IMG/VR virus record: IMGVR_UViG_3300037484_000445
Span: 1 to 64,000 of that record
Strand: one strand, 5' to 3'
Source: a virus
Taxonomy: Duplodnaviria > Heunggongvirae > Uroviricota > Caudoviricetes
DNA: 64,000 nucleotides
Both the position numbers and the translations under genes were made by a program. Positions within the stretch are counted from its first letter, which is position 1. Each line of letters begins with the position of its first letter. Below the pieces are notes generated by a model. It searched no databases. It was not told the DNA's origin and saw only the letters and a list, made by a program, of their open reading frames with translations. Below, one piece after another: positions 1-64,000 of this stretch.

Positions 1-241
1 CCAGTTCTTCTACCGAAGAGCAAAAACCAATTGATCGAAATCTGACTGGTCCCTCTCCCAAGAGGTCAGATGCGTCGGCCCCCCATGTAACCCAAGAGGT
101 CAAACCCAGGGGAGCTGAAAAGGAGTCCCACCGCTGAGGATAGCGCCGACTCCCACCAAGTATGGAGCAAAACAGTGACGATCCAAGCAAAGCTGAAAAA
201 CAAAGAGGCCTCGTCCAGGGACGTTGTCTCTTGCTTTGCCC

Positions 242-357
242 GATCACTCCTAGGTCAAGAGATCCTCTCCCCAAGAGGATCTCTTCGATCTGAAGGATCT
301 CTTCTTCCAAGAAGGATCTCTTCTAAGAAGATCTCTGATCTCTCGGGATCTCTGATC
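242..357. repeat. GATC-rich tandem repeats (AGGATCTCTTC units about 18-19 nt apart); possible origin/iterons
   Basis: 10 GATC sites in 116 nt; AGGATCTCTTC at 276, 294, 313; apparently non-coding region. Confidence 0.5.
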
Positions 358-952
358 TTCCTTCCTAGCAGTCTCCGAAGTTCGATCCCCAATTCTGATA
401 CTCACAATAACGCTTCAAATTGTAACGATCACAGTGATTCTTGTAATGGTGTAATAGATGATCGTAGTGTTCTAGGTAGTGATGATGACTCGAATGGTCT
501 AAGTGATGATCTCGTGAGTAGTGTTGGTTGTAGTGTGGTTGATACCCTCTGTGATGTTGGTGATGTTGGTTACCTCTTGGGTGATCTTGTGCTTCGCTAG
601 AGGAGATCTCCTTTCACGGTACGTTGTGTGTTGAGGAGAGAGACCTCTCGGATAGAGAGCTTGCAGCTCGATTGAGCTCGTGATCTTGATCCAGCTGGCT
701 CGAAAGGTCGGTCGACCTCTGAGCTGTATGTAGGATAAATCCTACCTGGCTTTTTCCAGAACTTTATGTGGTAAAGCCAAAGCGATTTCCTCTTTGCTTT
801 TTGTTGACGACTTGGATTCACTTTGGTACAAGGGCGATCCCTCATCGTTTGATGGGGTCATCGTCGACATCACGGGGTCTCGTTAAAGCGTCCCTTTCAA
901 GGGTCTAGGAGAAGGGCGCCTCACGGGGTGGTGTTGACAAGGCAGATTTCCT

Positions 953-2299
953 TTGTCCAATCAGTCGTCTGTGCCTATCGGGGTGCCTCAGGATTACCGA
1001 GAGCTTTTCAGCTGTTATCGGTCCGTAGTTGAAGCGGCGGCCAAAAAACTGGATCTGTCCTGTGCTGACGTTTTACGATCCTTGAGGGAGAAGCGTGCAA
1101 TCGAAGGCTTCGACTTTCGACGCCACGCTCCCAATACGTTCAACCGAGATGAAGTTCTGCTGTACATGGGATTGTCGTCCAAGCAGTGGACGACCCTTTT
1201 CAAGGCTACCAAGATTCCAGTCAGCTCGGGAACGTCCAGAACAATGCCTTGGTGGAGGCGCCGCCCACTGCAAATCAACGGGGACGCCGGGTACGCCAAG
1301 ACTGATGCCCTAGACACTATCTATTGGGCTCCGGACATCATTCGCATGCGTGACTCCTTGGGGGAGCACGTTCCAGTTCCGAGACCGATCTGCCATCGCC
1401 TGGCACGCTCCTTTCGAGCTCGGCTTGGCCAGATGCTCTCGAAGGTGAAGCGTCCGCGACCTTCGAGCTTGAAGCCGCCGGCCAAACTCAAAACTGAGCT
1501 AGCCTCTCCCTTATCGAGCACGCTCTCGACTTGGCCGTCCGACTTACCACGTAACCCTGAAGAGATGATGACCATGTACGGCGACTACATGGTCAGCCAG
1601 GTACGGCGGATCTCCAAGATTCGTACGGAAGACGAACTCCGCGAGGTAGTTCAGCACACGTGGGAGGTGGTTCTCAGTAGTGACGTGTTGGGCAAGTTTG
1701 TCTTGAGTGCCCAAACCAAGCTACCTCGCACTCTCACGTTCGAAGAGACCCTAGGCTATCTTGGTATCACCAAAGTTCAATGGTCCAACGCCGTAGCCTA
1801 TCGTCAGCGCCGAGAGATGTGGATGCCAATGCCCGTTAAGGGCTCAACTGGTGTTGAGGCTCTGTACTTGACCTCGGAGATACAGACTCTTGACGAATCA
1901 AGCTTTCTGAAAAATCATCGAACGCAATCCCGTAAGCGTCCCGAAGTATCCAATAGAGGCTTCAAGTCGTACTTGGGCACGGCCATCAACAACCATTTCA
2001 AGAACCTGCTTCGTACTCGGTCTCGCCGACACAAGGAACGTTGCCTCGATACTACGACGACCCTAACACCTAACAGTACGGGGGATTACCACCGTACCTA
2101 CAGCGAAGAGGGTGGATCCTGGGAGGATTCTTTGGTGTCCATGCAGCACTGCGATATGGAGTCCATGTTGGACTTGGTCTCCGAAATGCGGCGCAAAGGC
2201 ATAAACCCCATGTCCGACGAAGGGCGTCAAGTCTTGGACCGTATGACCAAGCGGGGTATGACGATCAATATGGCAATTCGGTCCGCTGGTCAGGGTTAG
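953..2299 (+). CDS. sigma-70 region-2-like transcription factor with duplicated HTH-like segments
   Basis: YGDYMVSQVRRI..DELREVVQHTW and FKSYLGTAINNHFKNLLR resemble sigma region 2; internal repeat (EVLLYMGLSSKQW / ETLGYLGITKVQW). Confidence 0.45.
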   Translation: MSNQSSVPIGVPQDYRELFSCYRSVVEAAAKKLDLSCADVLRSLREKRAIEGFDFRRHAPNTFNRDEVLLYMGLSSKQWTTLFKATKIPVSSGTSRTMPWWRRRPLQINGDAGYAKTDALDTIYWAPDIIRMRDSLGEHVPVPRPICHRLARSFRARLGQMLSKVKRPRPSSLKPPAKLKTELASPLSSTLSTWPSDLPRNPEEMMTMYGDYMVSQVRRISKIRTEDELREVVQHTWEVVLSSDVLGKFVLSAQTKLPRTLTFEETLGYLGITKVQWSNAVAYRQRREMWMPMPVKGSTGVEALYLTSEIQTLDESSFLKNHRTQSRKRPEVSNRGFKSYLGTAINNHFKNLLRTRSRRHKERCLDTTTTLTPNSTGDYHRTYSEEGGSWEDSLVSMQHCDMESMLDLVSEMRRKGINPMSDEGRQVLDRMTKRGMTINMAIRSAGQG

Positions 2300-2308
2300 T
2301 TCTTCTAT

Positions 2309-3079
2309 GTGTGCTCTTATGCAAGAGCCGTGACTAGAGAAGTACAAGCCAAGGCCGTCCACCTAAGTCGTCGAATCTATGCCTCCCTTCCGTGGGGGTT
2401 TAGGGTCGCTCAACTATTTCTCAAGCTGTCCTTCAGCATCACGGACACCTTAGGCAAGGTAGTCTATGCTCAGTTTGCTTTGGCCGGCGTAGAGGGCCTG
2501 CCACCTATCAAGGGTCAGGACGCTCTATCCATGCCCGAGACCTTGTTCAAGCATCCGGAGCGCCTCCCCACAGGTTACGGCAAAAACTTTGCAAACCAGA
2601 TCTACGCCTACCTCTTGAAGAAGACTCGGAATCCAGCGAAGGTCGAAGAAGTCATCAGCGAAATGCTGATGCGTATCACTAAGGGGTTTGATCTTCGGAA
2701 CGGTATTCCCTTAGGTCAAGCTGAGTCATACGTGTTTAGGCTTGCCAATTTTGCTTTGACAGATGTCATGCGAAAGAAGCAACGGGGTGACGTCTCATTG
2801 GATAGTCCTACGGACGATGAGGATTACCGTCTCGATCCTGCAGATCCCCAGACCTATCGAGACCTAGAAGACTTGATCCCTCAAAGCGAGCTCAATGACA
2901 TTCTGCGTGCCATTGGCAAAGTTCACCCTAAGGCAGTTGACTGGTTCAAGGGGCAATTGGAGGGCGTTACGAATAGGGACCTGGCTGAGCAGTGGGGCGT
3001 TTCCGAGCCTAGAGTAAATCAGCTCGTTCACGTCATCGAGCCCGCGGTGAAGAAGATTCTGCAGCAGCACCTACAGTGA
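2309..3079 (+). CDS. ECF-type RNA polymerase sigma factor (start may be GTG 2330)
   Basis: region 2 (IYAYLLKKTRNPAKVEEVISE..SYVFRLANFALTDVMRK), VSLD, region 4 HTH (TNRDLAEQWGVSEPRVNQL). Confidence 0.75.
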   Translation: MCSYARAVTREVQAKAVHLSRRIYASLPWGFRVAQLFLKLSFSITDTLGKVVYAQFALAGVEGLPPIKGQDALSMPETLFKHPERLPTGYGKNFANQIYAYLLKKTRNPAKVEEVISEMLMRITKGFDLRNGIPLGQAESYVFRLANFALTDVMRKKQRGDVSLDSPTDDEDYRLDPADPQTYRDLEDLIPQSELNDILRAIGKVHPKAVDWFKGQLEGVTNRDLAEQWGVSEPRVNQLVHVIEPAVKKILQQHLQ

Positions 3080-3141
3080 GTTGCCTGAAAAGTCTGGGCT
3101 TACAACGAGTCATTCCACTACTGTTGGTGTAGGCTGCATTC

Positions 3142-4629
3142 ATGGAGTTCGAAAATAGTGTCCTCTTGGGAGATTGTTATGAAGTGCTTCAAAGTCTCCC
3201 ATCGAGCAGTCGAGACGCTTGTGTGTCCGACGTACCTTACGGACTAGGGGATCACGAACCAACTCCTGAGGAGATCTTAGCCTATCTGCAAGGGGGATCC
3301 CTCAATACTGGGGGAGACTTTCAGAATCATGATTGGGAGATCCCTTCGATCCCTACTTGGAAGGAAGTCTTTAGGGTTTTGAAGCCTGGTGGCCACGTTC
3401 TATGCTTTGGAGGCACTCGAACCTTCGACCTCATTTCTCTTGGATTGAGGATGGCAGGTTTCGAACGCCGGGACACAATAGCCGATAACCACCCGGGGTT
3501 GATCTGGTGCCAGTCGCAGGGAATGCCCAAAAGCCGCGATCCCCTAAAGACGGACATCACCCCAAAGGTAGAAGACCTCTTGAGGCAACAGGGTGTTGAT
3601 GTGCCCATCGTCTGGGGCACCACTAAGGATCCCGTTCAAGTTTACGTGGTATCCCTGTTCGATCTTCCTTTTGAGGTCTATCGGGACGAGGCTAATACCT
3701 TCAGTCTTTCTGAAAAGTTGAGTAGCCTGCAGGGGATGGGTACTGGACTAAAACCTACTTGGGAGCCCATACTTGTCTTTCGTAAGCCTTTGGCCTGTAC
3801 GTTGGCCAACAACGTCCTTCTCTATGGAACCGGCGTCTTCAATATTGATGCGGCCCGAGTGAAGCACGCTAACCGGGAAGATTTCGAAGAGCACAAGAAG
3901 CAAGTAGACCTAGTCAAAGCTAAAGGGGGGACTCGAGGTAATTCTTGGAAGAACTCATCTGACTTGAGTGGTGCCAACGATGTTAAGGAGGCTGGTCGGT
4001 GGCCAACCAATGTGACGTTCACACACTCCCCAGAGTGCCAACACGTTGGTACGGTCAAGGTCAAAGCTCCGGTCATCAACCGTTTCGATGATGGTGCCAA
4101 AATATTTGGTGGCGGCGCCGGGCACCCTTACACTCAGCATCAAATGGGTGACGAGAATGGTGAGGAAGATATCGCTGTTTGGGACTGCGTAGAGGGTTGT
4201 CCAGTCCGAGAGCTCAATCTTCAGAAGGGTCCGGTCAAATCTGGTGAGGCCGGCAAGGTTTCTAAGTTCTTCCCTCAATTCGAAGGTCAGGTTCCCGTTG
4301 AGGTCCCATTTTTCTACACAGGTAAGGCGGCCGCCAAAGACTCAACCCTCGATGGCCGTATCGAGAATAAGCATCCCACCCGCAAACCCTTAGGGCTTAT
4401 GCGTTGGTTGGTCAAACTCGTTACGCCGCCAGGTGGTTCCGTTTTGGACCCTTATTGCGGAAGTGGTACGACTCTCCACGCGGCTATCTTGGAAGGTATG
4501 ACCTTCACGGGCATTGAGCTCAATCCTGAATTTCATAGGACTTCAAGTGATCGTGCCAGTATGGTTCTTGAAGACTTGTCAGAAACACGGGACCGTAAGG
4601 AAGCCTTTGAGGGATTTTTAGAGGACTGA
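3142..4629 (+). CDS. N6/N4 DNA methyltransferase (beta-class motif order)
   Basis: GDC..L, DVPY (DPPY-like), RVLKPGG, HPTRKP, VLDPYCGSGTT. Confidence 0.9.
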   Translation: MEFENSVLLGDCYEVLQSLPSSSRDACVSDVPYGLGDHEPTPEEILAYLQGGSLNTGGDFQNHDWEIPSIPTWKEVFRVLKPGGHVLCFGGTRTFDLISLGLRMAGFERRDTIADNHPGLIWCQSQGMPKSRDPLKTDITPKVEDLLRQQGVDVPIVWGTTKDPVQVYVVSLFDLPFEVYRDEANTFSLSEKLSSLQGMGTGLKPTWEPILVFRKPLACTLANNVLLYGTGVFNIDAARVKHANREDFEEHKKQVDLVKAKGGTRGNSWKNSSDLSGANDVKEAGRWPTNVTFTHSPECQHVGTVKVKAPVINRFDDGAKIFGGGAGHPYTQHQMGDENGEEDIAVWDCVEGCPVRELNLQKGPVKSGEAGKVSKFFPQFEGQVPVEVPFFYTGKAAAKDSTLDGRIENKHPTRKPLGLMRWLVKLVTPPGGSVLDPYCGSGTTLHAAILEGMTFTGIELNPEFHRTSSDRASMVLEDLSETRDRKEAFEGFLED

Positions 4630-5126
4630 TGCGTAACCTGGCTCTCTTTTCTGGAAAGACCAAGCCGGAGTACCGCCGACCTTTCACGGTGGTGGATCCT
4701 CAGGGAGAACCCTGGGCCATAGCTACTGACGAGGTTTGGTTGTTTGCCATCAAGGGTCTTAATAAGGGCCCACGCTTTAGAGGCCAAGCCGAGGCCCTAA
4801 GTACGCTTCTCCGGTTGTTACGGTTGCCAACCAGTAACTCAGTCCAGTTCGAGAAGCATACTGTGAAAGAGGGGCTTGAATACCTAGGTATTATCCTTGA
4901 CGTCGTTGTCGATCTGAAACGCTTTGGCACTTTGGTGAACGAACTCCCGGAGCGACCTATTACTATTTGGAATGCTACTGAGGCTTTGGGAGCTCCGAGT
5001 TTGATGCTAACATGTTCAGATTGTTTAGCTGTCTTGATGGGACACTCTGGTGACGCTGAGGGAGTCCTTGAATACGACTTAGTGCCTCTCGTCGGGTCTC
5101 CACTGGATGCCTTTTTGCTCGATTAG
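4629..5126 (+). CDS. hypothetical protein
   Basis: 165 aa ORF, TGATG-coupled to the MTase. Confidence 0.6.
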   Translation: MRNLALFSGKTKPEYRRPFTVVDPQGEPWAIATDEVWLFAIKGLNKGPRFRGQAEALSTLLRLLRLPTSNSVQFEKHTVKEGLEYLGIILDVVVDLKRFGTLVNELPERPITIWNATEALGAPSLMLTCSDCLAVLMGHSGDAEGVLEYDLVPLVGSPLDAFLLD

Positions 5127-5360
5127 AAAAAGCTTTTGAGGGCGTGACATGCGTTTGATCCTGTTCTCGCGAATCAAAGCAGCACTGCGAGAATCAACAG
5201 GTTCAAGATACATGAGTTTCCAAGGACGTCCTGCTTTGGTGGCCTTTGCACCTTTGCGACTTTCGTTGTGTTCCTTGAGACGTCGATTGGGATCAGTGGT
5301 TATACCAGTGTAACGTCTGGTTAGAACTACACTGTAGATGATGTAGACGTACCATTGCAT
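5079..5360 (-). CDS. GIY-YIG endonuclease (small UPF0213/Slx1-like)
   Basis: WYVYII..YTGITTDPNRRLKEHN..GAKATK..RPW..E..IK. Confidence 0.9.
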   Translation of the reverse strand: MQWYVYIIYSVVLTRRYTGITTDPNRRLKEHNESRKGAKATKAGRPWKLMYLEPVDSRSAALIRENRIKRMSRPQKLFLIEQKGIQWRPDERH

Positions 5361-5995
5361 CACCAAACGAACTCTCCTGCATCCTTACGCATCTTGAGAC
5401 GACTCACGATCCAAGGACCGTGCGTGAGGGAGCAAAATAGCCCTCCTGCCCAGCGCTTTCGATCATAGTCTGATGTGTCACGTAGGGCCCTGTCTCGTCG
5501 GCATTCGATGTTGAACTCAGCCGACGTTTGCATCGCTTTTTGAAAAGTACCCCAGGCGGGAGCGTGAGACATAACCCAAACGCTGTAATCCACGAAACCT
5601 TCCTCGTAGAAAGGGTCTCCTTCAGGAAAAGAAGCCAAGGCAGAGTGGATCAATTCGTGGGTCAACTTCTCGAGTGTCGCGCCTGGTTGACCTTCGACGA
5701 TGGAAGCCACGAGGCGTATTTGTCCATTGTCAGGTTGGTATGAGGCATTCACCCCAGAGGCATGATAGCCTTCAGGAATGGCTAGGATCTCTGTCTTAGG
5801 TTCTTGAGGATAACCACCTAAAGCTTGGGACACGAAAGCATAACACTTAGGCGCCCAGGTCTCGACGAAGGAGTTCCATTCGGGACTAAGGAAACTGCAT
5901 TTGAACTTCGGAGCCACGGAAGCCGTGCGTACAGTGCGGCCAGAAGCCCTGTTGAGCATCTGCATTACATCGTCGGGAATTGACCGGGTCATCAC
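5360..5995 (-). CDS. putative zincin-like metallopeptidase
   Basis: THELIH (HExxH) followed by EEGFVDY. Confidence 0.55.
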   Translation of the reverse strand: MMTRSIPDDVMQMLNRASGRTVRTASVAPKFKCSFLSPEWNSFVETWAPKCYAFVSQALGGYPQEPKTEILAIPEGYHASGVNASYQPDNGQIRLVASIVEGQPGATLEKLTHELIHSALASFPEGDPFYEEGFVDYSVWVMSHAPAWGTFQKAMQTSAEFNIECRRDRALRDTSDYDRKRWAGGLFCSLTHGPWIVSRLKMRKDAGEFVW

Positions 5996-6047
5996 ACTAG
6001 GTGGGGTAAAAGACCTTTTATCATTTTGCTAGGTAAGAGGGACCCCC

Positions 6048-7034
6048 ATGCGCCTACTCAACAGCTCAGGTCTTTTAGTCGAAATCAATGAAGCGGTTCC
6101 TACGGTATCGGGCAACTGGAATGCCCCTTACTGGACTAACGGTGCATCTATTGGTTATCCTAACGTCTCGGTTTCGTTGAGAAATTCTCAATTCGTCCAA
6201 TCGGGAGGGGTAGGCTGGTTCGATCTCGAGAACAAGATCTCGGGCATTAGGGGGACGATCTCTCTGACTTTCGTGGCTGGTCCACCAGGGCTCTCGAGAG
6301 GACTTGCTGTTCTCACTAACAGCACTGCCCTAATAAGCCCTAGGATCACGTTGGATCTGGATGGTTTGAACCGCCCGATAATCACGATTCAGAACGCCCT
6401 AGGGGTCGTTGTGGCCACGACCATGGCCTCATATGTTCCTATCCCCGAAGGCGTGGTAACTACGGTGATCCTCTCATGGGATTCGACGCAAGCCATAGAA
6501 GGGACCCGTTTCGCCAAGCTTACGGTGCAGTCGGGAGATATTCCTTCAGGTGACTGGTTGACTAGTCCTGTGGCAGTCTGGGCGTCTTTCATGCCTACTG
6601 TGGCAGGCCTTGGTTTTAGTACCAGTCTCCTACCCCCGTTCAATGGGCAGATTCTAGCGATCCAGATTTCCAACGAAGCCTCTGGTGGAAGTATCGGCAT
6701 TGGGGCGTCCTTGTCGAGCACCCACATTTTGGACTGCTTCGCGTCGGATGTGATTTTGATGACTGAAGGCAACCGCACAGATCCACCTGTGTACACGTTT
6801 GACGTGGTTGCTTCAGATACGATTGTTGTGTCCGAAACGGTGCGTACATCCACCGTCTACGCCGTGGCCCTTGCCGATACGGCGGTGACTTCAGATGCCG
6901 TAAGTGGCACAAAGCAAGTAGATCGTAGCATGGCTGATACGGCAGTGGCCTCGGATTCGATGGTTGCCTACATGAGCTACGGACGCACCTTGGCGGATTC
7001 GGTCGGAGCGTCAGATTCCGTTGCTACTGGTTGA
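6048..7034 (+). CDS. putative virion structural protein (beta-rich N-terminus, C-terminal D-x4-SD repeats)
   Basis: beta-rich sequence; C-terminal repeats (ADTAVTSD, ADTAVASD, ADSVGASD) like those of 34008-37274. Confidence 0.5.
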   Translation: MRLLNSSGLLVEINEAVPTVSGNWNAPYWTNGASIGYPNVSVSLRNSQFVQSGGVGWFDLENKISGIRGTISLTFVAGPPGLSRGLAVLTNSTALISPRITLDLDGLNRPIITIQNALGVVVATTMASYVPIPEGVVTTVILSWDSTQAIEGTRFAKLTVQSGDIPSGDWLTSPVAVWASFMPTVAGLGFSTSLLPPFNGQILAIQISNEASGGSIGIGASLSSTHILDCFASDVILMTEGNRTDPPVYTFDVVASDTIVVSETVRTSTVYAVALADTAVTSDAVSGTKQVDRSMADTAVASDSMVAYMSYGRTLADSVGASDSVATG

Positions 7035-7122
7035 ATTTTTGTTCGTACTTTTTCCTTGCATCCTGATTTCGCTTGAGCTAGCTTGAGCCTCTCAAGGGCA
7101 CAACGTGCCCAAGGATCGACAA

Positions 7123-7284
7123 GTGTCTACTCATTCCTCAATACATACCAAGCGCCAAGGGAGAAAATCCCCGATGGCTTGGTGTGCCCTCAGTCTGAGG
7201 ACAGTTGAACTCGTCGGTTTGGATAGCTATCAGGCGGCCCCCTCAGCCATTTCGTTTGCAGGAAATCCAGAGGTGGGTACATAG
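7123..7284 (+). CDS. putative 53-aa leader peptide of the tRNA array
   Basis: AAGGA SD, GTG start, TAG stop overlapping the 5' arm of a candidate antiterminator. Confidence 0.4.
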   Translation: MSTHSSIHTKRQGRKSPMAWCALSLRTVELVGLDSYQAAPSAISFAGNPEVGT

Positions 7285-7356
7285 GCGGCAAAGGATCTCA
7301 CTCCCGATAAGGGATCCAAGGGCCGCCGGAACACCGAGCGGCCCTTAGTCGTTTTG
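7284..7356 (+). promoter_or_regulatory. mutually exclusive antiterminator/terminator hairpins (attenuator)
   Basis: GGCGGC(7284-7289)/GCCGCC(7322-7327) competes with AAGGGCCGC..GCGGCCCTT followed by AGTCGTTTT. Confidence 0.5.
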
Positions 7357-7428
7357 GGCCTCAACAAGGAAGAAGTCATGGGCGTTACCGACCGTTATCG
7401 AAGCTCGCGTCTATCCAACAACACACAC

Positions 7429-7514
7429 GGAGTCTGATATCAGCAAGGTAGCTGAAGCTGTCTGTAAAACAGTCGCCTCACGGTTAAGTGGTTCAAGTCC
7501 ACCAGGCTCCACCA
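7429..7514 (+). tRNA. tRNA-Tyr(GTA), 8/4-like
   Basis: cloverleaf, loop CT GTA AA, encoded CCA. Confidence 0.8.
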
Positions 7515-7572
7515 AACGAAAGACACACATGTCCAAACACACGCCCGTGAGAGCGGGCCAGCCATAAAGTGA

Positions 7573-7645
7573 GGGTCACTAACTCAACAGGTAGAGTGCT
7601 AGACTTTTAATCTAGAGGTTCTCGGTTCAATTCCGGGGTGACTCA
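7573..7645 (+). tRNA. tRNA-Lys(TTT)
   Basis: cloverleaf, CT TTT AA. Confidence 0.95.
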
Positions 7646-7659
7646 CTAGTACAAATAAC

Positions 7660-7732
7660 GCCTCAGTAGCACAGTAGGTAGTGCAGCGGACTCTTAATCC
7701 GACGATCGAAGGTTCGAACCCTTTCTGGGGCA
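7660..7732 (+). tRNA. tRNA-Lys(CTT)
   Basis: cloverleaf, CT CTT AA. Confidence 0.92.
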
Positions 7733-7744
7733 CTAAACACATAT

Positions 7745-7816
7745 TCCGGGATCTTCCAATTGGCAGGAAAACGGCCTCTGAAGCCGTGAATGTTGGTTCG
7801 ATCCCAGCTCCCGGAA
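7745..7816 (+). tRNA. tRNA-Gln(CTG)
   Basis: cloverleaf, CT CTG AA. Confidence 0.95.
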
Positions 7817-7857
7817 CCGGACATAGAAGCAAGCGCTTCTTACGTTCATTGACAATC

Positions 7858-8101
7858 CGACAGGACGCGAGTCCATTACCCACCCGTCTGTTGTGGACGG
7901 GAGAAACGCACCCTTTATACCCGACAACGGCGTCGGCCCTGACTGGGTGGTCCGTGGAGTAAGGCTAAACCTCTCGAGGTGTAGTCGGAAACCGGCAAGG
8001 GCACCAACTCTTGGAAGGCGTATGGTTCGATCCTGACTTGTTCGTGTGGGCGATAGGTAGTTAAAGGTCCCTCATAAGGGGTAACCTCCAGCGTCTTGTC
8101 G
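7858..8101 (+). ncRNA. unidentified structured RNA of about 240 nt
   Basis: ends pair (CGACAGGACGC/GCGTCTTGTCG); several internal hairpins; lies between tRNAs. Confidence 0.5.
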
Positions 8102-8110
8102 CCCGTTTTA

Positions 8111-8184
8111 GGCCCTATCTTGCTAACGGTTTAGGCAGCTAGCTTCTCAAGCTAGAAATCCGGGTTCGAATCCCGGTAGGGTCA
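8111..8184 (+). tRNA. tRNA-Glu(CTC)
   Basis: cloverleaf, TT CTC AA. Confidence 0.9.
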
Positions 8185-8185
8185 C

Positions 8186-8259
8186 TGTAGAGTATGCAAA
8201 TTTGGTAAGCAGCGCCGCTGTTAACGGCGTGACTGGGGGTTCGATTCCCTTCTCTACAG
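8186..8259 (+). tRNA. tRNA-Asn(GTT)
   Basis: cloverleaf, CT GTT AA. Confidence 0.88.
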
Positions 8260-8263
8260 CTAT

Positions 8264-8342
8264 TCCAGGGTAGCCTAGTGGTAAGGCACTCGGCTGTTAA
8301 CCGAGCGTGAAAACATCGCGGGTTCGAATCCTGCCCCTGGAG
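8264..8342 (+). tRNA. tRNA-Asn(GTT) with enlarged variable region
   Basis: cloverleaf, CT GTT AA, 12-nt variable loop. Confidence 0.9.
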
Positions 8343-8363
8343 CTGTTTGGTGTAATCAAGATC

Positions 8364-8606
8364 ATGCCGCAAGAGAACGTCTTTGAGCCGGGTCTTGGTT
8401 TCCTAGACACTGAATGCAACGGCATAGCCCAAGCGAAGTTCTTTGCCTGGGCGTTAGAGCATGGAAAACTATGTAAGGAACCCGAGGGCAAGCCCTCTTC
8501 GAGATGGTTGTTCAAACGGGTTATCACGGGCATTGCTGATGCCCATCACGTCAAATGTTCGATCTGCAAGGTTGAACACGACATCACCGACTACAGTTGC
8601 TGGTAA
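8364..8606 (+). CDS. small hypothetical protein (CxxC)
   Basis: ATG 9 nt after GGTGTA motif; fills the gap between tRNAs. Confidence 0.65.
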   Translation: MPQENVFEPGLGFLDTECNGIAQAKFFAWALEHGKLCKEPEGKPSSRWLFKRVITGIADAHHVKCSICKVEHDITDYSCW

Positions 8607-8611
8607 TCAAT

Positions 8612-8684
8612 GCGGGTAACTCCTCAACGGTGAGGTGCCACGTTGCCAACGTGGATTTGGCCGGTTCGATCCCGGTTACCCGCT
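8612..8684 (+). tRNA. tRNA-Gly(GCC)
   Basis: cloverleaf, TT GCC AA. Confidence 0.9.
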
Positions 8685-8686
8685 CT

Positions 8687-8848
8687 AGGGCACCCCCTAC
8701 GTGAAGCATACAAGCCTTTGTTGGTTCGACTCCAACCTTCCCCACTAGGACTTAGGTCCGATCTACGGGGAAGTCGCTCAATGGTAGAGCAGCGGAAATT
8801 GAAAATCCGTCTCGAAAGAGATTCTCCGCTTTACAACTCGGGTGCCCT
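8687..8848 (+). ncRNA. circularly permuted tRNA-like RNA with conserved module (element A)
   Basis: AGGGCACCC/GGGTGCCCT end stem; GTGAAGC/GCTTTAC; ATACAAGC; T arm, closed acceptor CTTCCCC/GGGGAAG, D arm, anticodon arm in that order. Confidence 0.85.
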
Positions 8849-8858
8849 TGACTTTTAC

Positions 8859-8931
8859 GCCCCTGTAGTCTAGAGGAAAGGCGTCCGCCTTCTAAGCGGA
8901 GTTCTCGCGGGTTCGAATCCTGCCAGGGGTA
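8859..8931 (+). tRNA. tRNA-Arg(TCT)
   Basis: cloverleaf, CT TCT AA. Confidence 0.9.
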
Positions 8932-8933
8932 CT

Positions 8934-9071
8934 GGGGAACATGAGGCACGGCGCCTCGCCAGACGGTTAATCTGGATGCCAAAAGCATCACTGCCTAGTT
9001 TCTCGGCTCTGCAAGGAGCCTCTCTACTTGGCCTACAAGCACACTTGGTTCGACTCCAAGGTTCCCCGCCA
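8934..9071 (+). ncRNA. tRNA-ended RNA with conserved module inserted in the variable loop (element F)
   Basis: acceptor GGGGAAC/GTTCCCC+GCCA, D arm, CCAGA-CGGTTAA-TCTGG arm, GCAA-capped module, CTACAAGCA, T arm. Confidence 0.8.
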
Positions 9072-9130
9072 CAATGCTTTGATACCCCGCCTTAGGGTGA
9101 GGAGGTACTCGTGAGAAAAGACGTTTGAAT

Positions 9131-9201
9131 GCCCTTACAGCTCGAAGGTCGAGCAACCGCCTCGTAAGCGGTCGGGCCGAGTTCGATTCTCGGTAAGGGC
9201 T
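9131..9201 (+). tRNA. tRNA-Thr(CGT)
   Basis: cloverleaf, CT CGT AA. Confidence 0.92.
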
Positions 9202-9202
9202 C

Positions 9203-9276
9203 CGCAGGATGGAGCAGCCTGGTAGCTCGTTGGGCTCATAACCCGAAGGTCAGAGGTTCAAATCCTCTTCCTGCAA
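9203..9276 (+). tRNA. initiator tRNA-fMet(CAT)
   Basis: C1:A72 mismatch, GGG/CCC anticodon stem, CT CAT AA. Confidence 0.95.
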
Positions 9277-9480
9277 CTAAAATCGGCAATTCGAATCCGT
9301 CGGATGGCCCCATGAATGGGGGACGACGGGCCGATCATCTCCGGGTGACGACCGCGTATCCCCGGGCATCTCGTCGTAGACCCCCCTGCTAGCAGGATAG
9401 AGGCGAGCTCTGGTTTGCTGGATAACTCCAGTTGCGGTGCTTTTCACATGTGGACATTTCATGTTATTGTTGATGTCTTC

Positions 9481-10017
9481 ATGAAACGTGCTTCTTATAC
9501 CAAAGAGACTTTACGATCGGCCATAGCTTCTAGTGTTTCGATGGCTGATGTTCTCAGGTTTCTGGGTCTCCGTCTTGCTGGTGGGACACATTCTCACATT
9601 AGTCGAAAGATTAAGGAATGTGGCCTGAGCACAGCACACTTTACGGGCCAAACTACGAATCGTGGTCTAACCCACAAAGGATCTTACCGGAAGCCGGCTG
9701 AACAAGTCTTAATTAAGCGAGAAAGGGGTTACCGCACTTTATCCGTTAGACTCAGAAGAGCCCTAATTGAGACAGGTGTTGAATACAAGTGTGCCTCTTG
9801 TGGATCTGGTTCTGTGTGGAACAAGCAGCCCCTTGTATTACAGGTCAACCACCGTAATCGTGATTGGCTTGATGATAGGCCCGATAATTTGGAGTTTCTT
9901 TGCCCAAACTGTCATAGTCAAACTGAAGGTTGGTGTGGTAGTAAGGGTGGCACTGATGTGTTGAGTAATGCCAAACAAGGACGTATACGGTGCATGGTGA
10001 AAAGGCAAACACGTTAG
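9481..10017 (+). CDS. HNH endonuclease (free-standing homing type)
   Basis: CASC..LQVNHRN..DNLEFLCPNCH; 3' end overlaps tRNA-Leu. Confidence 0.9.
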   Translation: MKRASYTKETLRSAIASSVSMADVLRFLGLRLAGGTHSHISRKIKECGLSTAHFTGQTTNRGLTHKGSYRKPAEQVLIKRERGYRTLSVRLRRALIETGVEYKCASCGSGSVWNKQPLVLQVNHRNRDWLDDRPDNLEFLCPNCHSQTEGWCGSKGGTDVLSNAKQGRIRCMVKRQTR

Positions 10018-10070
10018 GCTTAGGTCCTAATGAGAGCAATCTCGTGGGGGTTCGAGTCCCTCTGCACCGA
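9988..10070 (+). tRNA. tRNA-Leu(TAG)
   Basis: class II cloverleaf, CT TAG GT. Confidence 0.9.
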
Positions 10071-10078
10071 CTGAGTAC

Positions 10079-10159
10079 GGGCTGTGACCTAAGCCTGGTG
10101 GTATACGGGCGCCCGTCCTATTAACGGGTGGATCAGGGGTTCGATTCCTCCACGGCCTA
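10079..10159 (+). tRNA. atypical 8/4 tRNA-like gene (loop CCTATTA; TAT or ATT)
   Basis: GGGCTGTG/CACGGCCT, 4-bp T stem, extra ACCTAA before the D arm. Confidence 0.55.
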
Positions 10160-10166
10160 CAAGTTT

Positions 10167-10239
10167 GCCCCTCTAGCTTAGGTGGTCAAAGCGCGTTCTT
10201 GGTAAGAACGAGATCCGGGTTCGACTCCCGGATGGGGCT
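10167..10239 (+). tRNA. tRNA-Thr(GGT)
   Basis: cloverleaf, TT GGT AA. Confidence 0.88.
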
Positions 10240-10268
10240 CTAAATCAAACTATCCTTTCAGGTGAATT

Positions 10269-10454
10269 ATGAGCAATCTACAAAAACTGCTTGATTGGGT
10301 AGAAGTCGAGAAGACTAAGGGCTTGATTGACATCAAGTTGTTTCCGCGACTTCCGGGTGACCCAGAAGTCGACCTAGAAACGGCTGCTGGGGATGTTCTA
10401 GCCCTTTGCCGAATAAGCCAAGAGGGTGAGGACATCACCAACTTGGGGTTGTAA
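10269..10454 (+). CDS. small hypothetical protein
   Basis: 61 aa, AGGTG SD, fills the gap between tRNAs. Confidence 0.6.
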   Translation: MSNLQKLLDWVEVEKTKGLIDIKLFPRLPGDPEVDLETAAGDVLALCRISQEGEDITNLGL

Positions 10455-10461
10455 TTCGAAT

Positions 10462-10544
10462 GGAAGAGTTTGGGTGAGTGGTCGCCCGCCAGCCTGGAAA
10501 ACTGGAATACCGCAAGGTAAGCAGTTCGACTCTGCACTCTTCCG
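10462..10544 (+). tRNA. tRNA-Ser(GGA), 8/4 fold
   Basis: GGAAGAGT/ACTCTTCC, T stem GCAG/CTGC, variable arm, G73. Confidence 0.88.
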
Positions 10545-10546
10545 CT

Positions 10547-10634
10547 GAAGGGTAGACCAACAAGGGTGTTGGCGGCGACGTAGAGCGCCGGGACTCTGTG
10601 AAAGGAGTTCGAGGTTCAATACCTCTGTCCTTCG
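10547..10634 (+). tRNA. allo-tRNA-like 8/4 RNA with long variable arm and non-standard anticodon loop
   Basis: GAAGGGTA/TGTCCTTC, GAGG/CCTC T stem, CGGCG-ACGTAGAG-CGCCG. Confidence 0.55.
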
Positions 10635-10638
10635 TTAC

Positions 10639-10711
10639 GGGTCTTGAGCAAGTCTGGTGATTGCACTGGTCTGAAAAGCCAGCCAATACGGTTCGATTCC
10701 GTAAGGACCCA
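10639..10711 (+). tRNA. tRNA-Phe(GAA)
   Basis: cloverleaf, CT GAA AA. Confidence 0.88.
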
Positions 10712-10713
10712 CC

Positions 10714-10850
10714 GAGGGCACCCCCTCATCGTAAGCAAACAAGCACTTTGGGTTCGATTCCCAATTCCCCCTCTAGGACTTCGGTCCGATCATGGGGGAA
10801 AGCCCAGTGGTGGGCAGCAAAGTCATTCGCTTTCAAACTCGGGTGTTCTC
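10714..10850 (+). ncRNA. circularly permuted tRNA-like RNA (element B; no anticodon arm)
   Basis: GAGGGCACCC/GGGTGTTCTC; AAACAAGCA; T arm, TTCCCCC/GGGGGAA closed by a GGAC-TTCG-GTCC hairpin, D arm. Confidence 0.82.
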
Positions 10851-10854
10851 TTAT

Positions 10855-10927
10855 GCGAGCTAAGCCACAATGGCGTGGCACCTGCCTTCCAAGCAGGCCC
10901 AGACGGGTTCGATTCCCGTAGCTCGCT
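10855..10927 (+). tRNA. tRNA-Gly(TCC)
   Basis: cloverleaf, CT TCC AA. Confidence 0.9.
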
Positions 10928-11042
10928 CAACTGTCGTAGGTCGGGGCTTGCTAATAGCTTGTTCCTAAATAACGATAGCCGGAGCGAAGAGACCTCAATG
11001 TAGACCAGCTTGAGGCTCCGAAGGGGAACTCTTCGAGCTCAC

Positions 11043-11115
11043 GGCCCCATCCACCAAAGGCTAAGTGAACGGCCTTTCAAGCCGTAAATGTCGGGTTCGA
11101 GTCCCACTGGGGTCA
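11043..11115 (+). tRNA. tRNA-Glu(TTC)
   Basis: cloverleaf, CT TTC AA. Confidence 0.85.
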
Positions 11116-11122
11116 CTGTCAG

Positions 11123-11194
11123 GCTCCCATAGTCTAAAGGATAGGCACGGGCTTCCTAAGCCTGTTCATGCTGGTTCGAGTCCAGCTGGGAGTG
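11123..11194 (+). tRNA. tRNA-Arg(CCT)
   Basis: cloverleaf, TT CCT AA. Confidence 0.93.
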
Positions 11195-11207
11195 CTTGTT
11201 GATTCAT

Positions 11208-11280
11208 GCCCTTGAAGTCCACTGGGTGGACGCTAGCTTGTCACGCTAGGTCGAGGTGGGTTCGACTCCCATCAGGGGCG
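11208..11280 (+). tRNA. tRNA-Asp(GTC)
   Basis: cloverleaf, TT GTC AC. Confidence 0.9.
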
Positions 11281-11283
11281 CTG

Positions 11284-11354
11284 CGGTCGTAGCCAAGTGG
11301 TAAGGCGGGAGGTTGTGGTCCTCCTATTCGTGAGTTCGATTCTCACCGATCGCC
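11284..11354 (+). tRNA. tRNA-His(GTG)
   Basis: cloverleaf, TT GTG GT, C73. Confidence 0.93.
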
Positions 11355-11379
11355 CTAAAGCTCTTGTGCCTTGTACTAA

Positions 11380-11529
11380 ATGATGGTTCCACAACACGAT
11401 ACCAAAGATCAACACTTAGAGTCCTCGAAAGAGGAATCCAAGTCGGTTATTCCTTGCACGAGTTGTCCTGGTTGGTGGTATGAAGGGGATATTCCAAAGC
11501 ACTGGCCTGGGTGTGAGAAGAACAAGTAA
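11380..11529 (+). CDS. 49-aa hypothetical protein, CxxC..HxxxC
   Basis: MMVPQHDTKDQHLESSKEESKSVIPCTSCPGWWYEGDIPKHWPGCEKNK; fills the gap between two tRNAs. Confidence 0.45.
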   Translation: MMVPQHDTKDQHLESSKEESKSVIPCTSCPGWWYEGDIPKHWPGCEKNK

Positions 11530-11530
11530 T

Positions 11531-11603
11531 GGGGCTGTAGCTCACTTGGGAGAGCGCTGCTTTCGCACAGCAGAGGTAGAGGGTTCGAATCCCTTCAGTT
11601 CCA
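11531..11603 (+). tRNA. tRNA-Ala(CGC)
   Basis: G3:U70, TT CGC AC. Confidence 0.95.
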
Positions 11604-11608
11604 CTCAT

Positions 11609-11681
11609 GGGGCCATAGCTCATCTGGGAGAGCGGCACGCTGGCAGCGTGTAGGTGGTCGGTTCGAGTCCGACTGGTTCCA
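11609..11681 (+). tRNA. tRNA-Ala(GGC)
   Basis: G3:U70, CT GGC AG. Confidence 0.95.
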
Positions 11682-11763
11682 CTATTGGTCAAGAAGGTCG
11701 CCTCTTCTGTACGGAGAGCTGGTAAGAGCGAGGGTAGCGCCGCCAAGCTTGACTGGTAACTAC

Positions 11764-11836
11764 GGGGTCTTAGCTCAGTTGGGAGAGCGTCTGCATGGCA
11801 TGCAGAAGGTCGTCGGTTCGATTCCGACATTCTCCA
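11764..11836 (+). tRNA. tRNA-Ala(GGC), mismatched acceptor stem
   Basis: G3:U70, AT GGC AT, two acceptor mismatches. Confidence 0.75.
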
Positions 11837-11841
11837 CTCAT

Positions 11842-11913
11842 AGGTCATACGCGACGGTAGCGAATTGGATTCCAAATCCGATTGAGAGGGTTCGACTCCT
11901 TCATGACCTGCCA
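11842..11913 (+). tRNA. tRNA-Trp(CCA)
   Basis: TT CCA AA, AGGTCAT/ATGACCT, GCCA end. Confidence 0.85.
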
Positions 11914-11917
11914 GAAT

Positions 11918-11991
11918 GATCCACGACTCAGCTGGTAGACGAGGCAAGTCTGATAAACTTGTAGTGCAGAGTTCGATTCTCTGGTGGATCA
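11918..11991 (+). tRNA. tRNA-Ile(GAT)
   Basis: cloverleaf, CT GAT AA. Confidence 0.88.
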
Positions 11992-11993
11992 CT

Positions 11994-12150
11994 GAGTACC
12001 CCCTACGATAGATCAAACAAGCATTTGTGGGTTCGAGTCCCGCCTCCTGCTCTAGGGTGAAAGCCCAACATGCAGGAGTAGCCGAATGGTAAAGGCAATG
12101 GTTATCCAAACCGTGATTAGCATCACATCGATCTAGCAACTCGGGTACTC
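11994..12150 (+). ncRNA. circularly permuted tRNA-like RNA (element C)
   Basis: GAGTACCC/GGGTACTC; TAGATC/GATCTA; AAACAAGCA; T arm, CTCCTGC/GCAGGAG closed by a hairpin, D arm, anticodon arm (TA TCC AA). Confidence 0.87.
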
Positions 12151-12157
12151 TAACTAT

Positions 12158-12241
12158 GCTGGTGTGGCGGAACGGCAGACGCAGTTGGCTCAAACCCAAC
12201 CGGGGTTAACCCCCGTGAGAGTTCGAATCTCTCCATCAGTA
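12158..12241 (+). tRNA. tRNA-Leu(CAA)
   Basis: class II, CT CAA AC. Confidence 0.93.
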
Positions 12242-12244
12242 CAA

Positions 12245-12303
12245 GGTCCTCGTTTCCAGGCAGGAATAGACGTCGAAGTGGTTCGAATCCACATGAGGAC
12301 CCA
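12245..12303 (+). ncRNA. 59-nt mini-tRNA lacking an anticodon arm
   Basis: GGTCCTCGT/ATGAGGACC, D arm TTCC/GGAA, T arm GTGG-TTCGAAT-CCAC. Confidence 0.65.
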
Positions 12304-12344
12304 GGTTTAGGATAGCTTCGGTCGAAGTTGTTTTAAGCCGTTAT

Positions 12345-12418
12345 CGGGGTGCGGGCTCAAGGCGGGCCGCCTGGTTTGGGACCAGGACATCAGGTGAGTT
12401 CAATTCTCACCACCCCGA
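12345..12418 (+). tRNA. tRNA-Pro(TGG)
   Basis: cloverleaf, TT TGG GA. Confidence 0.88.
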
Positions 12419-12422
12419 CTGG

Positions 12423-12544
12423 GAGGCATCCCATCAGAAAGTACATACACGCATTGTCTAACGGTAGGACAATACCCTTCCAAGGTATCCATACGGGTTC
12501 AAATCCTGTTGCTAAAAACGTCGTACTTTCATCTCGGATGCTTC
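12423..12544 (+). ncRNA. module enclosing a normal-order tRNA-Gly(TCC)-like body (element G)
   Basis: GAGGCATCC/GGATGCTTC; GAAAGTAC/GTACTTTC; ATACACGCA; D, anticodon (CT TCC AA) and T arms; acceptor reduced to about 3 bp. Confidence 0.8.
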
Positions 12545-12552
12545 ACAATAAT

Positions 12553-12638
12553 GCCGACGTGGCGTAACTGGCAAACGCGCTAGCTTGAGGTGCTAGTGAG
12601 GTTTAATCCTCGTGGAGGTTCGATCCCTCTCGTCGGCA
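12553..12638 (+). tRNA. tRNA-Leu(GAG)
   Basis: class II, TT GAG GT. Confidence 0.93.
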
Positions 12639-12640
12639 CT

Positions 12641-12717
12641 GGGTAGGGTATCTTAAATGTCAGAGAAGGGGGAATAATAGTACCTGTCGGTGTTGGGGTG
12701 CAACCCAACCTCTACCC
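12641..12717 (+). pseudogene. degenerate tRNA-like element
   Basis: GGGTAGGG/CTCTACCC acceptor, T-like hairpin without TTC, no good anticodon stem. Confidence 0.4.
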
Positions 12718-12721
12718 TAAC

Positions 12722-12791
12722 GGGACTGTTCATCGGGATGAGGTCAACTTTTGCAAAGTTGTACATTCGGGTTCAACTCCCGACAGCTCCA
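12722..12791 (+). tRNA. tRNA-Ala(TGC), divergent D arm
   Basis: G3:U70, TT TGC AA. Confidence 0.7.
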
Positions 12792-12812
12792 CTATTGGTG
12801 TACTTGGTTTAT

Positions 12813-13106
12813 ATGCCTTACCACGATAATCACGAGTACCTAGAAAACTACTTTAGCGAGTACCTAGCCAAACACGGGGAAGAGCTACTCTTAGTGGAGA
12901 TTAACGAAGCTAGGAAGTTTCGTGGGGCAGATTCAGTGTTGAAAAGTGACTTTGACGCTCGAAAGCGACTTGGATGTGAGTTGCCGGGTAGGGATAGACT
13001 AACCCCTTTTGTAGGAAGTCTTGCTCAATATGCTACTTATCTGGTTTGGCAACCAACTTGGTTTGATCCGAATGAAAAATTGGCTTACTCAGGTGTTGTA
13101 ACCTGA
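12813..13106 (+). CDS. hypothetical protein
   Basis: ATG 10 nt after GGTGTA; the upstream part of the track ORF overlaps a tRNA. Confidence 0.65.
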   Translation: MPYHDNHEYLENYFSEYLAKHGEELLLVEINEARKFRGADSVLKSDFDARKRLGCELPGRDRLTPFVGSLAQYATYLVWQPTWFDPNEKLAYSGVVT

Positions 13107-13131
13107 GACAACCGCCCTCTATGAGGGGTTT

Positions 13132-13216
13132 GCCCAAGTGCTGGAATGGCATACAGCGCCGGCTCAGAACCGGTGGTCTTCATGACGTGAGAGTTCAAGT
13201 CTCTCCTTGGGCACCA
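13132..13216 (+). tRNA. tRNA-Leu(CAG)
   Basis: class II, CT CAG AA, CCA. Confidence 0.95.
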
Positions 13217-13217
13217 T

Positions 13218-13289
13218 GCGGGGCTAGTCTTCTGGGAAGGCACTAGCATGACAAGCTAGATCAGGGGAGTTCGATTCTCCCGTCCCGCA
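13218..13289 (+). tRNA. tRNA-Val(GAC)
   Basis: cloverleaf, AT GAC AA. Confidence 0.88.
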
Positions 13290-13303
13290 CAAACAGAACA
13301 TTT

Positions 13304-13377
13304 GGCGTAGTGGTCGAGTGGTAAGGCAACAGACTGCAAATCTGTACAAATCGAGAGTTCGATTCTCTCCTACGCCT
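13304..13377 (+). tRNA. tRNA-Cys(GCA)
   Basis: CT GCA AA, U73. Confidence 0.95.
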
Positions 13378-13382
13378 CTAAT

Positions 13383-13452
13383 ACCCCTGCTGGTGGAACC
13401 AGTGCCTGGTCTACGAAACCGGGTGAATGAGGTTCGATTCCTCTCAGGGGTG
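13383..13452 (+). tRNA. tRNA-Arg(ACG), short D arm
   Basis: CT ACG AA, ACCCCTG/CAGGGGT. Confidence 0.75.
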
Positions 13453-13453
13453 C

Positions 13454-13527
13454 TGATGGATAGCTCAGCTGGTAGTAGCGGGGCCCTTACAAGGCTCAGG
13501 TCGCAGGTTCGATCCCTGTTCCATCAA
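13454..13527 (+). tRNA. tRNA-Val(TAC)
   Basis: cloverleaf, CT TAC AA. Confidence 0.9.
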
Positions 13528-13593
13528 CCTGATGATCCCATTCGTGGGGACGAGTCCTACATCCTGTACTAATCGACTTTTGGTAGTATTAGG

Positions 13594-14364
13594 GTGATGA
13601 CCTCTCTAGTGGCTAACGTAGTCGAACGGTACAAGTCTTCTTTGAGGTATCGAGACTTACAGCACTTTTGGTCCAAGTTCTCAGAATGGACATTTGACTA
13701 CCTCGAGAGCAATCTAACCTTGTTGTCCGAGGCTGTGGGGCTCTCGCCCTTGCAAAAGAAGATTGCTTTCGTTTCGGACTTGAAGGGTAAGCACGCTGCC
13801 CTCGTCACCGAGTACGCCCCGAAGATGCTAAACTTGTCACCGGAGTCACTTCCGGAGGTCAAGGCTGCTCTAGCTAAGGCCCTCAATCCTTGGTGTCGTG
13901 TGAACAACATGGGTGGGTTCAGCGACGACGATCTTTGGGGTTACATCGAAGACTCCCAGCTATACAAGACCTTGAAGGGGTTTAACCGGGATAAGGTCAT
14001 TGATCGCATCATGGATCTTCCGGAGAATTTCACGGACGACGATCTTGCTTGGCTCAAGGGTATTGACGTTGAGCCGTATAAGGCTGCTTTGGATCGCGTT
14101 CACAGGGTTTTGCCTGACTTCGAACACGAGGGGAGTTACGAAGCTTTCGAGATTTGGGCGAGAGGACTCCCGACAAACTTCGAGGTTTGGGAAGATACCC
14201 TTCCTTTCATCTCAGAAGACAACCTAGCCGATCAACTCTCCGAAACTAGGGTGGGTATTTCTCTGAACCGCCTATTGGGTACGTACTACTTTTTCCCCAC
14301 TATTCAGGAGGATGCTCGGAACTTGAAGGCGGCGTTGCTTAAAATGAAGTTCAAAACAGGGTGA
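13594..14364 (+). CDS. hypothetical protein
   Basis: 256 aa ORF; stop codon lies inside the tRNA-Pro 5' end. Confidence 0.7.
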   Translation: MMTSLVANVVERYKSSLRYRDLQHFWSKFSEWTFDYLESNLTLLSEAVGLSPLQKKIAFVSDLKGKHAALVTEYAPKMLNLSPESLPEVKAALAKALNPWCRVNNMGGFSDDDLWGYIEDSQLYKTLKGFNRDKVIDRIMDLPENFTDDDLAWLKGIDVEPYKAALDRVHRVLPDFEHEGSYEAFEIWARGLPTNFEVWEDTLPFISEDNLADQLSETRVGISLNRLLGTYYFFPTIQEDARNLKAALLKMKFKTG

Positions 14365-14431
14365 AGGCTCAAGGTGGGCCACTTGTCTGGGGGACAAGCG
14401 CTGGCGGGTTCGATCCCCGCCACCCTGACCA
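14357..14431 (+). tRNA. tRNA-Pro(GGG)
   Basis: CT GGG GG, CAGGGTG/CACCCTG, ACCA. Confidence 0.88.
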
Positions 14432-14501
14432 GAGATAAGCCTCAGGGTGGGGCACTTGGTTCGGGACCAAGCTCCGATGGGTTCGATCCCCATATCTCTG
14501 A
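14430..14501 (+). tRNA. tRNA-Pro(CGG)
   Basis: TT CGG GA; first 2 nt overlap the CCA of the previous tRNA. Confidence 0.88.
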
Positions 14502-14603
14502 CAAATCATAGGGTTGTGACAATTTTCAAAAATACTTCGGGGACCCGTTGTGCCTGGTGTATCTGGTGATCAGATTCACACCTCAAGCTGACGGATTACC
14601 CCT

Positions 14604-15341
14604 ATGACCACATTAGCTCAATTGCTGTCCGTTGAAGGGCAGACCAAGTCTTCTTCCAACGAGCAAATCACTGCTCAGTACCAGCTTCTGCAGAAGGAGC
14701 CTCTTCTCAACGGCGTTGCTCGCACCTACCAGCCATTGGAGGATGCCGGTGAGCGTCTGCCTCCAGAAGGCAACCAGGTTCAGGTGCGGGTCAAGGAAGT
14801 TCTTCGAGAGGTGGCTCGTGTGATGACGCCACTCTACGATCTCACTATCCAGAAGGACTCGGCTAACCAAGGCACTCGTGCTGACGTTGAGGTTGACGGC
14901 AAGGTCCTATTGAAGGATGCTCCCGCCACATATCTCTTGTGGTTGGAGAAGCAGTTGACGGATCTTCACACGGTGATCGTCAAGCTGCCGGTGCTTCCCC
15001 AGACTGAGTCTTGGGAACCAGACCCAACTCAGGCCGCTTACAAGACGCCCGTTGTCGAGACGTCTAGGACGAAGAAAATACCTCGTCCTCTCGAATTATC
15101 CCCGGCAACCAAAGAACATCCTGCTAAGGTTGAGTTGGTTCACGAGGACAAGATCGTAGGGTATTGGTCGACCGTGAAGTATTCGGGCGCCATTCCTCGC
15201 CAGCAGGCACAAGACCTGCGGGAACGAATTGAAAAGCTACAGGCAGCGGTGAAGTTCGCCCGTGAAAAGGCAAACACCATCACCGTGCCAAAGGTCGAAG
15301 CCGGGAACGCCATTTTTGGCTACCTGTTCTCTGACCTGTAA
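14604..15341 (+). CDS. helical/coiled-coil protein directly upstream of a large structured RNA; candidate RNA partner
   Basis: 245 aa, strong codon bias; RNA begins about 2 nt after the stop. Confidence 0.75.
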   Translation: MTTLAQLLSVEGQTKSSSNEQITAQYQLLQKEPLLNGVARTYQPLEDAGERLPPEGNQVQVRVKEVLREVARVMTPLYDLTIQKDSANQGTRADVEVDGKVLLKDAPATYLLWLEKQLTDLHTVIVKLPVLPQTESWEPDPTQAAYKTPVVETSRTKKIPRPLELSPATKEHPAKVELVHEDKIVGYWSTVKYSGAIPRQQAQDLRERIEKLQAAVKFAREKANTITVPKVEAGNAIFGYLFSDL

Positions 15342-15342
15342 A

Positions 15343-15771
15343 GGACCCCCAAGCTTAATCTGAAGCTCCTTGTTACTGGTGCTCTGGTTTGGGACGAAAG
15401 TCCCTGTGTTGGTTCGAATCCAACCGCCCCGACTCCGACGTAAGTCGGTAACTCACCGGGGTGTAGTCCAATGATGGCAAGAGGCACTCCAGCGCCAACT
15501 AAGACTGAATCTTGGGACTAAGCTTAAGCTGAATTCTGTTGCTAACTTCTCTATCGGTTGCCTGCAATTTCCACGAATGTTGGTTCGAATCCGATCTCCC
15601 CAGCAATGCTCATCAGGGCCCACTTCATGGGCATTGCTGGGGGGTGGCCTAATGGCAAGGCGCGTGGGCTTTAGAGCTGATGGGCAATCTTAAACGCCGT
15701 AGTTAGTCAGACAGAACGCACTAACCATGCGAACCTACACGGACCTGGGGACAGGCTAGTTTCCCGGGTCC
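15343..15771 (+). ncRNA. about 430-nt RNA containing two circularly permuted tRNA domains (YrlA-like topology)
   Basis: two T-arm / closed-acceptor / D-arm units (about 15378-15496 and 15571-15667) in a paired scaffold with repeated AAGCTTAA(T/G)CTGAA; terminal hairpin 15741-15771. Confidence 0.8.
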
Positions 15772-15783
15772 ACCTAATTTAAT

Positions 15784-15873
15784 GGATAGTGAATCGCATA
15801 GGTTGCGACCTCGTTTCGAAAGCGAGTGGACCCTGTGAAAGGGGTTGGAGATCGAGACTTCCGCTATCCGCCA
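15784..15873 (+). tRNA. tRNA-Ser(CGA), 8/4 fold
   Basis: GGATAGTG/CGCTATCC, TT CGA AA, variable arm, GCCA. Confidence 0.85.
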
Positions 15874-15942
15874 GACCTTGTCGTCTAAGTAGGACGGTAG
15901 TGCCTCAATCTACTCATGAAGGTTCATGTCCTTTCGAGGTCT
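15874..15942 (+). tRNA. degenerate tRNA-Glu(CTC)-like
   Basis: GACCTTG/CGAGGTC, D and T arms, loop GC CTC AA. Confidence 0.5.
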
Positions 15943-15947
15943 GTTAT

Positions 15948-16034
15948 GGAAGACAAATCCGTTAGGTACGGACGCGGTTTTGAAAACCGATGGGTCCCGT
16001 GAAAGGGACTGGGTTTCGAGTACTCTGTCTTCCG
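15948..16034 (+). tRNA. tRNA-Ser(TGA), 8/4 fold
   Basis: GGAAGACA/TGTCTTCC, TT TGA AA, variable arm. Confidence 0.85.
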
Positions 16035-16037
16035 CTA

Positions 16038-16451
16038 ATGGCCAACGTGAATCAGAAGGGTGTTATAGGTTTGGTTAAGGTGACCGCGGATCTTGTAACA
16101 CGTGGATTCGAAGTATTCACACCGATCTCTGATGCATGTCCTGTAGACCTTATTGCTGCTAATGATGCAATGACACTTCGCAGGATTCAGGTTAAGTATA
16201 GAGAACCTTCTGCTAGAGATCATGTGCTTTTTGTGTCTTTGGACTCTGTGGTTAACGGGAGACGTGTTCCTATAAACTTGAGCCTGTTGGACGGTTGGGC
16301 AATTTATTGTCCTCAGACAGAGAAGGTTTATTACGTCCGTCGGGATGCTGTTAGTCTACGTAGTATACGGTTGTGCTTACAGGATTCCAGACAAAGAAGA
16401 CAAGGTCGTTTAGCTACGGACTTTATGGATCCAGCGAGCCTATGGTTTTGA
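16038..16451 (+). CDS. PD-(D/E)XK endonuclease (homing-endonuclease-like)
   Basis: KGVIG..V..DL..RGFEVF.P..PVDLIA..RIQVKY. Confidence 0.85.
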   Translation: MANVNQKGVIGLVKVTADLVTRGFEVFTPISDACPVDLIAANDAMTLRRIQVKYREPSARDHVLFVSLDSVVNGRRVPINLSLLDGWAIYCPQTEKVYYVRRDAVSLRSIRLCLQDSRQRRQGRLATDFMDPASLWF

Positions 16452-16455
16452 CTTT

Positions 16456-16539
16456 GGAGGGTGACGGGTGTGTGGATACCCAGCCGGTTGCTACCCGGTC
16501 TTCACTGCAAGGTGAGAAGTTCGACTCTTCCTCCCTCCG
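16456..16539 (+). tRNA. tRNA-Ser(GCT), 8/4 fold
   Basis: TT GCT AC, variable arm, T stem GAAG/CTTC. Confidence 0.82.
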
Positions 16540-16564
16540 CTAATTTCCTGGTGTATTGGTCCAC

Positions 16565-17026
16565 ATGAACGTTCTCGAGGCTTTTCAGGAGCTCTGGTCC
16601 AAAGTCAACGTCCCTGGGTGCAGTTGCCCGGACATCGAAATTGGCCAATTACGAGAACTCATGGCTGAGATTTTTCTCAAGGATCTCAGCCCCACGGATA
16701 ATGAGTACGACACGCTTGTTTGGTTAAGTCCTCTCGAGAAGTACATCTGGGCGTATGTCAAGATAGCTCCTGGCAGCACCGCGGAAATAGCCCTCTCTTG
16801 GTTCGAAAAGCATATTGCCAAACCTACTCCTCTGGCGCCAAATGATGAGTGGTCCGAAGAGTATGAAGATGCTTTAAGACAGCACTACGAGAAGGACGAG
16901 GCTGAGAGAAGGGCTTTCGCCAAGACATTCACAGAGGCTGAAAGCCACTTAGTTACTTTGAAGCTCATAGCCCAGCCGCCTGCTGAAGAATTGGGGGAGC
17001 TTCGAGCTCTTGAATTTGAATCGTGA
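16565..17026 (+). CDS. hypothetical protein
   Basis: ATG 9 nt after GGTGTA. Confidence 0.7.
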   Translation: MNVLEAFQELWSKVNVPGCSCPDIEIGQLRELMAEIFLKDLSPTDNEYDTLVWLSPLEKYIWAYVKIAPGSTAEIALSWFEKHIAKPTPLAPNDEWSEEYEDALRQHYEKDEAERRAFAKTFTEAESHLVTLKLIAQPPAEELGELRALEFES

Positions 17027-17028
17027 AT

Positions 17029-17100
17029 GTCCCTATGGTCCAAAGGATGGGCACGAGCCTCCGAAGCTCGTTTATGCTGGTTCGAGTCCAGCTAGGGACG
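17029..17100 (+). tRNA. tRNA-Arg(CCG)
   Basis: cloverleaf, CT CCG AA. Confidence 0.93.
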
Positions 17101-17101
17101 C

Positions 17102-17186
17102 CGCAGGTACCGAGAGACGGTCATCTTACCGGGCTCATAACCCGGCGCCCTAGGCGAAGAGGGTTCAATTCCCCCACCTGCAACCA
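17102..17186 (+). tRNA. initiator-like tRNA-Met(CAT) with a long variable arm
   Basis: C1:A72, CCGGG/CCCGG, CT CAT AA, CGCC-CTA-GGCG arm, ACCA. Confidence 0.75.
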
Positions 17187-17188
17187 AT

Positions 17189-17453
17189 GGCTTCGAGGCC
17201 GAAAGGAAAGGCACAGTCAAACGGAAACTGCTCCTCGAGAAGAGGGCTTAGTGGAGTAGGATCTGCACACGTTGACAGGGTGCTGCTCGGGTCAACCTCT
17301 ACAGATTCGAATTGGTTGAGGATTTGCGGATGCACCGGGCTGTGCCTCAACTGGTAACGGTTGGGGGTGGGCGGGAGTCGCCACAGCAGGGAAGCGCGTT
17401 TACCTCATCTCTTTGCACTTAGCATGCGGGTTCGAATCCCGTCGAAGCCGCCA
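17189..17453 (+). ncRNA. 265-nt RNA with tRNA ends and a large structured insert
   Basis: GGCTTCG/CGAAGCC+GCCA, D arm, T arm GCGGG-TTCGAAT-CCCGT, about 190 nt of hairpins between them. Confidence 0.72.
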
Positions 17454-17454
17454 T

Positions 17455-17529
17455 ATTGGAAACGCTCGTCGGCCGAGCAAGGTCTTCATAAGGCCTCGTT
17501 AGTGGGTTCGACTCCCACTTCCAATACCA
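17455..17529 (+). tRNA. tRNA-Met/Ile2(CAT)
   Basis: ATTGGAA/TTCCAAT, TT CAT AA, ACCA. Confidence 0.85.
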
Positions 17530-17592
17530 CCAAAAACACTACATCTCGCTCATCAATGAAGGTGAGCTATCCGTGGTGTATGGGAGGCTTAA

Positions 17593-19479
17593 ATGCCAAA
17601 TGTAGAGAACCTAGGGCCTGCTGAGCGAATCATCAACTCACTACTGACTTACACGGATCACCTTTTTCATGGGCGTCCGGGTATCGTTACGCCGGACACC
17701 ACACTGGCGACAGGTGCCAAGTGGCAGTTTGCCACCTATGTCGAGAATGCCGGCGTCAAGACGGTCTATGCTCTTCGTGAGAAGGGTCCAGTGACAAAGG
17801 TCGAGATTGCTGAGGGTAAGTCCTTGAAGATCAAGGGCACGGCTTTTGGTGTCCTCGACGCCGACGGCATCACCATCAAGGATCCTCGTGGCCGAAAGAT
17901 TGGTGAGTATCGTTCACCTGGCATCTTCAAGGAAGTTGCTACTTGGATGTTCCGTCAGGTCGCTGAGATCTGGAAGTTGGACAACGAGTTTGCTGCTCGT
18001 TGGGCATCTCACGCCTATGCTGAGGATCATCGAGACCTCAAGGTTATTCTGGCTTCGTTCATGCTGGTTCAGACCCGTAAGGGTGACCCCGTATTGGATG
18101 GGGGTAAGGTAGCTTTCCTTGATGAGGACTACCGTGATGTTGGCGAAGCCATGATCTTGCAGAATGGGGCTAAGTACCTGGATCTAAAGATGATCCTTAG
18201 GATTCTGGGGGTGCTAGAGCTTCCTGAGGTTGCGGCGATCGTGCGAGAGCTTGGATTTGGTAACTCGGCACGTAGTAAGTTCTTGGGCCGGTTCCCGAAG
18301 GTTGCTGAGAAGTGGCTTCGGTATCGAGAAGAGAACCCTCAGTTGCTGAAGGGCTTGATTAAGAGCGGTCAAAGGAGCTCGTTGAAGAGACTGGCTACAA
18401 CCGTTCGATACAAGCCGACCACGCCGAAGTTCTTCAAGGATTTGCGTTGGAAGCAGGTCCAGGCCAAGGACGGTCACCGTGGGCTTGCCATTGGCGAGGC
18501 TGTGAGTGCCGCCGAGACTTGGGCGGATCTACGTGAAGAGCAAATCTGCGAGAGGATTGTTCAGTCCAAGATGAACTTCAAGAGGATTGTTGGCCTTTTG
18601 CCGGAAGCTGTCGGACTTTCTCGTGCTGTTATGGCAGCTGCGATCGAGGCTGGTTCACTTTCGGATAAGGACTTGATCCTTTACACGCCGACGCTGGAAG
18701 AGCTTGGTCTGCTCAAGGTTCCAGCTATTCACGGGAAGTGGCAGTTGGCTCTTAAGGCTGCCGAAGACCAGAGGGCTGCTAACGTAGCTACTCGAGTCAA
18801 GGGCAAGGAAACCAAGGAACTACTGCAGGGTGCCGCAGACACGGCTATGCAAAAGGCTGTGGAAGAGGTAATCCGAGGTATGAGGGTCTACTTCATCGTA
18901 GACATCTCGGGCTCGATGGAAAACGCCATTGAGCAGGCCAAGGTCAACATCACCAAGTTCTTGCCGGGTTTCCCGCTCGACAAGATCCACGTTTCGGTCT
19001 TCAATACCTCCGGTCGGGAGATCGCCCTCAAGCATGCTACGGCGGCTGGGGTCGAGAATGCCTTCCGTGGTATCAAGGCCAGCGGTGGAACTAGCTACGG
19101 TGCAGGTGTCATGGCTCTCCATACACACAAGCCTAAGGCTGAAGAAGACGCCCTGTTCTTCTTCATTGGTGACGAGGAGGCCACCCCCTTTGCTCAGGAT
19201 GTAAGGATGTCGGGTATCAATCCGGTAGCCTTCGCTTTCATCAAGGTAAGGGTTAATGGCTACTCTGCTGTTAGGGATACGGCCCAGGCTCTGGGGATCC
19301 CTTGCATCATGGTGGACCAGAACACCTTTGAAGACCCGTATGCTATCCCTCGGACTATTCGCAACTTAATTGCGGCAACTCCTGTGGGACGTGCTCCGGC
19401 CAGGATCCAGCAGCGTGAAACGTTGGTAGACGTGATCCTTAAGACGCCTCTACTGACGAAGCCGGCTTGGGCGGCATAA
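17593..19479 (+). CDS. Ro60/TROVE-like helical protein with C-terminal vWA (MIDAS) domain
   Basis: VDISGSM, GGTSY, IGDEE MIDAS motifs; basic helical N-terminal 400 aa; vWA is firm, TROVE is inferred from architecture and RNA context. Confidence 0.65.
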   Translation: MPNVENLGPAERIINSLLTYTDHLFHGRPGIVTPDTTLATGAKWQFATYVENAGVKTVYALREKGPVTKVEIAEGKSLKIKGTAFGVLDADGITIKDPRGRKIGEYRSPGIFKEVATWMFRQVAEIWKLDNEFAARWASHAYAEDHRDLKVILASFMLVQTRKGDPVLDGGKVAFLDEDYRDVGEAMILQNGAKYLDLKMILRILGVLELPEVAAIVRELGFGNSARSKFLGRFPKVAEKWLRYREENPQLLKGLIKSGQRSSLKRLATTVRYKPTTPKFFKDLRWKQVQAKDGHRGLAIGEAVSAAETWADLREEQICERIVQSKMNFKRIVGLLPEAVGLSRAVMAAAIEAGSLSDKDLILYTPTLEELGLLKVPAIHGKWQLALKAAEDQRAANVATRVKGKETKELLQGAADTAMQKAVEEVIRGMRVYFIVDISGSMENAIEQAKVNITKFLPGFPLDKIHVSVFNTSGREIALKHATAAGVENAFRGIKASGGTSYGAGVMALHTHKPKAEEDALFFFIGDEEATPFAQDVRMSGINPVAFAFIKVRVNGYSAVRDTAQALGIPCIMVDQNTFEDPYAIPRTIRNLIAATPVGRAPARIQQRETLVDVILKTPLLTKPAWAA

Positions 19480-19556
19480 ATCGAAGTTTGAGGGGTCGGT
19501 TGCGTAAAACGTGACCGACCCTTTGCTTCATTACTTTTTAGGTGTATATACACCAC

Positions 19557-20513
19557 ATGTCTTGGCGCGATCTACTCCAGGCGGTTGATGAAACCCTGAG
19601 CTACCCGTGGACGGGTGGACGGACCCTTAGGGGATCCGATGATAGGCGCTTGACCGTTGAGGGCCGACTTCCTAGGGAGTATGGTTGGTGTACTTTCAAG
19701 GTTTTAGGACGTAAGGCTCGCTATACGTCTCCTGCGGAGCCTCAGCCTTTGGGATTCAAAGTTTTGGGTTACCTTGTGGGAGACCGCTTCATTTCGGATG
19801 GTGTTCGTGTTGACCCGGATCCCCAGACCATTGCTACCTTTTCTGAGCCGGTCCACATCTTGGAGGACGGTCTCGATCGATTCGTTAGAATATCCGCTGG
19901 CCGGATCTTTGACGACGGACCCCTGATCTACGATGCTCTGGAGATGCCTTTGGGGCCCGAGGAAGCGGTCCTGGAAGCCTTCTTGGACCAGAAACCATCC
20001 GTAAGCCACATTCCTGGCGTTGTACCGGCTCTAGACGCTGCTTTCAGGCTGGAGACCTATCAGAGAGTCGAGGCCGAGAGACGCCGCCTAGAAGAGGAAC
20101 GTAGGCTTCGGGAAGAGGGAGAGGCCCGGCAGAGAGAAGAGCGTCGCCAGGAGCTGATCAAGCAACTGGGAGACGGCCGAGGGCGAAGGGCTCTGGCTGC
20201 CCAAGACTTTGGCACTGCGGCACGGGCGGCTTTGGCCATTGGCGGGGCCGAGTATCTGGATCACCGTCGCTCTGTCAATCGTGGTGAAATGGTCGTCAGG
20301 TTTAGGCTCAATCACCGTCGGTTCGAGTGCGTTTGTGCTGAAAGGACCCTTGCCATCATTGACTCGGGAATCTGTCTCACGGCTCACTACGATGATCCGA
20401 ACTTTACCGGCGGTACGAAAGGAGACGGCTGGTTCACCTTGGAAAGTCTACCTTCGGTAATTCTCGAGGCAGAGAGGCTAGGCCGCTTGGTGGTGTATAG
20501 ACACGTGGACTAG
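19557..20513 (+). CDS. putative E2-like (UBC-fold) conjugating enzyme with central coiled coil
   Basis: IIDSGICL (cf. E2 G.ICL catalytic Cys) followed by WFTLESLPSVI; next to JAB/Ubl/E1. Confidence 0.6.
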   Translation: MSWRDLLQAVDETLSYPWTGGRTLRGSDDRRLTVEGRLPREYGWCTFKVLGRKARYTSPAEPQPLGFKVLGYLVGDRFISDGVRVDPDPQTIATFSEPVHILEDGLDRFVRISAGRIFDDGPLIYDALEMPLGPEEAVLEAFLDQKPSVSHIPGVVPALDAAFRLETYQRVEAERRRLEEERRLREEGEARQREERRQELIKQLGDGRGRRALAAQDFGTAARAALAIGGAEYLDHRRSVNRGEMVVRFRLNHRRFECVCAERTLAIIDSGICLTAHYDDPNFTGGTKGDGWFTLESLPSVILEAERLGRLVVYRHVD

Positions 20514-20521
20514 GAGACCCT

Positions 20522-20911
20522 ATGCAAGAAGCCGGTGTGTTGGTAGACTTTCGAGGCAACCCGATTTATTGGCATCTGCCAGCAAATCGGGGAACGATAG
20601 TTTTGCCCGATAGTCGAGATCTTTGGAAAGCCTTCGAGGAAAAACGTGACAGGGTTTATGGGTACGCCCATAGTCATCCTGGATCCGGGATGCCCGCGGC
20701 TTCAGCCGAAGATATCACGAGCTTTTCTGCAATTGAGAGAGGCCTTGGGCGTCGACTAGTCTGGTGGATTGCTACGGCCACAGACGTCAAACACTACTTG
20801 TGGCGAGGCCCTGACGAGTACCTTTATCGGGGTTACGCAGACACTATGGTTCCTCATGGCTTTGCTTGGTTGGATGAGCTTAGGAACCTTTCACACTACG
20901 ATGGGAGATGA
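20522..20911 (+). CDS. JAB/MPN (JAMM) metalloprotease, deubiquitinase-like
   Basis: N-terminal EAGVL, HSHPGSGMPAASAED (HxH-x7-S-x2-D). Confidence 0.9.
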   Translation: MQEAGVLVDFRGNPIYWHLPANRGTIVLPDSRDLWKAFEEKRDRVYGYAHSHPGSGMPAASAEDITSFSAIERGLGRRLVWWIATATDVKHYLWRGPDEYLYRGYADTMVPHGFAWLDELRNLSHYDGR

Positions 20912-21168
20912 ATATGGAAGACTTTGAAGCACGGGTAAACGTTACATACATGGGCGCCAACGGAGATCTTCCGGACCCTGTGAAGTACGACGCCACGGAT
21001 GCCGAGATCCTTGGTTGGGTAACGGAAGCCATTCGTACTGGCGGTGTCCCTGGTATTCCGGAAGACGCTAACGCCAACCTGACGGATTTCGTTGTCGATC
21101 GGTTTGGTCCTAGCGAACCGACTCCGTACAACCGCCTGATGGTGCGTCCCAAGACGCCCTTCGGTTGA
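20908..21168 (+). CDS. ubiquitin-like (beta-grasp) protein
   Basis: 86 aa, ends RPKTPFG with a C-terminal Gly; lies between JAB and E1. Confidence 0.75.
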   Translation: MNMEDFEARVNVTYMGANGDLPDPVKYDATDAEILGWVTEAIRTGGVPGIPEDANANLTDFVVDRFGPSEPTPYNRLMVRPKTPFG

Positions 21169-21186
21169 ACACCTTGCGAGGGTACC

Positions 21187-21762
21187 ATGGCCTTGATTAC
21201 AATTGTTGGTGTAGGAGCTCTTGGGTCACACGTGGCTCAATTCCTCCGAAACGCGGAAGCTGAGATCAAAGTCATCGACTTCGATCGTATTGAGACCAAG
21301 AACACGAAGTCTCAATTTCATAGCTCGCCCAACGTGGGCAAGCTCAAGGCGCCCTCGCTTCAGCAGACCTTGAACTTCTTGTTCAAGACGAAAATCACAG
21401 TGGTTTCTCACAAGCTGGTTGATGACAACGTCAATCAGCTTTTGGGTGGATCCAACCTCGTGATCGACTGCTTGGATAACGGTACAGCTCGGAGATTGGT
21501 CCAAACATTCTCTCGTGCTCAAGGAATCCCGTGCTTGCACGGGGCTTTGGCTGCGGATGGAGCTTTTGGTCAAGTTCTCTGGACTGAGCACTTTCGAATC
21601 GACGATGAGGTGGGTGCGGGGGCGGCGACCTGCGAAGATGGAGCTCATCTTCCGTTCATCGCCTTGGTCTCCAGCCTCATGGCACAGTCAGCTCAGACGT
21701 TCCTGCGAAGCGGGAAGAAGTTGAATTTTCAAATACATCCGACGGGCGTAATCTCCGTCTGA
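21187..21762 (+). CDS. E1-like ThiF/MoeB adenylyltransferase
   Basis: VGVGALGS, IDFDRIETKN, DCLDN..R, ATCED (candidate catalytic Cys). Confidence 0.92.
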   Translation: MALITIVGVGALGSHVAQFLRNAEAEIKVIDFDRIETKNTKSQFHSSPNVGKLKAPSLQQTLNFLFKTKITVVSHKLVDDNVNQLLGGSNLVIDCLDNGTARRLVQTFSRAQGIPCLHGALAADGAFGQVLWTEHFRIDDEVGAGAATCEDGAHLPFIALVSSLMAQSAQTFLRSGKKLNFQIHPTGVISV

Positions 21763-21834
21763 TTTTCTCTCGACATCGATTCGAGGTCGGTGTATACAAG
21801 GACTGCAGCTGGGGAATGCTTCCCCAGCACTCAC

Positions 21835-21967
21835 GGCGGATACGAGGCATGGGCCTCACCAGACACATAATCTGGATGCGAAAGCATCACTGCCTAGCGT
21901 CTCGGTCCCGCAAGGGACCCTTAGTTTAGGCCTACAAGCACACTTGGTTCGATTCCAAGATCCGCCA
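21835..21967 (+). ncRNA. tRNA-ended RNA with module in the variable loop (element H; paralog of F)
   Basis: GGCGGAT/ATCCGCC, CCAGA-CACATAA-TCTGG, GGTCCC-GCAA-GGGACC, CTACAAGCA, T arm. Confidence 0.82.
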
Positions 21968-21969
21968 CC

Positions 21970-22120
21970 TGGCTTCACTCCCACGTAGAGATCAAACACG
22001 CATCTGTTGGTTCGAGTCCAACTTTTTCCGTCACAAACTGGAAAAATAGCCTAACTGGTAAAGGCAATCGTCTGAAACACGATCAATTGTACTACCGGTC
22101 TCAACACTCGAGTGAAGTCA
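21970..22120 (+). ncRNA. circularly permuted tRNA-like RNA (element D)
   Basis: TGGCTTCACTC/GAGTGAAGTCA; GAGATC/GGTCTC; AAACACGCA; T arm, TTTTTCC/GGAAAAA, D arm, anticodon arm CT GAA AC. Confidence 0.85.
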
Positions 22121-22126
22121 AACTAA

Positions 22127-22251
22127 CCCGGTAAAAGGGCAATGGCAGCCCACCTGTTTTAGGGATAGGCATAGTCGCTCGGACGACTCGACCTCGCAAG
22201 GGGTCTCCAGAACGAGCATACAAGCATGTGGTTCGAATCCACATACCGGGA
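22127..22251 (+). ncRNA. tRNA-ended RNA with module in the variable loop (element I)
   Basis: CCCGGTA/TACCGGG, D arm, loop TT TAG GG, GCTCG..ACTC-GACCTC-GCAA-GGGGTC..CGAGC-ATACAAGCA, T arm. Confidence 0.82.
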
Positions 22252-22252
22252 C

Positions 22253-22386
22253 TGAGGGTCACCCCCTCTAGTATACATACAAGCAAACTAGCTCAGTCGG
22301 TAGAGCATCCGCCTCATAAGCAGAACGTCGTCGGTTCAAATCCGACATTTGCACCTTTAGTCGTATACTTTCTCGGGTGACCTTCA
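22253..22386 (+). ncRNA. module enclosing a normal-order tRNA(CAT)-like body (element E)
   Basis: TGAGGGTCACCC/GGGTGACCTTCA; GTATAC/GTATAC; ATACAAGCA; D, anticodon (CT CAT AA) and T arms. Confidence 0.83.
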
Positions 22387-22418
22387 ACATCTAGCTCTCC
22401 ACCACGTGTGGAAGGAAT

Positions 22419-22451
22419 ACGAAGCCGTCTCACAGGGCGGCTTCGTCTTTT
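22419..22451 (+). terminator. intrinsic terminator-like hairpin
   Basis: ACGAAGCCGTCT..GGGCGGCTTCGT followed by CTTTT. Confidence 0.55.
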
Positions 22452-22521
22452 CCGGGATCATCCAACGGCAGGATGCCGGCCTTTGAAGCCGAGAATCATG
22501 GTTCGAGTCCATGTCCCGGAA
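22451..22521 (+). tRNA. tRNA-Gln(TTG)
   Basis: cloverleaf, CT TTG AA. Confidence 0.92.
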
Positions 22522-22557
22522 CCGATAACCCTTTGATGGTTCACTTACTACGTCTGC

Positions 22558-22631
22558 TGGGAACTCATCCAATGGTAGGATACCGGCCTCTGAAGCCGTT
22601 CATCTAGGTTCGAATCCCAGGTTCCCAACCA
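22558..22631 (+). tRNA. tRNA-Gln(CTG)
   Basis: cloverleaf, CT CTG AA, ACCA. Confidence 0.9.
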
Positions 22632-22695
22632 ACCCTATGACCCCAACCCCTTCCAAGTTCACTATCAAGCCGCTGGCGGCGGCAAGGAGTGAACA

Positions 22696-22896
22696 ATGGC
22701 TCATCATAAGCGTAGAAGGCGTCGTAGAGGCGGTATTTTAGGTTGTTGCGGTATGTGCATGCTCCGCAAGACCGATGGTCGTAGAAACAGCCGACGGTTG
22801 ACTTTACAGGACAAGGCCAGTTTACTGAAGCTCGTAGAAGGACTAGACGAGTGTGGCCAAGCTTCCGAAAGAGATCATCATCGAGGAGATCCATAA
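22696..22896 (+). CDS. small Arg-rich, Cys-containing protein
   Basis: AAGGAG SD; KRRRRRR, CCGMC. Confidence 0.5.
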   Translation: MAHHKRRRRRRGGILGCCGMCMLRKTDGRRNSRRLTLQDKASLLKLVEGLDECGQASERDHHRGDP

Positions 22897-23245
22897 GGTC
22901 GACTATTCTTACGGAGACTTCGTGGAGATGCTTGAGGATATCAAGCGTCTCCGTCGTAAAACAGGTTGGCTGGTTCTATCCATCACGTCGTCATCCTCGG
23001 ATAATCTCGTGTACTTGGTAGCGGGTGATGAAGGATCAGCCTCCTTCGGCATACCTGTAAAGGTTCTGAGTCGAACGCTTTGGACTAGTCGCTACCCTAA
23101 CAATCCTGAGGTGGGGGGTTTGCGTCGAACCATTTTTGGACGTGGTGGTGTAGATAAGATTGCTGCCATGCTGAACGAAACCCCAAGAGAAGCCGATTTG
23201 GAGGGCCCTACGCCCTTAGACCGGATCCTGAACGAGGACCCCTAG
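22853..23245 (+). CDS. hypothetical protein
   Basis: 130 aa ORF. Confidence 0.6.
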   Translation: MAKLPKEIIIEEIHKVDYSYGDFVEMLEDIKRLRRKTGWLVLSITSSSSDNLVYLVAGDEGSASFGIPVKVLSRTLWTSRYPNNPEVGGLRRTIFGRGGVDKIAAMLNETPREADLEGPTPLDRILNEDP

Positions 23246-23248
23246 AGA

Positions 23249-23644
23249 ATGGTCTTCGAGGACATCTACGAGCTCTTGGAGGCTGTTCGGGCCTATCGAC
23301 TAAGGTCTAAGGAGAGCCTGATTCAGGTGTGTTCTACCACGGGCCTCACCTTTGGGTATTACACGGCAGATAGTGACTTCCCCACAATCTCTTGGACTAT
23401 TGATCTGAACGTAGCCAAGGCCACAGCTCTTGCGCGAGGGACCCGTGAATCACTTCACATTCGGGAACTGTTGTCGAGCTTCATGGGTCGACGACAGCTT
23501 CTCATTGAACTTCGTGAGGGCATTCTAGACTATGGTGTTGCCGCCACTCCAAGGCCACCTGTAGTAGGGATCGAGGGTTCCTCGCCCCTTCCTGTTGATG
23601 ACCCCGCTAATGGGCTAGAACAATGCCTAATCCCCGGTCTGTAG
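23249..23644 (+). CDS. hypothetical protein
   Basis: 131 aa ORF. Confidence 0.6.
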   Translation: MVFEDIYELLEAVRAYRLRSKESLIQVCSTTGLTFGYYTADSDFPTISWTIDLNVAKATALARGTRESLHIRELLSSFMGRRQLLIELREGILDYGVAATPRPPVVGIEGSSPLPVDDPANGLEQCLIPGL

Positions 23645-23650
23645 AATCAT

Positions 23651-23725
23651 GCTGGCGTAGCTCAACGGTAGAGCACCGGTTTTGTAAACCGGCGGTTATG
23701 GGTTCGATTCCCTTTGCCAGCTCCA
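23651..23725 (+). tRNA. tRNA-Thr(TGT)
   Basis: TT TGT AA, CCA. Confidence 0.95.
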
Positions 23726-23726
23726 T

Positions 23727-23798
23727 GCGAACGTAGCTCAAGGGTAGAGTACTAGCTTCCCATGCTGGTTGTTGAGGGTTCGATTCCCTTCGTTCGCT
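23727..23798 (+). tRNA. tRNA-Gly(CCC)
   Basis: TT CCC AT. Confidence 0.93.
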
Positions 23799-23803
23799 CT
23801 GAT

Positions 23804-23878
23804 GCTCTAGTGGTCCAAAGGATGGGCAGCGGCCTTCGAAGCCGCCTTATGTTGGTTCGAGTCCAACCTAGAGCGCCA
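23804..23878 (+). tRNA. tRNA-Arg(TCG)
   Basis: CT TCG AA, GCCA. Confidence 0.93.
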
Positions 23879-24326
23879 AGGTTTCTGGTGGCGAGCTCGT
23901 GAACGTTGTTGCCCGGTGTTTGGGTAGCGTTGCCGTGTCGAACCAGAACTGGCAGATATGGTTCAGAGACGTCATTAGTCTCTCGAAGCCCAAAGGTTTT
24001 CTCACATAGGCGTTACAGTGGTTTGCGTAGGCTGTGACTACGTCGTCCTCGGACATTGAGTTCGTTAGGATGATCACAGGTATAGAACGTAAGCCTGAGT
24101 CTCGCTTCATCTCCTTGAGGACCTCTAGTCCACTTATCTTGGGTAGATTGAGGTCGAGAAATACAATGTTGGGGCGATACTCCGCCGAGTATAGAATCTG
24201 AAGAGCTCCTTCACCATCGGTCGCCGTGGTCAGTTTATGCTCTAAGCCCGTGTCACGCAGGGCCTCTCTGATCAAGAGGGCGTCTTGGTGGCTGTCTTCG
24301 ACAAGCAAAATGTGAACTTCGGTCAT
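23868..24326 (-). CDS. single-domain response regulator (Rcp1/CheY-like)
   Basis: ILLVEDS, FLDLNLPKISG, IILTNS, YVRKP. Confidence 0.95.
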   Translation of the reverse strand: MTEVHILLVEDSHQDALLIREALRDTGLEHKLTTATDGEGALQILYSAEYRPNIVFLDLNLPKISGLEVLKEMKRDSGLRSIPVIILTNSMSEDDVVTAYANHCNAYVRKPLGFERLMTSLNHICQFWFDTATLPKHRATTFTSSPPETLAL

Positions 24327-24328
24327 GA

Positions 24329-25393
24329 CTAGGATTGGGTTGCAACGGGTAGTGTGAAAAAGAAGGTGGATCCCTTACCTGGGGCTGATTCTGGCCATAT
24401 TCTACCTTGGTGGCGCTCTACTATTTTCTTGGCAATGGCTAAACCAATGCCGGTTCCTGGGTATTGCTCGATTGTGTATAGGCGTTGGAACACCCCGAAG
24501 ATGCGATCCTTATGTCGCATATCGAATCCAATACCATTGTCCTGAACGGAGATAATACAGCAGTTATCCTCCCCGGGATTCACAGTAACGACTATCCTGG
24601 GTGTGTCCAGGTTCCTGTACTTGATCGAGTTCGAGAACAGGTTCTGGAACACTTGAGCGATCAAGCTACGATCACCGTAGACCGTTGGAAGGTCACTGGG
24701 TATCGTGAAGATAACGTGGGCCTCTTCAATGCTACGTACAAGGGAGCGCCGGGCCTCTTCAATGGCAAGACCCAAAGGAAAGGTGGCCTCTTTGGACGTT
24801 GGTGTGCGACCAGCTCTGGAGAAGGCCAATAGGTCATCAATCTTGGTCTCCATCCGTTTGGTAGTCTCCACGATCTCTTGTAGGAACTTGTTCCCCTCTT
24901 CGTTTAGATGCCCGGAATACCGCCTCTTAAGCAAGGTTGAGAATCCGGCGATGGCTGTTAGGGGTTCCCGAAGGTCGTGAGAGGCTATGTAAACGAACTG
25001 CTCTAGGTCGTGGTTGTTCTGCTGTAGAGCAGCTTCGGCGCGTTTTTGTTCGGATATGTCTTGGAGCTGAAGCAACAAGGCTGTCATTCGCCCCTCTTTT
25101 CGAACAGCTGAGACGCTAACCGAAGCCCACAGGAACTTCCGATCACTACGTAGGTAGCGTAGTTCTATTCGGTAGTTCTGTGTCCTTCCGCTTTCGAACT
25201 TGTCGATCGTGTCAGTGAACATTTCTAGATCATCGCTGACCACAAGGTCGTTGTGGCTAAGTCGAAGGAGCTCCTCCCTGGTGTGGTTCAGAGCCTGACA
25301 AGCTTGGTGGTTGGCTTCGATGATTTGCCCCGTCTTGGACACGATGAGTTGGGCCACGAAGGAATCGTCGAAAGCCGCCCTTAGAGTTTCCAT
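24329..25393 (-). CDS. PAS sensor histidine kinase
   Basis: PAS/PAC, ASHDLREPL (H-box), QVFQNLFSNSIKY, DNGIG, GTGIGL; GAGGAG SD before ATG 25393. Confidence 0.95.
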   Translation of the reverse strand: METLRAAFDDSFVAQLIVSKTGQIIEANHQACQALNHTREELLRLSHNDLVVSDDLEMFTDTIDKFESGRTQNYRIELRYLRSDRKFLWASVSVSAVRKEGRMTALLLQLQDISEQKRAEAALQQNNHDLEQFVYIASHDLREPLTAIAGFSTLLKRRYSGHLNEEGNKFLQEIVETTKRMETKIDDLLAFSRAGRTPTSKEATFPLGLAIEEARRSLVRSIEEAHVIFTIPSDLPTVYGDRSLIAQVFQNLFSNSIKYRNLDTPRIVVTVNPGEDNCCIISVQDNGIGFDMRHKDRIFGVFQRLYTIEQYPGTGIGLAIAKKIVERHQGRIWPESAPGKGSTFFFTLPVATQS

Positions 25394-25395
25394 GT

Positions 25396-26277
25396 CTATC
25401 TCCTCTCGGATGTGCCTACACTCCTTGAGGGCCCTCCCTGGTGTGCGAACCATGCTACGGCCCCTAAGAGAGCCAATACTACTGCAACCAAGCCAGCGAG
25501 TACAACGACATTGTGACGCGTCAGTTTGAGGCCTTTGGCTTCCGGGTTGATACTCGTTAGAGAGCTTCTTGAGATCCTTTCGACATCCTTGACACGGTGA
25601 TCGAGACCATCAATGCGAGCCTTTACGGATAGTTGCGTACCTGAACCCAACAGTTCGGTTTGCAGGGCTTCAATGACCTTGCTGGTGTGTTCGTCCCGAG
25701 CATTCTTTTCTTCGAGCTGGGCCGATAGGCGCTGAAGTTCTGTGAATAGGTGTCTCGAGATGTCCGCGACGGCGGAAGTGGTCGCCACGGTTGAAGCTTG
25801 GATGGCTACGTGCTCTCCACTTTGGTGAGCCGTGACCATATTAGCTTTGGCTCGTTCTAGTGCGTGCATTGAGGCAGCCTTGTCCGTCGGTACCCGTATA
25901 GTTCGATGATGCTTCTCGACGGCAAAGATGATTCGACGGAAGATGTCTTCCTCGTTGGTGTAGTCCTTGAGAATGTAATCCGCGGCCCCTGCTTTGATCA
26001 TGTCTAGGGCTAGGCCACGATCCTTGTTGTGCGTCATCACGATGACGGGCACATCAGGGTACCGATCACTCAGTTTCTGAAAGGTTTCTTTTCCAGTTGA
26101 GTCAGGCAACTGTAGGTCGAGTATTACACAATCGATGTTTCGACTATCAAGGTAACGGAAAGCCGTCTCCAGACTATTAGCCTCTCGGAACTTGGCTTCG
26201 TTTTGGAATCGACTCTCAAGCAAGTACCTGAGAAGGTCTCGGTCTGTGGGGTTGTCTTCGACTATTAGGATACGCAT
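25396..26277 (-). CDS. response regulator receiver with coiled coil and C-terminal TM helix
   Basis: ILIVEDN, ILDLQLPD, DYILK; VVVLAGLVAVVLALLGAVAW. Confidence 0.85.
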   Translation of the reverse strand: MRILIVEDNPTDRDLLRYLLESRFQNEAKFREANSLETAFRYLDSRNIDCVILDLQLPDSTGKETFQKLSDRYPDVPVIVMTHNKDRGLALDMIKAGAADYILKDYTNEEDIFRRIIFAVEKHHRTIRVPTDKAASMHALERAKANMVTAHQSGEHVAIQASTVATTSAVADISRHLFTELQRLSAQLEEKNARDEHTSKVIEALQTELLGSGTQLSVKARIDGLDHRVKDVERISRSSLTSINPEAKGLKLTRHNVVVLAGLVAVVLALLGAVAWFAHQGGPSRSVGTSERR

Positions 26278-26374
26278 GGTACCAACCTCTTAAGATCTGT
26301 GTGACAAGAGCATATTCACAGCTTGTGTAGCTAGACCTTTTCGCGTCCTTGTGCTAAAGGCCCTAGGGGTAGCT

Positions 26375-26737
26375 ATGCCCAGTACAGTTCACGCATTGAA
26401 GACTTGGCCAATACCATTTCAGGCAATTTGGACTGGGCACAAACTCTACGAGCTTCGTAGAGATGATCGTGGTTACCATGTTGGCGACCAGTTGAAGTTG
26501 TTGGAGTGGGTGCCGGTACATACAGGTTCCTGTGATTGGGTCTCTGATCATTGCGTGAAGTGCAATAGAAAGTCAGAGGATCCTCTCGATGGATCTTATA
26601 CAAATCGCCACATTTCAGCCGAAATCAGCTATATTACAAGGGCTGGGGAATTTCCTGGCCTTGAGGAAGGTTTTTTGGTTTTGGGAATTCGCGTTCTCGA
26701 ACGAGTTTCTCCCCAGGGACAAGTCGTTGGTGTATAA
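26375..26737 (+). CDS. ASCH/PUA-like (DUF3850-type) protein with Cys/His insert
   Basis: HALKTWP..F.AI..G.K..ELR.DDRGY.VGD.L.L.EW. Confidence 0.8.
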   Translation: MPSTVHALKTWPIPFQAIWTGHKLYELRRDDRGYHVGDQLKLLEWVPVHTGSCDWVSDHCVKCNRKSEDPLDGSYTNRHISAEISYITRAGEFPGLEEGFLVLGIRVLERVSPQGQVVGV

Positions 26738-26747
26738 GTAAGTCTAT

Positions 26748-26830
26748 GGCAGCATGGCGGAATGGCAGACGCGGCGGATTTAAAATCCGGTGATCCATAG
26801 GTCGTGAGGGTTCGACTCCCTCTGCTGCTA
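26748..26830 (+). tRNA. tRNA-Leu(TAA)
   Basis: class II, TT TAA AA. Confidence 0.9.
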
Positions 26831-26950
26831 CTCTTTGGTGGCCACGCTGGTGTGGCTCGCTGAAGTGGTGGAGGTGTCCAGAAGCCGGTTGTAGGTATGT
26901 CTGGTCGCCCCTGGTTCGGCTCTAGTCTCGGCTAGGGCCGAACCATTAAT

Positions 26951-27024
26951 AGGCTTCTAGCTCAATTGGTCAGAGCTCCCGACTCATAATCGGGCGGTTC
27001 TCGGTTCGAACCCGGGGAGGCCTA
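26951..27024 (+). tRNA. tRNA-Ile2/Met(CAT)
   Basis: cloverleaf, CT CAT AA. Confidence 0.92.
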
Positions 27025-27072
27025 CAAAAGTTGGACAAATCCAAAGATTCGGTGTATCGTCCTAATGTATTC

Positions 27073-27432
27073 GGGCTCGACAGGTTTCGACGTGGTGAAC
27101 AAGGAATATATCGATCATGCAAGGGCGCTCGCCCCTTCAACGAGCCGTAATAACTGCAAACGACAACAGCATTGCTGACCGCCTCGTAGCGTAAGCCATT
27201 ACCCCAGTAGATCGTCCTAGTATCTGGGGAGTGAAACCAAGACCAGGGCTGGGTTTCCGGGATTGCCTAACCACCGGGTATCGAGATTGAAGAAAGGCTT
27301 TGGACAGACAAGATTCTGTCAAAACCCTAGGCGAAAGCCCACGGTCAAATAGGGTCATCGTAGTGGGCTAAGCATGTGAACAAGGTACTTCTAGAAGCGC
27401 TGCGGACCCCGGTTCAATTCCGGGCGGGTCCA
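27073..27432 (+). ncRNA. ssrA: tmRNA; tag (A)ANDNSIADRLVA at 27156-27194
   Basis: GGGCTCGACAGGTTTCGAC 5' end, G3:U70, TAACT-GCA resume context, T arm and CGGGTCCA 3' end. Confidence 0.95.
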
Positions 27433-27436
27433 CTAA

Positions 27437-27470
27437 AGGCCTCAAACTAGCAATGGTTTGAGGCTTCTGT
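27437..27470 (+). terminator. terminator-like hairpin
   Basis: AGGCCTCAAAC..GTTTGAGGCTT. Confidence 0.55.
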
Positions 27471-27474
27471 CTAA

Positions 27475-28071
27475 ATGGAGATGAACATGGTCAAGCTAAG
27501 TGAGTTGAATCTTTTATCCTTTGGCCATACTATCCAGATGGCCGGTGCTATCTTTCAAGGAGAAGGACAAACCTTCCTGGCATTCTTTCCTGAGGACGCC
27601 GACAACCAAGATCATGTCCTCAACCGTTTGGAGTTGAGTCTGGATGATTGGAACGCGATCATTCGGCAGACAGACCTCTTAGAGACCGAGATCTTGGCGA
27701 GGGCGGCTGATGGCACGCTCACCAAGGTGGTCATCCGTAAGAGTCAGCGGCAAATAGAACAAGGGGTTTCTTGGAAGGTCTTCAAGCGTGACGGCTATAG
27801 CTGTCGCTACTGCGGTAAGGACGACATACCCCTCACGGTGGACCATTTGGTTTGCTGGGAAGCCGGCGGCCCAAGCATTGTCGAGAACCTTGTATCGGCT
27901 TGTCGCAAGTGCAACAAGACTCGAGGGGATCTTTCCTATGCAGATTGGTTGAACCATCCGTACTACAGGAAGGTCGCTTCAGGCTTGAGTGCTTCTGAAC
28001 GTGAGGCTAATATCCAGTTGTTGCAAACTCTGGGTTCTATCCCTCTGAACGTGCATAAACGGTCCCGCTAG
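27475..28071 (+). CDS. HNH endonuclease-domain protein
   Basis: RDGYSCRYCG..LTVDHL..GG..NLVSACRKCN. Confidence 0.9.
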   Translation: MEMNMVKLSELNLLSFGHTIQMAGAIFQGEGQTFLAFFPEDADNQDHVLNRLELSLDDWNAIIRQTDLLETEILARAADGTLTKVVIRKSQRQIEQGVSWKVFKRDGYSCRYCGKDDIPLTVDHLVCWEAGGPSIVENLVSACRKCNKTRGDLSYADWLNHPYYRKVASGLSASEREANIQLLQTLGSIPLNVHKRSR

Positions 28072-28137
28072 TGGGATCAGAAGGGACCCCTGACGAGGGT
28101 CTTCAAATCATGAGAAAAAAGAAACGGTAAGGGTACC

Positions 28138-28731
28138 ATGGACACGCGGACACTCATTCTTAACCAGTTCTACAGGCCCCATGAAATTGTCGATTGGAAG
28201 GTCGCTGTCACCCGGATGTTCTCAGGAAAACTGGAAGTTCTAGTCCAGTACGACGAGGTCATTGCGCATATCGATCGGCAAACCTTGACGACGTTCCCAG
28301 ACCTTCAGAAGTCCCTACGACAGGTGATAGGATCAGAAGCTGAGAGCTTCGATATCAAGGTGCCTGCCGTAGCCGTACTTCGTCGTAATATCGGCCGAAT
28401 GAAGACAGGGATCAAGTATGGTAAGAAGAACGTCTGTCTGCGTGATGAATTCACTTGCCAATACTGCGGTCACAAGTTTCCCATGAGTCAGCTGAATCAG
28501 GATCACGTCACGCCGAAGTCCAGAGGTGGTAAGACCGTATGGACGAACATTGTGATGTCTTGTTACCCTTGCAACGAGAAGAAGGCTAATAGGACCCCTG
28601 AAGAGGCGGGAATGAGGCTTCTGTCCAAGCCTGTCAAGCCGAAGGTCTTGCCGATGGGTGAACCCTTCATCGACATTCAGCAGGCGCCGCCCGAGTGGGA
28701 GCCTTACATAGACCTTAGGGTTGTTGCCTAA
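28138..28731 (+). CDS. HNH endonuclease (McrA-like)
   Basis: RDEFTCQYCG..DHVTPKSRGG..WTNIVMSCYPCN.KK. Confidence 0.93.
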   Translation: MDTRTLILNQFYRPHEIVDWKVAVTRMFSGKLEVLVQYDEVIAHIDRQTLTTFPDLQKSLRQVIGSEAESFDIKVPAVAVLRRNIGRMKTGIKYGKKNVCLRDEFTCQYCGHKFPMSQLNQDHVTPKSRGGKTVWTNIVMSCYPCNEKKANRTPEEAGMRLLSKPVKPKVLPMGEPFIDIQQAPPEWEPYIDLRVVA

Positions 28732-28741
28732 GGTTCCAGCC

Positions 28742-28781
28742 AAAAGGCCGTCGAGTTAGCACTCGACGGCCTTTTGCTTTT
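28742..28781. terminator. bidirectional intrinsic terminator
   Basis: AAAAGGCCGTCGAGT-TAGC-ACTCGACGGCCTTTT. Confidence 0.85.
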
Positions 28782-28830
28782 AACCCACCTTTGGTAGGTT
28801 GGCTTTGTATTCTTTTCCAACGTAGGAACA

Positions 28831-29128
28831 TCTTAGCCGTTGGTCGGTCTGTGAACCTTTCCCCCACAGGCATCACAGGGCAAGAGGGTGTCACGGTCTT
28901 CCAGTCTTGGTAAGCCGCAGAATCATTCGACTTTGTGACGCTCTTCTATGGATATCCACACCTAACACAGTTCAACGAAAGAATTTCTTGATGCTGTTGA
29001 GTTCTCGGTGTATAGCTGTCCTTGAAGGATCGCGCTCACGCTTGGATCTTTCAAGGAAACCTAGGAGTGCAGGCCTATACCTGTACCGTACAGCTAAACG
29101 CACCCGTAAGGGTTTGGTAAGGCTGAGG
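28831..29128 (+). ncRNA. candidate multibranch structured RNA of about 300 nt
   Basis: closing TCTTAGCC/GGCTGAGG and several long internal helices in an intergenic region. Confidence 0.45.
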
Positions 29129-29215
29129 ACATCGACCCAGGAACGCAATAGATTTGGGACCCGTCCAGTCCGCGTCAATTGCAAACCCCCTCGAATGTGT
29201 ACGGAGGAATCTCCT

Positions 29216-30628
29216 ATGGAGTTTCTAGCCCAGCTCTCTCATGAGACATTGGATCATTCTCGCTCGAATACCCCTCACCTTGTCCTTACCCTAAAGGCTC
29301 CGGCCTTGGATTGGATCAAGAAGAGGCCCTCACTTTGCGTCGTGCCTGCGGTAGACCTTTCAGGCTCAATGAGAGGGGACAAGCTGGAGTATGCTCGGAA
29401 GAGCTTGCATAAGCTCGTTGACCAGCTACAGCCTGGAGATGTCACGGGCCTAGTTGCCTTCGAAAGTCGAGTCCATCTCTTGGTTCAACCAGCTGAGGTG
29501 ACCGCGGCTCATAAGTCTCGGATGAAGGACGCTATCAACCGCTTGAAGATCATGGGTGGTACGGATCTCTGTGGTGGGGCCCTTCAGGCACTCGAAGTAG
29601 TGAAGGGTTTGGACTTGCCAGCCAAGTTCATCAAGCGGGTTATTCTGTTCACGGATGGTCAACCCACGGATGGGGTCACCAACCCCGATCAGATCTTGAG
29701 TTTGGTTGAAAGCAATCGCGGATCGGTTACTCTTAGTGCCTTTGGCTACGGGGCCATCGGGGGTGGAACTTGGGGTGGCTGTGATCCCGAGTTTATGGAG
29801 AATCTATCCCAGCGTGGTCAAGGGAACTATGCCTTCATACAGGACCCTGATAGCGCTCTGACGGCGTTTGGTCGGGAGCTTGGAGGGTTGATGTCCACCT
29901 ACGCCCAAGACCTTCTTGTGACGATTGAGCCTTTGAATGGCCATAGGGTCAGCAAGGTCCTTACCGATGTTCCCGTCGACCGTAACGCCTTAGGAGAGAT
30001 CGAGTTCAAGGTTTCGGACATCATGTCTGAGGAAACCCGACACTTCGTATTCGAGACCGAACTAATTCCAGGTAAGAGTGGTCCTCGGGCTGTGAATTTG
30101 TTCAATGTGCGACTCGTGTATTCTGCCCTTACGGATAAGGGTACTCGGGAAACAAAAACCCTTGAAACGAAGGCTAAGGCTCAGTTCGTCAATCCCGGTG
30201 AAGAACAGAAAGATCCCAGTAAGGCTTTGGATGAGGTCATAGCCTTAGCACAGGTCTTTAGGGCTCAGATCGAGGCCGAAGAACAAGCTAAGAAGGGCAA
30301 CTATGTTGGAGCCGTTGAGACGATGAGCGTGGTCTCTAAGGGGTTCCAGCAACGTGGTCTCATGGCAGCAAACAAGGTTGCCCAGAATATAGGCACTCGT
30401 CTTGGAGACGCCAACCTTTATGCCAGCAACACCTCCTACTTGAGGAGCATGTCGTCGGGGGGTCGCCGGTCTTACGGTCTCAACTCGGCAGATGCTGAAG
30501 CCCAGGGCGATCTTGAGATGATTCTAGGTTCCCTAGGCAATGATGCCATCAACACCATGTCCGCAGAATTTGCGTCCAATGAGCCTAAACCTTCTTTGAA
30601 GGTCGATATCCCGAACAAGTCAGACTAA
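29216..30628 (+). CDS. vWA domain protein (YfbK/CLCA-like)
   Basis: VDLSGSM, GGTDL, LFTDGQP, G.GNY.FI; GGAGG SD before ATG 29216. Confidence 0.9.
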   Translation: MEFLAQLSHETLDHSRSNTPHLVLTLKAPALDWIKKRPSLCVVPAVDLSGSMRGDKLEYARKSLHKLVDQLQPGDVTGLVAFESRVHLLVQPAEVTAAHKSRMKDAINRLKIMGGTDLCGGALQALEVVKGLDLPAKFIKRVILFTDGQPTDGVTNPDQILSLVESNRGSVTLSAFGYGAIGGGTWGGCDPEFMENLSQRGQGNYAFIQDPDSALTAFGRELGGLMSTYAQDLLVTIEPLNGHRVSKVLTDVPVDRNALGEIEFKVSDIMSEETRHFVFETELIPGKSGPRAVNLFNVRLVYSALTDKGTRETKTLETKAKAQFVNPGEEQKDPSKALDEVIALAQVFRAQIEAEEQAKKGNYVGAVETMSVVSKGFQQRGLMAANKVAQNIGTRLGDANLYASNTSYLRSMSSGGRRSYGLNSADAEAQGDLEMILGSLGNDAINTMSAEFASNEPKPSLKVDIPNKSD

Positions 30629-30717
30629 GCCTAGTCGGATTGAATCCTAGGGGGTGGCTTACACGAGCCACCCTTTTAGGTTTAAGCTGTAGAATTCACT
30701 TATACCCTGTGTTTGAC

Positions 30718-31320
30718 GTGGACAACCATCTACAAGCCTTCAAGACGGCCGTACTTGCTCGCAAAATAGCCTCTCGCTACATAGAGGCCATGGAACACGC
30801 CACTGATGAGGCACGCAAGAAGTACCTTCAGGGCCACCCTAAGGCGGATCCGAAGAACCACACGGTTCGGCACAAGACTCCACAGCAAATGGGGAGGTCG
30901 GATAAGAAGCGTTGGGACTCGATGTTGAGTGCTACGAAGGGCTTGAAGGAGTTAGGGCAGAAGGCTATTGGTGGAGACGAAGAGGCCACAAAGGAAGTGG
31001 GCGCTCGCTTCAACGCCATCTATAGTGGCGGCGAAGATATCGTCAAGGATGCCACGCCATTACTCCGTAAGGTTGAGAAGTCGAAGAAGGGCAACCCCAA
31101 AGTGCAGGAGCACGCAGATGCTCTGAAGAAAGCTTTGGCCAAGTGGGATGAAATGGTGCCCAAGTTGGAGAAAGCCAAGGGACGCAATCCCCGAGCACAA
31201 TTGGACCATGGTCAAGAAGCCTTGAACTTAGCTTCAGAGATTCGAACGCACCTGTTTCATTTGCAGAATGCCGCGGTGCAGTCTGGGGACATCAAGGCTC
31301 GTTACGCAACTCTTGCGTAG
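30718..31320 (+). CDS. basic helical hypothetical protein
   Basis: about 200 aa from GTG 30718, downstream of a terminator hairpin at 30649-30680. Confidence 0.6.
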   Translation: MDNHLQAFKTAVLARKIASRYIEAMEHATDEARKKYLQGHPKADPKNHTVRHKTPQQMGRSDKKRWDSMLSATKGLKELGQKAIGGDEEATKEVGARFNAIYSGGEDIVKDATPLLRKVEKSKKGNPKVQEHADALKKALAKWDEMVPKLEKAKGRNPRAQLDHGQEALNLASEIRTHLFHLQNAAVQSGDIKARYATLA

Positions 31321-31439
31321 ATCCCTCAGTTTTGGATGGGGGTCAACAAACACTCCAAGGACACACTCTTTGGGGTGTTCGTAATTTCAGGGTATTGAGG
31401 GTCACACCTATTGTAACAGTGGTGTAGGTCTCTAATGCT

Positions 31440-32012
31440 ATGGGTGAACTGTACATTAGCATCGACGTGGAGACCGATGGTCCTATTCCAGGACCTAACT
31501 CAATGCTGAGCTTAGGCGCTGTAGCCCTTACACCCAGAGGGGTGAACTTAGGAGAATTTGAGATCAACTTTGAGGAGTTGGAAGGGGCTTCGGGAAACCC
31601 TGACACTATGGCTTGGTGGGCCAAGCAACCCAAGGAAATTTGGGATGCCTGCAGGAGAGAACCCAAGCATCCTCAAGTGGCTATGAGGCAGTTCGCCTCA
31701 TGGATTAACGATTTGGCAGAGGAACACCATTTGACTCCCGTGTGTGTTGCTTACCCGGCGGGCTTCGATTTCATGTTCGTCTACTGGTACCTGATGAGGT
31801 TCTTGGGTAAGAGTCCCTTCAGTTTTTCTTGCTTGGACATCAAAACCTACACGATGGCCACTTTGAAGCTACCTTATAGGCAGTCCACGAAGAAGAACAT
31901 GCCTCGAGAGTGGTTCAAGGATCTTCCCCCACACGAACACATCGCTTGTTCCGATGCTCGCGAACAAGGCCTTCTCTTTCTCAATATTCTCAGGCACAAT
32001 GTTCACCGTTGA
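31440..32012 (+). CDS. DEDDh 3'-5' exonuclease (Rv2179c-like)
   Basis: ISIDVETDG, AGFD, HIACSDA. Confidence 0.9.
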   Translation: MGELYISIDVETDGPIPGPNSMLSLGAVALTPRGVNLGEFEINFEELEGASGNPDTMAWWAKQPKEIWDACRREPKHPQVAMRQFASWINDLAEEHHLTPVCVAYPAGFDFMFVYWYLMRFLGKSPFSFSCLDIKTYTMATLKLPYRQSTKKNMPREWFKDLPPHEHIACSDAREQGLLFLNILRHNVHR

Positions 32013-32355
32013 AGAGATCACAGCGTGGTCTATCGATGAACTGATCACGGAGATCCGTGTGCTTCTACCCCCAGGTGTTGCCCTGACGGTAGATTCCCAG
32101 CCGGGCTACTTCGTTGTGCGTTTGACCAACGCTGAGGGTTCTCTGGTTCAAGAAGAAGTAAATCCCGATCAGCGGTTGGCTTTGCTCAATATTTTTGGGT
32201 GCCTATGGTCGACTCCCAGTGTATCTGATGATTCCCCTTGGCGTCGCAGACGAGAGTTTCCGCGACGCCCGATTGATATGGCCAACCGTCAGGATGTCCC
32301 CGATCCCGAGGATTTGAATCCAGACGAAGTCCAGTCCTTGTACAAGCAGCGTTAG
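31999..32355 (+). CDS. hypothetical protein
   Basis: ORF between the exonuclease and GroEL. Confidence 0.55.
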   Translation: MFTVEEITAWSIDELITEIRVLLPPGVALTVDSQPGYFVVRLTNAEGSLVQEEVNPDQRLALLNIFGCLWSTPSVSDDSPWRRRREFPRRPIDMANRQDVPDPEDLNPDEVQSLYKQR

Positions 32356-33972
<1,617 letters not shown>

Positions 33973-34007
33973 GGTTTGACTCTTTTTCTTGTAAGTCCAC
34001 TTAGGGA

Positions 34008-37000
34008 GTGGATACCCGTTTGTTTCGCATAGAGACCCGTCCAGGGAGGCTCCGTACTCAGGACCTCCCTTTATTGGCTCGGGCCCTGGTCGGCTACTAT
34101 AAGGGCCAGGTCAAGGTCAAGACGGGTATTACTCGAAACCTTCGGTACGTCAGACTTGAAGCTCCCAGTTTTCACGTCCAAGTCTTGGCGGAGGACTGGG
34201 CTAGGATATTACCCTACATCCAAAACGATGACTTCAACCAGCTGATCACTAAGGCCCAGCCGGACTCGGTTTACAAAAACCCTCTTGTGGCCCATGACGT
34301 CGCGATTGTCGATCAAACGGACCGTCAATACTACAACAGGATCCTTGGCGTTCTTGGCACGATCTTCACTGAAGCCTACCCAACAGCTCGACGTCCTTTT
34401 GGCTTCGACCGTATTTTGCTGGATGCCCTAAGTATCGTCGACTTTGCTTCGCCCTCGAAGGACTACGATATCTTCGCTTCGGATGTCCTTAGCGTCACGG
34501 ATCAAGAAGCTGTAGAAATTGAAGTATTCCCGAATGAGGTCATCAGCGTCACCGACCAGGTAAGTATTGACCTGGACTACAACATCTACGTTTCGGATGC
34601 ACTGAATCTTCCGGACCAGGTCAGGACCTATTTAGACTACGATGTTACCGTTGCCGCTGATAGTGTGGCTTTGGTTGATGACATTGACATTGAGGTTGAG
34701 GTCTCCCCTGGAGAAGTCGTAAGTGTCACTGATCAGGTAACTGTCGTTTCAGAGTTCGAACGCCTACCTCTCGATTTGGTTAGCTCTACAGATCTGACGG
34801 CCACAGATCTCTACTTCAATAGGACCGCGTCGGACGTACTTGTCGTAGCGGATCAAGCAAGCATTGAAGTTGGCATCTCCAATTCAGACACTCTCGATCT
34901 TACGGATCAAGTTGCGACGGCCCTTGTTTTCGGAGCCCTTGTTTCAGATGCCCTTGTCGTCACCGACCAAATCGGTATCGATCTGGTCTACGGTGTCATT
35001 GCCTCGGACTCGAATTCAATCACAGATGACATCACCGCGGTTTTGGACATTGGGGCAACACTTACGGACACCATCAGTGTCGCCGACCAAATCGGCACAT
35101 CACTAAACTTCGGTGTTATTGTTTCCGATACTGCAACTCTTACGGACCAGACCAACACAGCTCTTGAATTTGGGGTCTTCGTCTCGGACACCCTTTCCCT
35201 TGTAGACCAGGTGGGTACAACTGTAGATGCCACCCTTACGGACCAGGTCACCTTTACGGACCAGGTTGTCTCGGATCTTAGTTTCAGTCGATTGGTTTCG
35301 GATGCCGATCAGGTTACCGACCAAGTTGCGACGGCCCTCGTCTTTAGTGTGTTAGGTTCGGACACTCTCACTCTCACCGACCAAGCTTCAGCGTCACTCT
35401 ACTTGGAGGTCAGTCGTTCAGATCTTCTGTCGATTACCGATGCCCTGAGCCTCGAGACCTTTATCACAAGTTCCGATGCTATTGACTTGAGTGACGCCCT
35501 ATCCACGGCCCTAAGCTACAATGTCAACCTCTTCGATGCAACCTCGGTAGATGACCAGTTGAGCATCGAGGTCTTGAACACTTCCTTTGACACGATCAGT
35601 ATTGCGGACCAGGTTAGTGTAGCCCTCAGTCTCAATATCACTCTTGTTGATACCGTTTCTATTCTGGACCAGGTCTCCTCTGAAGTATCCATTTCATTCT
35701 CGGATACCGTTGGGGTTACGGACCAGGTGGATGCCTCGGTGGACTTTGGTGTCTTTGCCGCGGACGTGCTCACCGTCACTGACCAAGCATCTACGGCTCA
35801 AACCATTAGCGTTACCGCGTCGGATTCGCTCACTCTCGTAGATGAAGTTAGCTTCGTCCAAGATGCCACGATCTTCGTGTCGGATGCCGTCACGGTCGTT
35901 GATCAGGTTCACACTTCGGTCGATTTCGTTGTAGCGAATTCTGACGCAGTGCTCGTCACGGACGATGTCACTACGAACACCGGTCTCGATATTTCACTTT
36001 CCGATGCGATTGCGATCACAGATACGGCCACCCCCTCTAGGGATCTTGCGTTGTTTGTGTCCGATTCGATTGGCATCACGGACAGCTTCAGTAAGACCGT
36101 ATACGTCACGGCCACGGATTCCCTTGTCCTTACAGATCAGACAAGCACTTCTAGAGTTATAGCTAGGCGAGTTCAAGACACGGTTCTTACGACGGATAGT
36201 GCTCGGGCAAGTCGTGAGTTAGCTGTCGTGGTATCCGATGCCATTAGTGTGACGGACAGCTCAATCTCTGGTCGTGGCGAGGACCTGTTCATCAACGATA
36301 CTTTGAGTGCCTCTGACCAGGTTTCCTTGGCCTTGTCCTACAATAAGACGGTCTCCGATGCTGTGACCGTAGCGGATCAAACGCAATTAGCCCTTGCTTA
36401 CAACATTCCCGTAACCGAGTACATTGCTCTTACCGATCAGGCCCGGACTAGTTTGGTCTTTGGCATCGTGTGCTCGGATGTTGTGAGTGTCACCGATCAA
36501 CTAGCCTCAGTTGAGAGGTTCGTGGGCGTCTCGGATGCGATCTCCGTTTCAGACCAGACGGTTTTGGGTGTCAGTTATGCCAGGGAGTTGTCTGACTCCG
36601 TTAGTACTTCAGATCAGTCCGGTGCGGGTTATGTCGTTGCAGGGGATGCTTCAGACACTACAGATGTCTCGGACCTTGTGTCGATCGTTGTAGACAAAGG
36701 CGTTGCAGACGTCCTCAGTATTTCTGACCAAATCCTACCTGAGATCTCTTATGTAAGAGATTTTGCAGACGTCATCAGTCTCTCGGATTACACCTTAGCT
36801 GAGAGGATTATTGAGGTATTCGACGCCCTCACGGTAACAGACCAGGTGTCCTTGGCTTTCTCGTACGCTAGAAGTGGCACCGACACCCTAAGTACGACGG
36901 ATCAGATTAGCACAGCGGTTAGCGCCTCGGTCATAGCTTCCGACGCCCTTGGCCTTACAGATCAGGCTACAACTTCAGTTACTATTGCTCTCGTTGCTTC

Positions 37001-37274
37001 GGACGCAGTAGACATTTCAGACGCAGCCATCGCTGAAATTGAGATTTCTGCGGCCGACGCCATCAGCGTGGACGACTCTTTGCTTAGGGAGACAGACACC
37101 CAGCGTTTTGTGTCGGACACTGACAGCCTTACAGATCAAGTCGTTGCATCGTTGACATCAGATCGTACCCCTTCAGACTCAATCAATACATCGGACTTGA
37201 TTGCTATTGAGGTGATAATCTCTGCGGCCGACACTCTTAGTACTTCCGACTCAGTTAGCGCCGAGTTGGTCTAA
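34008..37274 (+). CDS. large acidic repeat protein, putative virion fibre/structural protein
   Basis: dozens of SD-x4-DQ repeats (about 15-19 aa). Confidence 0.65.
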   Translation: MDTRLFRIETRPGRLRTQDLPLLARALVGYYKGQVKVKTGITRNLRYVRLEAPSFHVQVLAEDWARILPYIQNDDFNQLITKAQPDSVYKNPLVAHDVAIVDQTDRQYYNRILGVLGTIFTEAYPTARRPFGFDRILLDALSIVDFASPSKDYDIFASDVLSVTDQEAVEIEVFPNEVISVTDQVSIDLDYNIYVSDALNLPDQVRTYLDYDVTVAADSVALVDDIDIEVEVSPGEVVSVTDQVTVVSEFERLPLDLVSSTDLTATDLYFNRTASDVLVVADQASIEVGISNSDTLDLTDQVATALVFGALVSDALVVTDQIGIDLVYGVIASDSNSITDDITAVLDIGATLTDTISVADQIGTSLNFGVIVSDTATLTDQTNTALEFGVFVSDTLSLVDQVGTTVDATLTDQVTFTDQVVSDLSFSRLVSDADQVTDQVATALVFSVLGSDTLTLTDQASASLYLEVSRSDLLSITDALSLETFITSSDAIDLSDALSTALSYNVNLFDATSVDDQLSIEVLNTSFDTISIADQVSVALSLNITLVDTVSILDQVSSEVSISFSDTVGVTDQVDASVDFGVFAADVLTVTDQASTAQTISVTASDSLTLVDEVSFVQDATIFVSDAVTVVDQVHTSVDFVVANSDAVLVTDDVTTNTGLDISLSDAIAITDTATPSRDLALFVSDSIGITDSFSKTVYVTATDSLVLTDQTSTSRVIARRVQDTVLTTDSARASRELAVVVSDAISVTDSSISGRGEDLFINDTLSASDQVSLALSYNKTVSDAVTVADQTQLALAYNIPVTEYIALTDQARTSLVFGIVCSDVVSVTDQLASVERFVGVSDAISVSDQTVLGVSYARELSDSVSTSDQSGAGYVVAGDASDTTDVSDLVSIVVDKGVADVLSISDQILPEISYVRDFADVISLSDYTLAERIIEVFDALTVTDQVSLAFSYARSGTDTLSTTDQISTAVSASVIASDALGLTDQATTSVTIALVASDAVDISDAAIAEIEISAADAISVDDSLLRETDTQRFVSDTDSLTDQVVASLTSDRTPSDSINTSDLIAIEVIISAADTLSTSDSVSAELV

Positions 37275-37335
37275 TGAAATCCTAGAATGAGCAACCCGAG
37301 GACACACATGAAGTGTCCATACACATGAGGGTAAC

Positions 37336-37554
37336 ATGAGCATCGATCCATCTGGCACGACACCTGGTTTAGCCCCCAAAGCTGAAGAGAAGCCCCCCAT
37401 CGTCAGCATGCGTTGCAAGGGGACCAACTGTGACTCTATGGACTTCAACGAGATTAAGGTTGAGGGTCCTGAGCATCAAGGCCTTCGGGTCTATCGTTGT
37501 TGCAAGTGCGGCCACGTTCAGACCATTTCTGTTGGTGGTGCCTTCAATTTGTGA
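37336..37554 (+). CDS. small zinc-ribbon protein
   Basis: CKGTNC..YRCCKCGH; GAGG SD. Confidence 0.7.
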   Translation: MSIDPSGTTPGLAPKAEEKPPIVSMRCKGTNCDSMDFNEIKVEGPEHQGLRVYRCCKCGHVQTISVGGAFNL

Positions 37555-37562
37555 GTTCAACC

Positions 37563-38243
37563 ATGGACAAGACTGACCTTGATGCTTTTGAGCGTACCCT
37601 TGTAGAGATCAACCCGGGCATCAAGGTCAGGTTCAAGGATGAGTCCTTGTTCCAGAAGGCTTTGGGCCTTTTGGTTAGGCCTTTCAACCCCACGTTTTTG
37701 ACGGAATATACGACTACTATCGGAAGCACGGTGTACTTCCCTTCTCGGGAGTTCTATTACGCTAAGCCTGAATCAAGCTTTAGCATCCTTGCTCACGAGT
37801 ATGTACACATCTGGGACTTCAAGCGGGATCGCTGGTTTAAGTTTAAGTACCTTTTCCCACAAATTTTGGGTTTGGTGCCCTTGGTAGTCTTTGGTCTGTT
37901 TGTTTGGTTCTCTGCATGGTGGTGGTTGTCCTTGTTGGGACTGGTCGCTGTGGCTCCTTGGCCAGCAAAAAAACGCACATCATACGAACTCCGGGGTTAC
38001 GGCATGAACGTCGCCATAGCTCAGTGGGTATACGGACGGGTTCAACCCAGTTCGTTGACACACATAGTGGATCAGTTTGTGGGATCCAGTTACTACTACA
38101 TGTGTCGTGACCGGAAGTATGTAGAAGGCGAGCTAGAATCCTTTCGACAGCAGGCGGCATTGGGGGTTTTGCAGAACTATGCTCCCTATGATGTGGCCTA
38201 CCGTTTTCTTTCTTCGCGTAACAACCTATTGCCAAAGTCCTGA
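37563..38243 (+). CDS. membrane-associated HExxH metallopeptidase-like protein
   Basis: LAHEYVHI, hydrophobic segment, downstream E (YELRGY). Confidence 0.65.
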   Translation: MDKTDLDAFERTLVEINPGIKVRFKDESLFQKALGLLVRPFNPTFLTEYTTTIGSTVYFPSREFYYAKPESSFSILAHEYVHIWDFKRDRWFKFKYLFPQILGLVPLVVFGLFVWFSAWWWLSLLGLVAVAPWPAKKRTSYELRGYGMNVAIAQWVYGRVQPSSLTHIVDQFVGSSYYYMCRDRKYVEGELESFRQQAALGVLQNYAPYDVAYRFLSSRNNLLPKS

Positions 38244-38248
38244 AAAAC

Positions 38249-38482
38249 ATGCCCGAGTCAGGTAGCTGTATTCGGTGTCTTCGGTGTAGTAGCCTGAAAG
38301 TCGAGGCAACTGGATCGGATGCGACCCGTTATGTATGTTCTGGTTGTGGCCAGCATTATGTGATGGTAATGCACATGGTTCCGGTTGACACACACACGCA
38401 AGTAGCTTTGTTGGAGGCACCCCTTGTTGAATCAGGTCCAAGAACAGACGGAAGGAGTGAGGTACCTAACGAAGGTCGTTGA
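38249..38482 (+). CDS. small zinc-ribbon protein
   Basis: CLRC..CSGC. Confidence 0.5.
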   Translation: MPESGSCIRCLRCSSLKVEATGSDATRYVCSGCGQHYVMVMHMVPVDTHTQVALLEAPLVESGPRTDGRSEVPNEGR

Positions 38483-39371
38483 GGGCACCTACACATCGCC
38501 GTTGCTGCTCGTTGGTGAAGAGGGCGTTGGGAAACGGTTCTCCGTTCTTCAGGCTATCAAGCAATCGGCTTCTCAAGGGAATCCTGAAGATCCCGCCATC
38601 TTTCAGATCGACTCCAAGGCCCATCCGGACGTTAGTATCATTGAATCCGAAGGTGGTAAGGACATAGGCATCGACGCTGTTCGTGGCGTGCTCTCAAGAG
38701 CGGTCACTTACCCTATGATGGCCCCTTACAAGTACCTCGTGGTAGATGGGGCTGACCGCCTCACCATCCCTGCTGCTAACGCCATTTTGAAGACGTTGGA
38801 AGAGCCACCGGAGAAGACCCGATTTTTTCTGATTGCTGAATCTTCGGACCGGGTGATACCCACCATTCGTTCACGTTGCAGTAGGGTTCGCTACAAGCGT
38901 TTGAGTGAGAAATTCGTCCTAGAAACAGTCCGGAACTTTGTTCCTGACGTGACTAAGTCACTTGTCTACACGCGTCTGGCAGAAGGATCGCTAGGAAGAG
39001 CTCTTTACTACTTCGGTTCGAGTCGTTTAGGTCTTCGTGACCGTTCCTTCGGCCTAATCAAATCCGGCCTCAGTGGGGATCTTTCTTCACTTTTTTCGGC
39101 TGTGAACAACATCGGCAAAGAAGACCTTGGCCTCGCGCTTCGTTTTTTTGAACACCTCCTATACGACTTAGCCATGCTCCCTTACGCACCCGACAAAGTA
39201 GCTAATCTGGACTTGGTAGACGAGTTACAGTCGGTACGGTCCAGCCTTGGGGATAAGCGTATACGTGGATTGCAGCGTGGCTTGTACGATTTGTTGCTTC
39301 GGTCTAGGTACACGCAAATCACTCTAGATTTCCACGTAAAGACCTATCTCGCTCTAGCCTTTACGGAGTAA
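38424..39371 (+). CDS. holB: DNA polymerase III delta' (clamp loader)
   Basis: GEEGVGK, HPDV, AANAILKTLEEPP, PTIRSRC. Confidence 0.92.
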   Translation: MLNQVQEQTEGVRYLTKVVEGTYTSPLLLVGEEGVGKRFSVLQAIKQSASQGNPEDPAIFQIDSKAHPDVSIIESEGGKDIGIDAVRGVLSRAVTYPMMAPYKYLVVDGADRLTIPAANAILKTLEEPPEKTRFFLIAESSDRVIPTIRSRCSRVRYKRLSEKFVLETVRNFVPDVTKSLVYTRLAEGSLGRALYYFGSSRLGLRDRSFGLIKSGLSGDLSSLFSAVNNIGKEDLGLALRFFEHLLYDLAMLPYAPDKVANLDLVDELQSVRSSLGDKRIRGLQRGLYDLLLRSRYTQITLDFHVKTYLALAFTE

Positions 39372-39382
39372 GAACTTCCACC

Positions 39383-40354
39383 ATGGCGAGATCTGCTGGA
39401 CCATTTACTATTGTTTACGGAGATGAGAGTTTCCTCCTCGACAGGGCCATTGAGACCAAGCGTCTTCAGTGGAAGCAGCAGAAACGTAGCACAACTCTTT
39501 TGGATGGTGAGTCCACAACGGAAGGGCAATTCTTGGCCCTTTGTGAGACACAGTCTATCTTTGAGGATGACCTTCGAGCTATCGTTTTGGACAACGCTCA
39601 AGAGCTGAAGGTTGGGAAGCGTTTGGAAGGCTACCTTACGAACAAGAACCCCAAGGACTTATCGACGATCATCTTGATCGTGTACCGGGGTGCCAACTTG
39701 GCCAAGTCTTGGACGGAGGCCGTTAAAAAAGGCTCCGAGGAACACTACAACAAGTTCAAGCCTTGGGAGCTTGATAAGGTTTACAAGCGTACGGTGGACG
39801 AAGCCAAACAGTTGGGGTTGCGTCTGGGTAAAGGAGTTCCCGAGATGCTCCACTATGCTCTTGGGGACAACCTTCGATTAGTCGTGAACGAGCTCAGGAA
39901 GCTCTCCTATTTAGTAGGGCCTAACGGTCTGGTTGAGAAGGTTGACGCAGCCTCTGTTGTCGCTCCAGATGTCCCCGTTGAGCCTTGGCAAGTGGCCGAG
40001 GCAGCACTTTCGAAAAACCCTGTGAAGGCCATGAATCTTGTAGCCCTGTTGCACGCCTACATGGGTGACGGATTCGTTGTTCCTGTTACGATTGGCCTGC
40101 AGCGACAAGTAGAGAAAATCCTAGTGGCTCGGCAAATGTTGGACAAGGGTGATGCCATTTCCACTATTGCGGCGGCCATGGATAAGTCTGAGTTCTTCTG
40201 CCAGAAGAACGTAATCCCTGTAGCTCGAAGACACACAGTCAGAGAACTCCTTGGGCATATGAACACACTATGTAAATTAGAGTCTAGGGTAAAAGGGGCG
40301 GCTCGATCCAAACGAACCCTGGTTGAGCTAGCCGTGTTGTCCATTGCAGCGTGA
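39383..40354 (+). CDS. holA: DNA polymerase III delta (clamp loader)
   Basis: YGDESFL, SIF, NELRKL..; follows holB. Confidence 0.85.
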   Translation: MARSAGPFTIVYGDESFLLDRAIETKRLQWKQQKRSTTLLDGESTTEGQFLALCETQSIFEDDLRAIVLDNAQELKVGKRLEGYLTNKNPKDLSTIILIVYRGANLAKSWTEAVKKGSEEHYNKFKPWELDKVYKRTVDEAKQLGLRLGKGVPEMLHYALGDNLRLVVNELRKLSYLVGPNGLVEKVDAASVVAPDVPVEPWQVAEAALSKNPVKAMNLVALLHAYMGDGFVVPVTIGLQRQVEKILVARQMLDKGDAISTIAAAMDKSEFFCQKNVIPVARRHTVRELLGHMNTLCKLESRVKGAARSKRTLVELAVLSIAA

Positions 40355-40365
40355 GAGAAGTACCT

Positions 40366-42306
40366 ATGGAGATCGTTGACACCACCAAAACAGTTCAACT
40401 TAGGCTGCGTGAAGAGTTCCTAGAGCCTTACCGGCAGAAGGGTGACCCGTTCAATTCTCTCCTGGCCCGTTCGACGTACTTGACTAAGTACTGTCGTGGT
40501 GGTGTAGAGACTTGGACGGACACAATCAGGCGTGTAGTCGAAGGAAATGCCAATCTCGCTCCGGGCGTTTCAGAGAATGAAGCCCAGCTCCTATTCCATA
40601 TGTTTTGGACAGGGCAGTCTTTGCCTCCTGGTCGAGGACTTTGGACTGGTGGTGTTGAAGGGATCCCGGCTGATGCCCGCTTCAATTGCTGGTACACTAC
40701 CCTCTACTCGCCTGAGGATTGGTGTTGGGTTGCTAACCAGCTCATGCTGGGTGGTGGCGTCGGAGTAGGCCTTAGTGATATCGATTCTATGCCTACTTCT
40801 GCCGAAGCACCTGCTAGGTTCGCCATTTGGTGTCGTTCTGATCACAAGGACATCGTCGAGGTCACGCCTGAGGGCCCTTCTTTCCTGAATGGTACGACCC
40901 CTGTTTACCGTGCAGCAGATTCACGTGAGGGTTGGGTTACGGCTCTTCGTCGAGTTCTGACGGCTGCCTACGAAGGCAAGGACTTAGTAGTCGACGTATC
41001 GGACATTCGAAATCGTGGGTCTCTTATCAAGACCTTCGGGGGCATTGCTTGTGGCCCAGGGCCTTTGGCAAACCTATTGAGAGCTTCTTGGAAAATTATC
41101 CGTGGAGCTGCGGGTAGGCGACTCAACAGCATTGAATGCCTTGACATTACCAACCACATTGGCTTGTGCATCAAGAGCGGCAATGTTCGACGAAGTGCCC
41201 TAATCGTTTTAGGTCAGGCAGGGGATCAGGATTTTCGTGACGCCAAGAAGGACTTTGAGGCTGTCATAAGTCATCGTCACACATCGAACAACAGCATAGT
41301 ATTTCGTTCTTCGGACCAGATCGAGAACTTTGACTGGAAGAGCCTAGTGGAAGACAATATCCACTTCGGTGAGCCCGGTATTCTCAATCTGCCCTTAGTA
41401 TGGCGTACGGATCCCGGGGCTAAGGGTATCAATCCTTGCGGTGAGCAGGCCCTCCATGATCGGGAGTCTTGTAACCTGGCCGAAGTATTCCCTGCCAAGT
41501 TCGAGAGCAACACCGATGCCGGTATGATGTTCCGGTTGGTGACGCGCTATTGCATCCGTCAACGACTGACACCACTTTTGGACCCACAAAGCCATGCTGT
41601 GGGGCTCAAGAACATGCGTGTCGGCGTAGGCTTAGGGGGTCTTTGCGACTTCAACTGGACCCCGGAAACATTAGCCACCTGGTTCGGTATGTGTCGTCAG
41701 GAAGCTGATGCTTATGCCGACGAACTTGGTGTTAGCCGCCCTATCACAGTTACGACCGTTAAGCCAAGTGGTACGATTAGCCTACTCAACGGATCGTCTC
41801 CCGGCATACATGCTCCTCACGCTCCTTACTATATTCGACGTACTCGCATTGCCAAGAACGACCCCATGGCTATGGCCATGATGGAAGCGGGTGTGCCATT
41901 TGATGAGGACATCTACGACACCAAGGGGAATACCTGGGTTTTCGAATTCCCAACCAAAGCCGCCCACACGAACTCGAGTTCCAAGACTGAGACCGTAAGA
42001 GAGCAATTTCAACGTCAGGCTACTGTTCAAGAATGGTGGGCGGACAACGCCGTGTCGGCTACCCTCAACTTCACCCCCGATACTGAGAGAGAAGAGTTGG
42101 CTAATTGCCTAAAGGAGTTCGTCCCACGGCTGAAAAGCACCTCATGCCTTCCTCGTACGCACGGCTACAAGCAACCCCCTTATGAGGAGATCGACGAGTT
42201 AACATTCCACCGCATGTCTTCTTTGATTGATAACAACCACCCGCTAGTCCATGGTGGTGATATCGAGGTCGAAGAGTGTTCCAGCGGGTCTTGTCCGGTA
42301 CGTTAG
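40366..42306 (+). CDS. nrdJ: class II adenosylcobalamin-dependent ribonucleotide reductase
   Basis: PPGRGLW, FNC, GNVRRSA, NPCGE, CNL, TVKPSGT, C-terminal CSSGSCP. Confidence 0.95.
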   Translation: MEIVDTTKTVQLRLREEFLEPYRQKGDPFNSLLARSTYLTKYCRGGVETWTDTIRRVVEGNANLAPGVSENEAQLLFHMFWTGQSLPPGRGLWTGGVEGIPADARFNCWYTTLYSPEDWCWVANQLMLGGGVGVGLSDIDSMPTSAEAPARFAIWCRSDHKDIVEVTPEGPSFLNGTTPVYRAADSREGWVTALRRVLTAAYEGKDLVVDVSDIRNRGSLIKTFGGIACGPGPLANLLRASWKIIRGAAGRRLNSIECLDITNHIGLCIKSGNVRRSALIVLGQAGDQDFRDAKKDFEAVISHRHTSNNSIVFRSSDQIENFDWKSLVEDNIHFGEPGILNLPLVWRTDPGAKGINPCGEQALHDRESCNLAEVFPAKFESNTDAGMMFRLVTRYCIRQRLTPLLDPQSHAVGLKNMRVGVGLGGLCDFNWTPETLATWFGMCRQEADAYADELGVSRPITVTTVKPSGTISLLNGSSPGIHAPHAPYYIRRTRIAKNDPMAMAMMEAGVPFDEDIYDTKGNTWVFEFPTKAAHTNSSSKTETVREQFQRQATVQEWWADNAVSATLNFTPDTEREELANCLKEFVPRLKSTSCLPRTHGYKQPPYEEIDELTFHRMSSLIDNNHPLVHGGDIEVEECSSGSCPVR

Positions 42307-42450
42307 AGATTTCACGTGTCTACACAGTTGGCTCGGCCACATTGGTGGTGTGGCCGAGCAGGGTTTGAGGGCTAATTATGTAGCGTGACTTCTGAAGATT
42401 CTCCCTCAAATAGGTTTCTGTGTGTTCGTTGGTTGGTGTAGCTGCTGAAG

Positions 42451-44331
42451 ATGAGCACCTCCGAACGAATTGCCTGGTTGGAGGACAAACTCCGTCAGGC
42501 GAGTGCAGATTATTATGGCGGCGCGGCTAGCGTTGAGGACGAAGTCTACGAGTCCTGGAAGGAAGAGCTAGCAGCCTTGAAATCGGACAGTCCTGTCCTT
42601 CGAGCTATTGGAGCCCCGCCGACTTCGGAGTGTCCTAAAGTTCGACATAAGATCCCTATGGGATCTCTGGATAAGGTTCAAACCCCTGAGGCTATGCGTG
42701 CTTGGATGGCCAAAATGGGTAATAGGCGATGCTTACTTTCTGACAAATTGGATGGCCTATCCATTTCGCTGGAATACCAACGGGGTAAGTTAATCCAGGC
42801 GTTAACTCGAGGGGACGGATTCACGGGTGAGGATGTCACGGGAAACGTCGCCAAAATGCGACGCAACATTGATAGTCGTATGGATTCCTTACCTAGTTCC
42901 TCTGTGGAGGGTATCTTCAGAGGGGAGATCGTGGTCTTTAAGGAAGACCACCTGAAATACTTTGCACACCAGGCCAATACTAGAAATTCAGCCGCTGGCA
43001 CTGTTAGACGCTCGGATGGTACGGGCTGCGAATACCTGTATGTTCTCGTGTACCAGATCATTGAAGGATCTGATGCAACCACTGCTTACGGGCAGATGAT
43101 GGATCTCAATGGCTTTGGCTTCAAAACTCCGGAGTTCTATCTTACTGAAGACCCCACTTGGTATTGGGAACAATACCAAGAGCACAAGCGATCTTCGTTA
43201 CCTTATGATATCGATGGATTGGTCATATCAATCAACGATCTGGCGGACCAGTATGCCCTTGGTGAGACAGATGGTCGTCCCAATGGGGCTATGGCCTTCA
43301 AATTCCCTCCCCCTAAGGGTGTGACTATCTTGCGAGACATTATCTGGCAAGTCGGGGGTACTGGGCGTATCACGCCTGTGGCCGTCTTTGACGAGGTCAA
43401 TCTTCTGGGTACCAAGGTTACTCGGGCCAGTCTCTACAACCAAGAGTATATCGAGCAGTTGGGCCTCGACATAGGCGCTCGGATCATCGTAGCAAGGGCC
43501 AACGACGTAATCCCGAGAGTTGTTAGTGTCATCGAGAGCACGGGTACCGTAGCTAAGCCCCCAAAGACGTGCCCGGTGTGTGGTTCAACCACTGAAAAGG
43601 ACGGGGAATACATCATCTGTCCCAACACTTCTGAGTGCTCGGCCCAAACGGTTGGGCGTCTCAAGCAGTGGATCCGTGAACTGGGTATCCTGGAATGGGG
43701 TGATAGCTTGCTGCAGCGTCTGGTCGATGAAGGCCTCGTACGGAGCGTTGCTGACCTTTACAGGCTCTCCAAGGACAACCTGGCGGCTCTGGACCGTATG
43801 GGTGACAGGTCCGCCGAGAAGGTCTTTGGGACGCTACAGTCAGCAAAGACTCTTCCCTTGGCCCAATTCCTTGGAGCCCAAAGCATACCACTTTGTGCGA
43901 CATCCACTTTGGAGTTGGTCATCAACGCGGGGTTCGATTCTCTAGACAGGCTCCACACGGCATTCCTTGCTGACTTCGAGCGTATTTCAGGGATGGGCCC
44001 CAAGAGGGCCGCTGCCTTACATGATTGGTTGCGCAAGAATGCCTCTGTCATCCAAGATCTGTTGGATGCCGGGGTCAGCATCAAAGCTCGGGCTATCGGG
44101 GCTCTGACGGGCAAGTCTGTGTGCTTTACGGGCAAGTCCGTTCGTAAACGGGGTGAGCTCGAACAAATGGCTGTGGATGCCGGTGGCTCAGTGAAGAATT
44201 CGGTCGGAAAGGGTTTGACCTTCTTGGTTTTGGTCGATCCCAATTCTACATCTTCGAAAGCTCAGGCAGCAAGGCGAGGCGGAACGACCTGCATTTCTGA
44301 AGAAGACTTCGTGAAACTGTGTGGAGGCTAA
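42451..44331 (+). CDS. ligA: NAD-dependent DNA ligase
   Basis: MGSL.K, KLDG, TRGDG, RGE, DGLVI, Zn finger, HhH, BRCT. Confidence 0.97.
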   Translation: MSTSERIAWLEDKLRQASADYYGGAASVEDEVYESWKEELAALKSDSPVLRAIGAPPTSECPKVRHKIPMGSLDKVQTPEAMRAWMAKMGNRRCLLSDKLDGLSISLEYQRGKLIQALTRGDGFTGEDVTGNVAKMRRNIDSRMDSLPSSSVEGIFRGEIVVFKEDHLKYFAHQANTRNSAAGTVRRSDGTGCEYLYVLVYQIIEGSDATTAYGQMMDLNGFGFKTPEFYLTEDPTWYWEQYQEHKRSSLPYDIDGLVISINDLADQYALGETDGRPNGAMAFKFPPPKGVTILRDIIWQVGGTGRITPVAVFDEVNLLGTKVTRASLYNQEYIEQLGLDIGARIIVARANDVIPRVVSVIESTGTVAKPPKTCPVCGSTTEKDGEYIICPNTSECSAQTVGRLKQWIRELGILEWGDSLLQRLVDEGLVRSVADLYRLSKDNLAALDRMGDRSAEKVFGTLQSAKTLPLAQFLGAQSIPLCATSTLELVINAGFDSLDRLHTAFLADFERISGMGPKRAAALHDWLRKNASVIQDLLDAGVSIKARAIGALTGKSVCFTGKSVRKRGELEQMAVDAGGSVKNSVGKGLTFLVLVDPNSTSSKAQAARRGGTTCISEEDFVKLCGG

Positions 44332-44335
44332 GTTT

Positions 44336-45265
44336 ATGACACTTGAAGCAGATGCCCTAAAGGGTAAGTACTTTCCGGTTTTGGATCACGGATTTGTGGC
44401 TTTGAAGGATTACATGGGCTGTGATGCCGACGTAGTTCAGTCCGCAAGAGTTTCCTATGGTGCTGGAACTAAGAAACTTTCCGAGGATCGAGGACTTTTG
44501 CGATATCTCTTTCGAAATCGCCATACTACGCCCCTCGAGATGGTGGAGTTGAAGTTTCACGTCAAACTTCCCATTTTTGTTGCCCGACAGTTAATCCGAC
44601 ATCGTACGGCAAGCGTCAATGAATACTCCTTGCGATACTCTCTAGCCCCGCTTCAGAGCTACATCCCCGAGTATGAAGTGTTCCGAAAGCAAAGCGCTTC
44701 AAATCGTCAGGGTCGTGGAGAGAGCGCCGACAGAGCCGTCTATGAACGGATCACGAACATGTGGCGAACCCTGTTCGAACAGTCCGGAGATCTCTACAAG
44801 GAAGCTGCTTTGGTCGAAGAAATTGCCAGGGAGTTAGCTCGCTTGCATTTACCCCTTAGCCTGTACACAGAGTGGTATTGGAAGATTGACCTTCACAATC
44901 TTTTTCACTTCTTGGGTTTACGTAGCGACCATCACGCCCAGTGGGAAATTCAACAGTACTCCAATGTGAAGGCTGGTATCACTAAGATCGTTGCTCCCTT
45001 GTCCTTCGAGGCTTGGGTCGACTACGCCTTCTGTGCTCGGAATTTCAGCCGTATGGAATTGGTAGCTCTTGAGGAGACGCTTCGCGTAGGGAAGCTGTCC
45101 ACCGAACGCCTTCTTGAGCTCGGTCTGTCTTCTAGGGAAGTGGATGAGTTCCTACTGAAGACTTCGGGCGCTCCGGAAGTACCCAATTTCGATCTAGATC
45201 TAACCCAAGCTAAGGACGGCGCCTACTTCCAAGCTTTGGCTGAAGCAGCTGTCCCTCAGGTGTAA
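44336..45265 (+). CDS. thyX: FAD-dependent thymidylate synthase
   Basis: RHTTPLE, RHRTASVNEYSLRY, HAQWEI. Confidence 0.97.
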   Translation: MTLEADALKGKYFPVLDHGFVALKDYMGCDADVVQSARVSYGAGTKKLSEDRGLLRYLFRNRHTTPLEMVELKFHVKLPIFVARQLIRHRTASVNEYSLRYSLAPLQSYIPEYEVFRKQSASNRQGRGESADRAVYERITNMWRTLFEQSGDLYKEAALVEEIARELARLHLPLSLYTEWYWKIDLHNLFHFLGLRSDHHAQWEIQQYSNVKAGITKIVAPLSFEAWVDYAFCARNFSRMELVALEETLRVGKLSTERLLELGLSSREVDEFLLKTSGAPEVPNFDLDLTQAKDGAYFQALAEAAVPQV

Positions 45266-45268
45266 TTC

Positions 45269-47527
45269 GTGGCGGAAGTAATAGTTGGGCATGTGCGTTC
45301 AGTAGTCTTCAATCAAGGGGATTACTACATCTTGGACTTCGATGCTGTGAGTCGGGGGCCCACGAAGGCCAAGGGTAGCCTGTACGGATTACTTCAGGTT
45401 CGCTTTGGGGTCCCCATCAAATTCACGGGAAAGTGGATTACTCATTCGAAGTACGGCAAGGAATTTCAGATCCAGAAGTGGGAACCTTGGGCGGAGACGC
45501 CTTCGGAGGCCGCTGTCTTTCTGTCCGTTTGTATCGAGGGTTTCTCAGATCTTCGTGTATCCGATGCTCTAACTTCACGCTATGGCCTAGATGTCTTTCA
45601 GAAGCTCGCTAAAGAGCCTGCCAAGATACAGACGGACTTGGCTGATGTCTTGCCCACAGAGTCCTTAGAGCGGGCCTTGTTGGGGTGGGGCCGCACTATT
45701 GCTCAACGAGATCTGTCCGTGGTGTTGAAAGCGGGGGGACTCACCGTTGGTGACATTCAGGCGGTCATGGCCAAGTTTGGGTCAGAAGCCGCTAAGGTAG
45801 TTGTCGAAAACCCGTTTCGGCTTATGGAGATCGTTGGTATATCCTATGCCAAGGTCGATCGTTTGGCTACTAGGCTAGGTGTAGATCCTGGGGATCCTCG
45901 GCGTCTTCAAGGAGCTATTCTGTGGTCGATCCAGGAGGCTGGGCGCCAAGGTCATCTGTTCCTCAAATGGAACGAGATGACGCTACTCGTGAACGATATT
46001 CTTCATGAGGAGAAGCTAGCTCCTTTGGCTTTAGGTGATAACCCGACGAAGACTTACCAAGACGCCATACGGGTCTTGCTTGAACAGAAGTCTGTTGTGT
46101 TAGATGCGATTTCGGGCTTGTATGTTCCAGAGTACTTCAACTATGAACGAGCCTCGGCCGATCTGCTGAGTAAGCTTCTGACCCCTTCAACGCTTGATGT
46201 TGATAGCCAGGCGTTCGTGACTTCCTATGAGAAGTCTCATCAGATACAGCTGTCCGAAGCTCAGCGTCGTTCGGTAGACCTTCTCGTGAATCACAAGGTA
46301 CTCGTTATCACGGGATTGCCCGGTACTGGTAAGACCACGGTTCTTAGGGCTTTGGTTCAACTTCTCGAAGAAGCCCACCTGACTTTAGCTTTGATGGCAC
46401 CTACAGGGATCGCAGCCAAGCGATTGGCTTCAGTCACGGGCCACGACGCTTCAACAGTGCATAGGGCTTTGAAGTATGATGGTTCTGAGTGGGGTTATCA
46501 TAGCAACAACCGCTATCTAGTCGATGGCGTGATTCTAGATGAAGCCAGTATGATGGATCAGGAGCTGCTTTACAGGCTCTTGTCCGCTCTACGCCCCGAT
46601 ACACGTCTTGTGTTAGTGGGGGATGATGCTCAGCTACCCTCTGTGGGCCCGGGCAATGTGCTGCGTGAACTTGTGGAGTGCGAGGAGGTTCCACACGTTC
46701 GTTTGACGGAGATCTTTAGGCAATCGAGTAAGAGCGAGATCGTCATCAACTCACATAGGATCAACTCTGGTAAGATGCCGGAGCTCACATCTTCTAGGGA
46801 GGACTCTGAGTTCAAGTTTGTTCGAGTTTACGATGAATCCCGTATAGCCATTCTCATTATCCAAATGGCTTCGAAACTCAAGGCCCGTAACGCTAATTTC
46901 CAAGTGTTGTCGCCCAAGTACGATGGCACGGTTGGCGTGGACAACTTGAACAGCTTGTTGCGGGATGCCCTGAATCCGTCAGGTCCTGACTCACAGGACT
47001 GGGACAAGGGCCCCCAGTCGTTTCGACGTGGAGACCGTTTGATGGTGACCGCCAATGACTACAAGTTGAATGTCTACAACGGTGACGTTGGAAAGCTTGT
47101 GGTTATTGGAAAAGAGGGCCTGATTGTCAGGATTCACGGTGTTGGTAAAGGCTTGGACATGGATGTCCCTTTTCCCAATGACGTGGCCAAGACAAAACTT
47201 CGCTTGGCTTACGCCATCACAGCACACAAGTCACAAGGATCTGAGTTTGACACCATCATAATGCCCATTGTGAAGACACAGGGGCGAATGCTTCAACGCA
47301 ATCTTCTCTACACAGCGGTAACCCGAGCACGTAAACGAGTTTGGTTGATCGGTGACGAGATGGCCATTCAATTGGCCGTGAACAACAACAAAGTGGTGCG
47401 ACGCAACACAGTGTTGGCAAAAGCCCTAATCCAAAGTTTGGCCGCTGGTGTAGCTGTTCAGAACAACGAAAGCGTCAATGTTGAGCATCTACCCGTAGAG
47501 GCCGGAGTCACCAATGGACCAGAATAG
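45269..47527 (+). CDS. recD2: RecD2-like SF1B helicase
   Basis: GLPGTGKT, DEASM, GDDAQLPSVG, AYAITAHKSQGSE, LYTAVTRA. Confidence 0.95.
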   Translation: MAEVIVGHVRSVVFNQGDYYILDFDAVSRGPTKAKGSLYGLLQVRFGVPIKFTGKWITHSKYGKEFQIQKWEPWAETPSEAAVFLSVCIEGFSDLRVSDALTSRYGLDVFQKLAKEPAKIQTDLADVLPTESLERALLGWGRTIAQRDLSVVLKAGGLTVGDIQAVMAKFGSEAAKVVVENPFRLMEIVGISYAKVDRLATRLGVDPGDPRRLQGAILWSIQEAGRQGHLFLKWNEMTLLVNDILHEEKLAPLALGDNPTKTYQDAIRVLLEQKSVVLDAISGLYVPEYFNYERASADLLSKLLTPSTLDVDSQAFVTSYEKSHQIQLSEAQRRSVDLLVNHKVLVITGLPGTGKTTVLRALVQLLEEAHLTLALMAPTGIAAKRLASVTGHDASTVHRALKYDGSEWGYHSNNRYLVDGVILDEASMMDQELLYRLLSALRPDTRLVLVGDDAQLPSVGPGNVLRELVECEEVPHVRLTEIFRQSSKSEIVINSHRINSGKMPELTSSREDSEFKFVRVYDESRIAILIIQMASKLKARNANFQVLSPKYDGTVGVDNLNSLLRDALNPSGPDSQDWDKGPQSFRRGDRLMVTANDYKLNVYNGDVGKLVVIGKEGLIVRIHGVGKGLDMDVPFPNDVAKTKLRLAYAITAHKSQGSEFDTIIMPIVKTQGRMLQRNLLYTAVTRARKRVWLIGDEMAIQLAVNNNKVVRRNTVLAKALIQSLAAGVAVQNNESVNVEHLPVEAGVTNGPE

Positions 47528-48314
47528 GGTTACTAAAATTTACGATGAGTTGGGGCAGATGTTGGTGGGGTTAGATCCGGACCCAGCTTCTCGAGGTCCA
47601 GGCTACCTTCAGGAGTTGATATCTCGCACGAGAGGCTACTTGAATCGCACGAGTATCCTCACACAGGAAGCACACCAACAGCATCAATGGTTGGATCGGG
47701 ATCTCAATGCAAAGAAGACGGCGTTTCAGCTATGCTCGGACGAGATGTTGGCCGGGGATAAGCGCGTTACGCTGTTGCCTAACATTGATGACCGTAAGGC
47801 TATGATCAACCTACTCTTGAGGGATGAACGGCAAGAGATCGCTCAGTTGGAGCAGGCTGTCCGGGAAGTCGCCTATGTGGAGAAGGCTATCAAGCACCGC
47901 CACAAGGAGTTGGATAACACTATTAGTGCTATTCGAATGCAGAAGTCCTTGATTGAGTCTGAATCCCGCACGGGCTCGTTTTATGGAGACGAGGGTAATG
48001 CCTCTCGAGGCGATGTCTATGCCGGGAAGGCGGGCACGCCGGCCTCCTTGGACAATGACTTGGATGGGGATGAGATCGGCCGTCTTTTGGCAGAAAGTAT
48101 GGGTGAGACCGGCGCCAAGGACGAGGACCCGGTGGCGCCAGAGACGTTCAACGTTAGTGTAGGGGAGCCTACCCCACCCCAACCTGTTGGGGTCACACAC
48201 ACTGAAGAGCCGACAATTTCTGAAAAATCTGTGACTGACGAGAGTGAGTTTGATAAATTCCTACAAGGGGACGATTTGGACGACATTTTCGCTGGTCTAG
48301 ATATGGAAGTCTAG
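47514..48314 (+). CDS. coiled-coil protein with acidic tail (possible recombination mediator)
   Basis: helical N-terminus, acidic C-terminus, located in the recombination block. Confidence 0.5.
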   Translation: MDQNRVTKIYDELGQMLVGLDPDPASRGPGYLQELISRTRGYLNRTSILTQEAHQQHQWLDRDLNAKKTAFQLCSDEMLAGDKRVTLLPNIDDRKAMINLLLRDERQEIAQLEQAVREVAYVEKAIKHRHKELDNTISAIRMQKSLIESESRTGSFYGDEGNASRGDVYAGKAGTPASLDNDLDGDEIGRLLAESMGETGAKDEDPVAPETFNVSVGEPTPPQPVGVTHTEEPTISEKSVTDESEFDKFLQGDDLDDIFAGLDMEV

Positions 48315-48393
48315 TGTAGTATTCGGTCTGTTCGTTGGCCCTCACCCATAACAACTTGTGGGGGAAAGCGACCTTGAAAGGACAGCTAAAGCT

Positions 48394-49272
48394 ATGTCTA
48401 CGTCTATTGATTTGGATGGATACGACGAGTTCGAAGGCGATGTTGGGCTTGGTTCTGAGGACAAAAAGCACGCGAAGTCCAACCAGCTAGAGTGGTTCAA
48501 AGGGGAAAAGGGGCGTAAGTACCGGGCAGCTCTGGTTTACTTCCACCCTCTCGTCGCGAGTTTGGTTGTTGCGGCAAAGGCAAAGGCCAAGCGTGGCGAG
48601 GCCGTGCCGACCAAAGAAGAACTTCAAACGGCTCTTCAGGCGGCGCTAAACAAGCGGGCCACGTTCTTCGACAAGCCTGTCGATCAGCTGGCAGACTACG
48701 AGCAATTGGACATGTCCAATGCCAAGTTCAAGATGGTCGAAGCCCACTACAAGGACGGCTTCGGGTTCGTTGTTTCTAGGCTTGGTTTGGATGGGCCAGA
48801 GGCAGATCTTCTGTGGAAGAGCTTGGGTGACCCGAAGAAGTACTTCGCCACGGCCCTGTTGCTGTATCCGACGAAGAACCGCGAGGGTGAGCTTGACCGA
48901 GACAACGTCAAGAACTTCGTTGTTTCGCCGTGGAGGATCAGCGGAAAGCTCTATGAGACCTTTCACACGCGAGCAGCAAGCTTACGTGAGAATGGGTTGA
49001 ACCTTGCTTCCCAAGATCTGTTGCTGACCTGCACCAACACTGACTATCAAAACTTCGACGTTGATGCAGCAGGCCCGGCTCTTTGGGTCAAGAACAAGGG
49101 TTTGGCGTCGCTCGTGTTGGCCAAGGCTCACGCCTTATACGACAAGCTCCAACCGTTCCGTGTCATGAGTACGGCCGATCTCAGCATCAAGCTGGGTGTG
49201 AATATGCCGTCCGGATCCGACATGTCTGTTGGTGCCGAAGAAGAGTTCAAGGATCTTCTCGCGGGCGTTTGA
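48394..49272 (+). CDS. putative single-stranded DNA-binding protein
   Basis: aromatic beta-rich core, acidic C-tail (EEEFKDLLAGV), strong codon bias, followed by a hairpin at 49282-49305. Confidence 0.55.
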   Translation: MSTSIDLDGYDEFEGDVGLGSEDKKHAKSNQLEWFKGEKGRKYRAALVYFHPLVASLVVAAKAKAKRGEAVPTKEELQTALQAALNKRATFFDKPVDQLADYEQLDMSNAKFKMVEAHYKDGFGFVVSRLGLDGPEADLLWKSLGDPKKYFATALLLYPTKNREGELDRDNVKNFVVSPWRISGKLYETFHTRAASLRENGLNLASQDLLLTCTNTDYQNFDVDAAGPALWVKNKGLASLVLAKAHALYDKLQPFRVMSTADLSIKLGVNMPSGSDMSVGAEEEFKDLLAGV

Positions 49273-49309
49273 GTAGGAGATTGAAGGGGCCGTAAGGCCC
49301 CTTCAGCCC

Positions 49310-50119
49310 ATGATAACCCTTGGCATTGATCCGTCTTTGACCGGATTCGGATGGTGTATACACAATTCATCCGTTACGGGACCAGCACGTGTCATTGCTA
49401 GGGGTGTTGTCAACACACCTGCTGCTGAGATCTTTGTTAGTCGGTACATTTTTCTTCGAACGCAGTTGATTCATTTGATCGCTGAATACCCGGAGATTCA
49501 AGCCGTTGGGGTTGAATCTCCGCCGTTTGGGGAAGACTTTAGTGAGGGTCTCTATGCGTTGTTTGTCTACGTGAACGAAGCTCTTTATCTCTTGCGTAAG
49601 GACGTCGTTTACTTCGATCCGTTGACTGTGAAGTTGTTGGCGAAAATGGACCCTAAGGTAATCCAAGGGACTATGGACAAGAACAACATGATTGTGGCGG
49701 CCCGAGCAGAAACAGGCATTCATAGTTGGAACAACAATGCCGCCGACGCATACCTCATTGGAAGATCAGCAGCACGGTTTTGGCGACTTGAGTCCGGAGA
49801 AATCACACTCGAAAACCTGACCCCCGCCGAGGCACATTCCTTCAGTCGTGTACACACCTTTACGCGAGGAGCCAAAGCAGGGCAAACCAAACGTGATGGT
49901 TTGGTGTTTCGTGAAGGGGAACGGTTCTTCAAGTTCTCGCATCTACCCCCTAGTCCGATAGAGAGTGAGTACATACAATGGCTTCTAAGAAGCTCTCAAA
50001 AGAGTCTGGAAAAGGATCCGCTTCAACCGGATCTAGCCCCAAGCCCTCTCCAGCTGCAGCGCCCCAGGTTAAAGCCGCCCCCCAAGCCAAAGCAACCCCC
50101 AAAGCCTCCGCCAAGTTGA
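49310..50119 (+). CDS. ruvC: RuvC-like Holliday junction resolvase
   Basis: LGIDPSLTGFG, VGVES, DK, NNNAADA. Confidence 0.85.
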   Translation: MITLGIDPSLTGFGWCIHNSSVTGPARVIARGVVNTPAAEIFVSRYIFLRTQLIHLIAEYPEIQAVGVESPPFGEDFSEGLYALFVYVNEALYLLRKDVVYFDPLTVKLLAKMDPKVIQGTMDKNNMIVAARAETGIHSWNNNAADAYLIGRSAARFWRLESGEITLENLTPAEAHSFSRVHTFTRGAKAGQTKRDGLVFREGERFFKFSHLPPSPIESEYIQWLLRSSQKSLEKDPLQPDLAPSPLQLQRPRLKPPPKPKQPPKPPPS

Positions 50120-51390
50120 ACCTTGCCGGTTCGGCGGCCCTGAAAGCCGTCTGTGCCGCGGTTCTCAAGACTACCGGTCATAAGCCTATCCTTGAGAACA
50201 AGAAGCCCCTACCAGCGGTACCTAGCGGTTCTATGGCCATCGATGACTTGATCGGCGGTACTCTGTCCGCTGACAAGACCGGGCCAAAATGCCCCGGCTA
50301 CCCTCGACGGAAGATCACCGAGATCTATGGTCCTGAGTCAAGTGGTAAGACCACTGCCGCTATTCAGGCCATAGCTGCCGCACAGAAGGCTGGGGGCACG
50401 GCCATGTTCTTGGACTTCGAACATGCTTTGGATCACCAGTACGCTAAGCGTGTGGGTATGTCCTTCGATTCGGACAAGCTTGTGTTGTTTGCTCCGGATT
50501 CTTTGGAGCAGGGTTGGAAGATGATCAACATCGGCATCCGGGCAGGTGTCGATTTGATTGTTGTCGACTCTGTCGCTTCGATGGTGCCCCAAGCAGAGAT
50601 TGATAAGCCTCCAGGTGATGCGGCTCGTATTGGTGCTGTGGCAGCGGCGATGTCCTCGACGCTTCCCAAGATAGTTGGTTGGTTGGGTAGCCAGGATCCG
50701 CAGTACAACCGCAACCCGTTAGGTACGGCTCTTGTATTCTTGAACCAGATCCGAGCCACGATTCAAACGGGTGGTCATGGTGGGGGTGGCGGCGGTGAAG
50801 GGGACAACACCTCTGGTGGTAAGGCCCTCAAGTACTACGCCTACCTAAGAGTCAAGTTCACGAGAATCCGTGGAGAATCCGTAAAACGTAAGGACCCGAT
50901 GACGGGTAAGGAGCGGACCTATAACTACGGAAATCACACCCAGGTCAAGCTCGTCAAATCCAAAGTTGATGGCAAGCAAGGCTTCACGACGGACATCTTC
51001 ATTCGTTTCAACTACGGTATTGACGATCATTACTCGTTGATCGAAGCGGGTGTGTCCAACAAGCTGATCTCCAAGAGTGGGGCCAGTTATGAGTACGCGG
51101 GACAGAAGTTCGTAGGTAAGGACAAGATCCGCAAGTTCTTCTTGGATAACCCCAAGTTGTTCTCGGAACTTAGGTTCAAGATCTTGAAGTCCATTCGGGA
51201 TGATGATGTTGACACAAGTACGTTGGAAGACGAAGAGTCCCAGATCTTCGCCGCTTTGGATGACGTCGCAATCGTAGAAGACACATCTAGTCCCGACGAA
51301 GATCCCGGTGGCGAACTTGAGCCCATTGAAGAAGACATTGACACTGACGACTTTGAACCTCCTGCTGAAGACGTGACTGGCGAAGAGTAA
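49978..51390 (+). CDS. recA: RecA recombinase
   Basis: EIYGPESSGKTT, DFEHALD, VVDSVA, FLNQIR, GGKALKYY. Confidence 0.97.
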   Translation: MASKKLSKESGKGSASTGSSPKPSPAAAPQVKAAPQAKATPKASAKLNLAGSAALKAVCAAVLKTTGHKPILENKKPLPAVPSGSMAIDDLIGGTLSADKTGPKCPGYPRRKITEIYGPESSGKTTAAIQAIAAAQKAGGTAMFLDFEHALDHQYAKRVGMSFDSDKLVLFAPDSLEQGWKMINIGIRAGVDLIVVDSVASMVPQAEIDKPPGDAARIGAVAAAMSSTLPKIVGWLGSQDPQYNRNPLGTALVFLNQIRATIQTGGHGGGGGGEGDNTSGGKALKYYAYLRVKFTRIRGESVKRKDPMTGKERTYNYGNHTQVKLVKSKVDGKQGFTTDIFIRFNYGIDDHYSLIEAGVSNKLISKSGASYEYAGQKFVGKDKIRKFFLDNPKLFSELRFKILKSIRDDDVDTSTLEDEESQIFAALDDVAIVEDTSSPDEDPGGELEPIEEDIDTDDFEPPAEDVTGEE

Positions 51391-51395
51391 GGGCT

Positions 51396-52880
51396 ATGCT
51401 TGAACTCGAGGTCCACAACTTCCAGTCAGTTCTTCGTGCTAAGGTAGTAGTGGACGGGTTCACTGCTATCGAGGGGCGTTCGAACATCGGTAAGAGCGCC
51501 TTCATTCGAGCAGTTCAGTGTGCTTTGACAGGGGCCGTGGGGACGGACTTCGTTCGTCACGGCCCCGCTTGTGAACGCTATGTTCGAGGGAACAAGAAGT
51601 GCAGTTGCTTTTCTACCGTCATATTTCGTTCTTCCAAGTTGACGCTCACTTGGGAGAAGGGGGATAGCGTCAATCGCTACACAGTCGTTCGCCCAGACAG
51701 CTCTACACCCGAAGTATTCAACGGCTTGGAACGTGGAACGCCGAACTTTCTACTGCCCGATTTTCAAATGGTTCAGATCGGCGCGAAGAAAGAATTGGTC
51801 CAAATTCCGGATCAGTTTGAGCCGATCTTTCTGTTGAACCAATCCGGGCCTTCTGTTGCCGATGTCTTGAGTGATGTAGCTCGGCTCGACTGCATCAATA
51901 AGGCTATGGTGTTGGTGGGTAAAGACCGTAAGGAAACGGCGTCTAAGCGTAAGGTTCGAGAGGAGGATATCAAAAACCTTACGGCCAGTTTGAGCTTGTA
52001 TGCTGGCTTGGATGCCGTTCCGGTTAGGAGTGTTGAAGTCCTAGGGGCTAAATTACGCAAGGCCCAACAGACCCTTAGCCAGGTAGAGGGGTACATAAGC
52101 AAACTTCAGGGTCTCAAGGTCACTCTTCAGGCTCTATTTCGGGCACTTGAACCCAATCTGCCTGACTTGCGGCCACTGGAGACCACATACTCTGGTTTGG
52201 TTCAAGTGGAAGGATTTCAAGCCCGAGCTACTGCAGGCACAGCAGTTGTTCTTGACTTGTCAACGGCGTTAAAGCCCGATCTACCGAGTATTGATCCCTT
52301 ACTGAGCACTAACTCTAGTTTGACTTGTGCCAGCAGTTTCCTGGTCAGGTATCAAGAACGAGCCCAAATCCTCGACACCTTGACTGGCGTTGACCAGGTC
52401 GGTGTGCCTGATGTGCCTAAGTTAGGTGACAGCTTCAGTACTTTGCAGCGAATCTCTTCCCTAACTCAGCGTTTGAAGGCCGTAACCGAGGTTACCGATC
52501 AATATGAGGGTCTGGACCAGGTTTCTGTTCCGGATGGATCAAAGCTTGTTCAGCTATGGCCTCAGATATCTCAGTTGGAAGAGTACTTGCAAAAGCATAC
52601 GCAGTTGCAAGCAGATGTCTTTCGGGGAGACGCGGCTCAAGGGGCTTCCGAACTAGATATGGGAAATCTTCCGAAGAGACTTGAAATGTTGGGCAAAGTC
52701 TCTTCGATGCTCGGTCGTCTATCCGCTCTCAAGACAGTGTTCTTAGCAACCAAGCAGGAACATGCCGTGGCTGAGGTTGAGGTGCGACAAACGGTTATGG
52801 ACCTAGAAGCTCTTGGAACATGCCCTACTTGCAGCCAATCCTTTGCTAAAGGTCAGCACTTGCATTTGGAGGGCTCGTGA
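51396..52880 (+). CDS. SbcC/Rad50-like ATPase, N-terminal half (Walker A to zinc hook)
   Basis: NFQS, GRSNIGKS, Q-loop, coiled coil, ends CPTCSQ. Confidence 0.85.
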   Translation: MLELEVHNFQSVLRAKVVVDGFTAIEGRSNIGKSAFIRAVQCALTGAVGTDFVRHGPACERYVRGNKKCSCFSTVIFRSSKLTLTWEKGDSVNRYTVVRPDSSTPEVFNGLERGTPNFLLPDFQMVQIGAKKELVQIPDQFEPIFLLNQSGPSVADVLSDVARLDCINKAMVLVGKDRKETASKRKVREEDIKNLTASLSLYAGLDAVPVRSVEVLGAKLRKAQQTLSQVEGYISKLQGLKVTLQALFRALEPNLPDLRPLETTYSGLVQVEGFQARATAGTAVVLDLSTALKPDLPSIDPLLSTNSSLTCASSFLVRYQERAQILDTLTGVDQVGVPDVPKLGDSFSTLQRISSLTQRLKAVTEVTDQYEGLDQVSVPDGSKLVQLWPQISQLEEYLQKHTQLQADVFRGDAAQGASELDMGNLPKRLEMLGKVSSMLGRLSALKTVFLATKQEHAVAEVEVRQTVMDLEALGTCPTCSQSFAKGQHLHLEGS

Positions 52881-53857
52881 CCAGGATATCCTTCTTATTT
52901 CGCACCGATGTGCATGTTGCGGACAAAAACCCCATTTCTTGGAAGGGAGACTATCGATCTGAGATCCTAGATGACTTGGTCCAGATTGGACAGTTGGCAG
53001 ATCTCCATCAGGTTGAAGCTGTTCTTGATGGAGGTGATTTCTTCCATGTCAAGACGGCCGTACGCACATCACACGGCTTGGTGATTGATGTTCTGAAGAT
53101 TCACCGAGATCACTACAAGAAGAGCGTCTATGGTATCGAGGGCAATCACGACATCTTCGGGAACAACCTGGAGACGATCGACTCGCAGCCCTTAGGTGTG
53201 CTCTACAACACATTGGCCTTTCGAAACTTACGCAACGAGGTATTCGAGAAAGACGGCCTCAGAATTAGGGTCGTGGGGTTCCCTTATAGTCCTACTCGGA
53301 CGCTGAGGGAAATTCAGGCGGTTCGAAAGCAGCCAGGTGACGACTATATGGTAGCTGTCATTCATGCCTTGGCAGGTAAGGATCCACCGGCTCATGTCGA
53401 GGAATTCTACGGTGAACCTGTCTTTCGGTACGATAGTTTGATCTATGAAGGTGGTCCAGATGTGTTTTGCTTTGGGCATTGGCACAAGGACCAGGGGGTA
53501 GTTTGCCTGGAAGGGCGTCACTTTGTTAACCAGGGGGCGGTGTCTCGAGGGTCACTCACCCAGGACAACCTTAGTCGGGTCCCCCAGGTAGCTCTTTTGG
53601 AGTTCACTCCTGAGGGTATCGGGATCAAGACCATTCCCCTGAAGGTGGCGGCGCCCGAAGAAGTCTACGACCTAGAACGTAAGGGTCGTCAAGAGAAAGT
53701 GTCTTTGGTCATCAGCCAGTTTATCGATCAACTCCAACAGGGCCTTGTTGTAGACTCGGACCAGGATATCGAGGATAGCATTCGGAACATACCTAACGTG
53801 GCCCCTGATGTGCAGGCTCGGGCCTTAGCCTACCTTGAGACAGCGAGGACTTCGTAG
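52877..53857 (+). CDS. SbcD/Mre11-like metallophosphoesterase nuclease
   Basis: TDVH, GGDFFH, GNHD, GHWH. Confidence 0.9.
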   Translation: MTRISFLFRTDVHVADKNPISWKGDYRSEILDDLVQIGQLADLHQVEAVLDGGDFFHVKTAVRTSHGLVIDVLKIHRDHYKKSVYGIEGNHDIFGNNLETIDSQPLGVLYNTLAFRNLRNEVFEKDGLRIRVVGFPYSPTRTLREIQAVRKQPGDDYMVAVIHALAGKDPPAHVEEFYGEPVFRYDSLIYEGGPDVFCFGHWHKDQGVVCLEGRHFVNQGAVSRGSLTQDNLSRVPQVALLEFTPEGIGIKTIPLKVAAPEEVYDLERKGRQEKVSLVISQFIDQLQQGLVVDSDQDIEDSIRNIPNVAPDVQARALAYLETARTS

Positions 53858-54772
53858 ATGTATCTGTCATATTCTGGCTTCAAAAAGGCCATCACGTGCT
53901 TGTTCTCGTACTGGCATGAATACCCCAACAAGACGCCTAAGACAGGACCTGATGATCGTTTGGGTTCAATCTATGGGTCTGTTGTGGGTAAGTTGTTCGA
54001 GGACTTTTATGTCCAGAGGGTGTGGCTGCAGCCCAATCCTAAGGAGTTCTTGCTCGGACGCGTGACTCAGACCGTAGATGCTGTGATAAAACAGGAAACC
54101 ACGACCAAGGGTTGGAAAACAGGGGGAGTCCTTCTTTGGAAGGGATCGGAATCAAATCAAAATCCTAAGGGTATGTACGCCAATCGAGCTGAACTAGAGG
54201 CAGACATCCGAGACACCATTCCTCGAGGGTTGGACATCATTCGCCAGTACAAGCTCATCGGTCCTCGTGCGGACGCTGAGTACAAACTCGACTTTAGCAC
54301 CCCTGAAAAGCACACATTGGCGGGTCGTGCGGACTTCATCATCCAAAGGGTTAGGCCGTTCAGCGACCTACTCATTGTGGATGGGAAGGGATCCAAACAC
54401 CGAGGTGACTACGTGGACCCGCAACAACTCGTTTGGTATGCGATGTTGTTTTACCTACACTCTGTGAGTCAAGGCAAGCCCCAGTTGCCCAATAAACTGG
54501 CTTTCCTCTATTGGCGTTGCAATCCGGATAATGCCGTGGATTGGTTGAGTGTGTCGGAGGACGACGTTAAGGCCCTCCTGGCTACTGTGTTGGACACAAT
54601 TCGACAAATCGAGGAGAAACTCAAAATACTCCCTGCCGGTGTGTCCATGGATACGGTAAGAGGTGTATTCAAACCTAAGGCTAACGAATCAAACTGTAGG
54701 TTTTGCCCCTATATCGCGGCTTGTCCCTCAGGCTACAAGATTCAAGAGGAACTCAAATGTCGTCAACGCTAG
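53858..54772 (+). CDS. PD-(D/E)XK exonuclease (Cas4/AddB-like)
   Basis: LSYS..C, GRADF, IVDGK, QL.WY, CRFCPY..C. Confidence 0.88.
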   Translation: MYLSYSGFKKAITCLFSYWHEYPNKTPKTGPDDRLGSIYGSVVGKLFEDFYVQRVWLQPNPKEFLLGRVTQTVDAVIKQETTTKGWKTGGVLLWKGSESNQNPKGMYANRAELEADIRDTIPRGLDIIRQYKLIGPRADAEYKLDFSTPEKHTLAGRADFIIQRVRPFSDLLIVDGKGSKHRGDYVDPQQLVWYAMLFYLHSVSQGKPQLPNKLAFLYWRCNPDNAVDWLSVSEDDVKALLATVLDTIRQIEEKLKILPAGVSMDTVRGVFKPKANESNCRFCPYIAACPSGYKIQEELKCRQR

Positions 54773-55041
54773 AACAGATCAAAGAACGCGTAGATGCCCT
54801 TAGTGTGAGGTTCAAGAAGGCTAGTGAGAAGAAGGCCAACCTCAGCGGGCTTTTGCAGGCCAAGAAAGAAGAGCTGAACGCTCTCGTCGAAGAGATTCGG
54901 ACTGCCGGACTCGATCCCAAGAAACTCAAAGAACACCGTGATGACCTGAAGCTGGAAGTCGAGACTATGATCAAGGAACTCGACGAGAAGCTTACATCTG
55001 TAGAAGGGGCCTTACAGGCCTATGATAAGGGAACGCCATGA
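54757..55041 (+). CDS. small coiled-coil protein
   Basis: GAGGA SD, heptad pattern. Confidence 0.65.
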   Translation: MSSTLEQIKERVDALSVRFKKASEKKANLSGLLQAKKEELNALVEEIRTAGLDPKKLKEHRDDLKLEVETMIKELDEKLTSVEGALQAYDKGTP

Positions 55042-56309
55042 AGATCAAACTATCCCTCAGTGCCTTGAATGAAGCTTTAGACCGAGTATCTGTTGTGAAG
55101 GCCTTTACTGGATCTAGCAAGATCGAAGCCTACTTGTTCACAGTCAAGGAAGGCCGTTGTCATATCCACTCGATGAACCTTGACACTATGGCAAGTCGCG
55201 TGGAAGTTCCTATTTTGGAGTCCGATTCCGACTTCAGCTTTGCCTATCCTTCGGACCGTGTTGCCGCCTTTAAGACGTTGGACGGCTGGATCGAGATCGA
55301 AGCGGGCAATACGGATACAGGGTTTTGGGTCAAGTACCTCACTGAGGGCGGTGCTTCCGCGGAACGTTCGACCTTTAGCTACAAGGGTTTGAACACGGTC
55401 GATATTCCTGATGAGACCCTGGCTAAGACGATGGTCTTCTCCACGGCCGTTCTAAAGGAGGCCCTCAATACGGCGGCTGAACCGATCGAGACCAATAGGG
55501 CCTCCAATGACTCGGAGAGCTCACACCTTCAGACGGTTCAGTTGTTTGACACCAGCCAGGATGATTGGGCTAAGGGTGATGGGACTTGCTTTGGTACCAA
55601 TGACGGGAATCGAAGCAACTACTTTCACAGTCCTAGTTTGATGGGTAAGGGATTCGCCATCCACGCCTTGAAGCTCGGCACTTTCATCAGCTTCCTGAAC
55701 AAATGCGGGAAGTCCGTCAAGATCGCCGTCGGCGATGGCAAGACCTACGCTATCGATCAGGTCGTTGGTGAGGGCGGGGAAGTGAAAGATGGGGCGGTAT
55801 TCGTTTGGTCGCAGCACAAGAAGCTCCACGGTAAGTATCGCTATGTCGGGGCCAAGCAAGACAAATTGGTTTTGTTGACGCCCAGGGAACTCATTCTGAA
55901 AGCTCTTCGGCAGGTTCGCCTCGAGATGCAAGATGCCAACCAGAACAAAATCCGTCTGGTCTATTCGAATGGCACCATACGATTCTTGGGCGGCGTCAAT
56001 AAGGAGACTGTGAAGAGCGTTGAAGTTCCGGTCAGGGTGTTGAGTGATAGTCTCGAGGACAGCCACAAGGATAGTGGTGGGGAATTCAAGGCCAACGCCA
56101 ATGTCCTCTACTTCATCGACCTGTTCTCCGACAGCAAAGTCAATGAAGTCGAACTCCGCGTTACGGTGTCTGATACGGGAAAGAGGGCCTTCAAGACGAT
56201 CGAGAAGTTCTTCTTGAATGATAGCGGCAAGATCGAAATCTCCCCTGAGAGCGCCAAGGAGGCCTGCCACGAATGCCTAGTGACCCGGTTCATGATGGCC
56301 ATGGAATAG
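55038..56309 (+). CDS. DNA polymerase III beta sliding clamp-like protein (divergent)
   Basis: MKI.L....LNEAL..V, three-domain length, co-occurs with holA/holB/dnaX. Confidence 0.65.
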   Translation: MKIKLSLSALNEALDRVSVVKAFTGSSKIEAYLFTVKEGRCHIHSMNLDTMASRVEVPILESDSDFSFAYPSDRVAAFKTLDGWIEIEAGNTDTGFWVKYLTEGGASAERSTFSYKGLNTVDIPDETLAKTMVFSTAVLKEALNTAAEPIETNRASNDSESSHLQTVQLFDTSQDDWAKGDGTCFGTNDGNRSNYFHSPSLMGKGFAIHALKLGTFISFLNKCGKSVKIAVGDGKTYAIDQVVGEGGEVKDGAVFVWSQHKKLHGKYRYVGAKQDKLVLLTPRELILKALRQVRLEMQDANQNKIRLVYSNGTIRFLGGVNKETVKSVEVPVRVLSDSLEDSHKDSGGEFKANANVLYFIDLFSDSKVNEVELRVTVSDTGKRAFKTIEKFFLNDSGKIEISPESAKEACHECLVTRFMMAME

Positions 56310-56965
56310 CGAGCCTTGAAGCTCGTGTCCTAAAGGTCTTGGAATCTCGGACACGTCTTACAACCCTTCGAGATCAACTGGCGAACGACTTAGTTTCTAA
56401 GGAAGCTGAGGTCGTTCGCCTCACCAATGAATTGGACGTCCTAACAAAGGTGACGGAGTTGTTCCGCCACCTTATGGACCAGCTGATCGACAAGCAAGTA
56501 AAAGTGGTCGAGCGAGTGGCCACCGAAGGCCTACAAACGGTCTTTCCTGACTTGAATTTGAGTCTTGAGGCTGAAGTTGAGCCTAAGTACAACAAGATTT
56601 CGGTGGATTTCTTCTTCCGGCGGGGGCCTAAAGGTCATCGTGGATCACACCGGGGACATCCCTTATCGTCTTTCGGTGGGGGGCCCGCGTCCGTGGTGTC
56701 TTTGATTCTGCGAGTGCTAACTGTTAAGAAGCTAAACTTGGCGCCGTGCCTAATACTGGATGAATCCCTGGGGGCAGTTTCCCCAGAGTACATCGAATCA
56801 ACAAGCCAATTCATCGGGGCTTTAGCCGAGAAATTAGGGTTTGATATCCTATTGGTCACGCATAAGCCAAGTTTCTTGGCCCACGCAAAACACTCCTACC
56901 GTTGCCAGGAAGATCTTGAGGATGACGGTGTATCCACTCATTTGTCACTAAAGAGGATCTCGTGA
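56273..56965 (+). CDS. SbcC/Rad50-like ATPase, C-terminal half
   Basis: coiled coil, FGGG signature, LILDES Walker B, LVTH H-loop. Confidence 0.85.
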   Translation: MPSDPVHDGHGIASLEARVLKVLESRTRLTTLRDQLANDLVSKEAEVVRLTNELDVLTKVTELFRHLMDQLIDKQVKVVERVATEGLQTVFPDLNLSLEAEVEPKYNKISVDFFFRRGPKGHRGSHRGHPLSSFGGGPASVVSLILRVLTVKKLNLAPCLILDESLGAVSPEYIESTSQFIGALAEKLGFDILLVTHKPSFLAHAKHSYRCQEDLEDDGVSTHLSLKRIS

Positions 56966-57507
56966 AAAACCCCGAAGAGATTCGAGCCAGGGCTCGGTGG
57001 TACATCGAAACCGAGTTGGAACGGCGCCTTAGCCAGGCAAGCCGCCGACTGCCGGTATTATGCCAACATAACCACCGTCAAGCTTTGGATACCCGAAAAC
57101 ACGTAGAAGGGGAGCCCAACCCCGACTACAACAAGCAAACTGGCCCAACGATAGGGTTGTGCATGTTGGGTTCAGATGGGATCATTTGGCAGGGTACCGT
57201 CTGCGAAGACGATATCGATGCTCAGACTTGTGCCTATTTCTCCCCGATTGCTACGAAAGATAGTGTGTTAGCACAATTTCGTGAGGAGTTAGCCGACATC
57301 TCTTGGGTTGAAGCTAACATGCCTACGTTGTACGAGCTCCTTTGGGTGTTGAGTGACTTCACACCACCAGCGCCCAGGCTTTGGTTCAAGCTCTGGTGCT
57401 TCTTCATGCGCATTAAGCTTGAGCCAGTTCGACCTCGGTTGAACCCAGTCGATATGCTAGACGGTTTCACTGAGGCTCCGAGCAGAGAGGTCCAGCCTCC
57501 GGGCTAG
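56962..57507 (+). CDS. hypothetical Cys-rich protein
   Basis: 181 aa, overlapping stop/start. Confidence 0.6.
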   Translation: MKNPEEIRARARWYIETELERRLSQASRRLPVLCQHNHRQALDTRKHVEGEPNPDYNKQTGPTIGLCMLGSDGIIWQGTVCEDDIDAQTCAYFSPIATKDSVLAQFREELADISWVEANMPTLYELLWVLSDFTPPAPRLWFKLWCFFMRIKLEPVRPRLNPVDMLDGFTEAPSREVQPPG

Positions 57508-57514
57508 GTCACTT

Positions 57515-58144
57515 ATGTCCATGAAACTGTCGATTCTTGAGCGTCTTCTAACCGTAGGCCGGCATCGCCCTCATCTTCATCCTGAGGTTTTGGATTTTGC
57601 TCCCCCGGTGGCGATGCAGTACCCGACGACCCATGATGAGGGACCTTGGGTCACATCCCTTTCTAAGGGGCGTTTTACCCGAACTAGGGCCAATCTCGAG
57701 GGCTACGTAGGGCAAGCTTTTCATACTTGCCCTATCGAGGAGGAAGACCGCCTGTTTGCCAACTTCTATGAGGACCTTTGGAAGATCTCCTCGGAGGCCG
57801 GATGGTCTAACCGTTGCATTTCAATCGAGGACGCCTTTCGGCAGATGAACGGTACCGGCTACGAGGGACGTGTGTTGGTGGTGCCCTATGCTTCTTTGCG
57901 TGAAGCTGTGGGTAAAGATTTGTCTGAGGAAGAAGCTGAACAAATCAGCCTTGCCAAGGGTTGTGTGGCTGAGGTGCAGGGTGTGAAGGTCATTTCGGCT
58001 CGAAGTTCTTTACCTGTGGGCTCAGCTGTATTGGCCACCGTAAAATCTTTGACGGGATACTACACAAGAGTCCGTGACCATGTTGGTGTAACGATCCTTC
58101 ACGCGGATCGATCGCTGATTTTGGTCGGACATGAAGTGGCTTGA
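57515..58144 (+). CDS. hypothetical protein
   Basis: 209 aa ORF. Confidence 0.6.
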   Translation: MSMKLSILERLLTVGRHRPHLHPEVLDFAPPVAMQYPTTHDEGPWVTSLSKGRFTRTRANLEGYVGQAFHTCPIEEEDRLFANFYEDLWKISSEAGWSNRCISIEDAFRQMNGTGYEGRVLVVPYASLREAVGKDLSEEEAEQISLAKGCVAEVQGVKVISARSSLPVGSAVLATVKSLTGYYTRVRDHVGVTILHADRSLILVGHEVA

Positions 58145-58850
58145 AACCTTAGTCCAATACGCTCACGCTAATCTCCAAGGCGACCGTGAACTGGAGGCCT
58201 TGTGGGAACGGGGAGCGTCTGATGAACAAATCCGAGATTTTCGGATAGGTTACCTGGACAAACAGCTCCCGCTCCTTCAAAATGCCCAGGAGTTCTATTC
58301 CTGGTATGGGTTCAACAAGTCAAAGTTGTTGGACGTGTTCGTTTTTCCCTTGACGAACGCCCTCGGTCAGGTGAAAGGTCTACAGTTTCGAAGGGTTGAA
58401 CGTAGAGCCAAAGGATACCTCGACTACCTCCCGGTTAAGGACGAACCCGCCTTCTTTGGGTTGAGTCAAGCCATGCCTCATGTGTGGAAGACTCGGACTA
58501 TCTGTTTAGTCGAAGGAGCTTTCGACCATTTTCCCGTGCAACGAGTCTTCCCGAACACCGTACCCACTATGACCTCAAGTGTTTCCACAGCCTTTTACAG
58601 ATTTCTGCGACGTAATGTGCAAGAGGTGTGGTTCTGCTACGATATGGATTCTGCCGGTAGAAAAGGTGTGTGGGAATTCCTCGAGAGTTACCGATTGGAA
58701 TTCAAGCGAATATTGCACCCTCAACTCCCCAGACTTGTGGCTGTGAACGGTCGCCTCACTAAGGATCCCGGTGAGCTGTGGGAGTGCCTAGGGGACGATC
58801 AGTTCCGTATGCGTCTGAAAACTGCGTTCGAAGGAGTCTGTTATGCCTAG
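58131..58850 (+). CDS. DnaG-like primase catalytic core (TOPRIM), no Zn-binding domain
   Basis: F.IGY, FPL.N..G.V.G..R, VEGAFD, YDMDSAG, KDPGE. Confidence 0.85.
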   Translation: MKWLETLVQYAHANLQGDRELEALWERGASDEQIRDFRIGYLDKQLPLLQNAQEFYSWYGFNKSKLLDVFVFPLTNALGQVKGLQFRRVERRAKGYLDYLPVKDEPAFFGLSQAMPHVWKTRTICLVEGAFDHFPVQRVFPNTVPTMTSSVSTAFYRFLRRNVQEVWFCYDMDSAGRKGVWEFLESYRLEFKRILHPQLPRLVAVNGRLTKDPGELWECLGDDQFRMRLKTAFEGVCYA

Positions 58851-59340
58851 AGAATGGTCAAAAGCTGATGATGCAATTGAGCGTATGGCCGAGGGCCTGA
58901 TCGCCAATTACCACCCCGAGCTGTCCACCGCTCGAATCATGTACGTGTTCATCTCTGAGGCCCCGAGTAAAGGTGGCCACAAGCTGTATGGAAAGGTATC
59001 CAAAGCGTCAGGCTTTTTGGAGTGGGCTTTGGAGCAAGACTTCATAGTGATGATCTCCGGGGACATCTGGAACACGAGTGAGTCCCACGAGCGTACTGCA
59101 ATTCTTGATCATCTCTTGGAGCGTTGTACTGGCGAAGAAGATGAAAAGGACGCTTCCATGAGCTGGAAGATCCGAGAACCTGACGTTCAGGAGTTCTCTT
59201 CGATCCTTGATCGTCATGGCGCTTGGAATACAACCTTAGCTGGCTTCATTTCCGTTGCGAAGAAGGTTGACCTTTCGGGATTTGAAGAGAACAGTGAAAA
59301 GGGCGTCGACCTAACTACTGTTGAAACCACGGAGGGCTGA
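58843..59340 (+). CDS. putative phage metallopeptidase-like protein (degenerate motif)
   Basis: AILDHLLERC, EPDVQEF..I..RHG.W. Confidence 0.6.
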   Translation: MPREWSKADDAIERMAEGLIANYHPELSTARIMYVFISEAPSKGGHKLYGKVSKASGFLEWALEQDFIVMISGDIWNTSESHERTAILDHLLERCTGEEDEKDASMSWKIREPDVQEFSSILDRHGAWNTTLAGFISVAKKVDLSGFEENSEKGVDLTTVETTEG

Positions 59341-59345
59341 GCACC

Positions 59346-60782
59346 GTGTGGGATGTAAGATACCGTCCAATGTGTTTTGGTGATGTCCTTGGACAGGATG
59401 GAGCCGTCAAGGTTCTTAAGTCTCGCCTCGAGAAGGGCACGGCAACGGACACCTCTTACATCTTCAGTGGTGGAGCGGGCCGCGGTAAAACGACGCTTGC
59501 TCGTATCTTGGGTAGATCCCTGTTGTGCCAGCAGCTAACACCCGAATCTGAACCGTGCAACCAGTGTGACAACTGTAGGGACGCCCTAAGCGAGACGTCT
59601 TCGATTCTTTCGGAGATGGATGCGGCTAGTCGTGGCACCATTGAACACACTAGAGCCATTGTTGATAGCTTGGCTTTTGGCGTTCAAGGGGCGTCCAAAA
59701 AGGTCTACATCATCGACGAGGTACATCGTATGGGTCGGGACGCCCAGGATGTGCTGCTGAAACCCATTGAGGACAAACAATTAGTCTGTATTTTCTGCAC
59801 GACGGAGCCTGAGAAGATCCGGGGCCCTATTCGATCCCGTTGTGAAGAGTACAAGATCCGTAAAATAACGCGTGAGGATGTCCTTAAGCGTATGGCTTGG
59901 ATTCTGAACCGCGAGAAGATTGAGTACGAGCCTGATGCCATCCTTATCGTGATAGACCATTCAGGCGGTCATGTTCGAGATGTCATCAACAAGTTGGAGA
60001 TGATCGCTCAGTTGGGCCCTGTCTCTGTAGAGGCCGTTCGAGATAACTTGAACTTGTCGGCTGTCTCAACGTACTATCAAATCCTTTTGGCTCTAGGTAA
60101 TCCGAGTGAGGCCATACGCTTAGCTGAAGAAGCCTGTGATCGTGTGGGACATGAAGAGGTATCGGAAGGCTTGGCTGAGGCAGCCATGAACTCCTACCGA
60201 CTAGCCCACAAAATGGAATCCGAGTTCTCCTACTTTGATCGAGACTTGGCCATTAGGGTCTATGACGCTTACAAGGATGCAACTGTTCGTCTAGCCGAGT
60301 ACTTTCTTCGCTCCTACAAGGTCTCGAGGATGAGCCTTTTTGGTGACATATTGGCCTGCCATTCGGGCGTTCCAACCCCGAAATCTGAGGCTTCAGTCAC
60401 TATCAGCGTCGCGGCCCCTGTGGTGGCTCCTGTGGCGTCACTTCCTGCTTCGTCTCCGGCAGCCCTTGTAGAAGACGAGAAAACGCCAGAACCTGTGACT
60501 TCAGCGCCTGTGGCGCCGTCTCAGCCCGCACCTAGTCCGCAACCAGCGACACCCCCGCCACTGGGGTCCAATCTTCGAGCTGACAAGGTAGGTAATCTCG
60601 GTTCTGGCGATCCTGAAGCCCTCACTTCGATTGACATTCACACAGTACCTATAGACCCTCCTCGAGGGCACGAACCTGAAATTCCTATTCGATCCACAGT
60701 TTCGAAGGAAAAGTTTCTTACCGCCGACGAGTGGAAGGCCAAGTTTTCTCAACGTTTAGAGGCAGCCTCTTGGGGTAAATAA
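59346..60782 (+). CDS. dnaX: DNA polymerase III gamma/tau (clamp-loader ATPase)
   Basis: YRP..F..VLGQ, GRGKTTLAR, PCNQCDNC, EMDAAS, IIDEVH, IRSRC. Confidence 0.95.
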   Translation: MWDVRYRPMCFGDVLGQDGAVKVLKSRLEKGTATDTSYIFSGGAGRGKTTLARILGRSLLCQQLTPESEPCNQCDNCRDALSETSSILSEMDAASRGTIEHTRAIVDSLAFGVQGASKKVYIIDEVHRMGRDAQDVLLKPIEDKQLVCIFCTTEPEKIRGPIRSRCEEYKIRKITREDVLKRMAWILNREKIEYEPDAILIVIDHSGGHVRDVINKLEMIAQLGPVSVEAVRDNLNLSAVSTYYQILLALGNPSEAIRLAEEACDRVGHEEVSEGLAEAAMNSYRLAHKMESEFSYFDRDLAIRVYDAYKDATVRLAEYFLRSYKVSRMSLFGDILACHSGVPTPKSEASVTISVAAPVVAPVASLPASSPAALVEDEKTPEPVTSAPVAPSQPAPSPQPATPPPLGSNLRADKVGNLGSGDPEALTSIDIHTVPIDPPRGHEPEIPIRSTVSKEKFLTADEWKAKFSQRLEAASWGK

Positions 60783-62609
60783 GTGGGGCTGTGGGTTGTA
60801 CTAGAGACAGTCGTACGTAGTGAACAGCCCGATCCGGAAGCTGTTCGTAAGGCTATTTCGCGTGTATTGCCAGGCACTGAAGTGTTCGTGCCAGCAGCTG
60901 TATCTCAAGTAGGATCGGATAGAGTCACATCGTACTTGCTTGAGGGGTATGTCTTCGTTCGTTACGATCGATCGGCTTCCGATTATTTCAAGCTCGACGG
61001 TACAAAGTACATTCAGAACGTTCTTCTGTCTCCGGGCAGCCAAAACCGAAACAAACGCATCTCGACGGTGGATGATGTCCACGTCTTGAAGATGCGCGAG
61101 CAGATCAAGCAGCTCGTCGACAAGGGTATCAGCATAGGTGATACCGTGATGATCACCTCGGGCCCCTATCGGAACATGACCGCTGTTGTACTCGAGGATT
61201 TTCCCGAGGAGAACAAGGTTCAGGTTCACATTGGCCTAAGGTCTAAGCAAAGTCTCATCTCCTTTCCACGGTCGTTTTTGACGGTCGTGTCAAAGTCCCC
61301 ACTTTCTTCAATCCTTAGCCACCTGAAGTCCTTACAGGATTGGGTCAAAATTGTTGAGCCGATCCTGACTTGGGAAGCTTCAGTGGAACCTCTACAGCGG
61401 TCGTATAGGGCTTACATACGATCCGTGGAGTTTTTCGATCGTTCCATCAATTCCATCTGGTTTAGGATGTTCTCGAGTATGGTTCCTAACTACTTGGTAG
61501 CCATCAATACTCGGATGGGATCTTTGACTCGTTGGGAAAATGCACCCGAACGCTTGAGTCATCTTACGACCTTTGTTCACGTCTATGAGAGCCGAGAAAC
61601 AGCGGAACTCCTGAAGAAGCTTCGGGCTAAAATGAACCGCCTTGTTTGGCTTGAAAGTGTCTTGAACCGTATTCAAACCCTGTGGAACGATGTGGACAAG
61701 CTTTCCAAGTCTCTTGCCAGAAAAGATAAAGGTAGGGTCATGAATCACAATGTGTTGGTGGATGGACACAATCTGGCTTTTCGCTGTCTTTATGCTCCGG
61801 GTATAGCGGACCTGAGGGACAGCCAGAGTAGACCTACTGGGATGATTTTAGGTGTTCTACGGAGCTTAGCGTCCCTCAAGAAGCGATTCCCGGATGCTAC
61901 CCTTATGGTGGCTTGGGATGGATCCTCTCAACGACGTAAGCGGAAATTCTCTGAGTATAAGGCCAACCGTAAAGCTCACGAAGTCGTTGCAGAGGGGGCG
62001 TTTGATCCCTTAGGGTTCATCAAAGTAATTCTACCTCTTTTAGGGGTACCTCAAATTTGGAATCCTAAGGAAGAAGCCGACGATGTCATCGCTACCTTAG
62101 TGAAAGGTAAGCTAAAGGGTGACATAAACATAGTTTTCTCTACAGACCGAGATTTACTGCAATTGGTGACCCCCACAACACACCTGTTGGTGCCGCCTGT
62201 TGGTAGTCGGAACGAGATCCTGTTTGATCCAGAGGCAGTTCAGGAGGCTATGGGGGTACCTCCAAACAAAGTTGTGGAACTTCGGGCGCTCTATGGAGAC
62301 ACATCGGACAACATCCCTGGCGTGCCTCGAGTGCCGAAAAAAGTGCTTAAAGACCTCATTCAGGCACATGGTTCTGTGGATGGTTTGTACCGTTCAGGGC
62401 TGGCAGGGCTAAACAAGGGTCAATATGAAAGGTTGCGTTCTGCGGAACCTCAAGTCAGAATCAACTTGGATCTGGCGACCTTGGTTGACGTGGTCGTCTC
62501 TACCACCCCCTCAGATGTGGACCCTGACCGCGCAACAACGTTGTTGCGCGAGCTGGACATAAACCCCAGTAGTCTTCTCGACGTCTTTTTTGGGAACTTA
62601 CCACCATGA
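60783..62609 (+). CDS. NusG-like (NGN+KOW) domain fused to a PolI-type 5'-3' exonuclease/flap endonuclease
   Basis: LLEGYVFV, GDTVMITSGPY (KOW); VDGHNL, WDG, YKANR, EADDVIA, TDRDL, GDTSDNIPGV. Confidence 0.88.
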   Translation: MGLWVVLETVVRSEQPDPEAVRKAISRVLPGTEVFVPAAVSQVGSDRVTSYLLEGYVFVRYDRSASDYFKLDGTKYIQNVLLSPGSQNRNKRISTVDDVHVLKMREQIKQLVDKGISIGDTVMITSGPYRNMTAVVLEDFPEENKVQVHIGLRSKQSLISFPRSFLTVVSKSPLSSILSHLKSLQDWVKIVEPILTWEASVEPLQRSYRAYIRSVEFFDRSINSIWFRMFSSMVPNYLVAINTRMGSLTRWENAPERLSHLTTFVHVYESRETAELLKKLRAKMNRLVWLESVLNRIQTLWNDVDKLSKSLARKDKGRVMNHNVLVDGHNLAFRCLYAPGIADLRDSQSRPTGMILGVLRSLASLKKRFPDATLMVAWDGSSQRRKRKFSEYKANRKAHEVVAEGAFDPLGFIKVILPLLGVPQIWNPKEEADDVIATLVKGKLKGDINIVFSTDRDLLQLVTPTTHLLVPPVGSRNEILFDPEAVQEAMGVPPNKVVELRALYGDTSDNIPGVPRVPKKVLKDLIQAHGSVDGLYRSGLAGLNKGQYERLRSAEPQVRINLDLATLVDVVVSTTPSDVDPDRATTLLRELDINPSSLLDVFFGNLPP

Positions 62610-63343
62610 GTTCAGGCTATGTCATCCCCACAAACCCTCTGGAATTGGCCTCTCGCGTACAGTACCATGATCCTAGGTTTGAGGAGGATGACGAGGAGTA
62701 CCTCGATCCGGAAGAAGCCGAGGTTCGAAACGTAAGCCTTGATACTTTTGCCAGCTACTTTCCAGACGGGGACTACGAGAGTCGTATCGTCCCTTTGTTG
62801 GATCGCATCCCTGAGCGCGAGGCCGACTTCATTGAGATGTACTTTTTGCAGAAGAAGATCCAGGCGGACATAGCCCAGATCTTCGGGGTGACTCAGGCAG
62901 CTGTTAGTTATCGTCTAGTCCGTGGTGTGAAGCGTCTCAAGTTCCTGATCACCATCCCACAGGTGACCGAAGAAGAACTTAGGGCTGACTTACCTAAGAT
63001 TTTCCCAGCTAGATTAGGGTGTCCCGTTTGCGAACGTTCTTCGAACAGAGATTGCCCCGTGTGTCATGGATCTAGGATCATACTTTTAGATGTTGAGATC
63101 CTAGTAGGTATGTGGGGGATCACCTGCCAATCGAAAGTGGCTGACAAGTTAGGCCTGACTCAGGGGAGAGTCAGGCACCGCTTTTTTAGGGCTGTAGGGA
63201 CCCTGGCGTCGGCGGCAAAGGTGGACGAACGGTTCTTGCCCTACCACCAGATATTTAGCATTATGTCCTCTAAGAAGTTCAACATCCTTCATGAGGTACG
63301 CCTTCCGCAGTGGGCGGATCGTGGCGTGGATGAATGCGCCTAA
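62606..63343 (+). CDS. sigma-70 region-4-like double-HTH protein with Zn-ribbon insert
   Basis: IPERE..QADIAQIFGVTQAAVSYR; CPVC..CPVCHGS; QSKVADKLGLTQGRVRHR. Confidence 0.7.
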   Translation: MSSGYVIPTNPLELASRVQYHDPRFEEDDEEYLDPEEAEVRNVSLDTFASYFPDGDYESRIVPLLDRIPEREADFIEMYFLQKKIQADIAQIFGVTQAAVSYRLVRGVKRLKFLITIPQVTEEELRADLPKIFPARLGCPVCERSSNRDCPVCHGSRIILLDVEILVGMWGITCQSKVADKLGLTQGRVRHRFFRAVGTLASAAKVDERFLPYHQIFSIMSSKKFNILHEVRLPQWADRGVDECA

Positions 63344-63415
63344 GCGGCTAGGTAAGGGGGTCAAAAAGTAGGCTTTTCTTCTTATAGCCTCACTGTTGAC
63401 GGAGGAGTCCATCCC

Positions 63416-64000
63416 TTGCCGATTTCCGCCGCCAACCTCAGTAACCAAGATTTAGGGTTCAGCCTGAACCTAAACGGTCGTGTTTGGAGGTGGAAGACCC
63501 GCATGGATGTGTCGGGTTTGACACCGACCTTCCAAATCATCGACATTCTGACCCCCTATGGGGTTTTTCGGGATGCCGTACCGCTTCCGGGGGAAGTCGT
63601 GCAGGCTATGAGCGATTCAATCGCTTCTTTGCTGGCCAACTTCCAGCCAAGCATACTCCTTGGACCACCGAGCTCTCTGGTCTTTACGGTGGACGAAGGT
63701 CGCGGATATTCACAGCCACTATCGGGTCGCCTTACAAATAATGGCGTCTTTGGTTCGTTGCTCAGTGGCACGTTGATTCCGTCGGCGCCTTATATCCACA
63801 TTTCCCCTGAGGTGGTGGGCCACCTGGCATCGAACCAGTACGGCTTGTTCGATGTCTCTGTGGATTCGACGGACTTGTTGGCGTCTTCCAGCCCCTACGC
63901 GGCGTCTATCACCGTTCAAGACACGTCGGCTTCAAATTCTCCCCAAACTCTGCCTGTGGTCATTAACGTTCGACCTTTGGCCATTGTTGCAGCAACTCCC
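63416..64000 (+). CDS. partial CDS running off the window; Ig/BACON-like virion protein
   Basis: GGAGGA SD plus TTG; open to the end; YAASITVQD..SNSPQTLPVVINV resembles BACON repeats. Confidence 0.65.
   Translation, partial: MPISAANLSNQDLGFSLNLNGRVWRWKTRMDVSGLTPTFQIIDILTPYGVFRDAVPLPGEVVQAMSDSIASLLANFQPSILLGPPSSLVFTVDEGRGYSQPLSGRLTNNGVFGSLLSGTLIPSAPYIHISPEVVGHLASNQYGLFDVSVDSTDLLASSSPYAASITVQDTSASNSPQTLPVVINVRPLAIVAATP

What the first reader, a model, noticed from the sequence alone, without database searches (positions are those of the whole stretch)
8934..9071. Topology 2: tRNAs with normal ends and the module grafted into the variable loop (also 21835, 22127)
These have complete acceptor, D, anticodon and T arms, but the variable loop carries P2'-..CUC-P1'-GCAA-P1-loop-P2-ACAAGCA. 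This is the circular permutation of topology 1, with P1 capped by a GCAA tetraloop. 8934 and 21835 are clear paralogs 13 kb apart with compensatory changes (GGCTCT/GGAGCC vs GGTCCC/GGGACC; GGGGAAC/GTTCCCC vs GGCGGAT/ATCCGCC) and different loops (CG GTT AA vs CA CAT AA, both lacking U33). 8934 encodes CCA. They could be chargeable or CCA-bearing, unlike topology 1.
Basis: seen in the sequence. Interest (0 to 1): 0.82.

Follow-up and report, generated by a model that had tools for sequence, protein, structure and literature searches.

The report
Open-ended tRNA mimics beside phage Ro60
Three tRNA-shaped genes of a 452-kb phage carry an extra folded handle and travel with a distant relative of the RNA-surveillance protein Ro60; they are most likely a back-to-front version of bacterial Y RNAs that, unlike known ones, keep free tRNA ends and matching amino-acid identity marks, so they may be chargeable.

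Summary
8934-9071, 21835-21967 and 22127-22251 are full cloverleaves with a two-helix handle (P2, CUC loop, capped P1, P2, ACA(A/C)GC) between the variable region and the T arm. I found 139 distinct relatives in 84 loci of jumbo phages and Myxococcota. All are co-oriented with a divergent Ro60-like protein (17593-19479; best structural matches are all Ro60) and mostly lie directly after its JAB/Ubl-like/ThiF operon. P2 covaries in the same register in these RNAs and in the permuted, YrlA-order copies, so the circular permutation is real. They are not introns and probably not decoders: U33, U8 and A14 are often lost. Anticodon and discriminator base co-vary as synthetase identity predicts (45/84 against 24.7 by shuffling; Gly 12/12 U73; the paralogs 8934 and 21835 switch both). 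The sealed-acceptor copies show no significant signal. Best reading: de-permuted Y-RNA-like tethers of a Ro60-like ring, read by tRNA-recognising host proteins and possibly aminoacylated. Binding, expression and charging are untested, and the YrlA GNCGAA motif is absent. This scan noted the same system earlier in other genomes; I found no paper describing it.

The parts
8934..9071 (+). Topology-2 RNA with free acceptor ends; Asn-like (anticodon GUU, G73, G33), encoded CCA; handle 8992-9040
   Evidence: (73 bits; this copy is in the model's training set)
21835..21967 (+). Topology-2 RNA, paralog of 8934; Met-like (CAU, A73, A33), no encoded CCA; starts 73 nt after the ThiF stop
22127..22251 (+). 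Topology-2 RNA, Leu-like (UAG, A73, U33), no variable hairpin, no encoded CCA
8687..8848 (+). Topology-1 (YrlA-order, permuted) RNA with the same handle, ends in P1
   Evidence: (YrlA 29.4 bits, gathering 69)
10714..10849 (+). Topology-1 RNA (no clear anticodon arm)
11994..12150 (+). Topology-1 RNA
21970..22120 (+). Topology-1 RNA, starting 2 nt after the 3' end of the 21835 element
12423..12544 (+). Topology-3 RNA: handle encloses a tRNA body (Gly UCC)
   Evidence: z -3.8
22253..22386 (+). Topology-3 RNA: handle encloses a tRNA body (Met CAU)
   Evidence: z -5.0
17593..19479 (+). Divergent Ro60/Rsr-like protein, 628 aa: N-terminal beta insertion, TROVE-like helical part, vWA domain with MIDAS; putative binder of the handle
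19542..20513 (+). Conserved 323-aa protein of unknown fold with two invariant Cys; an E2 assignment is not shown
20522..20911 (+). JAB-like protease
20908..21168 (+). 86-aa protein ending in Gly; ubiquitin-like by context only
21187..21762 (+). ThiF/E1-like enzyme

Best explanation
These are Y-RNA-like tRNA mimics of a divergent Ro60 system, written in normal tRNA order. They are cut out of the phage tRNA array like tRNAs (RNase P at G+1, 3' trimming, CCA addition; inferred) and keep the handle. The handle (P1, CUC internal loop, 8-bp P2, single-stranded ACA(A/C)GC) is the docking site for the Ro60-like ring (inferred). The tRNA face stays free and carries a matched anticodon and discriminator base. 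It is therefore read by a host protein that checks both ends of a tRNA, most simply the cognate aminoacyl-tRNA synthetase, so at least some copies are probably charged (about even odds within this reading). They do not decode. Their job is to tether the ring, and through it the JAB/Ubl-like/ThiF set, to tRNA-handling factors, or to report the charging or damage state of chosen tRNA species. Shown: structure, permutation, family, genomic coupling, fold of the protein, anticodon-N73 coupling. Inferred: expression, processing, binding, charging and any link to Ubl conjugation.
For: Family of 139 sequences in 84 loci; 170/170 hits on the strand of the Ro60-like gene. P2, not imposed by the search, shows double-sided changes at 8/8 pairs and the same register in both topologies. 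Topology 1 has YrlA order and a weak YrlA hit. 16/59 topology-1 copies start within 12 nt of a topology-2 3' end. Protein: Foldseek ranks 1-10 are all Ro60/TROVE (E 1.8e-8 to 4.2e-6); the helical part alone matches Ro60 at Z 13.0 (rmsd 4.2, 264 aligned), 11.2 and 9.3, next unrelated 6.3. Reverse test: 45 of 54 viral contigs found by DNA pattern alone encode the protein, the 9 others are fragments, 0/10 control contigs do. In 83 of 94 loci an RNA lies within 1 kb after ThiF or within 2 kb before the Ro60-like gene. One Myxococcota MAG keeps RNAs and ring gene with no partner gene found nearby. N73 equals the cognate discriminator in 45/84 (shuffle mean 24.7, max 37), survives collapsing relatives (42/79), and is the position most tied to anticodon class (MI 1.13 against 0.28). 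The genome has CCA-adding-family and RtcB genes.
Against: The YrlA Ro-binding motif GNCGAAN0-1G is absent (4/139 and 0/59). The protein has no Pfam TROVE hit, so the handle-ring pairing rests on co-occurrence among partly related phages. Another operon protein could be the binder. Acceptor stems do not match cognate tRNAs (Gly type: C2:G71 in only 6/12). U8 is kept in 70/139 and A14 in 32/139. The identity signal rests mainly on the Gly, Tyr and Asn types; rarer types often do not fit.
Confidence: 0.62

Rival explanations
1. Uncharged decoys or baits: the RNAs present anticodon loops of tRNAs that host anti-phage nucleases or toxins attack, and hold the attacker on the Ro60-like ring for Ubl tagging or sequestration. 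The N73 match would be inherited from parent tRNAs rather than used.
For: Several copies per genome with varied anticodons; constant linkage to JAB, a Gly-ending small protein and ThiF; Tyr-type loops lack U33 in 11/11; phage-rich distribution.
Against: Stems within the Gly type are no more alike than background (0.39-0.46) while U73 is invariant, and the type is scattered over the tree (at least 6 changes forced). The paralogs 8934 and 21835 switch anticodon and N73 together. The system also sits on Myxococcota contigs. No E2 is shown.
Confidence: 0.2
2. The handle binds another product of the operon (the 323-aa Cys protein or the ThiF/Ubl pair), and the RNAs are substrates or cofactors of a sulfur-transfer or RNA-modification pathway of the TtuB/TtuC or SAMP/UbaA type (from my own knowledge). 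Ro60 would be incidental.
For: RNA clusters most often begin directly after ThiF (71/94 loci); E2-less E1/Ubl/JAB sets serve tRNA thiolation in archaea and Thermus (established knowledge).
Against: No TtuA-like thiouridylase was identified among the five genes; several bacterial loci put the RNAs right before the ring gene, one without the other genes nearby; Ro60 is the only member with a known RNA-binding fold.
Confidence: 0.1
3. Working tRNAs with a very large variable arm that decode on the ribosome.
For: Complete cloverleaf, G1:C72 in 124/139, encoded CCA in 34/139 against 485/1344 for ordinary tRNAs; identity-matched N73.
Against: U33 in only 45/84; only 84/139 have a 5-bp/7-nt anticodon arm, and some have none; U8 and A14 often lost; ordinary tRNAs for the same anticodons are present.
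Confidence: 0.05
4. The handle is an intron or mobile insert that is spliced out to leave an ordinary tRNA.
For: Deleting it in silico leaves ARAGORN-positive cloverleaves, and ARAGORN at a lowered threshold calls 22127 an intron-bearing tRNA-Leu; the handle also occurs in anticodon loops (L163, L167).
Against: The same handle forms the free RNA ends in topologies 1 and 3; about 50 nt is far too short for group I or II introns; no Rfam ribozyme hit; spacing to the T arm varies 0-10 nt, so there is no fixed junction; the product would still lack U33 and U8.
Confidence: 0.03

Closest known systems
YrlA Y RNAs with Rsr/Ro60 (Rfam RF02553; PMC4201824; 10.1101/312249)
   Same: tRNA-like T, acceptor and D arms joined to a two-helix handle; encoded on the same strand near a Ro60-fold gene; several per genome; topology-1 copies have YrlA order (29.4 bits) and YUAY-like nucleotides between handle and T arm (66/139; YYAC 109/139).
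   Different: Normal tRNA order with free acceptor ends and a capped handle; anticodon arm retained (YrlA lacks the anticodon loop); handle joined at the variable region rather than replacing the anticodon arm; CUC-G and ACA(A/C)GC instead of GNCGAAN0-1G; partner is a TROVE-negative protein with a beta insertion in a JAB/Ubl-like/ThiF operon.
[quoted passage not shown]
   Same: A Y RNA with a free 7-bp acceptor and CCA end.
   Different: There it is a two-piece processing product without an anticodon loop; here the open form is a one-piece gene with anticodon and matched discriminator.
phiRo60 with Yrl1/Yrl2 of Thermus phage phiLo (PMC12135203; PDB 9KOP, 9L5Y)
   Same: Phage-encoded Ro60-fold protein with neighbouring small RNAs; top structural match.
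   Different: Its RNAs carry a CGAA bulge and recruit PNPase; about 15% identity; the passages I read describe no open-ended cloverleaf.
One-piece and two-piece (permuted) tmRNA; permuted algal and archaeal tRNAs
   Same: Circular permutation of a tRNA-like gene; a tRNA mimic with a non-tRNA payload.
   Different: No tag ORF, no splicing-endonuclease motif seen; the phage has its own ordinary tmRNA at 27073.

Membership tests
YrlA (RF02553) | Score at or above the Rfam gathering threshold (69 bits) | tested here: not met
   No hit on the three topology-2 RNAs; best topology-1 copy 29.4 bits
YrlA (RF02553) | T arm 5' of D arm, acceptor closed by a loop | tested here: not met
   Topology 2 has normal order; met only by the topology-1 siblings
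YrlA (RF02553) | GNCGAAN0-1G Rsr-binding motif | tested here: not met
   4/139 topology 2, 0/59 topology 1
Y RNAs (broad sense) | Encoded near a Ro60 orthologue on the same strand | tested here: met
   170/170 co-oriented; 45/54 contigs in the reverse test; 21835 lies 2.4 kb from the gene, 8934 lies 8.5 kb away
Y RNAs (broad sense) | Stem, internal loop, stem handle | tested here: met
   P1/loop/P2 with covariation in P2
Y RNAs (broad sense) | Physically bound by Ro60/Rsr | not testable with these tools
   needs pull-down or EMSA
Ro60/Rsr (protein 17593) | TROVE helical ring followed by vWA with MIDAS (fold) | tested here: met
   Foldseek top 10 all Ro60; helical part Z 13.0/11.2/9.3 against 6.3 for the next entry; ring closure itself is not shown (TM about 0.3, pTM 0.64)
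Ro60/Rsr (protein 17593) | Pfam TROVE (PF05731) sequence match | tested here: not met
Canonical decoding tRNA | 7-bp acceptor, D, anticodon and T arms, T-loop consensus | tested here: met
Canonical decoding tRNA | U33, U8:A14 and a normal-sized variable region | tested here: not met
   G33/A33 in 8934/21835; family U33 45/84, U8 70/139, A14 32/139; not called by ARAGORN or Rfam
Canonical decoding tRNA | Aminoacylation | not testable with these tools
   indirect only: anticodon-N73 coupling
Group I/II or BHB tRNA intron | Ribozyme core or fixed splice junctions | tested here: not met
   no Rfam hit, about 50 nt, variable junction, forms RNA ends in other topologies
E1-E2-Ubl-JAB conjugation systems (Bil/Bub type) | An E2 (UBC-fold) enzyme | tested here: inconclusive
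   no Pfam, PADLOC, PDB or Atlas match for the 323-aa protein; not folded

The most novel reading that the evidence does not exclude
A class of aminoacylated Y RNAs: one-piece, open-ended tRNA mimics that are charged by host synthetases according to matched anticodon and discriminator, held on a divergent Ro60 ring by a portable handle, and used to couple the charging or cleavage state of chosen tRNA species to a ubiquitin-like tagging set in jumbo phages and myxobacteria.
Probability: 0.25. Interest if true: 0.87.

Novelty: new variant of a known kind. Interest (0 to 1): 0.66.

Why it matters
The purpose of the tRNA-like domain of bacterial Y RNAs is an open question; the describing papers could not name its reader and thought aminoacylation unlikely to be general (PMC4201824, 10.1101/312249). 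Here permuted and un-permuted forms lie side by side, which fits the idea that Y RNAs arose by permutation of tandem tRNA genes. It also ties a Ro60-type particle to a JAB/Ubl-like/ThiF operon instead of PNPase or RtcB. Standard tRNA scanners and the Rfam YrlA model miss the three copies here.

Tried and rejected
Rfam at gathering and E-value thresholds: no family covers the topology-2 RNAs; in bacterial loci some score only as tRNA. Pfam TROVE: none in this genome or in 25 related records. Sequence search of PDB with the ring protein: only weak vWA hits. Foldseek on the helical part alone: no hit at E<=0.001, though Ro60 entries had the highest probabilities. E2 identity of the 323-aa gene: not found by Pfam, PADLOC, PDB or Atlas. 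The Ubl fold of the 86-aa protein was not tested structurally. In-silico splicing was uninformative because ARAGORN accepts about half of all deletions. Promoter and terminator scan: at chance level. GCAA cap as a functional motif: rejected (33/139). No covarying base pair between CUC and ACAAGC was found, though near-invariant positions give this test little power. Five literature searches on phage Ro60, permuted Y RNA, Ubl linkage and myxobacteria gave no description of this topology; three reviews were not held. Virus Rctr197k (GenBank) has a gene for the ring protein but no clear topology-2 RNA within 9 kb.

Full report
Setting. The window is the first 64 kb of a 452-kb virus record with 48 tRNA genes and a tmRNA between 7.5 and 27.4 kb. 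The three elements of the finding are called neither by ARAGORN nor by Rfam.

Observation. All three fold as described, with z-scores of -3.4 to -5.5; exact parts are. 8934 starts 2 nt after the discriminator base of tRNA-Arg and ends in G-CCA. Both also have a variable-arm hairpin before the handle. 22127 has U33, and only 8934 encodes CCA.

Family. Using the neighbouring 628-aa gene as bait I fetched 170 loci from viral, metagenome and genome collections. They hold 139 distinct topology-2 RNAs in 84 loci, all on the strand of that gene, and 59 good topology-1 copies. A motif-blind search shows that 136 of 156 over-long tRNA-like elements carry both motifs, against 34 of 1431 normal-length ones for ACA(A/C)GY. 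P1 and the T stem were part of my filter, but P2 was not: it has changes on both sides at 8 of 8 pairs and the same register relative to CUC and ACAAGC in both topologies. The circular permutation is therefore real. 16 of 59 topology-1 copies begin within 12 nt of a topology-2 end, the arrangement from which tandem genes can give permuted ones (inference). The handle is portable. It also encloses a tRNA body (12423, 22253) and sits in the anticodon loop in two bacterial loci. Among capped copies recovered by a topology-free search, nearly all lay upstream of a T loop.

Partner. The 628-aa protein has no Pfam TROVE match, but its model's ten best Foldseek matches are all Ro60 structures. The helical part alone matches Xenopus, Deinococcus and phage Ro60 at Z 13.0, 11.2 and 9.3, with the next entry at 6.3. 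It heads a five-gene set (unknown 323-aa protein, JAB, 86-aa Gly-ending protein, ThiF) whose four other genes are present in 104-109 of 110 loci with enough flank. The RNAs lie within 1 kb after ThiF in 71 of 94 loci and within 2 kb before the ring gene in 15. In the reverse direction, DNA patterns alone found the handle on 54 searchable viral contigs. 45 encode the ring protein, the other 9 are fragments (5-68% complete), and 0 of 10 chance-match contigs do. Kinship among jumbo phages inflates these counts, but the link also holds on Myxococcota contigs. An E2 is not shown.

What the tRNA face is for. Decoding is unlikely: U33 is kept in 45 of 84 copies with a regular anticodon arm, U8 in 70 and A14 in 32 of 139, and ordinary tRNAs with the same anticodons are in the array. 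Yet the discriminator base follows the anticodon as in the ordinary tRNAs of the same loci: 45 of 84 matches against a shuffle mean of 24.7 (maximum 37). Gly-UCC has U73 in 12/12, Asn-GUU G73 in 5/6 and Tyr-GUA A73 in 8/11. The signal survives collapsing relatives (42/79) and is far stronger at N73 than at 15 other positions. It is not significant in topology 1 (15/39, p 0.22; a smaller sample). Within the Gly type the stems are no more alike than background and the type is scattered over the tree. In this window the paralogs switch both marks together: GUU with G73, CAU with A73; 22127 has UAG with A73, the Leu discriminator. Proteins that read both ends of a tRNA are chiefly synthetases (established knowledge), so charging is plausible. 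The acceptor pairs do not match cognate tRNAs well, rarer types often do not fit, and no charging data exist. The genome carries CCA-adding-family and RtcB genes elsewhere.

Intron reading. Rejected: about 50 nt, no ribozyme hit, a junction that varies by 0-10 nt, and the same handle forms the RNA ends in other topologies. The in-silico deletion test was uninformative.

Comparison with known systems. Bacterial YrlA RNAs are circularly permuted tRNA mimics with a closed acceptor, no anticodon loop and a GNCGAA motif; only M. smegmatis YrlA is opened by RNase P and gains CCA. Topology 1 resembles them (29.4 bits against a gathering score of 69). Topology 2 fails the YrlA membership tests (order, motif, score) while working like a Y RNA on the genomic evidence. 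I file it as a new variant of Ro60/Y-RNA tRNA mimics, not as YrlA. I found no paper on this topology or operon. Earlier notes of this scan describe the same protein, operon and handle in other genomes; these are leads, not support. I saw no mention of the anticodon-discriminator coupling in the excerpts shown.

Verdict. Real, conserved and not yet described in what I could read; the mechanism is inferred. Interest 0.66.

Noticed in passing
L163:9806-9946; L167:36-172: The same handle is inserted in the anticodon loop of otherwise canonical Cys-like and Tyr-like tRNA bodies, just upstream of the Ro60-like gene in bacterial MAGs: a further topology.
   Followed up: partly
L116:8220-8360: The handle appears to lie before the anticodon arm (D-loop position) of a tRNA body.
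   Followed up: no
L166:14129-14250 (Paraliomyxa miuraensis SMH-27-4): A cultured myxobacterium has the five-gene set followed directly by a topology-3 RNA with an Arg-ACG body; a tractable host.
   Followed up: partly
window:14604-15771: DUF7873 gene followed by T-arm-containing structured RNA (T loops at 15412 and 15583) without the handle motif; possibly a second RNA-protein pair.
   Followed up: no
window:28-107 aa of the 17593 protein (17674-17913): A beta-rich insertion near the N terminus, outside the region aligned to Ro60 by the structural aligner; fold not searched separately.
   Followed up: no
window:23868-26277: A PAS histidine kinase and response regulator pair on the minus strand inside the tRNA array.
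   Followed up: no
window:9415-10017, 15990-16451, 27475-28071: HNH-like and PD-(D/E)XK endonuclease genes interspersed among tRNA genes.
   Followed up: no
window:7858-8101: Structured non-coding stretch with a T-loop-like motif at 8025 between tRNA-Gln and tRNA-Glu; no Rfam hit.
   Followed up: no
family-wide: Tyr-GUA-type copies lack U33 in 11/11 and Asn-GUU types in 5/6, which removes the UGU site read by the queuine-inserting enzyme (my own knowledge); Gly and Gln types mostly keep U33.
   Followed up: partly
G000:274759-275133 and 303693-304952: The genome encodes a CCA-adding/poly(A) polymerase family enzyme and RtcB far from the array.
   Followed up: partly
window:28907-30628: A second vWA-domain protein (573 aa), not examined.
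   Followed up: no

What the first reader, a model, noticed from the sequence alone, without database searches (positions are those of the whole stretch)
12423..12544. Topology 3: module clamps the ends of a normal-order tRNA body (also 22253-22386)
P1/P2 enclose D, anticodon (TCC or CAT) and T arms. The GCA of the ACA(A/C)GCA motif supplies the 5' strand of a shortened acceptor stem (GCA/TGC; GCAAA/TTTGC). tRNA scanners would probably call these pseudo-tRNAs. The module appears portable and presents the tRNA from a different face.
Basis: seen in the sequence. Interest (0 to 1): 0.75.

Follow-up and report, generated by a model that had tools for sequence, protein, structure and literature searches.

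The report
tRNA mimic with clamped acceptor end
These two short phage RNAs look like tRNAs whose amino-acid-carrying end has been shortened and locked into a long stem, and they belong to an undescribed RNA family that travels with a Ro60-like RNA-binding protein and ubiquitin-like tagging enzymes, so they are probably tethered decoys rather than working tRNAs.

Summary
Confirmed. At 12423-12544 and 22253-22386 of a 452-kb phage, two helices (P1, P2) enclose D, anticodon and T arms in normal order. The motif's GC starts a short acceptor-like helix (3 bp; 5 bp plus a mismatch).

About 67 relatives occur in phage and Myxococcota loci. P1 and P2 covary strongly. The acceptor-like helix varies from 2 to 7 bp and is rarely perfect. 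The anticodon drifts: near-identical bodies share it in 6/27 pairs, against 65/92 for real tRNAs. So these are non-decoding tRNA mimics, not pre-tRNAs. ARAGORN still tRNAs, including 22282-22355.

The RNAs track a divergent Ro60-like gene (17593-19479) that heads a conserved operon with an unknown protein, JAB, Ubl and E1. In the cultured Paraliomyxa miuraensis one such RNA directly follows the operon.

They work like Y RNAs; Deinococcus Yrn1 has the same arm order. They fail the YrlA and Yrn1 motif tests. Binding, expression and the bait-and-tag mechanism are inferred, not shown.

This scan has reported the protein-RNA-Ubl system before on other genomes. I found no paper on it.

The parts
12423..12544 (+). 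Clamped tRNA-mimic RNA 1 (TCC loop, 3-bp acceptor-like helix), between tRNA-Pro and tRNA-Leu genes
   Evidence: (80.8 bits); 95% identical orthologue in L061
12423..12453 (+). RNA 1, 5' half of module: P1 5' strand, internal loop, P2 5' strand, ATACACGCA motif
12451..12512 (+). RNA 1, tRNA-like body: 3-bp acceptor-like helix, D arm, anticodon arm (TCC 12479-12481), 4-nt variable loop, T arm
12513..12544 (+). RNA 1, 3' half of module: A-rich linker, P2 3' strand, ATCTC loop strand, P1 3' strand
22253..22386 (+). Clamped tRNA-mimic RNA 2 (CAT loop 22315-22317; 5-bp acceptor-like helix plus mismatch); called tRNA-Met by ARAGORN; last of four module RNAs after the E1 gene
   Evidence: (107.6 bits); 85.5% identical orthologue in L061
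17593..19479 (+). Divergent Ro60-like protein, 628 aa (beta-rich N-terminus, helical repeats, C-terminal vWA); likely partner of the module
   Evidence: ranks 1-7 all Ro60/TROVE, E 6e-8 to 1e-5, low TM-scores; 1yvp Z 11.2, 366 aligned, rmsd 16.6
19542..20513 (+). Conserved unknown protein, 323 aa (OB-like N-terminal barrels, long helix, C-terminal domain with invariant Cys278); no E2 match found
20522..20911 (+). JAB-like peptidase
   Evidence: weak profile hits, conserved HsH..S..D motif
20908..21168 (+). Probable ubiquitin-like protein ending RPKTPFG (inferred from C-terminal Gly and context)
21187..21762 (+). ThiF/E1-like activating enzyme
8687..8848 (+). Sister module RNA, circularly permuted body (weak YrlA match, 29.4 bits against a cut-off of 69)
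8934..9071 (+). Sister module RNA, normal ends with module in variable region
10714..10850 (+). Sister module RNA, permuted body
11994..12150 (+). Sister module RNA, permuted body
21835..22251 (+). Three further module RNAs (21835-21967, 21970-22120, 22127-22251) in tandem between E1 and RNA 2

Best explanation
Both elements are non-decoding, Y-RNA-like tRNA mimics. SHOWN by comparison: the two ends form a conserved stem with two sequence-conserved loops (CUC(G); YACA(A/C)GC) that replaces the outer acceptor stem, so there is no free CCA end. The D/T elbow and the shape of the anticodon arm are kept, and the anticodon letters drift. INFERRED (about 0.7): the RNAs are cut from the tRNA-array transcript by processing of their neighbours, keep the clamp, and bind the Ro60-like protein through the module, as Y RNAs bind Ro60. 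In this topology the protein sits at the acceptor end, so the elbow and anticodon arm face outward; the sister topologies expose the acceptor arm instead. INFERRED (about 0.35): the exposed tRNA surface is bait for host proteins that read the elbow or anticodon arm, such as tRNA-cleaving defence nucleases. The particle brings them to the co-encoded E1/Ubl/JAB set, which tags or disables them. The confidence given covers the first two steps.
For: Covariation of P1 (9/9 pairs) and P2 (7/7 pairs) with invariant ACA.GC and CTC. Acceptor-like helix of 3 bp in 16 members, 5-6 bp in 20 and 7 bp in 17 of 59 parsed; a perfect 7 bp in only 1-3. Anticodon shared in 6/27 close pairs against 65/92 for canonical tRNAs. 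A34 anticodons other than ACG in 8/54 against 12/898. Y32-U33-R37 kept in 43/60 against 818/898. The phage already has normal tRNAs for TCC and CAT. RNAs found by motif alone lie in records with the same protein family in 11 of 14 cases, some at about 21% identity, and 0 of 11 control records carry it. Strong RNA hits in whole Myxococcota genomes lie only at the operon. Operon genes are found beside the Ro-like gene, in the same order, in 64-74 of 83 loci. Fold search puts Ro60 structures first. Ro60/Y RNA tethering is established (PMC4201824; 10.1101/312249; PMC12135203).
Against: No expression, end-mapping or binding data. The known Ro-binding motif GNCGAAN0-1G is absent (0/59). The protein has no Pfam TROVE hit, and its Ro60 likeness has low TM-scores (0.2). 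About 7 of 67 members have a degenerate T loop, so the elbow is not always kept. Anticodon drift fits neutrality as well as baiting. No target and no E2 were identified. Some loci with the operon show no RNA of this topology within 10 kb. 33 of the 40 training sequences were picked for P1 pairing, which inflates the P1 counts; held-out hits keep P1 and P2.
Confidence: 0.65

Rival explanations
1. RYPER-like RNA decay or repair particle. The RNA tethers the Ro-like ring to host PNPase or to the phage's RtcB or CCA enzyme; the tRNA fold only makes the RNA stable, and the Ubl set acts separately or only regulates the particle.
For: Established for Rsr/Yrn1, which has the same arm order (PMC4201824), and for phage phiLo Ro60 (PMC12135203). 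The genome encodes RtcB and a PolyA_pol/CCA-family enzyme. A stability role would explain the free anticodon and the interchangeable topologies.
Against: RtcB and the CCA-family gene lie over 250 kb away, while the Ubl genes are the constant neighbours. It does not explain why full anticodon-arm geometry is kept.
Confidence: 0.2
2. Sensor or gate. The intact RNA holds the Ro-like/Ubl machine off; cleavage of its anticodon loop by a host tRNase switches tagging on.
For: Y RNAs gate Rsr (PMC4201824). The loop shape is kept while its sequence varies, and there are several different loops per genome.
Against: Some sister RNAs lack an anticodon loop, and no cleavage data exist.
Confidence: 0.12
3. 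Caged pre-tRNA. RNase P and 3' trimming remove the module and release a usable tRNA.
For: About 17 of 59 members have seven acceptor positions, and some are followed by ACCA or GCCA. M. smegmatis YrlA with a 7-bp stem is cut by RNase P and gains CCA (PMC4201824). Both window anticodons are unchanged in the close relative L061.
Against: Element 1 has 3 bp; element 2 has 5 bp plus a mismatch and no CCA. Most members have 3-6 bp or mismatches, and the anticodon is unconstrained. The flanks are more conserved than the acceptor helix.
Confidence: 0.06
4. Decayed tRNA pseudogenes with chance flanking pairing.
For: They sit in a tRNA array and score as tRNA or partial tRNA.
Against: Family-wide covariation and invariant non-tRNA motifs; model scores of 72-121 bits against at most about 71 for ordinary tRNAs; presence next to the operon in chromosomes without tRNA arrays.
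Confidence: 0.01

Closest known systems
Deinococcus radiodurans Yrn1 (Y RNA bound by Rsr; PMC4201824)
   Same: Terminal stem from paired 5' and 3' ends encloses tRNA-like arms with the stem-loop between D and T in the anticodon position; encoded near a Ro60-type gene and co-transcribed with a tRNA.
   Different: Yrn1 has no full D arm, a 6-nt loop and a metazoan-like Ro-binding helix. Here the D, anticodon (7-nt loop) and T arms are complete, the conserved motifs are different, and the partner is far more divergent and tied to Ubl genes.
YrlA (Rfam RF02553; PMC4201824; 10.1101/312249)
   Same: tRNA-mimic domain on a stem-loop-stem terminal module, next to a Ro60-like gene, also in phages; a YUAY/YUAC-like stretch follows the second helix.
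   Different: YrlA is circularly permuted, has a closed acceptor loop and no anticodon loop, and carries GNCGAAN0-1G. These RNAs have normal order, an anticodon loop, a blocked acceptor end and no such motif; no Rfam YrlA match.
Thermus phage phiLo phiRo60 with Yrl1/Yrl2 (PMC12135203)
   Same: Phage-encoded Ro60-fold protein (top Foldseek hit 9kop) with adjacent structured RNAs.
   Different: Yrl1 and Yrl2 carry the CGAA motif and recruit PNPase; in the passages I read, no tRNA body or Ubl operon is described.
Canonical tRNA / pre-tRNA
   Same: D, anticodon and T arms, G18G19, the T-loop consensus and the Levitt pair (A15:U48 and G15:C48 in the two window RNAs).
   Different: Acceptor helix of 2-7 bp, no encoded CCA in the window RNAs, conserved paired flanks, free anticodon.

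Membership tests
YrlA (RF02553) | [quoted passage not shown] | tested here: met
YrlA (RF02553) | GNCGAAN0-1G motif near the 5' end | tested here: not met
   0 of 59 members
YrlA (RF02553) | Permuted order T arm - closed acceptor stem - D arm, no anticodon loop | tested here: not met
   order is D - anticodon - T
YrlA (RF02553) | Rfam model score at the gathering cut-off (69 bits) | tested here: not met
   no match at either element; best in genome 29.4 bits at 8701-8818
Bacterial Y RNAs in general | Encoded on the same strand close to a Ro60 (TROVE + vWA) gene | tested here: inconclusive
   2.8 kb and 5.0 kb from a gene whose model best matches Ro60 structures, but with no Pfam TROVE hit
Bacterial Y RNAs in general | Bound and stabilised by the Ro60 protein | not testable with these tools
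   only genomic linkage
Yrn1-type Y RNA | Normal arm order with the anticodon-position stem-loop between D and T | tested here: met
   compared with the description in PMC4201824
Yrn1-type Y RNA | Metazoan-like bulged Ro-binding helix (GGUCCGA-type 5' strand) | tested here: not met
   5' strands of P1 vary freely across the alignment; the conserved letters are ACA.GC and 3' CTC(G)
Functional tRNA | 7-bp acceptor stem with a free NCCA end | tested here: not met
   3 bp and 5 bp plus a mismatch in the window; ends enclosed
Functional tRNA | Conserved D/T elbow nucleotides and 5-bp/7-nt anticodon arm | tested here: met
Functional tRNA | Anticodon under constraint | tested here: not met
   6/27 against 65/92 close pairs; pairs are not independent
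Functional tRNA | Aminoacylation and use on ribosomes | not testable with these tools
   needs experiment
E1-E2-Ubl-JAB conjugation operon | E2 (UBC-fold) enzyme present | tested here: inconclusive
   the 323-aa protein has an invariant Cys; fold searches gave only weak OB-like matches, best Z 5.0

The most novel reading that the evidence does not exclude
A portable protein-binding RNA module is grafted onto different faces of tRNA, including the acceptor end as here, to build a panel of tRNA baits on a Ro60-like particle. That particle acts as an RNA-guided substrate adaptor (an E3 equivalent) for a ubiquitin-like tagging pathway, which phages use to disable tRNA-targeting host defences.
Probability: 0.3. 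Interest if true: 0.9.

Novelty: new variant of a known kind. Interest (0 to 1): 0.62.

Why it matters
It adds a third well-formed way to build a tRNA mimic for a Ro60-type particle: elbow and anticodon arm exposed, acceptor end blocked. One genome carries the same module on several faces of tRNA, which gives a natural experiment on the open question of what the tRNA domain of bacterial Y RNAs is for. The family is tied to an apparently undescribed Ubl/E1/JAB operon, and a cultured myxobacterium has the operon with one such RNA, so the system can be tested. In practice, two thirds of these RNAs are called tRNAs by ARAGORN, which distorts phage tRNA and anticodon inventories.

Tried and rejected
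Complex prediction of the Ro-like protein with the 323-aa protein gave no verdict (score 0.26, mark 0.32); it is not evidence either way. Sequence searches of PDB, Pfam and NCBIfam did not link the 628-aa protein to TROVE; only the fold search did. No E2 fold appeared among the matches for the 323-aa protein, and the ESM Atlas gave no usable hit. Comparing anticodons among RNAs that share only the anticodon stem did not discriminate (6/44 against 141/1153), so I replaced it with the whole-body test. The sigma-70 promoter and terminator scan was at chance level. No TilS/TtcA/TtuA-family gene was found in the genome, so a phage-encoded tRNA thiolation role for the Ubl has no support. Most motif-only hits in viral contigs were ordinary tRNAs, as was a borderline 71-bit hit in another genome. 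In 121 sampled genomes of the Paraliomyxa phylum the protein was found only in the starting genome; the matching RNA search scored only 27 candidates per genome. Three reviews or papers were not held (Sim 2020, Sim and Wolin 2018, Burroughs and Aravind 2016), so a prior mention there cannot be excluded. A few rows of the parser were mis-anchored (L020, L028, L033, L041, L079), so its counts are approximate.

Full report
Setting. The window is bases 1-64000 of a 451,925-base virus contig. It carries 48 ARAGORN tRNA calls and a tmRNA between 7.5 and 27.5 kb.

Observation. Both elements are as described. Element 1 (12423-12544) has P1 of 9 bp, a 5x5 internal loop, P2 of 8 bp, the ATACACGCA motif, GCA/TGC, and D, anticodon (CTTCCAA) and T arms. 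Element 2 (22253-22386) has P1 of 12 bp, a 5x5 loop, P2 of 7 bp, GCAAA/TTTGC plus a C.A mismatch, and D, anticodon (CTCATAA) and T arms. Fold z-scores are -3.84 and -4.95. ARAGORN misses the first and calls the second tRNA-Met; Rfam gives tRNA matches of 42 and 51 bits and no YrlA match at either. They are the only two of this topology in the genome. Seven sister RNAs carry the same module in other arrangements.

The family. I fetched loci around homologues of the neighbouring 628-aa gene and collected RNAs with the motif followed by D and T arms. An alignment of 40 has invariant ACA.GC, T-loop and CTC columns. RNAalifold recovers P1, P2, D, anticodon and T helices with a covariation term of -9.4 kcal/mol. 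Direct counting gives 94% paired cells and two-sided changes in all P1 and P2 pairs; slid controls reach only 29-46%. Most training sequences were chosen for P1 pairing, but the model finds further full-length members that keep it, about 67 distinct in the protein-anchored loci. True members mostly score 72-121 bits and ordinary tRNAs up to about 71.

Is it a pre-tRNA? The motif GC lies in register with a downstream GC in 32 of 40 members while the helix length runs from 2 to 7 bp (my count). So the short acceptor-like helix is a family feature. Among 59 parsed members it is 3 bp in 16, 5-6 bp in 20 and 7 bp in 17, with a perfect 7 bp in only 1-3. The anticodon arm keeps its shape (Y32-U33-R37 in 43/60, against 818/898 for tRNAs in the same loci), but its triplet does not: 28 different triplets occur in 54 loops, and A34 triplets other than ACG are enriched (8/54 against 12/898). 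Pairs with at least 80% body identity share the triplet in 6/27 cases, against 65/92 for canonical tRNAs (pairs not independent). The phage has normal tRNAs for TCC and CAT. I conclude these RNAs do not decode. A minority with seven positions and NCCA-like tails could still be cut by RNase P, as M. smegmatis YrlA is (PMC4201824); element 1 cannot give a normal tRNA. ARAGORN of 67 members tRNAs.

The partner. The 628-aa protein has a C-terminal vWA domain and no Pfam TROVE hit. Its model (pLDDT 85.5, pTM 0.54) has Ro60/TROVE structures at Foldseek ranks 1-7 (E 6e-8 to 1e-5, TM about 0.2). VIA-align matches 366 residues to Xenopus Ro60 (Z 11.2, rmsd 16.6). I take it as a very divergent Ro60-like protein. 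It heads a five-gene set (unknown 323-aa protein, JAB, Ubl candidate ending RPKTPFG, E1) whose genes are each found in 64-74 of 83 loci, in the same order. The 323-aa protein has an invariant Cys but gave no E2 match.

Linkage. In whole Myxococcota genomes the strong RNA hits lie only at this operon. Paraliomyxa miuraensis has one RNA of this topology 8 nt after the E1 stop, and two other genomes have three in front of the Ro-like gene. Searching by RNA motif alone found members in 14 virus records. Eleven carry the protein family, several as distant forms of about 21% identity with 323-aa-like and E1 genes nearby; two of the other three are small fragments. None of 11 control records with ordinary tRNAs carries it. 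The system is patchy in bacteria, as expected of a mobile or defence-related locus.

How it probably works. Shown: a conserved terminal stem replaces the outer acceptor stem; the elbow and anticodon-arm shape are kept; the anticodon is free; RNA and operon travel together. From established knowledge: Y RNAs bind Ro60 through a terminal stem and use the other end to tether an effector (PMC4201824; 10.1101/312249). Inferred: the module binds the Ro-like ring, which in this topology caps the acceptor end and leaves the elbow and anticodon arm exposed, while sister topologies expose other faces. Element 1 lies 3 nt after tRNA-Pro and 8 nt before tRNA-Leu, so processing of its neighbours would give ends close to P1. 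More speculative: the exposed surface baits tRNA-reading host proteins for tagging by the E1/Ubl/JAB set. This bait-and-tag idea was prompted by an earlier scan note (e1-5677378) and is not independent of it. Rivals are a RYPER-like decay or repair tether (the genome has RtcB and a CCA-family enzyme, far away), a nuclease-sensing gate, and a caged pre-tRNA.

Comparison with the known. The arm order has a precedent in D. radiodurans Yrn1, where the D arm is incomplete and the loop is 6 nt. YrlA is permuted and lacks the anticodon loop. The known Ro-binding motif is absent. So these RNAs work like Y RNAs but are not members of YrlA or Yrn1. My paper searches found no description of this RNA family or of its link to Ubl genes; three relevant papers could not be read. 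The scan has noted the system on at least 14 genomes.

Verdict. Real, conserved and not a pseudogene: a new variant of the Ro60/Y RNA kind. Interest 0.62; 0.9 if RNA-guided tagging is true (probability about 0.3).

Noticed in passing
window 17593-21762: Five-gene operon (Ro60-like, unknown Cys protein, JAB, Ubl, E1) conserved in order in huge phages and Myxococcota chromosomes; suggests a myxobacterial host for this phage.
   Followed up: partly
L146:2735-2850; L141 (- strand) 13101 and 13673; L186:2522-2700: The same module appears in a further topology, opened between the D and anticodon arms, next to a more distant (about 510-570 aa) Ro-like family.
   Followed up: partly
window 22127-22386 and many related loci: A module RNA whose motif directly precedes a T arm sits immediately upstream of about half of the clamped RNAs, as a tandem pair.
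   Followed up: partly
L009:16630, L020:14874, L011:17350, L040:17306, L022:11689, L001:15503, L053:15578, L083:21968: Some members keep the module and stems but have a degenerate T loop, so the elbow is not essential in every copy.
   Followed up: no
window 14604-15771: DUF7873 gene followed by a long structured RNA with two T-arm-containing domains that lack the ACA(A/C)GC motif.
   Followed up: no
window 17189-17453: 265-nt RNA with a tRNA acceptor stem, T arm and CCA, but a large structured insert, just upstream of the Ro-like gene.
   Followed up: no
window 27073-27435: Phage-encoded tmRNA with tag ANDNSIADRLVA.
   Followed up: no
window 24329-26277 (- strand): Phage-borne histidine kinase and response regulator genes inside the tRNA region, also present in L061.
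   Followed up: no
G000:C1:303693-304952 and 274759-275133: The genome encodes RtcB and a PolyA_pol/CCA-adding-family enzyme.
   Followed up: partly
window 28907-30628 and 32359-33972: A second vWA protein and a Cpn60 chaperonin gene.
   Followed up: no

What the first reader, a model, noticed from the sequence alone, without database searches (positions are those of the whole stretch)
14604..15771. Second RNP candidate: 245-aa protein followed by an RNA of about 430 nt with two permuted tRNA domains
Directly after the stop, CCCAAG/CTTGGG closes domain 1: variable arm GGGAC-GAAA-GTCCC, T arm, CGCCCCG/CGGGGTG sealed by a hairpin, D arm. TTCTGT..GCTAACT/AGTTAGT..ACAGAA closes domain 2: CCACG/CGTGG, T arm, an acceptor helix extended to about 18 bp, D arm. 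Both are opened at the anticodon loop, the YrlA topology. Linkers repeat AAGCTTAATCTGAA (15351), TAAGACTGAA (15500) and AAGCTTAAGCTGAA (15520), which look like multiple binding sites for one protein, plausibly the upstream ORF. The ACAAGC module is absent, so this is a separate system.
Basis: partly seen in the sequence, partly recalled or inferred. Interest (0 to 1): 0.85.

Follow-up and report, generated by a model that had tools for sequence, protein, structure and literature searches.

The report
Double tRNA-mimic RNA with DUF7873 partner
Right behind a gene of unknown function, this jumbo phage encodes a roughly 430-base folded RNA with two anticodon-less tRNA look-alikes and a track of six-base repeats; the same gene-RNA pair occurs in about half of sampled Streptomyces species and in many phages, and it probably forms an undescribed RNA-protein particle.

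Summary
Confirmed. ORF 14604-15341 is Pfam DUF7873. 15343-15771 is a conserved RNA with two back-to-front tRNA domains. 166 of 240 loci (window included) carry both domains and 57 carry one; controls never give two. All 55 of 101 Streptomyces genomes with the gene have the RNA beside it; TROVE/Ro60 varies independently.

Covariation supports the helices, the tRNA Levitt pair, and a long-range dock of the 3' hairpin loop onto domain 2's discriminator end. The repeats (A-R-N-Y-U-N) are conserved as RNA, not as peptide, and recur at the gene's own start, which suggests protein binding and autorepression. The protein's best fold match is DIP1984/DUF6847 (Z 7.8 only), whose genes also carry a downstream RNA.

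A Ro60-like gene lies 1.8 kb downstream in this phage, but that adjacency is clade-specific. Best reading: a DUF7873-coated RNP displaying capped, unchargeable tRNA elbows as decoy or tether. Binding, transcription and function are untested. It is not in Rfam 15 or the papers searched. This scan has reported the pair many times on other DNA.

The parts
14572..14591 (+). Two copies of the repeat motif (14572-78, 14585-91) in the leader of the gene; candidate autoregulatory site
   Evidence: motif 38 times in the last 50 nt before the start codon of 79 homologues, against 17 +/- 4 in dinucleotide shuffles (max 27). Function inferred.
14604..15341 (+). DUF7873 gene, 245 aa; helical hairpins plus a long beta-hairpin; DIP1984-like fold proposed
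   Evidence: Pfam PF25283 E 5e-91; model pLDDT 89.5; 3KDQ Z 7.8, rmsd 8.1, 147 of 152 aligned; 14 basic and 12 aromatic positions conserved in 90% or more
15343..15771 (+). The structured RNA as a whole (ends inferred from conservation, not mapped)
15348..15516 (+). Helix P1 (15348-53 with 15511-16), closing the domain-1 arm
   Evidence: 54/54 cells paired in 9 close relatives; family-wide covariation z up to 9.7
15351..15368 (+). Repeat tract R1: three clear hexamers (four to five in the family)
   Evidence: A at position 1 in 89-100%, U at position 5 in 92-99% over the first four units
15391..15485 (+). Permuted tRNA domain 1: GNRA variable-arm hairpin, T arm, 7-bp acceptor sealed by a loop with a hairpin, class-II-like D arm; dispensable in the family
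   Evidence: A15-U48 92/100, A73 79/100; ARAGORN after re-permutation
15497..15537 (+). Repeat tracts R2a (15502-13) and R2b (15520-31) on either side of the P1 3' strand; R2a faces R1 in a fixed antiparallel register
15541..15707 (+). Domain-2 stalk: helices 15541-47/15701-07, 15555-57/15697-99 and 15558-62/15683-87, with the conserved bulge 15689-96
   Evidence: Top covarying pairs not imposed by the parser, 81-98% paired
15571..15667 (+). Permuted tRNA domain 2: anticodon-position stem, T arm, 7-bp acceptor plus 11-bp extension, class-I-like D arm; the retained core domain
   Evidence: Levitt pair A-U 79 / G-C 19 of 100; ARAGORN 89/92
15741..15771 (+). Terminal hairpin; loop bases 15754-56 (GG plus a variable base) complementary to positions 73-75 of domain 2 (15603-05)
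   Evidence: Watson-Crick 70/92 against shuffle mean 32, max 46; 86/92 with G-U; domain 1 shows no such match

Best explanation
A two-part cassette. The RNA folds into two tRNA-shaped elbows on stalks, joined by a track of about 8-11 A-R-N-Y-U-N units (structure supported by covariation). Several copies of the DUF7873 protein bind the track, roughly one unit each, and form a stable particle (inferred, about 0.7). The 3' hairpin loop pairs with the discriminator and CC positions of domain 2 and caps that end, so the mimic is neither charged nor decoding (pairing supported; consequence inferred). Surplus protein binds the same motif at its own start codon and damps its synthesis (inferred, about 0.45). 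The particle most likely works as a nuclease-resistant, anticodon-less tRNA decoy or tether for host factors that read the tRNA elbow, such as tRNA-directed defence toxins or RNA-damage machinery (inferred, about 0.3). The confidence below is for the RNP with capped tRNA mimics, not for the target.
For: Gene and RNA travel together: 54 of 55 by BLAST (Fisher p 2e-26), and the exception G022 has the RNA on inspection. No neighbouring gene is shared across phyla. The pair persists at 27-31% protein identity in Klebsiella, Ralstonia, Vibrio and Rhizobium phages. Tertiary Levitt covariation. Dock covariation. In-register repeat codons use only AGR for Arg (85 v 0) and AGY for Ser (31 v 0), and the tracts do not covary as a regular helix. 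The motif is enriched at the gene's own start. Conserved basic and aromatic residues in a net-neutral protein. Genes of the DIP1984 family also have a conserved downstream RNA, in one Acinetobacter record between rtcB and rtcA.
Against: No binding or expression data of any kind. 17 of 240 loci show no domain within 520 nt, although some have the RNA displaced. CCA is encoded in 31-38% of domains, so processing and charging may occur in some members. In this clade bases 15603-04 are also held in a covarying extension helix, which competes with the dock. The DIP1984 link rests on Z 7.8 and an Atlas TM of 0.45/0.60; hhalign is not significant. RtcB lies near only 2 of 246 loci. A Ro60-like gene lies 1.8 kb away. 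Shuffle statistics ignore phylogeny.
Confidence: 0.55

Rival explanations
1. CsrA/CsrB-like titration: DUF7873 is a translational regulator that binds the motif in mRNAs, the RNA is its multi-site sponge, and the tRNA folds only stabilise the sponge.
For: Multi-site track; motif at the gene's own start; domain 1 is often lost while the tracts stay.
Against: The D/T loops, the Levitt pair and a dedicated acceptor dock are held across phyla, more than stability alone seems to need. No other target mRNAs were tested.
Confidence: 0.17
2. Toxin-antitoxin or abortive-infection pair of the type III/AbiF kind: the protein is toxic unless bound by its repeat RNA.
For: All 55 gene-bearing Streptomyces have the RNA, and one genome keeps an RNA remnant without the gene. 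Patchy, stand-alone occurrence.
Against: No nuclease or toxin fold was matched. About 14 loci appear to lack the RNA. The cassette sits in lytic-phage tRNA arrays.
Confidence: 0.1
3. A YrlA-type Y RNA for the divergent Ro60-like protein at 17593-19479, with DUF7873 as a passenger or accessory.
For: That protein's top 11 Foldseek hits are Ro60/Rsr/TROVE structures (E 5e-8 to 9e-6). It is on the same strand within 4 kb, and adjacent in close relatives. YrlA topology; sub-threshold RF02553 scores in homologues (25-38 bits v 69).
Against: TROVE is independent of the cassette (33/22/22/24, p 0.24). This Ro60-like family was not found in 101 Streptomyces (no positive control there) and lies near 1 of 246 loci. 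The Ro-binding motif is not conserved (13/92; in the window it falls on a GNRA loop).
Confidence: 0.07
4. A two-piece-tmRNA-like precursor: RNase P and 3' trimming open the acceptor loops, the ends are charged, and the repeats are read as an alternating Lys/Arg-Leu peptide.
For: 7-bp acceptors, G1-C72 in 78%, C74 in 79-92%, domain 1 Leu-like. M. smegmatis YrlA is cut by RNase P and gains CCA (PMC4201824).
Against: G3-U70 in 1-5% only. Position 75 is C or U, which fits pairing with the GG loop rather than CCA. Codon choice and a one-base register shift across P1 reject peptide selection. Both acceptors of this copy lack CCA. The phage has an ordinary tmRNA.
Confidence: 0.07
5. A cis-acting 3' UTR, or decayed tandem tRNA genes of the surrounding array, with no role of its own.
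For: The window is a 49-gene tRNA array. Tandem tRNAs can imitate the permuted order (PMC4201824).
Against: The acceptor strands pair within each permuted unit with full covariation, and no anticodon arm exists. The same RNA lies in bacterial chromosomes away from tRNA genes.
Confidence: 0.04

Closest known systems
YrlA Y RNA (Rfam RF02553) with Ro60/Rsr; PMC4201824, bioRxiv 10.1101/312249, phage form PMC12135203
   Same: Permuted tRNA module (T arm, closed acceptor, D arm), conserved UA linker and Levitt pair; encoded next to a protein gene; found in bacteria and phages.
   Different: Two modules in one RNA of 330-430 nt; a hexamer track instead of the Ro-binding motif; a 3' hairpin dock on the discriminator; tied to DUF7873, independent of TROVE; no RF02553 hit in the window, below threshold in homologues.
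DIP1984 / DUF6847 (PF20935, PDB 3KDQ; formerly annotated 'septicolysin')
   Same: Best whole-length fold match; genes are followed directly by a conserved structured RNA of about 200 nt, often with a T loop.
   Different: 90 residues shorter, lacking the long beta-hairpin; no significant profile match; its RNA has another structure and no double tRNA domain; no paper found that gives it a function.
Two-piece (permuted) tmRNA precursor (from my own knowledge)
   Same: tRNA-like domain in permuted order with a loop joining the acceptor ends.
   Different: No G3-U70, no tag frame, two domains, acceptor end docked.
CsrB/RsmY-type sponges and TRAP/HutP repeat sites (from my own knowledge)
   Same: Regularly spaced short RNA units read by an oligomeric protein; autoregulation.
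   Different: Different motif and fold; the units sit in a large tertiary scaffold with tRNA mimics.
RNase P L15 loop and ribosomal P loop pairing with the tRNA CCA end (from my own knowledge)
   Same: A GG in a loop pairs with positions 74-75, and the next base pairs with the discriminator, as in RNase P.
   Different: Here both partners lie in one molecule, and the discriminator pair covaries freely.

Membership tests
YrlA Y RNA | Permuted tRNA module with D/T arms and closed acceptor | tested here: met
YrlA Y RNA | Conserved GNCGAAN0-1G Ro-binding motif near the 5' end | tested here: not met
   13 of 92; the window's match is a GNRA hairpin that varies in relatives
YrlA Y RNA | Encoded within 4 kb of a Ro60 orthologue, family-wide | tested here: not met
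   True for this phage if 17593-19479 is counted, but TROVE is independent of the cassette in 101 Streptomyces and absent from 4 other carriers
YrlA Y RNA | RF02553 gathering score (69 bits) | tested here: not met
   No hit in the window at E 10; 25-38 bits in homologues
YrlA Y RNA | Bound by Ro60/Rsr | not testable with these tools
   Needs a binding assay
tmRNA (two-piece) | Alanine identity G3-U70 with A73-CCA | tested here: not met
   G3-U70 1/100 and 5/100; CCA 31/100 and 38/100
tmRNA (two-piece) | Internal reading frame under peptide selection | tested here: not met
   Arg only AGR, Ser only AGY; register shifts across P1
Pfam DUF7873 | Full-length match above the curated cut-off | tested here: met
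   305 bits v 27, residues 1-242
DIP1984/DUF6847 | Sequence-profile match to PF20935 or NCBIfam | tested here: not met
   None of 71 members among the listed matches; no NCBIfam hit; hhalign probability 1.1%
DIP1984/DUF6847 | Same fold as 3KDQ | tested here: inconclusive
   Z 7.8, rmsd 8.1, 147/152 aligned; clear first, tied with short helical pairs; Atlas TM 0.45/0.60
Type III toxin-antitoxin / AbiF | Toxic RNase neutralised by a repeat RNA | not testable with these tools
   Needs a toxicity and rescue assay

The most novel reading that the evidence does not exclude
DUF7873 and DIP1984/DUF6847 form one superfamily of repeat-reading RNA-binding proteins, each paired with its own downstream RNA. 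The DUF7873 branch builds a self-regulating particle that displays self-capped tRNA mimics to neutralise tRNA-directed defence or RNA-damage sensing: a Ro60-independent counterpart of the Ro60/Y RNA system in both phages and bacteria.
Probability: 0.25. Interest if true: 0.9.

Novelty: new variant of a known kind. Interest (0 to 1): 0.74.

Why it matters
Large, ornate bacterial non-coding RNAs are rare, and this one is not in Rfam 15 although it lies in about half of sampled Streptomyces species and in isolated phages (Gordonia GodonK, Arthrobacter Racecar, Ralstonia RSL1), so it can be tested at once. It offers a second, Ro60-independent use of the YrlA tRNA mimic, which bears on the open question of what such mimics bind. 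The intramolecular cap on the discriminator end, and the possible link to the DIP1984 family (long annotated as septicolysin on Acinetobacter plasmids), would give two families of unknown function a testable role.

Tried and rejected
Expression: no RNA holder listed; the two small-share runs gave only short scattered contigs, one probably DNA, which says nothing on transcription. Complex prediction of four copies: no verdict (score 0.32, mark 0.42). No sigma-70 promoter and no plus-strand intrinsic terminator at the RNA's 3' end were called; the terminal hairpin may still end the transcript. Foldseek against PDB and BFVD gave no match at E 0.001; no solved relative by sequence; Atlas feature search gave only unnamed clusters at 0.81-0.82. 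Pfam TROVE misses this genome, but the structure search shows that 'no Ro60 here' would be wrong. Neighbour clustering found only Streptomyces synteny. Repeats as a peptide: rejected. R1/R2a as a regular duplex: the middle pairs are not kept (34-39%) and only one column beyond P1 shows weak covariation, so an irregular zipper cannot be excluded. Homology of the DUF7873 RNA with the DIP1984 RNA: a shared short word was seen by eye, but the pairings differ; not claimed. Structure-aware MAFFT was not available; T, D and acceptor stems were imposed by my parser, so their covariation is partly circular. Papers: none holds DUF7873; searches found no description; Burroughs and Aravind 2016 was not retrievable. 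Viral scan for DIP1984 with one protein found nothing.

Full report
Setting. The window is the first 64 kb of a 451,925-base virus record. It holds a 49-gene tRNA/tmRNA array. The ORF at 14604-15341 matches Pfam DUF7873 over its whole length. The family is large: 2,654 clusters at 50% identity. Rfam 15 has nothing on 15342-15780, even at E 10, and no paper in the library holds the term DUF7873.

Observation. All named elements are present, and the stretch folds better than 100 shuffles (z -3.25). I fetched about 260 loci from viral, genome, metagenome and isolated-phage collections. A parser for the order T arm, acceptor 3' strand, loop, acceptor 5' strand, D arm found two domains in 166 and one in 57 of 240 loci with enough flank, the window included. 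Reverse-complement and in-gene controls gave no double hit and 6 single hits. After re-permutation ARAGORN and 89 of 92 domains tRNA (partly circular). The Levitt pair, whose position 48 the parser does not score, covaries in domain 2: A-U 79, G-C 19 of 100. This argues for a true tRNA elbow, as in YrlA (10.1101/312249).

Architecture. An anchored alignment of 92 dereplicated RNAs and unbiased mutual-information ranking recover helices the parser did not impose: P1, the two stalk helices of domain 2 and the terminal hairpin. Nine close relatives confirm these at window coordinates, except the outer pairing 15534-39/15711-16. One long-range pair ranks among the strongest: the discriminator of domain 2 with the third base of the terminal GG-x loop. 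It is Watson-Crick in 70 of 92 (shuffles: mean 32, max 46) and 86 of 92 with G-U. Positions 74 and 75 fit the two G's, and domain 1 shows no such match. In this clade bases 15603-04 also sit in a covarying 11-bp extension, so the dock must be a triple, an invasion or a switch; this is unexplained. Domain 1 is dispensable: at least 34 of 57 single-domain RNAs keep the domain-2 type.

Repeats. The unit is A-R-N-Y-U-N, about 8-11 matches per RNA, a count that includes some chance matches. Read as codons it looks like Lys/Arg-Leu, but Arg is only AGR (85 v 0) and Ser only AGY (31 v 0), and the register slips across P1. Selection is therefore on the RNA. R1 and R2a face each other in a fixed antiparallel register: positions 2 and 5 can always pair, the middle positions do not, and covariation essentially ends with P1. 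This suits a symmetric protein site better than a helix. The same motif is enriched in the 50 nt before the gene's start (38 v 17 +/- 4) and covers the conserved Lys-Leu-Asn codons near the start in 56 of 79 genes, with rare AGR/AGY codons favoured there (p 1e-4 and 0.002). The window's gene lacks the coding copy and has two leader copies (14572, 14585). These tests ignore phylogeny and the A/T bias of gene starts, so autoregulation is a lead, not a result.

Coupling. In 101 Streptomyces genomes the gene is in 55 and the RNA in 55, side by side. G022, missed by BLAST, has the RNA; G077 has only a 3' remnant without the gene. The gene is in 5 of 121 genomes of the Myxococcus phylum. No neighbouring gene is shared across groups. 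TROVE occurs in 55 of the same 101 genomes, independently (p 0.24).

Ro60 caveat. The 628-aa vWA protein at 17593-19479, missed by Pfam TROVE, has Ro60/Rsr structures as its eleven best Foldseek matches (TM only about 0.2-0.3). So this phage does meet the 'within 4 kb' rule of PMC4201824. That adjacency is limited to close relatives, and the family was not found in the Streptomyces sample. The Ro-binding motif is not conserved. The ACAAGC RNAs of the window are the likelier Ro partners (notes, not tested here).

Protein. The model is confident (pLDDT 89.5). It is net neutral but has 14 basic and 12 aromatic positions conserved in 90% or more, four of the basic ones clustered on the long beta-hairpin. 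The only whole-length structural match is DIP1984 (3KDQ; Z 7.8, rmsd 8.1, 147 of 152), echoed by DUF6847 in the Atlas; profiles do not confirm it. DIP1984-family genes from Actinomycetota, Acinetobacter and Enterococcus are followed by their own conserved RNA of about 200 nt, with an apparently covarying closing helix (seen by eye) and an optional T loop; it has no Rfam family. In one Acinetobacter record the pair lies between rtcB and rtcA; from my own knowledge, the Salmonella RNA-repair operon carries rsr and its Y RNAs together with these genes.

Mechanism. Shown by sequence and covariation: fold, dock, repeats, coupling. Inferred: multi-copy binding of DUF7873 (0.7), autorepression (0.45), and action as a capped tRNA decoy or tether (0.3). 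Rivals are a sponge for a translational regulator, a toxin-antitoxin pair, a Y RNA for the Ro60-like protein, a chargeable tmRNA-like precursor, and a mere UTR.

Verdict. A real, widespread, uncatalogued gene-RNA cassette. It works like YrlA in one module but fails the YrlA membership tests. This scan has reported it repeatedly on other DNA, so it is not new to the scan. This report adds quantified dock and Levitt covariation, the codon test, the motif at the gene's own start, the possible DIP1984 link and the Ro60 caveat.

Noticed in passing
window 17593-21762: Operon of a 628-aa Ro60-like helical+vWA protein, a 323-aa unknown, a JAB-domain protein, an 86-aa protein ending in Gly, and a ThiF/E1; the vWA family has at least 1,493 relatives.
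   Followed up: partly
window 8687-12544 and 21835-22386: Nine tRNA-chimeric elements with an ACAAGC/ACACGC word; a different module from the RNA studied here.
   Followed up: partly
L276 1-2256 (Acinetobacter record): Gene order rtcB, unknown, DIP1984 gene, 260-nt conserved RNA-like gap, rtcA.
   Followed up: partly
L262, L264-L277 downstream of DUF6847 genes: Conserved RNA of about 200 nt; T loop present in most actinobacterial copies, deleted in L264 and L271, absent in Acinetobacter and Enterococcus. Deinococcus radiodurans has both DUF6847 and TROVE.
   Followed up: partly
L278 (G077) about 1250-1400: 3' remnant of the RNA (domain 2 to terminal hairpin) with no DUF7873 gene.
   Followed up: yes
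window 15874-15942 and about 15784-15865: tRNA-like elements missed by ARAGORN; the first scores 35 bits with Rfam tRNA and has odd D and T loops.
   Followed up: no
window 15990-16451 and 9415-10017: A PD-(D/E)XK endonuclease and an ORF with HNH-like motifs (by eye) inserted in the tRNA array.
   Followed up: no
window 27073-27435: Ordinary one-piece tmRNA with its own tag peptide.
   Followed up: no
L020, L026, L059 just after the stop codon: An extra T-loop hairpin element precedes the first repeat tract; L026 and L059 lack domain 1.
   Followed up: no
L247, L249, L252: Vibrio and Rhizobium phage copies have long repeat tracts and one domain; the Microcoleus phage copy shows no parsed domain.
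   Followed up: no
L015, L079: An rtcB-like gene within 3 kb of the DUF7873 gene in two viral loci.
   Followed up: no
L004-L006, L069, L070, L190, L240: DUF7873 genes with no trace of the RNA within 2.5 kb; in L035 it is displaced by about 450 nt.
   Followed up: partly

Follow-up and report, generated by a model that had tools for sequence, protein, structure and literature searches.

The window analysed here covers the initial 64 kb of a 452-kb phage record from IMG/VR and contains 48 tRNAs called by ARAGORN and one true tmRNA (27073–27433). Inside its tRNA island lies the gene for a 265-nucleotide (nt) RNA, which is abutted on both sides by a co-oriented tRNA array: a tRNA-like gene (17103–17182) precedes it with a gap of 6 nt, and a tRNA-Met gene (17455–17529) follows it with a gap of 1 nt. 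The 3′ end of the RNA is separated by 140 nt from the start of an open reading frame encoding a 628-residue protein, the predicted fold of which has Ro60 as its best match. Downstream of this Ro-like gene, we observed a weak JAB match and a clear ThiF/E1 gene.

17189..17453, + strand: tRNA-shaped RNA gene, whole, 265 nt, CCA encoded (from the sequence, full-length homologs and structure counts)
17593..19479, + strand: gene for the 628-residue Ro60-like protein, a neighbour and not part of the RNA

An earlier note on this DNA described the element as a giant tRNA-ended RNA, and the perfect 7-base-pair (bp) acceptor stem, the terminal GCCA, the D arm and the T arm are all seen in the sequence. 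ARAGORN makes no call on the element, and RF00005 makes none across it. An Rfam 15 scan of positions 17000–17650 at E ≤ 10 yielded nothing beyond the flanking tRNAs and a 15-nt piece of the T arm matched by a tmRNA model, with no group I intron, further tmRNA or YrlA match. The single-sequence fold of the element is modestly better than those of shuffled sequences (z = −2.2). Homologs with compensatory changes, described below, establish that the element is more than a chance arrangement. The 265-base stretch is a genuine gene for a tRNA-shaped RNA that belongs to a widespread, undescribed family.

Relatives in phages and bacteria

We used the neighbouring Ro-like protein to fetch loci, and nhmmer searches of these loci yielded full-length homologs of the RNA: L062, which is the same phage from another metagenome, and the more distant L063 and L064 (the latter identical to L013). 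Two patterns taken from the conserved loops of the homologs retrieved further phage copies, and a third, consisting of block 1 alone (see below), added extra variants. The pattern search of bacterial genomes gave at least 120 matches, and 82 of those listed were confirmed by nhmmer. After de-duplication, the distinct relatives number about 26 in phages and at least 66 in bacteria, with lengths of 155–330 nt; a few of the longest sequences have a doubtful 5′ end. A full-length covariance model was dropped, because ordinary tRNAs scored as high as true members, and nhmmer profiles and motif patterns were used in its place.

Members occur in jumbo phages and in cultured Streptomyces phages and, among bacteria, on mobile tRNA arrays or on chromosomes (Cyanobacteria, Actinobacteria, Deinococcus, Myxococcota and others), with one copy of the RNA per record. 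Among the bacterial matches listed, 48 of the 82 copies have co-oriented tRNAs within 3 kb. Thirteen records of cultured Streptomyces phages carry the RNA unannotated, and in LuckySocke it is overlapped by a hypothetical protein. A BLAST search of GenBank phages with the window element found no match, and the cultured phages were found with the short form only. Likewise, an exact 32-nt pattern of the 3′ end had no match in viral contigs, and BLAST into the three closest Ro-bearing phage records gave T-arm matches only.

ARAGORN calls none of the phage copies, no Rfam family at its gathering score covers any of ten representative members, and our literature search found no description of the RNA. 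If confirmed, the family would be a large class of structured RNA that standard annotation overlooks, with both ARAGORN and Rfam silent. Several members lie in tractable systems, namely SEA-PHAGES Streptomyces phages (Alone3 and Comrade) and Deinococcus and Streptomyces strains.

Architecture of the RNA

The window copy divides into the following parts, in which percentages are of cells paired.

17189..17195, + strand: acceptor 5′ strand GGCTTCG, pairing with CGAAGCC (17443–17449); 100%, six of seven pairs change on both sides
17198..17212, + strand: D arm, with GCCG, a GG-containing loop and AGGC; 92%
17214..17230, + strand: anticodon-position hairpin CAGT/ACTG with the 9-nt loop CAAACGGAA; the stem covaries when read sequence by sequence
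17219..17223, + strand: loop AAACG, proposed to form a pseudoknot ("anticodon lock") with CGTTT (17397–17401)
17233..17245, + strand: small hairpin CCTC-GAGAA-GAGG; a GNRA tetraloop in relatives
17259..17308, + strand: lineage-specific hairpin, with GGATCTG/CAGATTC, internal loop CACAC/CTCTA, GTTGAC/GTCAAC and the 14-nt loop AGGGTGCTGCTCGG
17314..17321, + strand: variable-arm closing helix, 5′ strand GGTTGAGG, pairing with CCTCATCT (17403–17410)
17324..17335, + strand: conserved block 1 TTGCGGATGCAC, 5′ strand of the large internal loop
17339..17344, + strand: inner junction helix GCTGTG, pairing with CACAGC (17382–17387); 93%, six of six pairs change on both sides
17345..17366, + strand: hairpin CCTCAAC/GTTGGGG with the conserved loop TGGTAAC(G); 90.5%, five of seven pairs change on both sides
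17371..17381, + strand: short hairpin GCG-GGAGT-CGC; weak, 67%, with GGC...GCC at the same place in relatives
17389..17401, + strand: conserved block 2 GGGAAGCGCGTTT, 3′ strand of the large internal loop, its CGTTT being the lock partner; near-invariant in the family, part of it being fixed by the search patterns
17426..17442, + strand: T arm GCGGG TTCGAAT CCCGT; 100%
17450 and 17451..17453, + strand: discriminator G, then CCA

Family members share the order 7-bp acceptor stem, D arm, anticodon-position hairpin, variable-arm domain and T arm. The relatives have U8, A9 and a 4-bp D stem. The anticodon-position hairpin has 4–6 bp and a loop of 8–11 nt that contains AAAAC(G) and no U33; the A-rich AAAC motif occupies this loop in 85 of 91 members. 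The variable-arm domain consists, in order, of the closing helix, block 1, an inner junction helix that bears zero to three hairpins across the family, block 2 and the 3′ strand of the closing helix. The two covarying helices thereby frame block 1 (UUGCGGAUGCAC) facing block 2 (GGGAAGCGCGUUU), and, lying between the closing and junction helices, the blocks form the opposing strands of a single large, conserved internal loop. Block 1 is identical in 53 of 89 members and differs at one to three positions in the others. The window lineage adds three extra hairpins to this family core. The approximately 190 extra nucleotides reported for the window copy are present, but they do not simply separate the D and T arms; they form a degenerate anticodon-position hairpin and a huge variable-arm domain.

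A comparison with nine long-form relatives supports this structure. The window structure pairs 79.5% of cells, versus 62% in shuffles, and 39 pairs change on both sides, a number reached by none of 500 shuffles and approached by no slid register. The homolog alignment that the earlier note had proposed as a check yielded relatives in which the helices covary. For the anticodon-position stem, the small GNRA hairpin and the closing helix, the MAFFT columns are out of register, and covariation was read sequence by sequence: the stem occurs as CAGT/ACTG, CGGCG/CGCTG and ATCG/CGGT, and the small hairpin has the counterparts CCTC-GCAA-GAGG, CCCC-GTAA-GGGG and CTC-GAAA-GAG. The closing helix has at least 5 bp in 87 of 89 members and comprises 71 distinct helices, such as GGTCTC/GAGACC, GTCGAG/CTCGGC, GGTGGG/CCCACC and GCCAGG/CCTGGC.

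The hairpins named earlier within the insert fared unequally. The one formed by GATCTG/CAGATT and GTTGAC/GTCAAC was borne out by covariation: its outer helix is paired in 75% and its inner helix in 98% of cells, and 12 of its 13 pairs vary on both strands, with unchanged loops. This pattern is confined to a few long-form relatives. Conversely, CTGCTCC/GGAGTAG and GGTTGAGG/CCTCAACT pair no better than shuffles or slid controls; GGTTGAGG instead pairs with CCTCATCT, and the partner of CCTCAAC is GTTGGGG, in the hairpin with the GGUAAC loop. The TTAGCA that had been singled out before the T arm is not kept in relatives. Two further candidates were discarded, a mini-hairpin within block 1 (UGC-GGAU-GCA), for which the UUAC variants are uncompensated, and a local hairpin GGGAA/UUUCC (GG..CC) around block 2, which is absent in several members.

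A conformational switch had also been suggested, in which AGGCACAGTC (17209–17218) would pair alternately with GGCTGTGCCT (17338–17347), breaking the D arm and moving the RNA between a tRNA-like and another state. The pairing is a perfect 10 bp in the window and is used by the minimum-free-energy fold, and several long-form relatives have a 5–8-bp version (AGGCGA/UCGCCU in L143; seven of eight pairs in L063). However, its measures equal those of shuffled and slid controls, and it arises mostly from the invariant D-stem strand AGGC and a conserved GCC. Moreover, its 3′ partner is taken by the junction helix GCTGTG/CACAGC, in which all six pairs covary. In L063 this helix reads GCTGTA/TACAGC, where the G-to-A change is compensated by C-to-U and leaves a C·A mismatch in the switch. 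The region is absent from L064, and short-form members have no equivalent. We consider such a switch very improbable.

Pairing between the anticodon-position loop and block 2

The loop AAACG (17219–17223) is complementary to CGUUU of block 2 (17397–17401). Five to six contiguous Watson–Crick pairs between the anticodon-position region and block 2 can be formed in 70 of the 91 members examined; a reversed control gives only 25 of 91. The canonical lock is AAACG/CGUUU, and three variant sequences carry its covariation: AAAUG/CGUUU in L166 (a U·G pair), AAAUGC/GCAUUU in L314 (C–G replaced by U–A) and AACUG/CGGUU in L316 (A–U replaced by C–G). Covariation is rare because both partners are nearly invariant. 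By the tool count, 100% of cells are paired, with one pair present as CG in ten, UG in one and UA in one, and 82 of 500 shuffles do as well; we therefore take the AAACG–CGUUU pairing in the window RNA as well supported by the sequences, not proven. The local hairpin around block 2 that would compete with the lock is missing from several members, which favours the lock. A sixth pair, between the fourth A and the base after UUU, was rejected, as it does not covary.

The loop CAAACGGAA of the window copy is not a 7-nt loop and is without U33. As judged from the aligned sequences, the family has an A-rich motif and no anticodon loop at this position, which speaks against codon reading.

Intron and tmRNA readings

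Two familiar kinds of gene could account for a tRNA frame with a large insertion. Group I introns occur in bacterial tRNA genes, and the approximately 190 extra bases inside a tRNA frame could be a self-splicing (group I) or other intron in an ordinary tRNA gene. There is, however, no group I match at E ≤ 10, and the extra sequence lies 3′ of the intact anticodon-position hairpin, in the variable region, so that its removal would leave CAAACGGAA and no anticodon loop. Furthermore, the same insert core and loop recur in 58 different acceptor scaffolds, and the shortest insert is about 75 nt. An intron is, to our mind, highly improbable and the least credible of the readings weighed here.

A second tmRNA, or a derivative of one, would likewise have tRNA-like ends around a large insert. 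Two relatives, L143 and L144, even carry a typical tmRNA acceptor (GGGGCUG/CAGCUCC, with G3:U70), and a UAA lies within the conserved GGUAAC loop. Against this, the frame to that UAA is shifted in L144 and its region is deleted in L064, tmRNA models match only the 15-nt T-arm piece, and ARAGORN is silent. In addition, the RNA has a complete D arm as well as an anticodon-position hairpin, and a true tmRNA is encoded elsewhere in the window, at 27073–27433; Comrade similarly has an annotated tmRNA beside its member of the RNA family. We regard this reading as highly improbable. The earlier observation that the element shows neither a tmRNA tag frame nor a group I core accordingly agrees with the negative Rfam check and with the broken frame in relatives.

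The likeness to tmRNA is thus one of general design: tRNA-like ends around a large structured insert, no decoding by an anticodon, residence in phage tRNA clusters and, in many relatives though not in the window copy, G3:U70 with A73. The RNA differs in its lack of a tag frame and of a covariance-model match, in its full D arm and anticodon-position hairpin, in its length of 155–270 nt and in its coexistence with a true tmRNA. It also resembles class II tRNAs (tRNA-Ser, -Leu, -Tyr and -Sec), which carry extra sequence at the variable-arm position of an otherwise normal cloverleaf. Here, however, the variable arm is 75–190 nt long, compared with 10–20 nt, and has a conserved internal loop of its own, and an invariant A-rich loop of 8–11 nt replaces the anticodon loop.

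The Ro60-like neighbour

In the 628-residue protein, Pfam detects only a weak VWA_2 match, and a sequence search of the PDB with it gave no match. An AF2 model built with 33 homologs (pLDDT 83, pTM 0.50) shows a helical ring part and a vWA domain with a MIDAS. The ten best Foldseek matches of this model are Ro60, Rsr, TROVE proteins and the Ro60 of Thermus phage phiLo, over approximately 530 columns and with E values from 1e-9 to 2e-6. Ro60 is the best match for the predicted fold; the TM-scores to Ro60-type matches are 0.2–0.3, and these low values leave the domain arrangement of the Ro-like protein uncertain.

In ten or more loci, a Ro-type gene is found on the strand of the RNA and less than 5 kb from it. 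For the window's type of Ro-like protein, the distance is 0.14 kb in the window, 2.1 kb in L063, 0.9 kb in L064 and 1.6 kb in L164, and all four RNA copies adjoining this type have the CACAC/CUCUA hairpin. For phage proteins of the Pfam TROVE type, it is 0.3 kb in L149 and about 0.07 kb in each of L178 and L148. The cultured Streptomyces phage Alone3 has a gene annotated as a Ro-like RNA binding protein, and its RNA copy is located 2.9 kb upstream of this gene. In bacteria, Pfam-confirmed Ro60 genes stand beside the RNA at 30 nt (L270), 0.4 kb (L281) and 1.3 kb (L286), with no tRNAs near L270 or L286.

Co-occurrence over whole records is looser. The RNA pattern was found in 5 of 50 phage records with the Ro-like protein, and in 1 of the 16 complete ones, which is this phage itself. 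The window's Ro-like protein is present in 3 of 28 RNA-bearing phage records and Pfam TROVE in 7–9 of 29. Among the bacterial matches listed, TROVE occurs in 13 of 50 RNA-bearing genomes, in 11 of the 13 on another contig. In Deinococcus, where 10 of 61 species have the RNA, TROVE is present at a similar frequency in those with the RNA (six of nine) and those without it (6 of 13), so that the two are not co-distributed, and they are not adjacent in five of the six carriers that have TROVE. The adjacency in phages may simply reflect the residence of Ro genes in tRNA islands. The placement of the RNA just upstream of a Ro-like gene, as first described, holds for the window, at 140 nt and with Ro60 as the best fold match, but is constant neither in the RNA family nor in the protein family. 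We conclude that the link to Ro60 is real but facultative, and in our reading Ro60-type proteins would be recurrent, optional partners and not obligatory ones.

Proposed role as a protein scaffold

The reading that we prefer, at somewhat better than an even chance, is that the RNA is a stable, non-decoding, tRNA-shaped non-coding RNA of an unannotated family that acts as a protein scaffold, with the Ro-like protein as candidate partner. RNase P and the 3′ tRNA-processing enzymes would cut the RNA, its CCA already encoded, from the tRNA-array transcript, and the product would fold into a tRNA-like L shape. Pairing of AAACG with CGUUU of block 2 would zip the variable arm onto the anticodon arm; so locked, the RNA would be unable to decode, and the rigid body could present a scaffold for protein binding. 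For the window phage, the strongest candidate as partner is the Ro60-like vWA protein, the gene of which begins 140 nt downstream, and with it the RNA would behave as a Y RNA that has a free tRNA acceptor end. The hairpin at 17259–17308, with its CACAC/CUCUA internal loop and AGGGYG..GCUCGG loop, may be an adaptor for the Ro-like protein. For the family as a whole, Ro60 would be an occasional partner.

By analogy, YrlA Y RNAs appear to be the closest known relatives in function. YrlA (RF02553; Chen et al. 2014, PMC4201824) is also a non-coding RNA that mimics tRNA, having features of both the D arm and the T arm; in bacteria and phages it often has a Ro60-type gene within a few kilobases on the same strand (the window copy lies within the corresponding ~4 kb), and is sometimes co-transcribed with tRNAs. 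In Mycobacterium smegmatis, RNase P cleaves YrlA, which there has a 7-bp acceptor-like stem, and CCA is added to it (PMC4201824). Three of the features that define YrlA are nonetheless missing from the window RNA. The tRNA-like domain of YrlA is circularly permuted, running from the T arm through a closed acceptor-like stem-loop to the D arm, and its Ro-binding stem is made by the RNA termini, whereas the window RNA has the normal order and an open acceptor. The Ro-binding motif GNCGAAN0-1G is absent from the window copy outside the T loop, the nearest sequence being UUCGAAUUG (17306–17314), and a CGAA Ro motif was rejected as a family feature, since ACCGAAUGG is limited to a subset of the short forms. 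With RF02553, there was no match to the window RNA (17000–17650, E ≤ 10). Further differences are the lock and the blocks UUGCGGAUGCAC and GGGAAGCGCGUUU, which have no YrlA counterpart, and the absence of Ro60 from most carriers of the family.

The matches to RF02553 in the phage's own genome include, among those listed, 8229–8289, 8701–8818 and 12025–12096. The same phages carry sub-threshold YrlA-like RNAs beside Ro-type genes, as at 8701–8818 of the window.

If confirmed, the RNA would extend tRNA mimicry beyond Y RNAs and tmRNA, to a molecule with cloverleaf order and a free acceptor end in which decoding is blocked by an intramolecular lock.

Acceptor identity and Ro60-independent readings

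G3:U70 with A73 is the alanine identity set, recognized by AlaRS, of tRNA-Ala and tmRNA. Across the family, a 5′ G is paired with U at 3:70 in 13 of 58 distinct acceptor types, compared with 0–2 at each other stem position. All 13 G3:U70 acceptors, which are otherwise unrelated, have G1–C72 and G2–C71, and 11 have A73; roughly one in five distinct acceptor stems thus combines G3:U70 with A73. The occurrence of this set points to charging of some family members. With C3–G70 and G73 in its acceptor, the window copy is without the alanine identity set. That the family consists of chargeable, non-decoding tRNA-shaped RNAs that could be alanylated by AlaRS while the variable-arm domain sequesters the anticodon-position loop, the window lineage having changed or lost the identity, is a proposal from acceptor sequences that we consider improbable. 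If the RNAs are chargeable, they might supply alanine by a route other than normal decoding, acting like a tmRNA without a tag in rescue or as a donor for non-ribosomal transfer; alternatively, they might signal whether they are charged to a bound protein, for example Ro60.

These observations bear on a broader alternative, in which the same RNA would act independently of Ro60, on the tRNA or translation machinery itself, and its adjacency to Ro60 would be a by-product of shared tRNA islands. It could then be a chargeable aminoacyl carrier that does not decode, or a rescue RNA resembling a tmRNA without its tag. It could also serve as a decoy or sponge, the target being an enzyme or defence nuclease that recognizes the tRNA elbow and acceptor end. 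Most carriers have no nearby Ro-type gene, or none at all, and no other protein neighbour is conserved, which would fit a universal partner acting in trans: clustering of flanking ORFs for the 82 bacterial copies among the matches listed gave lineage-specific neighbours and no universal one, and Pfam on the Streptomyces and Deinococcus neighbours returned unrelated housekeeping genes or nothing. The AlaRS identity at 3:70, the open acceptor end with CCA encoded in some members, and the position of the Comrade copy near genes for RNA ligase and polynucleotide kinase point the same way. However, acceptor identity varies across the family and is not that of alanine in the window copy, and chance hardly explains why the RNA stands immediately beside Ro60 in unrelated bacteria that have no tRNA arrays there (L270 and L286). 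We hold this alternative to be possible but on the unlikely side. Under either the scaffold reading or this one, the RNA raises questions about the role of Ro60-type proteins during phage infection and about possible aminoacylation of tRNA-shaped RNAs that do not decode.

Comparison with the nine tRNA-chimeric RNAs of the window

The window also encodes nine tRNA-chimeric RNAs, which share the tRNA island of the 265-nt RNA, have the same Ro-like gene nearby and, like that RNA, are tRNA scaffolds with grafted modules of helix, internal loop and helix. They differ from it in having an ACAAGC motif before the T arm, which the 265-nt RNA does not contain, and in being without blocks 1 and 2 and the A-rich loop. 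The CTCTA loop strand had been read as an echo of this nine-member family, and this stands in part: the CUCUA strand recurs in some of the nine, for example at 8934–9071, but in place of their invariant strand ending in CUC the 265-nt RNA has CACAC. This CACAC is found in five of six long-form copies, with CACAU in L164.

Acceptor identity and optional modules of the RNA family

Thirteen of the 58 distinct acceptor stems of the tRNA-shaped RNA family combine G3:U70 with G1–C72 and G2–C71, mostly together with A73, whereas a G·U pair of the same orientation occurs only zero to two times at each of the other acceptor-stem positions. This set, found at the phage or bacterial loci L143, L144, L149, L161, L174, L166, L265, L248, L313, L318 and L319, among others, is an alanine identity signature borne by a non-decoding RNA.

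Many members also contain a second optional module, which follows the anticodon-position hairpin, precedes block 1 and consists, in order, of CUGCUAC, a hairpin and GGUGUGGG (loci L159, L205, L230, L273 and L267, plus other members). The window copy (17189–17453, + strand) lacks this module.

Cyanobacterial and cultured phage members

In Microcoleus and its cyanobacterial relatives, the RNA occurs in a 259-nt version (loci L248, L242, L193 and L201, and about 15 more Microcoleus loci). This version has the loop AAAAACU instead of AAAACG and is embedded in co-oriented tRNA arrays that number as many as 25 genes in the 3 kb to either side. Unannotated members are likewise present in the cultured Streptomyces phages LuckySocke (GenBank OR725497.1, 7780–7918) and Alone3 (GenBank OR725492.1, 8135–8278). 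In LuckySocke, the RNA is spanned by gene 22, annotated as a hypothetical protein, which is probably a miscall.

Other features of the tRNA island and its surroundings

Features of the window
8229–8289: YrlA match, sub-threshold
8701–8818: YrlA match, below threshold (29 bits, E 5e-5)
12025–12096: YrlA match, sub-threshold
12451–12512: tRNA match, RF00005 (42 bits, model positions 5–66)
15990–16451: PD-(D/E)XK endonuclease, 153 aa (PF11645, E 3e-18)
17103–17182: 80-nt gene, tRNA-Met(cat) by ARAGORN
19542–21762: four ORFs downstream of the Ro-like gene

The 80-nt gene directly upstream of the window copy is an atypical tRNA: it scores under threshold with the general tRNA model, and its top Rfam match, tRNA-Sec (28 bits), is under the cut-off of the tRNA-Sec model. 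The RF00005 match has no ARAGORN call and lies within one of the nine chimeric RNAs. The endonuclease gene is located inside the tRNA island, flanked by tRNA-Ser genes.

Alongside the Rfam YrlA matches of the window, other phages bearing the RNA family have YrlA-like matches of 40–62 bits (for example, G014:C1:109479–109612 and G023:C1:6847–6977 in two other phage records), often within the same tRNA islands as the family members.

The four ORFs following the Ro-like gene, which are consistent with a ubiquitin-like conjugation set beside it, encode 323 aa (no Pfam match), 129 aa (a weak Prok-JAB match, E 2.7e-4), 86 aa and 191 aa (ThiF/E1-like, E 1e-23).
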